Virus record (IMG/VR): IMGVR_UViG_3300017988_000572
Coordinates: 1-35,619 of that record
Reading direction: 5' to 3' (one strand)
Length of the DNA: 35,619 nt
From: a virus
Lineage: Duplodnaviria; Caudoviricetes
The first letter of the stretch is position 1; each line of letters starts with the position of its first letter. The notes beneath the pieces are model-generated. The model searched no databases. It saw nothing but the letters and a program-made list of their open reading frames with translations, and was not told the origin of the DNA. The translations under genes were made by a program, and so were the position numbers. Positions 1-35,619 of the stretch are shown here, in pieces.

Positions 1-38
1 ACCGCGACTACGATGTGGAGTTTTCCGACGAGAGGTGA
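1..38 (+). CDS. 3' end of an upstream gene (partial; ...RDYDVEFSDER*)
   Basis: The frame starting at nt 3 is open to TGA 36-38, which overlaps the RBS (GAGGTG) of the next gene. Confidence 0.4.
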   Translation, partial: RDYDVEFSDER

Positions 39-42
39 TCGT

Positions 43-636
43 ATGAAGGACAAAAGGCTTCAAGTGAAGGGCATCAAGACCTTCAAGGGCCGCGAAGGAG
101 TGGGGCTGAACGCGACGCTCTATTTCGACGGTAAGAAGGTCTGCGAGGTGATGGATTCGGCTGACGGCGGCGAGATGGACTACCACTGGATCAAGCCGTC
201 CTGGGAGGATGAGGTCGAGGCTTACGTCAAGACCCTCACTCCGCGACTTGCCTCGGTGAACATCAGAGCCGGCTTTGTGCTTGACGAGAAGCGCGAGGAG
301 CGGCCAGACCTGAGGTGCCCGAAGTGCGGAAGCGCCAAGGTCTTCGAGGTTTTGGGTGGACGGTTGCACGGCGATCTTTACTGCGAACCCTGCAACGAGC
401 TTTTGGAGTTCGTCGGCAATACTCTGGATTCGTTCGTGAATGATTGGGTGGATGAGGCTGAGACCGAAAAGGCGTGGAAGAGGGCTTGCAAGACCAAGAC
501 TCTCTTCCGTCGCGCTGGAGACCCGGCCGAGAGAGTTCACCAAGTCGGTATTGCTTTCACGCCCGCCAACAAGGCCGCGATTTTGAAGAAGTGGCCGGAT
601 GTGGTGGAGTGGATCAACGAGCGGTACGCGGCATAA
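43..636 (+). CDS. Phage hypothetical protein with Zn-ribbon (CPKC...CEPC)
   Basis: ORF 13..636; ATG 43 preferred because GAGGTG precedes it; two CxxC pairs. Confidence 0.8.
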   Translation: MKDKRLQVKGIKTFKGREGVGLNATLYFDGKKVCEVMDSADGGEMDYHWIKPSWEDEVEAYVKTLTPRLASVNIRAGFVLDEKREERPDLRCPKCGSAKVFEVLGGRLHGDLYCEPCNELLEFVGNTLDSFVNDWVDEAETEKAWKRACKTKTLFRRAGDPAERVHQVGIAFTPANKAAILKKWPDVVEWINERYAA

Positions 637-753
637 GTTTACCGCTGGCCGATCGGCAGCCTACTAGGCTGATCATGCAGCGACCAGCAGAGCGGCGGTT
701 GTGGCGAAGGAGCGAGTCGCTGGGCCGCCGCCAAGTTTTGAAGATGAGGGACT

Positions 754-1047
754 ATGAAGACCGATCAAGAACTTGCCAACACCCACGCTGAGGGAACTAC
801 TGACTATGGTAAGGTGCGGCTCATCATGCAGGGCGAGCGTTACGCGATCTTCCGCTGGCCCGGTGGTTACTGGTATGACAACGGAGGACCGCACTACGGG
901 CGGGTGACCTACTGCCTCGCAGTGAAGGGTAAGAGGCGCTTTGGACACGACAATCCCGTTGTCAAGGAGTGGGATGGCCGCGTCTCGAAGAAGTTGCTGA
1001 GGGCTGCGCTCGACGAAGCTGAGAGAAGCGAGGTGAAAAAGCTATGA
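754..1047 (+). CDS. Phage hypothetical protein
   Basis: GAGGG RBS before ATG; stop overlaps next start (ATGA). Confidence 0.75.
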   Translation: MKTDQELANTHAEGTTDYGKVRLIMQGERYAIFRWPGGYWYDNGGPHYGRVTYCLAVKGKRRFGHDNPVVKEWDGRVSKKLLRAALDEAERSEVKKL

Positions 1048-1274
1048 CCATTATTTCGATGGACCTGAACAAATTCCTGGGTGCGCTCGAGAAGAGCGCG
1101 ATCGCGGACGGTGAGATGAAGATGACCCGCGAAGAGGCCCTGGCGAAAGGACTCTGCGTGGTCTGCGGAGAACCGGCCCTGGCCAAGTGCTACAGCGAGG
1201 CCGGCCGTCGGGAGTACCAAATCTCAGGCAGCTGCGAGAGCTGTTTCGATGAGATGTTCAAAGAAGAGGAATGA
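1044..1274 (+). CDS. Small Cys-rich (CxxC...C...CxxC) hypothetical protein
   Basis: GAGGTG RBS; ATGA overlaps at both ends; CVVC and CESC motifs. Confidence 0.8.
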   Translation: MTIISMDLNKFLGALEKSAIADGEMKMTREEALAKGLCVVCGEPALAKCYSEAGRREYQISGSCESCFDEMFKEEE

Positions 1275-1549
1275 GTATGACGTACTTTGGGTTATCGCAC
1301 AACGGGAACTTGCTAGGAGTCAGCACCACTTCAAACGGGGATGCTGAATTCTGTGTGTCCGTGGCTTATGAGCTTCGGGACGGTGGCGACACCGGACCGG
1401 AGCAGCCTTGGCTTGTTAAGGATCGAGCTGTGGCTGAGCGGGTAGCGAACCGGGCTGGCGATTGGTTCAACGCTGGCTACGAAGCGCCGCTGAATTCGTA
1501 TCACGGGAAATGCCGGGTGACCGAAGTGGAACTCAGCTTTCCTGTTTGA
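1271..1549 (+). CDS. Phage hypothetical protein
   Basis: ATGA-coupled to the previous gene; followed by a terminator. Confidence 0.75.
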   Translation: MSMTYFGLSHNGNLLGVSTTSNGDAEFCVSVAYELRDGGDTGPEQPWLVKDRAVAERVANRAGDWFNAGYEAPLNSYHGKCRVTEVELSFPV

Positions 1550-1595
1550 CCAAAACGCTCGGGTAGCGTAGGAGGAAGAAAACCTACCCATGAGG

Positions 1596-1635
1596 AGAAA
1601 CGCCCTGGCCGCGGCTGGGGCGTTTCTGTTTCTGT
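1596..1635 (+). terminator. Intrinsic terminator
   Basis: Hairpin AGAAACGCCCTGGC-CGCG-GCTGGGGCGTTTCT followed by T-rich GTTTCTGT. Confidence 0.75.
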
Positions 1636-1639
1636 GGCG

Positions 1640-1683
1640 AGCTTGCTGTTGTAGACCAAACTGCTAAGGGTTAGCTTCGGAGT
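1640..1683 (+). promoter_or_regulatory. Putative late promoter copy 1 (portal operon)
   Basis: AGCTTGCTGTTG 1640-1651; TTGTAG, 17-nt spacer, TAGCTT (1672-1677); 6 nt then ATG 1684. Confidence 0.75.
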
Positions 1684-4600
1684 ATGGTCGCCTTCCTGCG
1701 CAGGCTGCATCTGGCATTGCACGCCCGTTTTCTCCGCTACTTTCGCACTCGCGAGGTGGTGAAGGCCTATTCCCTGATGCACGCCGAAGAGATGGCCATC
1801 ACGCCGATCCAGAACTGGCCGATGATGAAAGCCAGGCAGGCTCAAGAGATCAGGCAGGTGAAGGCTGGAAAGCTGGACATTGTAGACCGCAAGAGCTGGG
1901 CGTTCCCCTATCTGCCTTCGAGCGTGCAACGGCTGTCGATGCCGGTGATGAAGTCAACCCCTTACAATCTGCGCCGTTTCTCACGCACGCCAGTCGCCCG
2001 GCGCGCCATCAACCTGATCAAGAACTCAGTGACCGCACAAACCTGGGACATTAGACCAATCGACGGTGCGGCGGTCGAGGATGAGGACGAGCAGAAGGCG
2101 CGGATAAAAATCGCCAAGGGTCTTTTCAAGCATCCCAATAACGTAGACTCGATGCAGTCTTGGATGGAGATGGGCATCGAGGACCTTTGCTGCTTCGGCG
2201 CCTTCGCTTCTGAGATTATGCTGACCATCGATCCTGAGCGGCCGGTGAAGATGTGGGCGATGGATGTGTCTACGGTCCGCATCTTCGTATCCTGGTCTGA
2301 GTCCACTACCGATCTGCCGCACTACGCACAGATGACCGGACTACAGGGCGAGCGTGGAGCGATCCTGTTCTACGACGATGAGATCATGTACATCAAGGAC
2401 AACCCCGCCACCGACAATCCTTTCGGCCTGGGCAAGATGGAAGTGGCCTTCCAGCAGCTGAACGATTTGCTGGGTGTGCAGAGAATGGCTGGAATGGCTG
2501 GAGCGGATCAAGTCCACAAGTGCTTCCCCGGAGACACCGAGGTATTGACGCGGCGCGGATGGATGGCTTGGCGTGATGTGGGAGACGATGAGGAATTCGC
2601 CACACGCAGCTCGGATGGCAAGCTGCAGTGGCAGCGCGCTCTCGGATTTGTGCGCGAACAGCACGACGGAGACATGATCCAGTTCCGCAACCGGGAACTG
2701 ACCATTACCGTCACACCGAATCATAGGATGTATGGGCAGCGCTTCACTAAGGACTGGAAAACGGGGAAGCGTGTGGCCGAGCCTATCGGATTCATTGAAG
2801 CGCGTGAGCTGTTTGATGGCGTCGCAAACCGCCCGGGTAAGGGATGGAGAGGAGCGGACAAGAAGGAACGGTCGCTCTTCGACTTCAGGATTCCGACAAG
2901 GGCTACGTGGGAAGACGGCGTTTTGCCGGAGCCTGTCTGCCGTGTCGGGACAAAGACATTCGACTGGGAGGATTGGGCGGCGTTTCTTGGCGTCTGGATT
3001 GCCGAGGGTTCGTGCATGAAGGCGAGCGGAGAGAAGCCGAACAACGGAGAGTACCGCATACAGGTTGCGCAGTCGAAAAAGGCCAACCCGTCAAAATACG
3101 AGAAGATCAAGCACCTTCTAGGGCGCATGGGTTTTGCACACCAAGCAAAATCCGACCGCTTTGTTTTCAGTGACCACGATGTTTGGGCATATCTGTCCGG
3201 TCTGGGAGACAGTCATACCAAATTCGTTCCTCAGTGGATAAAGGATGCCCCCACGCCCATTATCCAGGCGTTCTTTGACTGGGCTATGCTGGGCGACGGA
3301 ACTGTCCGTGGGAAGAAGCGGACGTACTATACAGCCAGCGCGCGTCTAGCTGGCGATATGCAGGAGCTGTTTCAAAAGATAGGCTCCAGCGCTGCGGTCA
3401 AACCTTATCTCGACGGGCGCAGTCAGATGTACGCTGTCGAGGAGATGCTGCGACCTGAGTTGAGCATTATCCCTGCCGGTTGCCGAGGCAAGGCGCGCAC
3501 GCCGAAGCGGATTCCGTATAGCGGCATGGTTTATTGCGCGATGGTTCCGAATGGGACGCTCTATTGCCGTGAAAATGGATACGCGTTCTTCACAGGCAAC
3601 ACATGGCTATGGTGGGAGCAGCCGCAAAGTGATTCGGCGTACCAGATCGTGCGCCGGCACATTCAGAACGAACTCGAGGGACAGGCCAAGGTTTCGATCA
3701 TCGGCGGCATGAAGAAGCCGGAAGTCCTCGAGATCACCCCTGTCACCGAAGAGGACCTGCTGCTCAACTGGCAGGAGATGATGATTCGCATGGTAGCCAA
3801 CGCCTTCGACATGACCGCGATGGCGCTGGGAGTCGAGCATGATGTGAACCGGGCCGTCGGCGAAGTGCTCAAGGACCAGGACTTCAGATCGGCTGTGGTG
3901 CCGATGGCCAAGAGAGTGCAGGAAGCATTCACGCGTAAGGTTCTGCATGAGGCGCTGGGCTGGCGTGACCTCGAATTCGCGTTTCTGCAACTCGACGACC
4001 CCGACCTCGAAACCAAGACCGACATGAATGCGCGGATGTACTCGGCCAATGCCCTGACCCCGAACGAGTGGAGGATCAGTGTGGGCAAACAGCCATTGAA
4101 GAGCCCGTTTGGCGACATGACCCAGTTCGAGTCCATGATGCTTAACCAGGAGCTGATGGCTGAGATTCAGAACCGGCAGCAAGAGCAGAGCATGAACCGC
4201 CAACAGCAACAGCAGCTGCCGGGAAGTGGTGGTGGGTATCCGCCAGGTGGTGGCGGCCAGCCCTACCAGAAACCGATTTCGCAGGGCGAGATTTCACGCG
4301 GCGGGCAGATCGAGTCGCCACGGCCGCTGATGCTGCCTAAGTTCCCCATCGCCGGTTCCAAGTGGAATGCGAGGGAGATTGCGAGAATGCCGGTCAACGA
4401 TTTGGCCGACCGGATCGATGGCGGAGAACTGCCGCCAGCGAAGAGCCTGCTTCTGGACATGGACGATCAGGAACCAAACATCCTCGAGCAGATGGCCGAC
4501 GAGGTGAAGGAATACTTCAAGTACGTGCTGCAGGAAGACGAGCAGGACGATGCTGATGAGACACCGGACCAGTATTTGCAGAGCTGGCTGAAGAAGCAGC

Positions 4601-4770
4601 GCAAGCGTGTGAACAAGAGGAAGGCCCGTTCCGACGACATGACCCAGTATTTGCAGGACGTGAACCAGAGGTGGCGTATGGCGACGCCGTCGAAGCCTGG
4701 AGCCAAGGCTTATCGGGCTGTGAAGAATCCAGGCAAGCCGGGCACGCCGCCCGCGGCACGTTCTTTGTAA
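1684..4770 (+). CDS. Portal protein (HK97-type) containing an intein; 668 aa after splicing, long C-terminal extension
   Basis: Portal-like motifs IMYIKDNP..DNPFGLGKME, VANAFDM..LG and LTPNEWR..VGKQPL...GD; first gene of the head operon. Confidence 0.92.
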   Translation: MVAFLRRLHLALHARFLRYFRTREVVKAYSLMHAEEMAITPIQNWPMMKARQAQEIRQVKAGKLDIVDRKSWAFPYLPSSVQRLSMPVMKSTPYNLRRFSRTPVARRAINLIKNSVTAQTWDIRPIDGAAVEDEDEQKARIKIAKGLFKHPNNVDSMQSWMEMGIEDLCCFGAFASEIMLTIDPERPVKMWAMDVSTVRIFVSWSESTTDLPHYAQMTGLQGERGAILFYDDEIMYIKDNPATDNPFGLGKMEVAFQQLNDLLGVQRMAGMAGADQVHKCFPGDTEVLTRRGWMAWRDVGDDEEFATRSSDGKLQWQRALGFVREQHDGDMIQFRNRELTITVTPNHRMYGQRFTKDWKTGKRVAEPIGFIEARELFDGVANRPGKGWRGADKKERSLFDFRIPTRATWEDGVLPEPVCRVGTKTFDWEDWAAFLGVWIAEGSCMKASGEKPNNGEYRIQVAQSKKANPSKYEKIKHLLGRMGFAHQAKSDRFVFSDHDVWAYLSGLGDSHTKFVPQWIKDAPTPIIQAFFDWAMLGDGTVRGKKRTYYTASARLAGDMQELFQKIGSSAAVKPYLDGRSQMYAVEEMLRPELSIIPAGCRGKARTPKRIPYSGMVYCAMVPNGTLYCRENGYAFFTGNTWLWWEQPQSDSAYQIVRRHIQNELEGQAKVSIIGGMKKPEVLEITPVTEEDLLLNWQEMMIRMVANAFDMTAMALGVEHDVNRAVGEVLKDQDFRSAVVPMAKRVQEAFTRKVLHEALGWRDLEFAFLQLDDPDLETKTDMNARMYSANALTPNEWRISVGKQPLKSPFGDMTQFESMMLNQELMAEIQNRQQEQSMNRQQQQQLPGSGGGYPPGGGGQPYQKPISQGEISRGGQIESPRPLMLPKFPIAGSKWNAREIARMPVNDLADRIDGGELPPAKSLLLDMDDQEPNILEQMADEVKEYFKYVLQEDEQDDADETPDQYLQSWLKKQRKRVNKRKARSDDMTQYLQDVNQRWRMATPSKPGAKAYRAVKNPGKPGTPPAARSL
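2521..3600 (+). mobile_element. Intein with LAGLIDADG homing endonuclease (360 aa)
   Basis: Block A K|CFPGDTEVLTRRGW, block B TVTPNHRMY, endonuclease motifs FLGVWIAEGS and WAMLGDGT, block F/G YSGMVYCAMVPNGTLY...FFTGN|T (+1 Thr at 3601). Confidence 0.95.
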
Positions 4771-4779
4771 GAGGGAACA

Positions 4780-5688
4780 GTGAGGAAATGTCTACAATGG
4801 CTCGTCTTGCTTTGCGCCGTCCCTTGCGCGGCGCAGACCGTCATTGTCAGCGCCTCTAATCTTCGCGACGGATTGAACCCGGCCAACGGCACGATTGTTT
4901 TTAGCCCCGTGAATGCTGCTGGAGCCCCTGTCAGCTATCACACCCCCGGAGGCCAGGTAAGTTCGTCGCCCATCACTGCCAAGGTGGTTGCAGGGGCATT
5001 TTCTGTAGCGTTGCCCGACGTCGCGCTGACCATACCGGCGAACCTGTGTTTTGCGGGCGCTCTCAATGTACTGAGCGGCTACGGGTTCGGACCGGGATAT
5101 TCGTGCATCCAGCCAACCCAAAGCAATTATTGGTGCTCCAACGGCCTGTGCGATTTCGACAACTACATACCGAGCCTGCCCGCGCTCCCCGTCTACGGCG
5201 GTGGTTTGACTCTTAATGGGTATGCTGGAGCGTTCACCTTCAGTGGACCTGGCGTGAGCTGTGACTGGATTACGTTGACCTGTGTGTTTAACGGGCTTTC
5301 CAGCCCCGTTGTGCCTACGATAGGAGATTCTGACGTGACCGGGCAAGTTGCGTCTCTACCCACCGTCAATCTGGTTGGGGCGACGCCCGCTACGGGCAAG
5401 TATCGGATCAACTATTATGCGAATGGGAATACGGCCTGCGGCAGCGGCACTGTGTTTGTCACGTTCACCTTCAGCTGGGTCGATCCCATCAGCGCGCGGT
5501 CCGTCGCCAGCATTGCTTTGACACTTGGGCCTTCTGAGGCGCCTATATCCAATTCAATTCGCGGAGCGATTCCCATATACGCCCTCGCTTCGACAGCTGT
5601 AAGCTACAACTCAACCGTCGTAGGCTCATGCGCAACTGGTGGGCCGGCAAGCTACGACGCGCACGTTGCTGTGGAGGAACTACAATGA
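4780..5688 (+). CDS. Signal-peptide-bearing beta-rich protein (fibre/surface cassette A)
   Basis: GTG start with GAGGGA RBS; MRKCLQWLVLLCAVPCAA|Q; C-terminal ~120-aa domain similar to that of 5685..7571. Confidence 0.85.
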   Translation: MRKCLQWLVLLCAVPCAAQTVIVSASNLRDGLNPANGTIVFSPVNAAGAPVSYHTPGGQVSSSPITAKVVAGAFSVALPDVALTIPANLCFAGALNVLSGYGFGPGYSCIQPTQSNYWCSNGLCDFDNYIPSLPALPVYGGGLTLNGYAGAFTFSGPGVSCDWITLTCVFNGLSSPVVPTIGDSDVTGQVASLPTVNLVGATPATGKYRINYYANGNTACGSGTVFVTFTFSWVDPISARSVASIALTLGPSEAPISNSIRGAIPIYALASTAVSYNSTVVGSCATGGPASYDAHVAVEELQ

Positions 5689-7571
5689 AAAAGAATCTTT
5701 TTGCGGCTGCTATTCTGGTTATTCTTCTCTGCAGCATCAATGGTGTGAACGCGCAAACCGCTGGGTATCCGGCGGTGCAGCTGACTCCCGCCTACGCCGC
5801 TGATACAGGGTCAGTCAACGTGCTGGCCGCCACGGTGCTCAGCTGCCCCACCGCTTACACCACCGGAGCGTCGTTCAAGGTACTGCCTGGACACGCCAAC
5901 ACAACGACCACCCCGACCTTGAACTTCTGCGGCCTGGGAGCCAAGACCATCACGAAGTATGGCCAATCCGCGGTGGCTGCGAATGATCTGACTACGACGG
6001 CCATCGCTGAATTTGTCTATGACGGCACCTACATGGAGCTGGAGAATCCGCAGACCGTAACTGGCGGCGGCACTGTTACGGTTGTGAGTTCGGGAAGTCT
6101 GACCTCATCGGCCCTGGTAACTGGTGGTGGATCACAAACTCTGCAAACTGTGTGCGCGACCTGCACTCTGAGCAGCGCTGGTGTGTTGCAACTGGCCGCT
6201 GGTGGATCGATTGGCAGCGCCGATACCGGATCGCCGGCGCTGACCTTCGGGACGAGCAAAGGAACGTTCAACCAGCCGCTCTATCTGGGAACGACCAGCA
6301 ACCAGCTTGTCACCGGCACATCGACCAACCTCACTACGTCTACCTACCCCGCGTCCTCGGGGGCGGTTACGCTGACCTTCCCGAATACGACCGAGTATAT
6401 GGTCGGCGCCAACAGCGACACGACAACCACGCATGTGCTGCACGCGACGGGGGTAGCTGGCGTAGGTAGTTTCTCCGCCATCGCGACCGGCGACTTGCCG
6501 ACAATCCCGATTGCTGGCGGCGGCACGAATGCCACCAGCGCCAGCGCTGGCCAAGTGCCGAACAGCACCAGCGGCAGCGCCTCGAGCTGGACATCGACGA
6601 TCACTTTGGGGGCCTCAGGCACTCTTGGATCGGTGACAATGGGCAACGCCTCTACCGGTACTCTTACCGTGGAACCGTCGAGCGGCACTCTTGGGACCAT
6701 CACCGAATACTTCCCTACAGCTTCGGGAGACACGCTGATTGCTGAGTCGGCATCGGACACCACAACCACCCATCTTCTGCACGCGACAGCGACTGGCGGA
6801 ATTGGTACGTTCTCTGCCATCGCTGCTGGAGATATTGGGTTTACATTGCTAGGCGATACGCTCTACGGCGGCGCCAGCGGCGCGCCGACCAAATTGGCTG
6901 GCCCTACAGCCGGAGCGGGAACCTACGCCTTGGTAGATGTGACGGTGGGAGCGAGCGCCGTGGCCCCGACCTGGAGCAGCGCTCCGGCTTTGAGCATGGC
7001 GAATATGACTGGCCTAACTTCAGGCCAGGTAACCGGCGCTTGCACAACCTGCGTTACTTCGGCGTCATCCCTCACCAGCGGCAATCTTATGACTGGTGCA
7101 GGAAGCCAGGGAGCGCAGGTCAACGCGAACGTTGCAGTAAACAGCAACGGCGCCTTCACCCAATACGACGGGATCACCACGGCTGGCATCGGCGTTCCTG
7201 CGGTAGAGGGAGTATCAGACAAAACGGCGCAATCAGCCAGCATCACCTCGACCAACCTGATTGCCTCTACCGGAGCTGCTGGGCATTATCTGGCGCGCTT
7301 CTATATCGATCAGAACGCGCTTTGCACCACAGGCACAGGATCGGTGTACGCTACCCTAACCTGGACCGACGCCTCGGCCTCCCATACAGCATCGACCGTT
7401 CCACTGACGCTGGCCAACACATCGATCTCGTCGGCATCTGGATACATAGACGTTGCGCTTCCGTTCTGGTCAGCCTCGGGAGACGCCGTCTCCTATACGG
7501 CAACTTACGCGTCTTGTACATCGGGAACCGGGACCTACGACCTGCACGCAGAAGTGGAACGGACCAACTAG
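5685..7571 (+). CDS. Signal-peptide-bearing Ser/Thr/Gly-rich fibre-like protein (cassette B)
   Basis: GGAGG RBS, ATG 5685 overlapping the previous stop; MKKNLFAAAILVILLCSINGVNA|Q; fibre-like motifs YAADTGS..TLNF.GLGAKTI..YDGT, IPIAGGGTNATS and GDTLYGGASGAPTKL. Confidence 0.88.
   Translation: MKKNLFAAAILVILLCSINGVNAQTAGYPAVQLTPAYAADTGSVNVLAATVLSCPTAYTTGASFKVLPGHANTTTTPTLNFCGLGAKTITKYGQSAVAANDLTTTAIAEFVYDGTYMELENPQTVTGGGTVTVVSSGSLTSSALVTGGGSQTLQTVCATCTLSSAGVLQLAAGGSIGSADTGSPALTFGTSKGTFNQPLYLGTTSNQLVTGTSTNLTTSTYPASSGAVTLTFPNTTEYMVGANSDTTTTHVLHATGVAGVGSFSAIATGDLPTIPIAGGGTNATSASAGQVPNSTSGSASSWTSTITLGASGTLGSVTMGNASTGTLTVEPSSGTLGTITEYFPTASGDTLIAESASDTTTTHLLHATATGGIGTFSAIAAGDIGFTLLGDTLYGGASGAPTKLAGPTAGAGTYALVDVTVGASAVAPTWSSAPALSMANMTGLTSGQVTGACTTCVTSASSLTSGNLMTGAGSQGAQVNANVAVNSNGAFTQYDGITTAGIGVPAVEGVSDKTAQSASITSTNLIASTGAAGHYLARFYIDQNALCTTGTGSVYATLTWTDASASHTASTVPLTLANTSISSASGYIDVALPFWSASGDAVSYTATYASCTSGTGTYDLHAEVERTN
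6415..6837 (+). repeat. Internal protein repeat SDTTTTH(V/L)LHAT..(A/G)G(V/I)G(S/T)FSAIA.GD, two copies (~6415-6495 and ~6754-6837)
   Basis: Direct comparison within the translation of 5685..7571. Confidence 0.85.
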
Positions 7572-7593
7572 CCGCCTTGAAACGGAGAATGGG

Positions 7594-8763
7594 ATGAAAA
7601 GGCTAGTCATCATTCTCGCACTCGCGTTGGCTTGCGGGGAGACGGCCCGAGCACAGGCGGTCGGATACCCGGAAGTGCAGCTGACCCCGGACTACGCTGC
7701 TGATACCGGCTCGGCGAACGCGCTGGTTGCTACGGTACTCAGCTGCCCTACCGCTTATACATCGGGGCAAACGATCAGGGTTCTACCGGGGCACGCGAAT
7801 ACGACAACCACCCCGACCCTGAACTTCTGCAATCTGGGAACTAAGACTATTACCAAATTCGGGCAGTCTGCGCTCGCGGCTAGCGACCTGCTGACAACCG
7901 CCATTGCTGTTTTTATTTACGACGGCACCGACATGGAGCTACAGAACCCGGCGACTTTGGGAACGGCGGCGCAGATCAACACGCTGCTGCAAGGATTGAC
8001 CGGATGCTCCACCGCAAATTATGTACTGACTCCGGCGGGAAGCGACTGTGTAGCAGCTGGTTCCGGTACAGTGACCGACGGCAGCGGCACAACCACAGCG
8101 AACTACATGGCGGAATCGACCAGCAGCGCCCACGTCATCGGTTACGATACAGCGGTTTCAGACAACGGAACGACCTTCTCCTACAGCGGCACGGGCGGCA
8201 TCGCGGCAACGGGTGGCAGTGTGAGCGAGATTCAGGGCACCGCCATCGCTTCTCCCGCGGCGCCGGGCGGGAGTTTGTACAATCTGTACGTCAACAGCAC
8301 TTCGGATGAGATCGAGTGCGACTACGGGGCGACGCCGACTGCTTGCGTCCCGTCTTATACGAACGGGTCGAGCAGCAGTTTCAATAGCAATGCTAATCTG
8401 ACCATGACCTCGACGAGCACGTTCTACGATGGCCCAACTACCGGGTCGCTGTCGGCTGGAACGTATTTCGTTACCGAGACGTTGACTTTAGGAAAGGCGA
8501 GCGCCACCGCCCCGGCCTACGCGGTGTGCAAGTTGTGGGACGGAACCACAGCCTTTGCCGCGGCCTACCCAGGAATGCCTTATGTGACTTCGGCTGCGAT
8601 CACTTATACGACCGTGACCCTCTCCGCAGTTATAACTGAAAGTGGTGGTGCCACGATCAAGACGAGCTGCGAGCCGCAGACCGGAAGCGAGATTATGTAC
8701 TACACGACACCGGTCGGCAGTTTGAACTTTGGAGCGACTATCTCCTGGGTGAGACTAAAATGA
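7594..8763 (+). CDS. Signal-peptide-bearing fibre-like protein (cassette C), N-terminal paralog of cassette B
   Basis: GGAG RBS before ATG 7594; MKRLVIILALALACGETARA|Q; first 99 mature aa match cassette B at 77 positions without gaps. Confidence 0.88.
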   Translation: MKRLVIILALALACGETARAQAVGYPEVQLTPDYAADTGSANALVATVLSCPTAYTSGQTIRVLPGHANTTTTPTLNFCNLGTKTITKFGQSALAASDLLTTAIAVFIYDGTDMELQNPATLGTAAQINTLLQGLTGCSTANYVLTPAGSDCVAAGSGTVTDGSGTTTANYMAESTSSAHVIGYDTAVSDNGTTFSYSGTGGIAATGGSVSEIQGTAIASPAAPGGSLYNLYVNSTSDEIECDYGATPTACVPSYTNGSSSSFNSNANLTMTSTSTFYDGPTTGSLSAGTYFVTETLTLGKASATAPAYAVCKLWDGTTAFAAAYPGMPYVTSAAITYTTVTLSAVITESGGATIKTSCEPQTGSEIMYYTTPVGSLNFGATISWVRLK

Positions 8764-9563
8764 ACCTTGGCAAAATTGTTTTACTGACGCTATTCGGATC
8801 ATCGGTCGGCTTCGCGCAGACGACCCTCAGTAAGATCACGATTAAGGACATCACGATCCGGGAGCCTACGGCCGCTGCCCCCACATTTTCGCCTGCGGCT
8901 GGAGCGGTGTCGAATCCGACGACGGTTACGGCTTCCTCGGTAAGCGGCTGCTCCTCCTACATCTACTTCGACACCAACTCGTCGCCTACGACAAAGCAGA
9001 CCACCTACAGCGTGACGACGGCAGTGACGTTGTATGCTCAGATTCGAGGCTGCCCCGGCTTTCTGAACTCTTCGGTGAGCAGCGCAGCCTACACCATTAC
9101 GATTCCTAACTTCGGTTATTCCGTTGTTGGGTCATCGAGCGCGTCATCATCGGGCTATCTCAACGGAAGCATCTTTACCGCGTCGGCTACGGCCAGCTAT
9201 ACGACTGTGCATTTGTACTGCTCGAGCACCGGCGGGACTGGCACGGCCCTTGTCGGCGTCTACAACTCCACATCGACGACGCCCTCGAACGAGAGCCAAG
9301 TCGGGTCCACATCCGGCACCATAACCTGCCCTTCTACGGCCGGATGGGCCACAGCATCAATATCAGCATCTCTGACTTCCGGCACCCTCTATGCGCTAGC
9401 GGTTAGCGTTAGCGGGAGCACGGTTCTAATCTATTGGGCCGGCTCCGGAGGAGCAGGTTTTCAAGCGACGTATGCCTACACCGGGAGCATGCCCAATCCG
9501 TTTCCAACATTCACCGGTGGAACGGACTCGGACAACGATTCGCTTTATCTATCGAATCCGTAA
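8760..9563 (+). CDS. Signal-peptide-bearing protein with chitobiase/beta-hexosaminidase C-terminal (Fn3-associated)-like domain (cassette D)
   Basis: MNLGKIVLLTLFGSSVGFA|Q; AAPTFSPAAG...IYF....SPT.....VTTAVTLYA...NSSVSSAAYTI pattern; ATGA-coupled. Confidence 0.82.
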   Translation: MNLGKIVLLTLFGSSVGFAQTTLSKITIKDITIREPTAAAPTFSPAAGAVSNPTTVTASSVSGCSSYIYFDTNSSPTTKQTTYSVTTAVTLYAQIRGCPGFLNSSVSSAAYTITIPNFGYSVVGSSSASSSGYLNGSIFTASATASYTTVHLYCSSTGGTGTALVGVYNSTSTTPSNESQVGSTSGTITCPSTAGWATASISASLTSGTLYALAVSVSGSTVLIYWAGSGGAGFQATYAYTGSMPNPFPTFTGGTDSDNDSLYLSNP

Positions 9564-9599
9564 GAGCAGCGACGTAGGCATCGCCTTTGCTCCTAGACC

Positions 9600-9643
9600 A
9601 GCTTGCTGTTGAGCACGCCCGATGGCTGGGGCATTCTGACATC
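9600..9643 (+). promoter_or_regulatory. Putative late promoter copy 2 (protease-capsid operon)
   Basis: AGCTTGCTGTTG 9600-9611; TTGAGC, 17-nt spacer, CATTCT (9632-9637); 6 nt then ATG 9644. Confidence 0.75.
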
Positions 9644-11083
9644 ATGAGTCGCGGACTACAGCTTGTTGAGGCTTCGCTTAAAGCCGTTGAGGCTGGCGCT
9701 GGCCATCCCAACAAGATGCGCGTTCGCGGAATGCTTGTGCAGCTGGACACCCCCAGCAATAAGCCACCCAACGGCGCCCAGGGGCATCGCATTTTGGTGC
9801 CGATGGAAGTCGCCAAGCGACGCCTGAAGACTTTGGTGGGGATGGGCCTGAACTACTCGCCCGACCTCGATGCGCACGCCCAGCGGCGTAAGGTGGGCGT
9901 GATCGACAAGGCCTGGATCGCGGGCAACGAATTGATGATCGAGGGTCATGTTTGGAAGCACGACTTCCCCGAGGCTGAGAAGGACCTGAAGCAGTCCGGG
10001 CTGGGCATGAGCATGGAGCTGGGAGAGGTTCGGGTAGACAACCCCAACGCCGATGTTTGGACCCTGGATGACTTTCAATTTTTAGGGGCAACTATCTTGT
10101 GGCGGAAATCCGCGGCCTACAACAACACGCGGGCGATTGCGGCGCGAGCCGAGCAAAGGAGAGGAAGCATGTCGAAGACGGTGAATAAGACGGGGAAAGC
10201 GTCTCGCGAGCAAGGTGAGCGTGTGGCGCAGATCGCCGCCGAAGCTGCCGCTGGTGCTGTGCGTAAGGGCACCTCGAAGATTCTGGCGGTCCTCGAAACG
10301 CAGACGAATGCGCTGGCGGAAATCACCGCCCAGCAAGAGGAGTTCGATAGCCGTCTTTCGGCGATCGAAACCGGAACCACCCACCTCAGCGCTGATGCCG
10401 ACGATGATGTGAGCGCAGCCGGCAAGAAGGCGTCGAGCAGCACCACCACCTCCTCATCGACAGCGAGCGAGGATGGAGGCTGGAGCGCGGCTGAGGACGA
10501 CGCTGCGGCGGCTGCCAAAGCCTCCAGCAGCACCACTTCCTCATCGACGGCAAGCGAGGATGTAGGCGCCGAGGGCGTGGACAAGGGCGACCTCGACGAG
10601 GAAGACACCGACCTTGGGCAGAAAGCTGGCCACGCCAACGAGGACGCAGAGAACCGCGGCAGCGATGGCGCCGAGGACGTTGTGAAGAAGGTCGGCTCTA
10701 CCGTGTCGAGTGCGCGGATGCGGGCGCTGAAGACTGCTAACAAGCAGCTACAGCGGCAGCTTGCAGCCAGCCAGCAACAGATCGCGAAGCTGGAGCACAA
10801 GCTGGGCCACAAGATCGAGAAGCTGCAGGCGCAGGTGACCGACGCTGCTCAGAGAATGAGCCGCAGGTCGCTCTCACCTGAGATCACGGCGATGATGGCC
10901 AAGGCCAACATCGATCCGGTTGACATGTTCCGCTCCGGCAGCAAGCTGAGTGTGGCTGAGGTGGACGGTGTTATCAGCTCCAGCGGCATTCCCATGAATC
11001 CGGTGGACCGGGTCGCCTGGAAACAGGCTTTTCTCCACGCTGGTCTGATGGACGAGGGCCGTGTGGAGCGTAGCCCCCGCTAG
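9644..11083 (+). CDS. Prohead (capsid maturation) protease fused to scaffold
   Basis: Lies just before the capsid gene; LDAH and LGMSMEL give candidate catalytic His/Ser; KVGVIDKAWI.GNELMIEGHVW pattern; acidic and coiled-coil C-terminal half. Start 9644 chosen from promoter geometry. Confidence 0.8.
   Translation: MSRGLQLVEASLKAVEAGAGHPNKMRVRGMLVQLDTPSNKPPNGAQGHRILVPMEVAKRRLKTLVGMGLNYSPDLDAHAQRRKVGVIDKAWIAGNELMIEGHVWKHDFPEAEKDLKQSGLGMSMELGEVRVDNPNADVWTLDDFQFLGATILWRKSAAYNNTRAIAARAEQRRGSMSKTVNKTGKASREQGERVAQIAAEAAAGAVRKGTSKILAVLETQTNALAEITAQQEEFDSRLSAIETGTTHLSADADDDVSAAGKKASSSTTTSSSTASEDGGWSAAEDDAAAAAKASSSTTSSSTASEDVGAEGVDKGDLDEEDTDLGQKAGHANEDAENRGSDGAEDVVKKVGSTVSSARMRALKTANKQLQRQLAASQQQIAKLEHKLGHKIEKLQAQVTDAAQRMSRRSLSPEITAMMAKANIDPVDMFRSGSKLSVAEVDGVISSSGIPMNPVDRVAWKQAFLHAGLMDEGRVERSPR
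10169..11083 (+). CDS. Nested in-frame scaffold protein (internal start)
   Basis: AAGGAGAGG immediately upstream of in-frame ATG 10169 at the end of the protease domain, as in lambda C/Nu3 and Mu I/Z. Confidence 0.65.
   Translation: MSKTVNKTGKASREQGERVAQIAAEAAAGAVRKGTSKILAVLETQTNALAEITAQQEEFDSRLSAIETGTTHLSADADDDVSAAGKKASSSTTTSSSTASEDGGWSAAEDDAAAAAKASSSTTSSSTASEDVGAEGVDKGDLDEEDTDLGQKAGHANEDAENRGSDGAEDVVKKVGSTVSSARMRALKTANKQLQRQLAASQQQIAKLEHKLGHKIEKLQAQVTDAAQRMSRRSLSPEITAMMAKANIDPVDMFRSGSKLSVAEVDGVISSSGIPMNPVDRVAWKQAFLHAGLMDEGRVERSPR
10425..10563 (+). repeat. Tandem duplication encoding KASSSTT(T)SSSTASED twice
   Basis: CAGCACCAC...TCCTCATCGAC.GC.AGCGAGGATG occurs twice. Confidence 0.85.
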
Positions 11084-11119
11084 TAGGTTGGCGGACATCA
11101 ACAGGAAGGAGACTTGAAT

Positions 11120-12178
11120 ATGAAAGGCGTTGCGCAATTTGTTGATCCGTCAAACAGCCCAGTTCTGACCGCGATTATGGCGGCGGGAAGGGGCCGGAGT
11201 GCCGAAGGTGTAGGCAATATCTCGGCTGCGGCGGATTACCTGGCTCCCGGCGCGATTGAAGTGAATCGGTACGCGACGGAAATCGTGGACATGGTGCGGA
11301 GGCGTTTCGTGCTCGGCCAACGCATCAACCAGACGCTGGCAACCGGCCAGCCTCACCGCTACTTCGAGCAGATTGCAATTCCGTCTGCTGTGCCGGCGAA
11401 CCCGCGGGCTTTGACCACCACCGCATCTCAACCCGTAAGGCAAGAGCGCGTGGTTGGCCTCAAGGCCATCACCGCGCAGATCAACTACGGGCTGTTCGAT
11501 GTGGAGATCAACCAGCAGCAGGGCCAATTCGCCTACCTCGAGGCGAAGGACCTCACCGACACCGTGGACGGCGTGCTCAAGCTGCACGACTCGACGTTGT
11601 GGACCGGTAACGACACCGATCTGTTTATCGCTACCAGCACCCAGTATTACGGCATCAGCGGCCAGATTTTGGCTGGCGCTGCCTCTTCGCTGGGACTTGG
11701 AGCGGTGTCGATCCCGGCCAGCGGTTCGCTGGTGGATGGATACAAGACCGCGGTGGCTGCGATGGCCAATCGGCAGGACTTTGAAGTACGGCCGACCGCC
11801 ATCTACGGCAACCCCACGCTGCTCAACCTGTTCGACCAGGAAGTTTACGACAACAACCGCCAGCTGTTCTACAACCAGACAGAGGTGCTGCCGGGCGTCG
11901 TAGTGAATGGACTGCCGACGCAGGTGGGCATTCTGCCTCTGGTAAGCGACTCAGCTCTGGTGAACATCAGCGCTGGCGGCGGCAAGAACCAGTACACCGG
12001 GTTCATTCTCTCCGATGTGGACATGATCAAGTATGCGTACTTGACCGACCCGCTGCCGAGAGTCTTCCAACTCGGGTTGCTGGGCAACCTCAGCTCGCAG
12101 TACGTGGTGGTGAAGTTCGGTGCCCCGTTTGTCGAGGGACCGGGCTACGCGCACCAGGCTGTGCTGACCATCCGGTAA
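11120..12178 (+). CDS. Major capsid protein (HK97 fold expected)
   Basis: Follows the scaffold; ~352 aa; AAGGAG RBS 8 nt before ATG 11120; LWTGND..YYGISGQI and PTAIY.NP motifs; strong codon bias; terminator directly after. Confidence 0.88.
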   Translation: MKGVAQFVDPSNSPVLTAIMAAGRGRSAEGVGNISAAADYLAPGAIEVNRYATEIVDMVRRRFVLGQRINQTLATGQPHRYFEQIAIPSAVPANPRALTTTASQPVRQERVVGLKAITAQINYGLFDVEINQQQGQFAYLEAKDLTDTVDGVLKLHDSTLWTGNDTDLFIATSTQYYGISGQILAGAASSLGLGAVSIPASGSLVDGYKTAVAAMANRQDFEVRPTAIYGNPTLLNLFDQEVYDNNRQLFYNQTEVLPGVVVNGLPTQVGILPLVSDSALVNISAGGGKNQYTGFILSDVDMIKYAYLTDPLPRVFQLGLLGNLSSQYVVVKFGAPFVEGPGYAHQAVLTIR

Positions 12179-12197
12179 GAGCAGCGGTAGTGAGTGT

Positions 12198-12230
12198 AAA
12201 GCCCCGGGTTTAGGCTCGGGGCTTTTGCTT
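12198..12230 (+). terminator. Intrinsic terminator after the capsid gene
   Basis: AAAGCCCCGGGT-TTAG-GCTCGGGGCTTT followed by TGCTT. Confidence 0.88.
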
Positions 12231-12240
12231 AGGAGAGCTG

Positions 12241-12510
12241 ATGAACGTCGCTGACCTAATTGCGATACGCTCCCTCAAAGTTGACCAATCCCACATCAAG
12301 GGTGAGGCTGGGACCGGCTACGAGCCGCCCGGCAAGAAGGGACCGTTCCGGTGTGACAACTGCGAATACTTTTCCGGCCCCGGCGGCAATACCTGCGGGC
12401 AGCGGACGATGATGAAGCTGTCCAAGCAGCCGCGGGTGAACAGTGGGCGCGTGATTGTCGATCCAGCTGGATGCTGTGAGATGATTTCGCGTATAGGGAA
12501 AGTGAAATGA
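12241..12510 (+). CDS. Small Cys-rich protein with HiPIP-like motif
   Basis: AGGAG RBS; Y....CDNCEYF.......C....VDPAGCC pattern; no Tat signal. Confidence 0.7.
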   Translation: MNVADLIAIRSLKVDQSHIKGEAGTGYEPPGKKGPFRCDNCEYFSGPGGNTCGQRTMMKLSKQPRVNSGRVIVDPAGCCEMISRIGKVK

Positions 12511-12561
12511 AGGCTGCTACGCATTGCCCGCAAGACCAACCACTGAACAAGGAGCCAATAC

Positions 12562-12732
12562 ATGTCATTTGTGATCGACAACTCGAAGGTTGAGGAGCTA
12601 CTCAAGTCAAGCAGTCCGCCTTACGCGCTTACTTACTCTCCAATGGTGAGCGAAAACTACAACGCAGAGCCTGTTTATGCTGATCTTCCGACATGCGAGA
12701 CATGCGCAGATGATCCGCTTACTGTGGAATGA
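12562..12732 (+). CDS. 56-aa acidic hypothetical protein (not in ORF track)
   Basis: AAGGAG 7 nt before ATG 12562; MSFVIDNSKVEELLKSS...LPTCETCADDPLTVE*; fills the intergenic gap. Confidence 0.6.
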   Translation: MSFVIDNSKVEELLKSSSPPYALTYSPMVSENYNAEPVYADLPTCETCADDPLTVE

Positions 12733-12795
12733 TCGCGACCTATATTGACTCTGGCGTTCGGGCAAGTACGGCCGTGATTGATCGTGTCGGGTAGG

Positions 12796-12839
12796 AGCTT
12801 GCTGTTGGCCTAGGAGCGACCAAGGGGCAATCTATGGGT
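12796..12839 (+). promoter_or_regulatory. Putative late promoter copy 3 (cargo/neck operon)
   Basis: AGCTTGCTGTTG 12796-12807; TTGGCC, 17-nt spacer, CAATCT (12828-12833); 6 nt then ATG 12840. Confidence 0.75.
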
Positions 12840-15800
12840 ATGGCCCTATCCTCGAGCGCCGCGGCCTCCCTACGGTCAAACCCGTTCGACCTTGAGCTGC
12901 TCCAAGCGCAGGTTGCGGCTGATCTGGAAGCCTTTGATCCTGATGAGGAACGTGATCCTCACGGCCGCTGGGTTCGTGGGATGCCCGAGCAGGGCGAGCT
13001 GTTCGAGAAATACCAGCAAAAGCAGTCGGACCGTATTGCGCAGGTGCTAAAGCGGGCTGCCGCCGACAAGAGAGTAGCCCAGGCCGCGCAGGAAGCTGCT
13101 ACGAGGGGTGACGCCCGCAATGATCCTGGTGTGACCACAGACGGACAGCACTACACTCCGCAGACCGACGACTTCAACAAGAGAGTGGCTGAAAGCTTTC
13201 TCGATCCCAAAGCCAAAGTGCCGGAGGGCAAGCAGCCGATCGCTGTGTTCATGCTGGGTAAGCCTGGAGCCGGTAAGAGTGCGATGATGGGGTCGTTGCG
13301 GGACAAGCTGCCGCCGATGGTGAACATCAACGCTGACGATGTGATGGACAAGCTGCCTGGGTACAAGGGGACCTTGGCCCAGGCCTATCATGAGTGGGGG
13401 TGCGACGTAGCGCGCCACTATCTCACGCCTGAGGCTTTGACCGGACACTACAACGTCAACTTTGATATGACCGACAATGTGTCTCGGCTGGAGCGGACCG
13501 CGCAAGAGTGCAAGCTGATGGGGTATCGGATTGTGGTGCTGCACGCGGATGTAGACACCGCGACCTCGGTCGAAAGAGCCTACAATAGATTTGTTGTCAA
13601 AGGGCGCTACGTTCCGCTTGATGTGGTCAAGAGCTACGGCGAGCGGCCGAAGCAAGCCTACGACCACATCAAGGCCAGCGGCATCGCTGATGAATGGAGG
13701 GAGTATGACACAACCGACGCAGGACTCGGACGAGCACGTGGCGGAGCGCCAGTCAGAGCAAGACTTGTCGAATCCGGCTACCGCACCCCTGGGCCGGTAC
13801 TCATCGGAGCCGAGCGAAGCCTGGGCACAGGCGCTGGAAGAGGGCGTTCACACCGCCTATCTCGACTGGTGCAAGAAACATCCCGAGCAAAAGTAGCGCT
13901 GCTGCAGGCTGCCAACGAGCTTGGAGTGCTGGCCTACAGCGACGACGAGGCTCGTGATGCTCATGGGGAATGGACTCGAGGCGATAGCGTAGAGGATTCC
14001 TATCAGGTGCTTGGGGAGCTGGGGAAGCGTGGGAAGAGCGCCGCGCTTATAACCGGCACCGGCAAGATTGGGATTGGAGATTCGCATCCTCATGTCGCCA
14101 ATTCGCTGGGATACGGGGATAAGAATGACCCATTTGGCGTGGACTGGGACCGCTTTTACGCTGATGGCGGCGTGCTTGTTCGGTATCGGCCATACAACGT
14201 GGACGTGAGTTTTGGAAGCCCCAACGAGGAAGACATGGATCGGGTGCGGAGCATCCTCGATGCCGTGCCTAATTCCGATGGAAATCACTACACGATGGAC
14301 TACTTTCAGCCTGGAGCGGACGGTAGATTCGCTATGGGCGATAAGCAGAACGTACTGCGGGCGATGAACCGCTGGCAGCGTGGGCTTGCTGGAGCGGGTG
14401 TGCAAGCCTACTCCGAAGACGAAGAGCGCGACGATCACGGCCGCTGGACCTCCGGCATGGACGCGAATCTGAAAGCGCTGTCCCGGACCGCTAAGGGCGA
14501 AGAGAGGCATTCAGACCGCCCCGGCCTGGCGAAGTCCGGGCAGGAGTTGGCCGACAAAGCCACCGACAATTTCCATAAAGCTGCCGAGTGGGTGTGGCAG
14601 AACCGCGAACTCGAGATGGACCGCAGCAATCTCCCCTACATCGTGACCAAGATCGGCGACATGGTGAATGAGGGGCTGCTGAAGCCCGGCCAGAGCTTAT
14701 GGCGCAATTATGAAGACCCCAAGCTGCACTACCCACCGGCCTCTGAGATCAAGGGTCTGATGCAGAACTTCTATTCCGAGCTGGCCGACCGGATCAAGTC
14801 TGGAGACGATCCTAAGGGCATCGCCGCCTGGGCCGAGCACGAGTTCAACGTGAAGATTCACCCGTTTTCGGATGGCATGGGCCGGGCTACGCAGCTGCTC
14901 AGCGGCATGATCCTGTTGCAGAAGGGGCATGACCTGCCGAAGTACGAAGGCCGCGACAGCTTCTACAAAAACATGACCGGGCCTGATTGGGAGAAATACT
15001 ACCGCGGCCTGTTCGGGGTCGAAGCATATAGCCCCGATGAAGAGCGTGATTCTCACGGTGAATGGACGAGTGGCGGGATTGTTTATCACGGCACCAGCTC
15101 TGCTGCTTTGAAGCAGATCGCCAAAGAAGGACTGATCCCAGGTAAAGGACAAGGCGGCGACGCGTGGGCCAGGAAGTTTGGACGTGAAAGGGGTATGGGG
15201 TCGGCTCCAGCCGAGATGCTGGGGAGGGCCAAGAGCATATTCTTCACACGCGACCGGATCAACATGGTGAACTTTGCTGCGGCCGCGGCAGAGGTGAACA
15301 AGGGATCGCTTCCTGTCATTCTTAAAGTGAACCTGCCAGCTGATGTGGCGAAGAAGATGAAGCAAGACGAGTTCAGCGGCCCCGGGAACTGGCGCTACAC
15401 ACATACCATTCCTGCAAAATACATCACCGCCTACAGGCCTGCCACGAAATTTGAGGGTGGTTACTTCCCGCCTGCTGAGGGAACAACCTGGGGTAAATGG
15501 AAGAAGTTCGACCCGAGCCAACTGGCGGCATCCGGCACCGTTACGTTCTACACCTTCATTCTTTGCCATCCCGGATTGGAAGCCTACAGTCCCGACGAAG
15601 CGCGCGACGCCCACGGCCGCTGGGGCAACAGCGGCGACGCTCCTGAGAAATGGATCGGCTTTGACCTCGACGGGACCTTGGCCCACTACGAACATTGGGA
15701 GGGACCGGGGAAGATTGGCGCGCCGCTCAAGGACACTGAAGTTTGGAAAGCGCTCGAGGATCACCTGGCTGCTGGAGATCATGTCAAGATTATGACCGCT

Positions 15801-18011
15801 CGCGTGGCCCACGATCCCGGCGGCGTGGAGCGCAAAGCTATTCAGGCCTGGTGCAAGAAGCGCATCGGCCGCGTCCTGCCGATCACCAGCGTAAAGGACC
15901 AGGGGCTGACCAAGCTGTACGACGACCGCGCCGTGGCTGTGGCCAAGAACAGCGGCAAGCTGCTGAACGATCCGACGAAGATCAAAGCCAGGGCTGTAGA
16001 AAAGACTGGATGCGTCGCCTGCGAGCGTGGCGATTGCGAAATGCACGGATACAGCCCTGATGAAGAGCGAAATGCTCACGGTGAGTGGAGCCAAGGGGGC
16101 GACGAAGAAAAAGACCTGACACCGCAGCAGACCGAGCAGGAGATGCTGAATCTTTATCACGGCACCGCCTCCGACGCGCTGCGTTCGATTGCCAGAGAAG
16201 GGCTGGTTCCGGGTAAGGGACAGGGAGGAGATGCAGCGGCGATTGCTGCTGGACTGCACGGGATTGCTGTGCATTCGCTGATAGCGCGCCCGAAAAGCAC
16301 TTATTTTACGACTTCAGAAAGGGACGCCAAGTTTTTCGCTATGATCGCCGCTGCTGTCAACCCTGGATCGAAGCCCGTGGTATTGCAGGTGCGCGTGCCC
16401 CGCGCGCTAGCCGACACGTTCAAGGCTGACGAGCTGAACAAGCTGGACGGGGTAGCGCTGCGTGATGAAAAGCCGCTCCCTCCCAAATACATCGCCGCTT
16501 ATCAGACGCCGCCGATGGAATGGACGCCCAGCGGTTCCAGCATAGAACAGATTGTGAACCGCTGGAACAGTTCCTGGAAGAGATTCAGCCCAAGCGTGTT
16601 TGCTGCTGCCGATGGCTACGTGACCTATTACAGCTTCATCCTGCATCATCCCGGCGACGTGGAGGCTTACTCTGACGACGAGGAGCGGGATGAGCGTGGG
16701 CGCTGGGTGAAGGTCGGCTCCGAGCTTTTTGTTTCGCCTAACACCGGCGAATCGACCTTGGACGAGGCACTGAGCGAGATGAACAGCGACCGGCAGAAGA
16801 GCTTCATTGGACTGAGCAATCGTGTGGTGGGAGCCGTTGCCCGTTCCAGCGCTGTTCATTCTGCGATCGGCGTCTGGGCTGACGGCGCTGAGACCTCAGC
16901 TAGCATTGACCTGCCGAAGAGTGTTGACGCCGACACCAGCCGCTACATCGGCGCGCTGCTGGCCAAGGCCGCTGCGCAGAAGGCCTATCTGAATTTCGTG
17001 CGCGATCCACAGGGCAGCAACCTACTTTACGAGTGCAAGACTGGTGACGATCTGGGTACTATAAACAAGAAGCTGACCGCTGCTGGGATTGGTTTTCATA
17101 CCATGATCCCTGGTGGGGGTGGAACCGAAGTCCGGGTGTTCGATGCCGACGGCTCCCAGGCTGCAAAGATGGAGTCCTTCGCCAAGGACAACGATCTGCA
17201 TGTCGAGGTCAGCCGCGGCACCGGAACCTTTGTGGGGAGTGAAGAAAGCCGTGAAGAAGGAGCTAACGAGTATGACCAAATCATCCAGCGGTACGAGCGA
17301 GAACACCCCGACAAAGCCTATCGAGATTCCCTCCAGTTTCGAGGATGTGACGAGCAAGGGCGGAACCGTGGTGATTGTGGGAGGAGTGCCTACGCCCAAG
17401 AAGAAATCTTCACCCTCGATCTAGGAGCGTTAGAGGAGCGCATTCACGCCGCCATTTCGACTGCTGAAGTGGTGAGGCGCATCCGTGGTCTTAGGACCGT
17501 CCCCGAACCCAAAGGCAAGTGGTCTACGATGCGGCGGGCCAAGCAGCGCCGCTACAACACCGCGTCCGTGTGGAAAGAGAATCCCATGACCCGCATCGAC
17601 AAGCCTGCCGATGCTGAGGCCTTCAAGCGCCTGCCGGTCAAGATACGCGATCACATTGTTGACACCGCGCCGCTGCGGACCTTCAACCCGAAAGACCTCA
17701 AGAGCAATCAGCCTGCTGTGTATCAGGCCGACCTCGAGCACTTTGCTCATCACGGCCACGATCCTGAGCCTGTGATTGTTCTGAAGACGCGAGTTGGGTT
17801 GTACGTTCACAACGGCAATCACCGCGCGACCGTAGCCATGCTCTCGGGCCGCCGCATCAAAGCCAGGTATGTCGATCTCAGCAAGGTCAAGGAAATTCAG
17901 GCTATGATCCCAATAATTGACGGTATGCTGGAGGCGAGGAACATCTTCGCGCCCGAGGAATCGGCTGGGCGCAGGTTGTCATTGGCGGTGAATCTGGCGG
18001 TGGAGCAATGA
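12840..18011 (+). CDS. Polyvalent multi-effector polyprotein: Zeta-toxin-like kinase, unknown, Fic, ART-like, HAD, ART-like, unknown, ParB/Srx-like
   Basis: P-loop GKPGAGKS plus INADDV; HPFSDGMGR; YHGT twice; GFDLDGTL; VHNGNHRATVA; modules separated by a 16-aa repeat. Start 12840 or 12834. Confidence 0.88.
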   Translation: MALSSSAAASLRSNPFDLELLQAQVAADLEAFDPDEERDPHGRWVRGMPEQGELFEKYQQKQSDRIAQVLKRAAADKRVAQAAQEAATRGDARNDPGVTTDGQHYTPQTDDFNKRVAESFLDPKAKVPEGKQPIAVFMLGKPGAGKSAMMGSLRDKLPPMVNINADDVMDKLPGYKGTLAQAYHEWGCDVARHYLTPEALTGHYNVNFDMTDNVSRLERTAQECKLMGYRIVVLHADVDTATSVERAYNRFVVKGRYVPLDVVKSYGERPKQAYDHIKASGIADEWREYDTTDAGLGRARGGAPVRARLVESGYRTPGPVLIGAERSLGTGAGRGRSHRLSRLVQETSRAKVALLQAANELGVLAYSDDEARDAHGEWTRGDSVEDSYQVLGELGKRGKSAALITGTGKIGIGDSHPHVANSLGYGDKNDPFGVDWDRFYADGGVLVRYRPYNVDVSFGSPNEEDMDRVRSILDAVPNSDGNHYTMDYFQPGADGRFAMGDKQNVLRAMNRWQRGLAGAGVQAYSEDEERDDHGRWTSGMDANLKALSRTAKGEERHSDRPGLAKSGQELADKATDNFHKAAEWVWQNRELEMDRSNLPYIVTKIGDMVNEGLLKPGQSLWRNYEDPKLHYPPASEIKGLMQNFYSELADRIKSGDDPKGIAAWAEHEFNVKIHPFSDGMGRATQLLSGMILLQKGHDLPKYEGRDSFYKNMTGPDWEKYYRGLFGVEAYSPDEERDSHGEWTSGGIVYHGTSSAALKQIAKEGLIPGKGQGGDAWARKFGRERGMGSAPAEMLGRAKSIFFTRDRINMVNFAAAAAEVNKGSLPVILKVNLPADVAKKMKQDEFSGPGNWRYTHTIPAKYITAYRPATKFEGGYFPPAEGTTWGKWKKFDPSQLAASGTVTFYTFILCHPGLEAYSPDEARDAHGRWGNSGDAPEKWIGFDLDGTLAHYEHWEGPGKIGAPLKDTEVWKALEDHLAAGDHVKIMTARVAHDPGGVERKAIQAWCKKRIGRVLPITSVKDQGLTKLYDDRAVAVAKNSGKLLNDPTKIKARAVEKTGCVACERGDCEMHGYSPDEERNAHGEWSQGGDEEKDLTPQQTEQEMLNLYHGTASDALRSIAREGLVPGKGQGGDAAAIAAGLHGIAVHSLIARPKSTYFTTSERDAKFFAMIAAAVNPGSKPVVLQVRVPRALADTFKADELNKLDGVALRDEKPLPPKYIAAYQTPPMEWTPSGSSIEQIVNRWNSSWKRFSPSVFAAADGYVTYYSFILHHPGDVEAYSDDEERDERGRWVKVGSELFVSPNTGESTLDEALSEMNSDRQKSFIGLSNRVVGAVARSSAVHSAIGVWADGAETSASIDLPKSVDADTSRYIGALLAKAAAQKAYLNFVRDPQGSNLLYECKTGDDLGTINKKLTAAGIGFHTMIPGGGGTEVRVFDADGSQAAKMESFAKDNDLHVEVSRGTGTFVGSEESREEGANEYDQIIQRYEREHPDKAYRDSLQFRGCDEQGRNRGDCGRSAYAQEEIFTLDLGALEERIHAAISTAEVVRRIRGLRTVPEPKGKWSTMRRAKQRRYNTASVWKENPMTRIDKPADAEAFKRLPVKIRDHIVDTAPLRTFNPKDLKSNQPAVYQADLEHFAHHGHDPEPVIVLKTRVGLYVHNGNHRATVAMLSGRRIKARYVDLSKVKEIQAMIPIIDGMLEARNIFAPEESAGRRLSLAVNLAVEQ
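12924..16706 (+). repeat. Seven dispersed 48-nt copies of peptide tag [LVM]xA(Y/F)SxDE(E/A)RDxHG(R/E)W
   Basis: Copies at 12924, 13926, 14400, 15018, 15576, 16041 (MHG variant) and 16659; a related copy at 18071-18121 in the next gene. Confidence 0.95.
13705..13896 (+). CDS. Overprinted +1-frame small gene (63 aa), candidate immunity protein for the Zeta domain
   Basis: GGAGGGAGT-ATG; begins where the Zeta domain ends; the host frame there is an Arg/Gly-rich linker. Confidence 0.6.
   Translation: MTQPTQDSDEHVAERQSEQDLSNPATAPLGRYSSEPSEAWAQALEEGVHTAYLDWCKKHPEQK
17272..17424 (+). CDS. Overprinted +1-frame small gene (50 aa), candidate partner of the preceding module
   Basis: AAGGAG 9 nt before ATG; same GAGTATGAC start context as 13705; host frame Arg/Gly-rich. 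Confidence 0.5.
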   Translation: MTKSSSGTSENTPTKPIEIPSSFEDVTSKGGTVVIVGGVPTPKKKSSPSI

Positions 18012-21000
18012 GTCTTGCTGCGATGGTAGAGGGTCTGGCACGGGACGCTGTCGAGGCCGCGCTGCGTGCGATCGAGGCTTGGAACGAGCAGGACCACCCG
18101 CGTGATGATCACGGCCGCTTCACCGACAAGGGCGGAGTGCCTGCTAGGCACACACCCGCTGGACATGCTGCCAAGCTGGCCAATGCCGGGTATCGCCTGT
18201 ATCACGCTGGAGTCGGCCCGTCTGATGCCGACGAATGGCATTACCACGGCAAACTGAACGGCGACGGTGTTCTTGTGAGGCCTTACGGCCATGGCGGCGC
18301 CAAGTACGCGCATCAGGTGAAGCTGCAGGGAGTGGATAAGGACGGCAACACCTTCTACAAAGGCCACCAGATCAACCAGCTGCTGCAGGAAAACGCTAAG
18401 CGGCATCCACCTGAGCCTGGCGTCGCCCCACCAAAGCCCGTGGTGCCGCGGGGAGCCCAACCGGCCAAGGCCGCGCCAGCGAAAGCGGCCCCTGCCGTAC
18501 AGCAGATGCTGCTTCCGGGGCAGCAGCAGAAGATCGATAACGTTGTGAGCCCGGCCGTGCAGCAAAAACTTGCTGCTGCCGGGTTTACAGCCGTGAGGGT
18601 GAACCAAGATGGAAAAGCTGTATTCAACCAGGGTGATGTGCAGCTGCAGATCGGAAAGGGGGATGACGGCAAGCCGAACTATCAGATTTTGCAGAGTGGA
18701 AAGGCTTTGGGGGGTGCGGTGGCTCATCGACCCTTCGATGCTCAAGGCAATCTGCGGCCAGACATTGCCTGGGCCGTCAACAAAGGAGCAGCCAACTTTG
18801 GACTGCCGGTGAAGAAAGGCGCCGCACCGCCGAATGGACTGGTATACGGCAACTCGGCCAAAGCCCTGGCCACCGCTGGATTCATTTATCGAGGAGTAGC
18901 TACGGCGTCGGATGGCTCCCGCCGCGCCTGCTATGAGACGCCGGACAAATCCGCGCAGATGTATGTAGGGAAATATGTCGGGTACAACTTGTTTGTGAAC
19001 GGAAAGCAGGTGAATTCCGGTGGCCAGCTTTACGACATCAATCACAACGGTGAGCCCTATCTGAAACAGGATATTCGCGAGGCGGCTGGACTGCCTAAGC
19101 CTAAATTTGATGTGGACCCGCAGCAAGTGTACCAGAGCCTCATCAGCAAAGACGATCGCAGCGCCCTGGATCGAGCTGGATTTACGGTGAAGGACGTGAA
19201 GTTCAACGAAGGCGGCGACCCCACCCTCGTTCTGAGCAAGGGCGATGTACAGATACGGAGGGCAGCCGGGAAAGACTTGAAAGTATTCCAGAATGGTATA
19301 GAGGTCAACGCGCCTGGGGGGCGCGGGTGGAGATTTCGAGACCAGTGGGGGAACCTGGACAAGCCATTGCGGGACTTGATTGGGATGCCCGATCCCGATC
19401 TGAAAATTCCTACCCATCTTCCTTCATCGGATAAGACGTCGCCGCCTGTTAATTTAGTTGGTGATGAGGGAAACAGACTGCTGACCGGACGTGGTGGTTT
19501 TACTTATGTGGGAGTGGGGCGCGACAGCCAAGGCGGCCAATATGCGAAGTATCAGAACGCTAACGGCGTGACGCTGCGGGTCAACGATGCTGGTAAGACC
19601 ATCGCCGTGGATAAGAACGGCAATAAATTAGGAGAGTGGACCGGCGTTCCGTTTGAACGCAACAACAACGGCCAGAGATACCTGCTGCCCGACTTTCGCC
19701 AGGCCGTAGGCATTCCTGATAGGCCCTACAACGGCGCCAACGCCGAGCAAGACTACAAAAGAGCAACAAGCGCCGTTCAACGCGACGCCCTGGCCAAAGC
19801 TGGCTTTGTACTTGATGGCGCGAAGTACAACGAGAAGGAAGAGCCGGTTGTTGTACTGCGCCGGCCCGACGGCGCTGAGATGCAGATCAACAGCGCCGGA
19901 TACCAGCTCAAGCCTAAGGGACAGCAGGCAGCGAATCCTGTGCAGCCGATGTATCAGTTGATGGACAAGTTCGGTTTTTTGAACCAAAACATTCGACAGA
20001 CTCTTGGGCTGCCTCAGCCGGATTTGAGGCTGCCGGTGACCAACCCCGACAAGGACACACGACCAGACTCGCGGCTTGTGAGTCGCAGCGCCGACGAAGC
20101 CTTTCAAAAAGCTGGTTTTGTTTATATGGGCAACGGCCGCGACAAGGACGGCAACGACTTTGCTCAATATATTCATCCAGCTGGAGCTATTCTGCGGAAG
20201 CAGGATGGAGGAGACTTCTACATCACCCCGCCTGGCGGTAAGGAAGTGGCGCTGAACGATGACCATCCTTATGAGCGCGACTCGAACCGGCAGGCAAAGT
20301 TGAAGATGACGGTGCGTGAGGCTGCTGGACTGCCGACCTGGTGGTTGTCGGCTCCGCCATCCAAGACTCCGCCTGTGCCACAAGCCACGCCACAGCGGCC
20401 GATTCCAAGCCCCAGCATCCAGCCTGATCTGCCTATGACGCTGCCGCCGCACGACGAGATGAATGCTATTGAAAGAGAACTGGCGCAGGGAAAATCGTCG
20501 GGCAGCAGCCGCATGGGCGGAGGCGTGAACGAGACTGTTAAGGTGCAGCTCGAGAACGGCATGAAGTGCGTTTTTAAGCCCAACGACGGTGAGGACAAAT
20601 TCTGCGCTGGTGGCTGGAACATCGAGGTGAAAGCCGGAGCCCAGGCCATGAGAGAGGTAGCCGCGTATCAGGTAGCGAAGCTGGTGGGGATGAAGGACCT
20701 CGTGCCACCGACCGTCTACCGCAACCAGAACGGCAAGATGGGGATCATTCACCCCTTTGCTGAGGGAGAAACGGCCGGAAACGTCGGAGAGGCAAAGCGT
20801 TACGACGGCGACCGGGATTGTGCCCGCTGCGCCGCCTTTGATTACGTGATTGCCGATGGCGACCGCCACAACGGCAACTGGATTTGCCAAGGAGACGGCC
20901 CTAAGATTCAGCTGATCGATCATGGGATGTGTTTTCCCAACGGCGACAAGATGCAAAATGTAAGGGGATTTTTAGTGAAGATGAAAAATGACAAGGACGA

Positions 21001-21169
21001 CATCAACGGTCTACGGCCGAGGGACATGGCGGCACCGTTTGTGGATAAGAAAAACGAGATCATCGGCAAAATGTCAAAGCTGGGATTCAGCAAGGAAGCT
21101 ATTCATGGAGTAGCGGCGCGGATCGATGACCTTGCTACCGCTAGGAAGTGGGAAGATTTGAAGTATTGA
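18008..21169 (+). CDS. Tagged repeat protein with C-terminal PI3/PI4-kinase/HipA-like kinase domain
   Basis: N-terminal IEAWNEQDHPRDDHGRF; GGGVNET, VFKP, REVAAY, VPPTV, DRHNGN and IDHG kinase motifs; ATGA-coupled. Confidence 0.88.
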   Translation: MSLAAMVEGLARDAVEAALRAIEAWNEQDHPRDDHGRFTDKGGVPARHTPAGHAAKLANAGYRLYHAGVGPSDADEWHYHGKLNGDGVLVRPYGHGGAKYAHQVKLQGVDKDGNTFYKGHQINQLLQENAKRHPPEPGVAPPKPVVPRGAQPAKAAPAKAAPAVQQMLLPGQQQKIDNVVSPAVQQKLAAAGFTAVRVNQDGKAVFNQGDVQLQIGKGDDGKPNYQILQSGKALGGAVAHRPFDAQGNLRPDIAWAVNKGAANFGLPVKKGAAPPNGLVYGNSAKALATAGFIYRGVATASDGSRRACYETPDKSAQMYVGKYVGYNLFVNGKQVNSGGQLYDINHNGEPYLKQDIREAAGLPKPKFDVDPQQVYQSLISKDDRSALDRAGFTVKDVKFNEGGDPTLVLSKGDVQIRRAAGKDLKVFQNGIEVNAPGGRGWRFRDQWGNLDKPLRDLIGMPDPDLKIPTHLPSSDKTSPPVNLVGDEGNRLLTGRGGFTYVGVGRDSQGGQYAKYQNANGVTLRVNDAGKTIAVDKNGNKLGEWTGVPFERNNNGQRYLLPDFRQAVGIPDRPYNGANAEQDYKRATSAVQRDALAKAGFVLDGAKYNEKEEPVVVLRRPDGAEMQINSAGYQLKPKGQQAANPVQPMYQLMDKFGFLNQNIRQTLGLPQPDLRLPVTNPDKDTRPDSRLVSRSADEAFQKAGFVYMGNGRDKDGNDFAQYIHPAGAILRKQDGGDFYITPPGGKEVALNDDHPYERDSNRQAKLKMTVREAAGLPTWWLSAPPSKTPPVPQATPQRPIPSPSIQPDLPMTLPPHDEMNAIERELAQGKSSGSSRMGGGVNETVKVQLENGMKCVFKPNDGEDKFCAGGWNIEVKAGAQAMREVAAYQVAKLVGMKDLVPPTVYRNQNGKMGIIHPFAEGETAGNVGEAKRYDGDRDCARCAAFDYVIADGDRHNGNWICQGDGPKIQLIDHGMCFPNGDKMQNVRGFLVKMKNDKDDINGLRPRDMAAPFVDKKNEIIGKMSKLGFSKEAIHGVAARIDDLATARKWEDLKY
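18545..20340 (+). repeat. Six ~95-100-aa repeats alternating A/B, (AB)3
   Basis: Units begin with L..AGF (or GGF) and end with L...(I/V/F/L)R..(A/I/V/L)G(L/M/I)P, the first unit more degenerately; A units contain D..GNL/GFL, B units contain F.Y.G.(GRD).DG...A.Y. Confidence 0.8.
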
Positions 21170-21176
21170 GGTGGGT

Positions 21177-22172
21177 ATGGACCTGAGCTGCACCTTTTTA
21201 GAGACAACCGACAAAGGGCAGAGACCTGTATTTAAGATTCTGTCGCGTGACGGGATTATCACAGGCCGGCTGATCAATCCCCGCTCCGCTATGATGATGG
21301 ACGCGGTTTTGGCTGATGATCCGCTGCGTATCGGGAGCATGGCTTTTCCGAAGTCGAATCCCGAGGCCTATATGCGGGCTCTTCCGCACGCCTACAGCGG
21401 CGAGCGTCTGCGGGCGCAACTACAGGACGCGCGAGGGAAAGATATACAAGCTGTGTCGCCTCCGGGCTGGCGTGGCACGACCGAACACATGAAGGACCAT
21501 CCCGAGATAACCAATCCCTATGCGCTGGCCTGGTCGATGTATAAGAAAGGCGACAGCTCGCATAAGGCCGAGCCACCGGATACGCCGCGGGTGAAGGTGT
21601 CAAAGAAGACGAAGAAGGCGAGGCAGAAGGCGCTCGAGGAGAAGGATGTGAAGACCGCTGCTGATGGTTTTGGACCGGGAGAGATCGCGCGGAACGTGAT
21701 CCGCGAAAAGGCTCTTGGCGTGGAATCGAAAGCCTACAAGCTGGCTGGATACACCAGCTTTCAGGGGCTGCCGATCAGCATCGAGAACCGAAAGGGAGAT
21801 ATTCGTAAGGGCCTCGATCACGACGGCACACCCTGGTCCGTGAAGATGCCATGCGACTACGGCTATATCAAAGGCACCCAGGGCAGCGATGGCGATGAGG
21901 TGGACTGCTTCATCGGGCCACTCAAGAACGCCAAGTTTGCCTACATCTTTCACATCGAGAACGACGCCGACCATACTTACGATGAGGACAAGTGTTTTCT
22001 GGGATTTTCATCGGACGAAGCGGCGCGCAAAATCTTCAATCTGGCCTACGACAACGCCGGCGAGATATTCCATTCCGTGACCATGCTGCCTATGCACGAG
22101 TTCATTGAGAAGGTTTTGCATACCCACGATTTGAAGAGACCGGGTAAGATACATGCGGAGGTGAAGGCATGA
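21177..22172 (+). CDS. Tripartite protein: small N-terminal domain, PPGW...NPYALAW module, inorganic pyrophosphatase-like (InPase) domain
   Basis: FQGLPISIENRKG..R.G....G..W...M..DYGYI.GT.G.DGDEVDCFIGP...YDEDK.FLGF; start ATG 21177 or GTG 21171. Confidence 0.82.
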   Translation: MDLSCTFLETTDKGQRPVFKILSRDGIITGRLINPRSAMMMDAVLADDPLRIGSMAFPKSNPEAYMRALPHAYSGERLRAQLQDARGKDIQAVSPPGWRGTTEHMKDHPEITNPYALAWSMYKKGDSSHKAEPPDTPRVKVSKKTKKARQKALEEKDVKTAADGFGPGEIARNVIREKALGVESKAYKLAGYTSFQGLPISIENRKGDIRKGLDHDGTPWSVKMPCDYGYIKGTQGSDGDEVDCFIGPLKNAKFAYIFHIENDADHTYDEDKCFLGFSSDEAARKIFNLAYDNAGEIFHSVTMLPMHEFIEKVLHTHDLKRPGKIHAEVKA

Positions 22173-22984
22173 GCGCCGGACCGTTTATACCATGCTACGT
22201 GCTCCCTAGCGAGCTGACGAGCTACGGACTGCCATCGCCTGTCGCGCAGCCAGACATTCTGAACCTCATCTACCTGGCCTCCTCCATCATCGATGAGGCT
22301 TGTGGGAGAATCGACGGCGACGGCAACGGCTCGCTGGTGTTCACGACCTACACGCAGCGCATTCTGATGCAGACCAGAAACCGCAACCTGGCGCTGCTGC
22401 CTTTGAAGCCGATCGTGCCGCTCACGCAGGACCAGATCGACAATTTGGCGGCCTCGGGCAGCAACGGAACGCCGAACTATTATTTGACCGGCGCTTTACA
22501 GCCAAGCGTCTTCCTGAATCCCTGGGGAACGTTGTCTGGGATTGTAGGCGCCAGCGGCCGCTATGGTTATACGCGGCAGGATATGTCGATTGCCTACCCC
22601 GACCTGTTCGCGTTTATCAATCCGTTGAACCTGGTGACCATGTTCGGCGGCCCCGCTCCTTGGGTGGCGGTAGACGTTACGAACACCGACTACGACGCGA
22701 AAACCGGGGAGGTGTGGATACCGGCTGGTTTGCAGCTGCAGCGGTACTCCGAAATTCTCATCACCTACAACTCCGGCTACGACCCGACGTGTATGCCGAT
22801 CGGCATTAAGATGGCCTGCGCCTGCTTGGTCAAGAATGCCATGGCCAAGGGCGACGGCACCACCGCCCTGACGTCGATGAGGCTGGGAAGATCGGGGGCT
22901 AACATGGAGTTTGTGCCGGGATCGCTGATCGATCCGACTGTCGATGCGCTTCTGACCCCGTACAAGGTAGTGCGCGCATACTAA
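22169..22984 (+). CDS. Head-tail adaptor/connector
   Basis: LASSIIDEACGR, ITYNSGYD...PIGIKMACACLV and DALLTPYK resemble HK97 gp6/SPP1 gp15-type adaptors; position fits. Confidence 0.78.
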   Translation: MSAGPFIPCYVLPSELTSYGLPSPVAQPDILNLIYLASSIIDEACGRIDGDGNGSLVFTTYTQRILMQTRNRNLALLPLKPIVPLTQDQIDNLAASGSNGTPNYYLTGALQPSVFLNPWGTLSGIVGASGRYGYTRQDMSIAYPDLFAFINPLNLVTMFGGPAPWVAVDVTNTDYDAKTGEVWIPAGLQLQRYSEILITYNSGYDPTCMPIGIKMACACLVKNAMAKGDGTTALTSMRLGRSGANMEFVPGSLIDPTVDALLTPYKVVRAY

Positions 22985-22993
22985 GAGGCGATA

Positions 22994-23473
22994 ATGGGCT
23001 ATGGCGGAATAAATATCGGTTATGGAATTCAGCGTCTCATCGACGCGCAGATGCGCTATCTCGATGCGAACCGGGTTCCGGTATCCATGCGCTTTCGAGA
23101 CTTTGTGCCACCCACAGATCAGCTGTATGCGCAGCTGGGATACGTGATTACGCCCGACAGCGGCGGAGCTGGGACGACCGACGTGCTGATCAACCCGCCC
23201 TGCAGCACGCGGCTGGTTTCGATGCACAATATCGGCATGTCGCAGGGCAAACTGCGCTTCGGAGCTAGGGAATTTACCATCTCGCAGAGCTTTATAAACG
23301 CTCAGCAGCTTGCTCTTGGCTTGGCGACGCCGGAGCAGTTATGGTTGAGCAAGCAATTGGTAGGGCTTGTGGGCTATGGGGTTTTGTGGAGCATTGAGCT
23401 GTACGCCTCCGATGATGTGGGGGGTATTCCCGTAGTCTGGACTGTTACGGCAAACGCGAACGAGTTGAGGTGA
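22994..23473 (+). CDS. Probable head closure/stopper protein
   Basis: Directly after the adaptor; beta-rich 159 aa; synteny only. Confidence 0.55.
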   Translation: MGYGGINIGYGIQRLIDAQMRYLDANRVPVSMRFRDFVPPTDQLYAQLGYVITPDSGGAGTTDVLINPPCSTRLVSMHNIGMSQGKLRFGAREFTISQSFINAQQLALGLATPEQLWLSKQLVGLVGYGVLWSIELYASDDVGGIPVVWTVTANANELR

Positions 23474-23476
23474 GCT

Positions 23477-23941
23477 ATGAATCTGACTGGAGCCGCGGAA
23501 CTGCGAAGCAAAGGGCGGCAGATCATGGCCGGAAGCGTCGGAGAGGCCCGTTTCCAGCCCGTTCATGCTGGAGCCCACATGCACTTTATGAAGGTGGGCT
23601 ATATGCACACCGGCAACAAGGTGCGTGGCGGCATCACGACCAGCGAGTATTTTAAGGCTAAGAGGGGCAACTCGCGCAGCGTCTCCGTGCAGAACGACGG
23701 TAGCTACACAAAAACTTCACGGACCGCTCGCGGCGTGTACAAGCGCCGTGGTAAGCTGGACGCGAAAGGGATGAAGTGCCACAACTTCTCGCCGGACATG
23801 GGGTCGCTCAAGAAGCACCATGCCGCTGAGAGGATGAGCGTGAGGGGCACGAAGCAATGCTCCTGCGGGCACGAGCCGTGGATGCACTCGAAAGACGGCA
23901 GCTGCAATGTGGTTGGCTGTGAAGACAAGTGCGGGAAATGA
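23477..23941 (+). CDS. Basic hypothetical protein with C-terminal Cys/His finger
   Basis: GAGGTG RBS; Lys/Arg-rich; CSCGH...H....C....C...C. Confidence 0.7.
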   Translation: MNLTGAAELRSKGRQIMAGSVGEARFQPVHAGAHMHFMKVGYMHTGNKVRGGITTSEYFKAKRGNSRSVSVQNDGSYTKTSRTARGVYKRRGKLDAKGMKCHNFSPDMGSLKKHHAAERMSVRGTKQCSCGHEPWMHSKDGSCNVVGCEDKCGK

Positions 23942-24195
23942 GGGCTGACATGACCAAGACAGTTTTGATTCGTAGGCCGATGGTCCGTGGCAACACATCG
24001 CAGATGGTGAGGGCCTCGGTGCTCTCGGAGCAGGGCGACACGATGCGTGTGGTGCTGGAGGGGCAGAGCAAGCCCGTCACCGTGAGAGCATCTGAAGTGG
24101 TGGCGACGCCTGGGGTCAACGGCAGGATCATGCACAGCAGCCTCCCCGACAGCCCAAACAGCTTGATAAGGATTTTGGAGAAGAGAGGGTTTTAA
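23938..24195 (+). CDS. Hypothetical protein
   Basis: ATGA overlap at 23938 (alternative ATG 23950). Confidence 0.65.
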   Translation: MRADMTKTVLIRRPMVRGNTSQMVRASVLSEQGDTMRVVLEGQSKPVTVRASEVVATPGVNGRIMHSSLPDSPNSLIRILEKRGF

Positions 24196-24233
24196 GACCG
24201 GCCTCGGGCCGAAACTAGCAAAGGAGAACAAAA

Positions 24234-24497
24234 ATGCCTTCACCAAGCACGACGTTGATCACGAATATGAACTCCGTGATTGCCACCGGCCCGACGGCAG
24301 CTACCACAGCGAAAGCCGATGCGGCCGCTGGAGAGATCATGGACTACCCTGGGATGCTGCAGAGCGTCCTGCTGAACCTGCAGGAAGCGAAGAACAAGCT
24401 GCAGGGGATAACCGGCAGCGGCGGCATCATCGGCGACACCGATGCTGGCGATCCGAACCTCGCTACGCTTCAGAACGTCCTTGCATCCTTGTCGTAA
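24234..24497 (+). CDS. Small hypothetical, probably virion, protein
   Basis: Strong AAGGAG RBS; Ala/Thr-rich and helical; located in the neck region. Confidence 0.75.
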   Translation: MPSPSTTLITNMNSVIATGPTAATTAKADAAAGEIMDYPGMLQSVLLNLQEAKNKLQGITGSGGIIGDTDAGDPNLATLQNVLASLS

Positions 24498-24508
24498 CGG
24501 AGACCGGG

Positions 24509-25039
24509 ATGCCGGTGACCATGAAGATTACGGGGATCGATGAGCTGGTGCAGGCTCTTGGGTCTGTGCCAGCCATAGTCACCTCCGGCGTCAAAACGAC
24601 AGACGAGCTGAACTACATCAAGGCCCTGGTTTGGGACATGGGGTACGTGACCCGTGTAATCAAGCCGGGGCCTAAAACTTTGTGGAGCGTGAACGTGCTG
24701 GGAGAGCCAAAGGTGCTGACTATCACAGCCCCGACTGGTTTTATTCGCGTTCAGAGGCAACAGTACCTCGCCGTCCTTCGTGACGAGTTTGCCAAAGCAC
24801 AATTCGCTCGGCATCCGATTGGAACCTGGGCTGAGCTGGCGACGACGATGATGACGAACGCCGCTCAGCGGTGCGCTCAGCTTGTGTCTAACGCTGCTCC
24901 GATTGATACCGGGCAACTGCGGCAGAGTATTGTGGCTGCTCCACCTGGAGACGGCGCACTTGCGGGTGAAGGAGGTTTTTACACCTCCGGCTATGGGCCG
25001 TATGGAACATTCGACGTAGGCGACTTGTTGAGCGCCTAG
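24509..25039 (+). CDS. HK97 gp10-like neck/tail-component protein
   Basis: ITGIDELVQAL N-terminus and AAPIDTGQLRQSI motif. Confidence 0.75.
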   Translation: MPVTMKITGIDELVQALGSVPAIVTSGVKTTDELNYIKALVWDMGYVTRVIKPGPKTLWSVNVLGEPKVLTITAPTGFIRVQRQQYLAVLRDEFAKAQFARHPIGTWAELATTMMTNAAQRCAQLVSNAAPIDTGQLRQSIVAAPPGDGALAGEGGFYTSGYGPYGTFDVGDLLSA

Positions 25040-25062
25040 AAATTCTTTGTGGGGTAGCGTAT

Positions 25063-25530
25063 ATGGTATTCAAGCAGGATTATCGCGGGCGCGACCTGTC
25101 CCGACAGAAGTTTTACCAAACCGACTTCAGCGGGCAGGACCTGAGTAAGTTGAGAATGAAGCAGAGCCTCTTTCACCGCTGCAATTTCGACAACGCTGAT
25201 TTGACTGAGGCTGATTGCGAGGGTTCGGAATTTCTCGGCAGCACCTTTCGCGATACGGTCATGTATCGGACCAACTGCAAGGATGCCAAGCTGGGAGGAA
25301 CAGTTTTCGAGCCGCGTGACTGCTTCGGATTGACACTTACGATGCAATGTAAGACCTTCAACAAGACGAAGGTTTCGCCAACGTGGTGGTACAGCTACAT
25401 CATGTTTGCGGCCTTGATGATTCCGGGGAACGTGCAGCAGAGCGAGGAAATGATCAACAAGCTGATTCAGGTTGTGGGGCCTGAGCGGTATGTGAAGCTG
25501 AGAACGCTGCTGGCGAAGAGGGAACTGTGA
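25063..25530 (+). CDS. Pentapeptide repeat protein
   Basis: RDLSR QKFYQ TDFSG QDLSK ... CNFDN ADLTE ADCEG SEFLG STFRD periodicity. Confidence 0.88.
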   Translation: MVFKQDYRGRDLSRQKFYQTDFSGQDLSKLRMKQSLFHRCNFDNADLTEADCEGSEFLGSTFRDTVMYRTNCKDAKLGGTVFEPRDCFGLTLTMQCKTFNKTKVSPTWWYSYIMFAALMIPGNVQQSEEMINKLIQVVGPERYVKLRTLLAKREL

Positions 25531-26093
25531 CTACTCCTGCCAATCCCGCGATGATCGACGTCATCGACACTTTCTACGCCTACATCGCCAACAACCTCGG
25601 GAAGCTGACGATTCCCACATCCGTACCTGTGACTATGCAGGGGGTGGCCAACGCCCAGGACTGGCCGCAAACCGAGATCGTTGACGGCGGCCTCTATCTC
25701 ATCTATCTCAGCTCTGTACCGGTCCAGGAAGAGGGAACGCGGGCCGAGACCTATTTCGAGCATTATGTGCAGTGGGCCTGGGTTTTTCTGGGCAACGACC
25801 TGACGCAGGCACAGGTGGGGGCCAACCGGGGGAGCCGCCATCGCGACAACCTGGCTGTTATCGAAGCGCTGCGGCAGGCCCATTTTCCTGGGTTCTGCAT
25901 CAAGCAATTTTCCGCGGCTGATCCGAATACAGGCAACGTCACATTCGGCAATTACGCTCCTGTAGAGATGATTCATTGGTCGATGCCGCGCCTGGGCACG
26001 AAGCTGGCTGCGGCCCAGTCCGGGGTGCTCTATGGCACGGCCCCGCTCGAGATTTACGGCTGGAGCACCGTGAACGCTCTTGTGAACGCGTAG
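25527..26093 (+). CDS. Probable tail terminator/completion protein
   Basis: GTGA-coupled; last neck gene before the tail tube; synteny. Confidence 0.55.
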   Translation: MTTPANPAMIDVIDTFYAYIANNLGKLTIPTSVPVTMQGVANAQDWPQTEIVDGGLYLIYLSSVPVQEEGTRAETYFEHYVQWAWVFLGNDLTQAQVGANRGSRHRDNLAVIEALRQAHFPGFCIKQFSAADPNTGNVTFGNYAPVEMIHWSMPRLGTKLAAAQSGVLYGTAPLEIYGWSTVNALVNA

Positions 26094-26096
26094 AAC

Positions 26097-26141
26097 AGCT
26101 TGCTGTTGCGGCTCTATAAGGGGGTGGGTACTCTTAGGATG
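26097..26141 (+). promoter_or_regulatory. Putative late promoter copy 4 (tail operon)
   Basis: AGCTTGCTGTTG 26097-26108; TTGCGG, 17-nt spacer, TACTCT (26129-26134); followed by a leader with AAGGAG. Confidence 0.75.
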
Positions 26142-26189
26142 GGTTTGAGCAACGTGTAACCGCAGACCTCGCGCAAAGGAGATTTGATT

Positions 26190-27317
26190 ATGCCTCTACC
26201 TCGTTCCCTTACACAAGTGCTCCGCCAAGGGCAACTTACCGTTGGCGCTGGCTGGCGCGCATATTTCGCTCCTTTCAACCAAGCGCTGGCGGTGAGCACG
26301 AGTTCGACGGTAAGTGGACCGTCGATTTACGACCTGATCGCGTTCCAGAAGATGCTGGATGCGAACTTCCAACCTGTAGCCGGGCAGCCCTGGTTTGATC
26401 TTGGTTACTCCGACAACTTCAAGTTCACTGCCGGCTCGAAGGTCGGCAATGTGGTTACCGGATACCGTGGCGCCATCCGTGCGAAGTATCGCGCTGAGGT
26501 GGGAGAGAAAGTGTCATTCGACTTCCAAGAGGTGTCGAGACTGACCCTGGGAATCTCTACCGGTATGCAGGTGTTCAACCTGTTAGCGACGACCGTCACC
26601 GCCGGCAGCACCACCGGTCCGTTGTCCACCAGCGGCACGCCCGCGATCGCCATTGGAGCTAGCGGTTACTCAGCGACTGGATTTGCTGGCGTGACCTCAG
26701 GCTATCCGGCGCTGTGCGTACCTTCCGGCAGCGGCGCTTTGTTCCCCGCTGGATCGATGATCGTTTGCGATCAGGACTACAACGGCACCTCCTTCGGGTT
26801 TGTGGGAGCGGCTGGTGCCAACGTCTTCTCCGGTGCTGTGGCCAGCGTCGATTTCATCCGCATGACCTCCGACTTCGTGGCCGGTGTTTCCGGTGTGTTT
26901 ACCGGCGCCAACCAGGTGGGGGGCCAGGATGTGCTGGTGCTGACTGCCCCGTTTGTGGGCGGCGGCAACTACGCCCTGGGATCGGGAGTGCCGTACCAGA
27001 CACCACCCGCCGGATCGAAGGTGCAGGCCATTACCGGATACGCCGCGAGAGAGGGCGGCTCATTCATCCGTGAGTGGTCGGCCGTGTTTGTACTCGACAC
27101 CGTGGACGGGTCGCAGTTCCTGAAGTATTACCCGCGTGTGGCCCCGGACAGCTCGCCTGGGATGGTGAGCAAGAACTTGACCGGCGCGACGAGCATTCAG
27201 CAAACGGGACTCAGCTGCGCGCTGGATGCGATGGCGTTCGACGATCCGCTGGATGGTGAGACGGTGGTTTGCTATACCGCCTACTTCCCGCACACCGGAA
27301 CCACACCGCAGATTTAA
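26190..27317 (+). CDS. Major tail (tube) protein
   Basis: AAGGAG 8 nt before ATG 26190; WFDLGYSDNFKFT motif; own promoter and terminator; precedes chaperone and tape measure. Confidence 0.75.
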   Translation: MPLPRSLTQVLRQGQLTVGAGWRAYFAPFNQALAVSTSSTVSGPSIYDLIAFQKMLDANFQPVAGQPWFDLGYSDNFKFTAGSKVGNVVTGYRGAIRAKYRAEVGEKVSFDFQEVSRLTLGISTGMQVFNLLATTVTAGSTTGPLSTSGTPAIAIGASGYSATGFAGVTSGYPALCVPSGSGALFPAGSMIVCDQDYNGTSFGFVGAAGANVFSGAVASVDFIRMTSDFVAGVSGVFTGANQVGGQDVLVLTAPFVGGGNYALGSGVPYQTPPAGSKVQAITGYAAREGGSFIREWSAVFVLDTVDGSQFLKYYPRVAPDSSPGMVSKNLTGATSIQQTGLSCALDAMAFDDPLDGETVVCYTAYFPHTGTTPQI

Positions 27318-27359
27318 GTGTTTGTCGCCAACGTAAAAATGGAAAACGGCTGCTTTACT

Positions 27360-27395
27360 TGGGAGTCCGGAGAGAAAACCGGGCTCCCATCTTTG
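27360..27395 (+). terminator. Probable intrinsic terminator after the tail tube gene
   Basis: TGGGAGTCCGG-AGAGAAAA-CCGGGCTCCCA then TCTTT. Confidence 0.7.
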
Positions 27396-27431
27396 ATGTG
27401 GAAATAACTATATCGACTTGAGGAGATATGT

Positions 27432-28151
27432 ATGGAAGACCCAGAGAAGGAATTTGTGCCCACCCCTGAGCAGGTACGGGCCGCGATCGAGATTGAAGAG
27501 CGCGACGATACGCTGGACGTTCTTGCTTCCGATGAAGAAAAACAAGTTGCTGCAAAGTTTCTCCCCGCTCTGGTTGCGCGCATCACCGCCAAGGTAGAGG
27601 CACGGTCTGCGCAGCGATTGGCTGAGAAGACGCAGGAACTGATCGCCCAAAACACCCGCATGATGGATGAGGAAGTCAAGAAGTTCCGTGACGCCCTCAA
27701 ACCCCCCGATCCCAAGGAACTGGAGCAGCTGCTTTCGCAGGAGTATGGGGAGATCATTCTGCAGCTGCCGCTGCGTGGCGGCTCTAAGACCTACACGCTG
27801 CGCGAACTCTCTCAGGCCAACGAAAAGAAGCTGATGGACATCATTGTGAGAAACCTGGTGCCACAGCTCAAGGACCTGGCTGCTGTGGAGTGGGCTAGCG
27901 TGACCAGCAATGCCGAGAAGCTGCAGAAGGTACTGGATATTCTGCCCGCCGGGCTGGACATGCTGGCCGAGTGCTGCGCTATCTGCCTCGACCCTTATAA
28001 CGAAGAAGGGCTGACGAAGGACTGGGTGCAGAAGAACCTGGGATCGAACCGCATCCTGGGCATTGTACGGGCGCAGCTTGAGGTATCGAAGATTCGGGAT
28101 TTCGGCTCAGCTGTCTACCAGCTATTCCCGCAGGTGACTCGGAGGGGGTAG
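27432..28151 (+). CDS. Tail assembly chaperone (lambda G-like position)
   Basis: GAGGAG RBS; acidic and helical; between tube and tape measure. Confidence 0.72.
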   Translation: MEDPEKEFVPTPEQVRAAIEIEERDDTLDVLASDEEKQVAAKFLPALVARITAKVEARSAQRLAEKTQELIAQNTRMMDEEVKKFRDALKPPDPKELEQLLSQEYGEIILQLPLRGGSKTYTLRELSQANEKKLMDIIVRNLVPQLKDLAAVEWASVTSNAEKLQKVLDILPAGLDMLAECCAICLDPYNEEGLTKDWVQKNLGSNRILGIVRAQLEVSKIRDFGSAVYQLFPQVTRRG

Positions 28152-28534
28152 GCAGAAGCGCACTCCCGACCCTGGCCGCGGCAGCGTCGTGGATGGAGGC
28201 GCTGAGTATTCCGAACCGTGAGATTCGTCGGCGCTTTACTAAGTCCGACTTGGCGATCATAGCTTGGAGAGGAGCTGAAGTGGCAGCCAACATGCGCGAG
28301 CGTACGCTACCTATGGCCAATCTGCCGCCCAAGCTGGACGGAAGCGGTAAATATGATGTGATGGAGAACGTCGATCATGATGAGATGCTGAAGGGGATCG
28401 AGGATCGGCTGGGCGGGATCGTATACAAGATGGTGGATGAGCGAGGACAGGTTGACCTACGCAAGCTGACCGGTGATGAGGCCCTCCAGTACATGCAGGC
28501 GCTGGGTATGCCGGTGATGACAATGGGGCGTTGA
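28082..28534 (+). CDS. Tail chaperone extension (lambda T-like), probably expressed by -1 frameshift
   Basis: The -1 frame is open from 28082 and overlaps the end of the upstream gene; ATG 28193 lacks an RBS. Confidence 0.65.
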   Translation, partial: GIEDSGFRLSCLPAIPAGDSEGVGRSALPTLAAAASWMEALSIPNREIRRRFTKSDLAIIAWRGAEVAANMRERTLPMANLPPKLDGSGKYDVMENVDHDEMLKGIEDRLGGIVYKMVDERGQVDLRKLTGDEALQYMQALGMPVMTMGR

Positions 28535-28535
28535 C

Positions 28536-31500
28536 ATGGGTAGCACCGCCACGGGACCGAACCTGCTTGTGAGCATGGGGCTTGACCTCACTGCGGTCAA
28601 GCAGGCCTCCGACGTCATCGGAAACATTCTCAAGGGGCTCAACGATCTGGCTGATAAGCTTTCTGCGGCGGCTGCACAGGGCGCTCGAGTGCAGGGAGCT
28701 GGGCTAGAGCAGATTCAAGGCAGCATGGCTGGCATCGCGGACCTGGCCCAACAGGCCGTTGCCAGCCAGAAGCAGCTTGAGGCAACTACGGCAGCGACCG
28801 CCGAGCAAGCACGAATTCAGGTTCGCACCCAGGTAGAGATAACCGAAGAGACCAAGGCCTCTGTGAACGCCTCCATTGCTCAGAAGGCGGCGGCTGAGGC
28901 CTACACGGCCGAGCTAAATAAGCAGAACGCGCTGCTGCGCCAACAGACTTTGATGCAACGGCAGACTGCTGTCGCACAGAGTGGCACTGCTGGGATGGGA
29001 GCGGTTGCCGGGCTTGGGGGCAACGTTGCCAAGGGGCTGCTGGGCACAGGCCTAGCTGGAAGCGTGGCTGGCGGACTGTTGGCTGGTGCGGGAATCGTCG
29101 CGGTGATCGAGATGGCCGGGTCAGCGCTGCAGGGATTCCTGACGCATCTACGCGAAGTGACTGTCGAGGCCGGCAAGCTGGAAGTGCTGCGGGACGTATT
29201 TACACAACTAGCGGCTGGCCGTGGCATGAGCATCGACCAGTCCACAGCCTTTCTGGACCAGCTTACCGATGCGACTCGTCATCTTGTGAACAACATAACA
29301 CTGCTGCGCGACGCCAATATCATGCTGCGCAGCCCTGTGCAGTTGACCCGGGACCAGATGGTGCAGCTCACAGCGGATGTGACGAAGCTTTCGCTCGCCG
29401 CTGGAGAGACTGCTGAGCAAGGGATGGAGAGGCTGGCGCGCGGCCTGGAGCGAGGCAATCTCGGCGTTGTGGGGATGACGCTACAGATTCCAGGCCTTAT
29501 GCAGGCTGTGCGTTCGATTCCGCCTGGAATGAGTGCTGTGGAGCGTGAGACGCGGCTAGTCAATATACAGATGGAAATGCTGCACCAGCAGGCCCAGAAG
29601 ATTAAAGACATTCCCGAGACACTCGACCAAGTGATGACGCGATTCGCTTCGGCTCGGTCGGACGTTGAACTGGCCTTTGGTGGGGGTTTTCAAACCTCTT
29701 CGGGTACGCAAGCCTTCTTGAAGGACATCGACGAACTGTCTAAAAGGATCGACGGGTTTCAGGACCTAGCAAGGGAGGCTGGAGCAGCGTTAGGCAATAT
29801 GTTTGCCGCCGTGGTCCCCGCCGCGCAGGCTTTTGCGCGCGCCGCGGAAGATGTGTGGAACGCGCTTGTCAAGGTCCACGACATTTTCGCCGCCACATTT
29901 GGGGCTGAGCAGGGAAGCGCTGGAGCTATCAAGACCTTCCTAGCCATGATGGTGGACAACTGGATTCTGATCGCTACAGCGATCTCGGTCGCCGCGCGCG
30001 CTCTGCAGGGATTTCTGGGTACGCTTGCGGCTGGCGTGCCGCTGCTGAAGGCGCAGGTGGACGCTATACGCGCCTTTATCGATTATCACGAGCTCAACTT
30101 CAGCGCTGCGCTGCAAGACGCTAAGAACTACGCCAACGACATTGGCGACTCGGCGACTGGAGTGAAGAAAGCGTGGGAGACGGCCTTCAAGGGAATGGGG
30201 GATTCGGTCGTAGACGAGTTTCAGCGGGCACACGACGCCATTGCGCGTATGTTCACGGACCCCACTTTCCTGCAGCAATTTATCAGCCAACTCAAAACCA
30301 ATATGCCTCACGCCTACGCCTCGGCAGCCGAAGCTGCTGCGGCTGGGCTTTTCGGGCCTGGGGCTTTGCAGCCGCCGGATAAGCAGCCGCCCGACCTGAG
30401 CCAGCAACTTCGTGAAGCCCAGGCTCGAATGCAGGACCAGATCGCACAGGCCAAGGAGAGGCTCGACCAAAAGAAGGAAGAGATTTCCCAGCTCAAGGCC
30501 CTCGACGACGACTACTATAAATATGCTGACGAGTCGCTGCAGCAGCACTACGCCACGCAGCAGAGACTTATCGATGAGGAGTACAAAGCCGAGCAGGAGA
30601 ACGCGAGGGATAACTACGCGACTCAGAAAGCGATGTACGAAAAGCAGTTTGGGGCTGACGCCCAGGTGCTGGCCGACAAGATCAAGACCCTCGACGCTAA
30701 GCTGGCTGATGAGCTGAACGCAGCCTTCAGCAAGCACCAGATGGGCGGAATTCAGCTGCTCGCCAGCCAGATGAAGGATGAGCAGGAGGCCACGCAGAAG
30801 GCCATCGAGGGCCAGCTGAAGCAGACCTCCGATGCTGTGGCCGACGCTGAGAAGAAATTGCAGACCCAGCTGCAGCAGGGAGAGACGAGCCCCGACGCCT
30901 ATTTTGCCAAGCAAATAGAGTTGACCGAGCAATTGGCCCAGGCCCGCATCGATGCCGCCAACCGTGAATACCAGAACAGCGCGCAGAATGACGCTGCGAG
31001 ACAGACCCGGATCAACGCCATCAACGCTGCTATCGATCAAGCGACGGCGAAAATTGATGAGCTGCAATCGGCTGAGGCACAGGTTCGGATGCAGTACGTG
31101 GAGAGGCAGTTCCAGCCGCAGCAGCAGGCGATCCAGGCTCAGATCGGCGGGATGCAACCTGGTGAGAATCCGGCTGGACTGCAGCAACAGATGCTCACGC
31201 TTTTGCAGGCTGAGCGTGAGGAGCTGGAGAAGCAGGCGCAGGCGCTGGTGCCACAGACCGACGGCTGGTATCAGATTTTGGACAAGATCGAGCAGGTCTA
31301 CCAGACGCAGCAAAAGTACAACGATGAGCTGCGCAAATCGACTGACCTATCGCAGAACCTTGCTGGTCTGCTCGGTGGTATGTCCAAACTGGTCGGAGAC
31401 ATCTGGACTTCACGCTTTGTAAAGGGACTGACCGCGGGAATGTCGGGGGCTGTCGAGGCCCTGAAAGGGGGCACCCAGGCTGCCGCGACCGTCCGCAACG

Positions 31501-33164
31501 CGATACGTCCTGGATCAGTAGACGTGCCGAAAGACCCGCAGATGCTAGCGATGGAGAGCGCAGCGCGATCCTTCTCCACCAGCACCGATGCGGCTAAGAC
31601 CGGCACCGACGATCTGACCGCCGAGTTCGGGAAGGCCCGCGACGCCCTTGAGCAGCAGAGGGCCAGTACCGGAAATATGCAGAGCGCCACCGACACGGTG
31701 ACGATCGCGCTGCACGACCTTCAAGCCGAGATTCAAGACCTTATCGCATGGCTCAACGCCCAGATGAAGGGCGGACCTTCCACGCCAGCTGGCTCCGCTG
31801 CGGCTACTCTTCAGCAGGCACAGGGGCCGTCTTCCGGCCTGGATGTGACCGAGCCGACGGACAATGAGCAGATTCCGTCGGAGCCGATGCAGAATTTGGG
31901 GAATCTGCCAACCCAGAGCGCGATGCCGTCGATGAGCGGATTTATCGATGGGCTTACGGCCGCTATTGGAGAACTGGCGAGCTTTGCTGATGCCGTTTCA
32001 CACTCGACCTCGGCGCTCGGCGGCGCTATCAGCGGCGCCACGGCCGGTGCGGGCGTGGGACAGATGCTACAAGGCCTGGGATTGCCTTTTGGGCAAGCGA
32101 TTGGAGCTGTTGCTGGTGCGTTGGTTGGAGCCATCGCCGGACAGAAGAACGCTGAAATGTCGAGCGAACTGAGCTCGTTGAATACGGCCTACACCTCGAT
32201 CATGGACGCCTTTCACTCGAACACCGACAACCTGCAGGCGACCATCTCGCAATTGGAAGAGTTGATGGAACAGGCGCAGATCGATGAAGCGAACTCCAAG
32301 AAGGGGAGCCAGCAATTCGCCTCGCTCGTTTCGCAGTATAGCCAGCAGCTGATTCAGCTACAGGATCAGCAATCATCGGTCATCTCCTCGCTCGAGGTGC
32401 AGCTGGGAATTTTCCAAACGCCGACCGGGATGCAGCAGTTCTTGACGAACCTGCAGCAGATCATCGACCAGTACGACAAGTTTGCTGGAGCAGCTGAGAA
32501 CGCCAGCCAGCTGGCGCAGGCCAACTCTTGGTTGACCGACAGCCTGTCGAGCTACACGACGCAGATGGAGAACACCTTTGTGCAGGATGAAGAGCAGGGC
32601 ATTGAGGACGCCTTGAATCTCAACAGCCTGCTTTCCGAGCGATCGACCTTGATTAGCAACCTCAACACCTCGATCATGGGTGTGCTGGAGCAGGGAGTTC
32701 TGACGCGGCAGCAGACTCAGGCTCAGACCAAGGGGCAGCAGATCGAGCAGCTGGAGAGCCAGGCCAGCCTGCAGTTGACCAGCATCAACAACGAAATCTC
32801 ACTGGAGCAATATAAAGTGGGGATCGAGACCTCGCTCTACAACCTGGGCATGACCTCGATGGCCCTGCAAGCGCAGCTGCTAGCGTTGCAGGAAGGGCAG
32901 GCGTCGCAATCACTGGCTGCGATTGCGGCTCTGGCTGAGCTGATTCAGTTGCTGCAGGGAGGCTCCTACAACTTCACAACCATCTCGGGCATTTTGGCTG
33001 GACTTGGGTACGCTGGGGCTGCTGGGAACATTCCGCCTTCTGGAATTCTGCCTGGAGGCTCCGCTCCTGCAGCATCGACGAATGCTATGGACGCGCTGAT
33101 GGCGGCGGCTTACCAATCGCGGGCGACTCTTGGGTATGGTGTATATCGCGGGCAGACGTTGTAA
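28536..33164 (+). CDS. Tail tape measure protein (1542 aa)
   Basis: Long Ala/Gln-rich helical protein with Gly/Ala hydrophobic stretches, following the chaperones. Confidence 0.92.
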   Translation: MGSTATGPNLLVSMGLDLTAVKQASDVIGNILKGLNDLADKLSAAAAQGARVQGAGLEQIQGSMAGIADLAQQAVASQKQLEATTAATAEQARIQVRTQVEITEETKASVNASIAQKAAAEAYTAELNKQNALLRQQTLMQRQTAVAQSGTAGMGAVAGLGGNVAKGLLGTGLAGSVAGGLLAGAGIVAVIEMAGSALQGFLTHLREVTVEAGKLEVLRDVFTQLAAGRGMSIDQSTAFLDQLTDATRHLVNNITLLRDANIMLRSPVQLTRDQMVQLTADVTKLSLAAGETAEQGMERLARGLERGNLGVVGMTLQIPGLMQAVRSIPPGMSAVERETRLVNIQMEMLHQQAQKIKDIPETLDQVMTRFASARSDVELAFGGGFQTSSGTQAFLKDIDELSKRIDGFQDLAREAGAALGNMFAAVVPAAQAFARAAEDVWNALVKVHDIFAATFGAEQGSAGAIKTFLAMMVDNWILIATAISVAARALQGFLGTLAAGVPLLKAQVDAIRAFIDYHELNFSAALQDAKNYANDIGDSATGVKKAWETAFKGMGDSVVDEFQRAHDAIARMFTDPTFLQQFISQLKTNMPHAYASAAEAAAAGLFGPGALQPPDKQPPDLSQQLREAQARMQDQIAQAKERLDQKKEEISQLKALDDDYYKYADESLQQHYATQQRLIDEEYKAEQENARDNYATQKAMYEKQFGADAQVLADKIKTLDAKLADELNAAFSKHQMGGIQLLASQMKDEQEATQKAIEGQLKQTSDAVADAEKKLQTQLQQGETSPDAYFAKQIELTEQLAQARIDAANREYQNSAQNDAARQTRINAINAAIDQATAKIDELQSAEAQVRMQYVERQFQPQQQAIQAQIGGMQPGENPAGLQQQMLTLLQAEREELEKQAQALVPQTDGWYQILDKIEQVYQTQQKYNDELRKSTDLSQNLAGLLGGMSKLVGDIWTSRFVKGLTAGMSGAVEALKGGTQAAATVRNAIRPGSVDVPKDPQMLAMESAARSFSTSTDAAKTGTDDLTAEFGKARDALEQQRASTGNMQSATDTVTIALHDLQAEIQDLIAWLNAQMKGGPSTPAGSAAATLQQAQGPSSGLDVTEPTDNEQIPSEPMQNLGNLPTQSAMPSMSGFIDGLTAAIGELASFADAVSHSTSALGGAISGATAGAGVGQMLQGLGLPFGQAIGAVAGALVGAIAGQKNAEMSSELSSLNTAYTSIMDAFHSNTDNLQATISQLEELMEQAQIDEANSKKGSQQFASLVSQYSQQLIQLQDQQSSVISSLEVQLGIFQTPTGMQQFLTNLQQIIDQYDKFAGAAENASQLAQANSWLTDSLSSYTTQMENTFVQDEEQGIEDALNLNSLLSERSTLISNLNTSIMGVLEQGVLTRQQTQAQTKGQQIEQLESQASLQLTSINNEISLEQYKVGIETSLYNLGMTSMALQAQLLALQEGQASQSLAAIAALAELIQLLQGGSYNFTTISGILAGLGYAGAAGNIPPSGILPGGSAPAASTNAMDALMAAAYQSRATLGYGVYRGQTL

Positions 33165-33177
33165 GGAGTATTGATTC

Positions 33178-35619
33178 ATGCTGGTGATGACCTATACAGT
33201 CGGGTCGGTGGAGACCGACATTTCCAGTTATGTAGACTGGGCGTCCGTCAGCATCCAAGAGCAGATCAATGTTCCTACGCAACTGACCTTCAACGCTTAT
33301 AACAAGGACAGCGGCTTTCCTGCTGTTGTCCAGCGGGCCTACATCCAGCTCTTCTCGACCGCCTTCAACCGCAGCCTCTTTACCGGGTTTGTTGCCAGCC
33401 AGCCCAACGCCGTTTTTCAAGGGATACGACCTGGGGGCGTGCAGCTTTTTCAATATCAATTCATCTGTACCTCCGATGAGTACCTGCTGAACATCAAGGC
33501 TGTGCCGTTCATCCCCGCGTTCGTAGACCAGACGCAGGGAGAGATTCTGGCTGGACTAGCGGAACTGCTCTGCCCGGGGTACTTCGACACCTCAGCCATC
33601 GGCTCCGGCGACATCGAGCCCTTCTATCAATACGACCCGACCCAGAGCTGGTGCGAGATTGCCAAGAACTTCGCCGACGACAGCCGCTATCGTTACCACG
33701 CGCGAGACAAGAAGATTTGGTTCCAACCCTACGGCGACGGGCCGCTAGGGGTTAAGTACGACGAGACGCTGCCTGATCGCACCTTCGACCCTAGTTCTGC
33801 TGGACTGCAGACGCAGGTGCTGGCTGTGCCGATCGTGAACGATGTGACTATCATTGGCGATGTGGAGGCGGGCAACAGTCGCGAGGACTACTTTATCGGA
33901 GATGGATTTACCGGCAACTTCCCCTTGAGGCATAAGGTATTTCGTGGATCGAGCACGCTGCTGGTGAGCGACGACTGGACCGAGTCCTCTTACAACACGC
34001 AGCAGTGGTACGTGAACGATCCAGGAGACCAGTTCAATATCGGTGCTGGTGCTCTGAACCTCGTGAGCAGCTTTGCGCTGCCGTTGGGGCAGGCCTATAT
34101 CCAGTACAACAACGGTTTGGAGCTGGCTGGAGGAATCGACCTGGAGCACGGAGAGTTCGGCTTCAACGACTACTCCGTGGGAATCATTGGCGGCCTCTAC
34201 ACCGAGGCTCTGGACACAAACGCGCCCTACTCAAGCGGCAACTGTCTAGGAGGGTTTTTCATTTCGTCGCCCAGCGGTGTAGAGACCAGCGCCTCTGGTG
34301 CTGCTGGCGTAGTGATGCAGCCGACTTGGGAAGGACAGCCAATCGGCACCCCGGTGGTGTCGGAGATCAACCACACCTACGTGCTTCAGACTGTGATCAC
34401 CGCCCCGCAATACGTGCGCTACAACCGCTGGTATCGTTCGCTGGCGGGCACCCAGTACGGCGGAGTGGAGACAGCCGTGACCGGCGATGTTACCTTCATT
34501 ATTCAGGACTACGACATCGCTGCCGCTACCGGCTTCTATTACCTGCCGAACATCACCAAGGTATCGGTGAACGCCGTCAATCTGCCTGCTTTTGCTGTTT
34601 ACGGACTGATCAACAATCAGCAGCTGAACTTGACTGTGAACTACACTACGCTGGCGATCATGCCTATGGGGTCGCTGTCGGCTTACGAGGGACCAAGCGG
34701 TCTGTGGCAGCCTACCGGACTGATTCTGCCCATGCTGCCTCCGGGGATTGTCGCGCCGCAGACACCCGAGTTTCAGGTATGCGAGAACGCCCCGCTGATC
34801 ACCGAGCCGTGGACTAATCCACAAAACGCCTTGCTGGACGTGCCTCTGTCTACAGCCTGTGCCGAGGGCACCGCTGGGTCCGCGCGGACCATAGGACCAA
34901 TGGTCGCTTCTGGGGCTGTATTTGACATTCCTTCTGACGCGACGATTGTCGGAGTCGAGTTGTCTTTTGATGCGTTCGGGGTTGCTGGAGAGACGTTGAC
35001 CGCGCAGTTGATGCTGGGAGGGGTGCTGATTGGATCGCCGCGGAGCATGTCCTTCGATGAGGTCGGCAGCGGTCCTCCTTTGGGGGGCCAAACTGATTTG
35101 TGGGGAACCGCGACCCTTACGCCAGCCAACATCAATGAACTTCAGTTCGCGATCACCGCGTATCTGGAGAGCGGCGCTGTTGTACAGGTGAACACGCTAG
35201 CGCCGGTTGTTTACTACACCGGCGGGACGCCCACTTATCCTGGACCGGTGCCTCCGTGGCCATCCGATGCTAGCGGGAACATCTGGCCGCCGCCTCTGCC
35301 ACGAAGCAACACGCCGACGCAGGAAGTGCTGGGCAACGGATTTGAATTGCAGGCCGCGCAGGTGACCCAGGGCAACGAGGTTGATACGCTGGCCTTCTAC
35401 GCGCAGAGTCTTCCCGCGGCTGGTACGCCGGTGAGATTTTTGTCCTGGGAAGCGCGGGCCGCTATTTCACGCATTCAGTCCTCCGGCAGCATCGCTGCTG
35501 AAGCCGCGGTGGTGGGAGATGACGGCATTCGCTCCGCCATTGTGTCAAATCTGAGCCCGCTGCCGCGGACCAGTGAGGATTGCGATGCCGCCGCGCAGGC
35601 CTTCATCGATGACCGCACT
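33178..35619 (+). CDS. Tail tip/baseplate hub-like protein, 3'-truncated by window end (not in ORF track)
   Basis: TAAGGAG RBS, ATG 33178; MLVMTYTVGSVETDISSYVDWASVSIQEQINVPTQLTF...LFTGFV...; I saw no stop codon to 35619. Confidence 0.85.
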   Translation, partial: MLVMTYTVGSVETDISSYVDWASVSIQEQINVPTQLTFNAYNKDSGFPAVVQRAYIQLFSTAFNRSLFTGFVASQPNAVFQGIRPGGVQLFQYQFICTSDEYLLNIKAVPFIPAFVDQTQGEILAGLAELLCPGYFDTSAIGSGDIEPFYQYDPTQSWCEIAKNFADDSRYRYHARDKKIWFQPYGDGPLGVKYDETLPDRTFDPSSAGLQTQVLAVPIVNDVTIIGDVEAGNSREDYFIGDGFTGNFPLRHKVFRGSSTLLVSDDWTESSYNTQQWYVNDPGDQFNIGAGALNLVSSFALPLGQAYIQYNNGLELAGGIDLEHGEFGFNDYSVGIIGGLYTEALDTNAPYSSGNCLGGFFISSPSGVETSASGAAGVVMQPTWEGQPIGTPVVSEINHTYVLQTVITAPQYVRYNRWYRSLAGTQYGGVETAVTGDVTFIIQDYDIAAATGFYYLPNITKVSVNAVNLPAFAVYGLINNQQLNLTVNYTTLAIMPMGSLSAYEGPSGLWQPTGLILPMLPPGIVAPQTPEFQVCENAPLITEPWTNPQNALLDVPLSTACAEGTAGSARTIGPMVASGAVFDIPSDATIVGVELSFDAFGVAGETLTAQLMLGGVLIGSPRSMSFDEVGSGPPLGGQTDLWGTATLTPANINELQFAITAYLESGAVVQVNTLAPVVYYTGGTPTYPGPVPPWPSDASGNIWPPPLPRSNTPTQEVLGNGFELQAAQVTQGNEVDTLAFYAQSLPAAGTPVRFLSWEARAAISRIQSSGSIAAEAAVVGDDGIRSAIVSNLSPLPRTSEDCDAAAQAFIDDRT

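Follow-up and report, generated by a model that had tools for sequence, protein, structure and literature searches.

Within a long polyprotein gene of a tailed virus, the last codons of a Zeta-like kinase domain also carry a Shine-Dalgarno sequence and a start codon for 63 open codons in the +1 frame. Is this reading frame a gene, how did it come to lie inside another gene, and what would its product do to the kinase? The window analyzed here is the whole stretch of 35,619 nucleotides from IMG/VR record IMGVR_UViG_3300017988_000572 (Duplodnaviria; Caudoviricetes), a linear virus record that is about 30% complete. It covers a block of tailed-phage genes running from head to tail, in which portal, scaffold, tape measure, and connector matches were obtained in Pfam and PHROG searches. 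We take the gene at 11114-12178 as the major capsid gene by its position, without a family match. The features of the locus are as follows.

12834-18011, plus strand: polyprotein ORF of 1725 aa, directly 3' of the major capsid gene, with seven tag-delimited modules and a C-terminal domain.
12984-13781, plus strand: P-loop kinase domain, Zeta-like, encoded in the main frame (aa 51-316; Pfam PF06414, E 9e-16).
13696-13700, plus strand: Shine-Dalgarno GGAGG, within the Zeta W-R-E codons (TGG AGG GAG).
13705-13896, plus strand: nested ORF of 63 aa in the +1 frame relative to ORF 12834-18011, with ATG at 13705 and TAG at 13894-13896.
13935-13973, plus strand: next module tag, YSDDEARDAHGEW, one of the seven tags in the polyprotein gene.

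The sequence-only reading had described GGAGG-GAGT-ATG as opening a 63-aa acidic +1 ORF that extends from the Zeta C-terminus to just before the next tag, and this description is accurate. The elements occupy 13696-13896, the peptide has a pI of 4.6 and a net charge of -7, the ATG sits in the TAT GAC codons of a Zeta Tyr-Asp pair, and the stop codon lies 39 nt 5' of the tag. With the GAGT spacer at 13701-13704, the spacing between the Shine-Dalgarno sequence and the ATG is short (4 nt). The anti-Shine-Dalgarno duplex of the nested start was calculated at -9.8 kcal/mol, on par with ordinary genes of the phage, and the start region falls at the 92nd percentile for unpaired bases. A sigma-70 promoter or a terminator was not found in 12100-14100.

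A leave-one-out codon-phase model trained on the other genes preferred the +1 frame to the main frame by 55.7 nats over the nested ORF. Among 605 segments of 192 nt from 22 genes (mean -87, sd 30), only seven were positive for the +1 frame, and these were confined to the nested ORF and to 17272-17424. The GC content by codon position over the nested ORF is 0.67/0.46/0.75 in the +1 frame, similar to the remainder of the gene, and 0.73/0.66/0.45 in the main frame. When the main-frame protein was recoded with random synonymous codons 20,000 times, the Shine-Dalgarno sequence, the ATG, and 63 open codons appeared together in 0.7% of the recodings. The codon-phase scan gave no nested +1 signal in the genes at 18008-21169 and 21171-22172. 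The former encodes a second tagged protein of 1053 aa with repeats and a C-terminal PI3/PI4-kinase-like domain, and the latter, 3' of it, an InPase protein.

The nested start is covered by contigs from three other runs without an indel, and contig X2 spans the entire ORF; an assembly frameshift was thus ruled out. RNA-run contigs (X3) also cover the region, although contigs cannot report strand, level, or translation. A single SNP, 13870 T>C, was found in two runs and in a near-identical protein (P0003); it changes V to A in the main frame and C to R in the +1 frame and lies outside the conserved core of the peptide. A chance ORF was ruled out by the codon-phase signal and the rarity among recodings, together with the codon conservation at the start that is described next.

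The scans returned 41 Zeta-like loci, among them the window (L002) and a repeat of L001 (L004). Five loci besides the window (L001, L003, L005, L006, and L027) are close, with Zeta domains that are 38-59% identical; the others are at most 35% identical. At all six close loci, the window included, the ATG occurs at the same base of the W-R-E/K-Y-D codons behind GGAG. The Tyr codon at the nested ATG is TAT and the Arg codon at the Shine-Dalgarno sequence is AGR, each in 6/6 loci, and the local usage of these codons is 0.30-0.51 and 0.11-0.29, respectively. TAT and TAC are mixed at the five other invariant Tyr columns of Zeta. One codon is kept in only 4 of the 36 invariant Zeta columns, two of which are the Y-D of the nested start. 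Four-fold sites are 25-48% identical among the close loci, and synonymous sites are near saturation. The peptides share the motif P-x-x-x-W-x-x-(A/G)-(L/V)-x-E-(G/A), and those of the window and L001 are identical at 18 of 23 positions in the core.

The frame-specific substitution pattern, which the sequence-only reading had offered as a check, came out on the side of the nested frame. Over the overlap, the pN/pS ratio was 0.47-0.72 in the +1 frame and 1.02-1.54 in the main frame for all five pairs compared, using alignments guided by the +1 frame. The +1 value for L005/L006, where the peptide gene is free-standing, was 0.48. In frame-neutral ungapped blocks, most mismatches fell on the third position of the +1 frame in 14 of 15 pairs, the pairs not being independent of one another. 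The weakest contrast was obtained for the window and L003, both fully nested (0.72 in +1 and 1.02 in the main frame), and the main frame over the overlap in these two may carry some constraint. Both frames are open, the nested frame has its own start signal, and selection acts on the nested frame. By these sequence-level measures the nested ORF is very probably a real translated gene, whatever its function. The relationship between the two frames can be followed with three further features.

13761-13781, plus strand: last beta-strand of the Zeta fold, polyprotein aa 310-316 (E260-266 of the AlphaFold model).
13782-13934, plus strand: G/R-rich linker of the main frame, running through the small gene, with a pN/pS of about 1.0-1.5 over the overlap.
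13792-13857, plus strand: conserved core of the nested peptide, residues 30-51, with P36 and W40 invariant in 7/7 rows.

The main frame had previously been read as off-frame text over the whole nested ORF. The first ~26 overlapped main-frame codons do not conform to that idea, since in the model they include the last Zeta beta-strand, a part that is dual-coding with the variable N-terminus of the nested peptide. Beyond the dual-coding start, the main frame is, by its substitution pattern, a weakly constrained linker. The conserved core of the peptide begins just 3' of the last Zeta strand and is probably one amphipathic helix.

Three arrangements are found among the close loci. The first has a Zeta stop 16-20 codons into the overlap and a free peptide gene of 58-64 aa; it is seen in L005, L006, and L027, for which gene callers list the peptide as a separate protein. 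A free gene after Zeta was among the things that the sequence-only reading had suggested searching for. In L001, Zeta likewise stops inside the overlap, and the peptide continues into a tag and the next domain to give a 299-aa tagged protein from the same ATG. In the window and L003, the main frame has no stop and the peptide is wholly nested. Because Zeta stops within the overlap at four close loci and reads through at two, the overprinted part is probably the linker rather than the small gene. The earlier notion of an overprinted gene is therefore better turned around, the comparison suggesting that the small gene is older. The Zeta tree (37 rows, unrooted, with rough bootstrap values) contains at least three, and about eight, changes between stop and read-through, and we infer that the main-frame linker was extended over a pre-existing small gene more than once. 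In the older layout the Zeta stop would have been located 16-20 codons inside the partner gene. Loss of this stop from the main frame, with run-on to the next tag, would have produced the fully nested state.

The proposal that a small gene is tied to Zeta while the polyprotein reads through it is borne out by the fixed position of the gene, the +1 substitution pattern, and the relatives with a Zeta stop inside the overlap. The proposal that the pair was captured whole from a host toxin-antitoxin locus is not: the close loci belong to viral or metagenomic head modules, the gene is at the 3' end of the toxin, and no antitoxin or immunity family was matched by the peptide or its relatives in Pfam, PHROG, NCBIfam, or PADLOC, where a query of 63 aa limits the sensitivity. 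A profile search with the peptide gave four matches, of which three are its own members and the new one (P0154) is 54% identical. A single-sequence search with the peptide returned no homologue, neither the peptide nor module 7 had a usable match in the ESM Atlas, and scans of IMG/VR with single proteins gave no match. A scan of IMG/VR with the peptide pattern returned one locus, and this adjoins Zeta. The association of the peptide with Zeta is partly circular, because most of the close loci were found via Zeta.

The Walker A lysine (K148) and the catalytic-base aspartate (D168) of the Zeta domain are unchanged in 70/70 aligned rows. The AlphaFold model of the domain has a pLDDT of 95, and its best Foldseek matches are zeta/PezT structures with TM scores of about 0.55-0.6. 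Because these two residues are kept and zeta/PezT structures are closest, the domain is likely an active small-molecule kinase. The UNAG-contact residues of zeta toxin are Thr118, Arg120, Thr128, and Glu100 (PMC3062530; articles are cited here by PMC number). In a profile alignment at about 15% identity, Thr118 is kept as T213 and Thr128 is probably kept as T222, and Arg120 and Glu100 correspond to N215 and R194, respectively. Two of the four named contacts thus appear changed, and relatives of the domain are found in viruses of archaea, which lack peptidoglycan, so the substrate need not be UDP-GlcNAc.

The polyprotein contains the Zeta kinase, an unknown domain, a Fic domain, two Tpt1/KptA-like domains, and two further unnamed domains. 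The Fic and Tpt1/KptA-like assignments are weak matches, and HAD-like and ParB-like are labels that we presume for domains of this protein. Seven copies of a tag with the consensus YSxDExRDxxGxW stand between the domains and presumably direct packaging or cleavage. In P0003, module 2 is missing with a gap that runs exactly from tag to tag, and P0004 has a different set and order of modules; the modules therefore behave as cassettes. The residue before the tag in this phage is Ala (xEA-Y, xLA-Y, xQA-Y), with two exceptions (Gly or similar), and in the tags examined in L001 and P0002 it is Lys or Glu (FK-Y, EK-Y, KE-Y). These differences could reflect the specificity of the head protease of each phage. 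The scaffold gene (9587-11083) encodes repeated (S/E)A-A/G motifs, and the portal gene (1684-4770) has a large insertion (aa ~280-645) with a LAGLIDADG-like match and C/N-T ends typical of an intein.

On balance, and with modest confidence, we propose that the 63-codon frame is a conserved small gene, likely internally initiated, whose helix likely binds and inhibits Zeta in the virion-building cell. The position of the polyprotein gene after the capsid gene suggests that virions contain its product and carry it into the host. The tag-delimited polyprotein would be late-expressed head cargo, with cleavage at the tags or close to them and injection into the next host. The Zeta kinase would poison the producing cell, and an untagged partner made from the same mRNA would keep it inactive and stay behind. 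Nesting would keep the toxin and its partner in one cassette during module shuffling. Inhibition is favored because a toxin-fold enzyme that is made in bulk late needs restraint, and because a small acidic gene fixed at the 3' end has the layout of an immunity gene. Small antitoxin proteins restrain zeta toxins by blocking their ATP site (PMC3062530), and small ORFs that follow 89% of MuF toxin genes were interpreted as immunity genes (PMC5576092). Against an inhibitor are the absence of an antitoxin-family match for the peptide, the three of 12 read-through ORFs that have no +1 stretch (see below), and the Fic and Tpt1/KptA-like modules of the window polyprotein, in which no sustained +1 stretch was found. 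The tag fusion in L001 implies a packaged peptide and is a poor fit to an inhibitor that stays behind.

The same tag fusion, together with the in-frame acidic tails described below (L030, P0049, and P0067), fits co-packaging, and the peptide could be a real partner of Zeta that is no inhibitor but a chaperone, a packaging or ejection helper, or an activator co-delivered with the kinase. Such a helper would account just as well for all of the sequence evidence that the gene is real. We consider it unlikely, if worth keeping in mind, since the peptide is untagged in the window, L003, L005, L006, and L027 and immunity genes are usually laid out in this way, as small acidic genes that follow a toxin-fold domain (PMC5576092). 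It is improbable that the gene has nothing to do with Zeta and hitch-hikes on a strong late mRNA, for example, as a small protein that acts on the host or in assembly. In favor of this reading, adjacency alone says little where genes are packed as tightly as in phages, and the peptides that follow distant Zeta domains lack clear homology to the window peptide (2.3-6.8 bits for the haloviral ones). Against it, the position of the start codon within Zeta codons is unchanged across 38-59% identity, and unrelated-looking peptides are present in the same slot of distant Zeta proteins, as would be expected of fast co-evolving partners.

The internal start may once have driven the next tagged cargo gene, which would leave the ORF as a relic of an N-terminus or as a translational coupling device, as the 299-aa tagged protein of L001 might suggest. 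This account is highly doubtful, given that the motif is conserved with a low pN/pS even where the ORF is free-standing (L005/L006) and that the window ORF ends at 13896 without a clear coupled start. A programmed +1 frameshift that yields a Zeta-peptide fusion and truncates the polyprotein, or an ORF that is untranslated, is most improbable: natural in-frame fusions of Zeta to an acidic tail exist (L030 and P0049), but the Shine-Dalgarno sequence and ATG are kept at 6/6 loci, a frameshift at the ATG would leave Zeta without the last strand of the model, and other assemblies are without an indel.

Twelve ORFs with more than 70 codons after Zeta were chosen for comparison, with L014 (a near-duplicate) and L038 (a weak match) excluded. 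A +1 coding-phase stretch directly follows Zeta in nine of these, which represent fewer than nine independent lineages because three come from cultured haloarchaeal viruses that are related to one another. The only other positive +1 segments in the nine ORFs are a second nested ORF (window and L003) and one near the start of L016. The stretch is absent from L029, L032, and L030, and in L030 there is an in-frame acidic tail instead. The cultured haloviruses each carry an unannotated acidic +1 ORF of 39-44 aa, nested after Zeta.

KC292029.1:72114-72233: HCTV-1 gp109, at L042:4683-4802 in locus coordinates.
KC117377.1:69727-69846: HVTV-1 gp115, at L043:4764-4883.
KC292027.1:71916-72050: HCTV-5 gp114, at L044:4788-4922.

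These peptides score only 2.3-6.8 bits against the window peptide family, and homology to it is not claimed. The role of haloviral zeta toxins is described as unknown in a review (PMC4284463). Further +1 ORFs that look unrelated are nested after distant Zeta domains at L041:4572-4754, L008:4569-4826, L013:4626-4793, and L016:3279-3467. A back-translation test was applied to the top 30 of 43 read-through proteins, two of which served as positive controls; the anchor was misplaced in some rows (P0007 and P0018). Of the 28 protein-only relatives, just four (P0001, P0006, P0009, and P0014) have a linker compatible with the window peptide family in the +1 frame at z >= 4.5. At distant loci with a terminal Zeta, an ORF, acidic in many cases, usually begins close to the stop, which is weak evidence given the tight packing of genes. 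In-frame acidic tails on Zeta were noted at L030:4553-4781, at the C-terminus of P0049, and in P0067. They resemble a free small ORF at L007:4621-4737 and are possibly a fused partner. In L017, L019, L023, L024, and L026, the ORF after Zeta has another conserved acidic N-terminal segment with the motif PxNEW.GDEYDD, fused to a protein of ~240 aa, which is similar to the fused state of L001.

The second nested ORF of the window lies at the end of module 7.

16710-17330, plus strand: seventh module, a tandem ferredoxin-like fold in a confident model.
17272-17424, plus strand: second nested +1 ORF of 50 aa, preceded by AAGGAG at 17257-17262, with its ATG in E-Y-D codons.

This ORF is kept in L003 (6516-6662) with the motif EDVT.KG..VVIVGGV. 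The mismatches between the window and L003 are spread evenly over the codon positions and favor neither frame. Module 7 has a weak structural likeness to phage SAM lyase (Z of 7.9 and 7.1), at background level and a lead only. Its identification as a SAM lyase was rejected, since a Z of 7.9 does not rise above the background range, higher scores were obtained with RND-pump domains, and no sequence match was found. The module is common in Zeta-bearing polyproteins (P0004, P0068, P0084, P0087, P0113, P0119, P0128, and P0144), and G-x-W-x-x-G-x-E and Q residues are conserved in it.

The pair can be compared with several known systems. Epsilon/zeta and PezA/PezT (PDB 1gvn, 3q8x, and 2p5t) share with it the zeta kinase fold, the Walker A lysine, the catalytic aspartate, and a small partner gene on the same mRNA. 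In epsilon/zeta, however, the antitoxin gene is upstream of the toxin (PMC10532202), whereas here the partner is nested out of frame at the 3' end of the toxin, no sequence likeness to epsilon or PezA was found, and the toxin is a module in a virion polyprotein. Judged by the reversed gene order and the lack of antitoxin homology, the nested pair is not a canonical epsilon/zeta member. The MuF polymorphic toxins (PMC5576092) also have a toxin-fold domain in a phage head module followed by a small ORF, which is the terminal layout of L001, L005, L006, and L027, but the window has an internal toxin with a completely nested small ORF. Pfam and PHROG searches of 12834-18011 gave no MuF domain, Mu gpF-like genes are near the Zeta gene in HCTV-1 and HCTV-5, and the word zeta is absent from the main text of PMC5576092.

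Phage polyvalent proteins (PMC5512222) are likewise multi-domain conflict proteins with cassette-like recombination, and zeta-toxin-like kinases are named among them. The window polyprotein has several conflict-type domains (Zeta, Fic, and Tpt1/KptA-like) that vary among relatives, and it lies in a phage structural region with an InPase gene nearby. The accessible part of PMC5512222 does not mention a nested partner, and the word overlap occurs 0 times in its main text. In the Rpn systems, the toxin is blocked by a small protein (RpnS or RpnL) whose translation starts inside the toxin gene (PMC10327210). RpnS is in frame and corresponds to the toxin C-terminus (PMC10327210), whereas the frame here is +1, the sequence is unrelated, and the system is viral. 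A similar layout is that of the spanins of phage lambda. The Rz/Rz1 genes have a +1 embedded arrangement. Across spanins, the partner genes may be embedded, overlapped, separated, or fused (PMC6139136), which parallels the nested, overlapped, and fused states described above; spanins are membrane lysis proteins, though, and here the host frame over the partner core is a weakly constrained linker. By analogy, the nested pair would work like a toxin-immunity pair and be laid out like Rz/Rz1, outside epsilon/zeta, the MuF toxins, and Rpn. No description of a nested Zeta partner was found in the literature searched (open papers, including the main text of PMC5512222).

Tentatively, and short of an even chance in our estimate, tailed viruses of bacteria and archaea may hard-wire the inhibitor of each cargo toxin in another frame, with its start in the last codons of the toxin and a linker that reads through it. 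Toxin and immunity would then move as one tag-bounded cassette, and an unannotated class of inhibitors, of Zeta kinases and perhaps of the SAM-lyase-like module, would be hidden in G/R-rich linkers, including those of HCTV-1, HVTV-1, and HCTV-5. The locus is an unusually well-supported natural gene within a gene, the origin of which can be traced via the overlapped, fully nested, and fused states of its relatives. With the unannotated +1 ORFs of the three cultured haloviruses, the question can be put to a direct test. An inhibitory role of the peptide would explain how toxic head cargo can be expressed without early death of the producer, and the peptide would then supply new inhibitors of Zeta. 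The G/R-rich linkers of phage polyproteins can be small genes that were missed by annotation.
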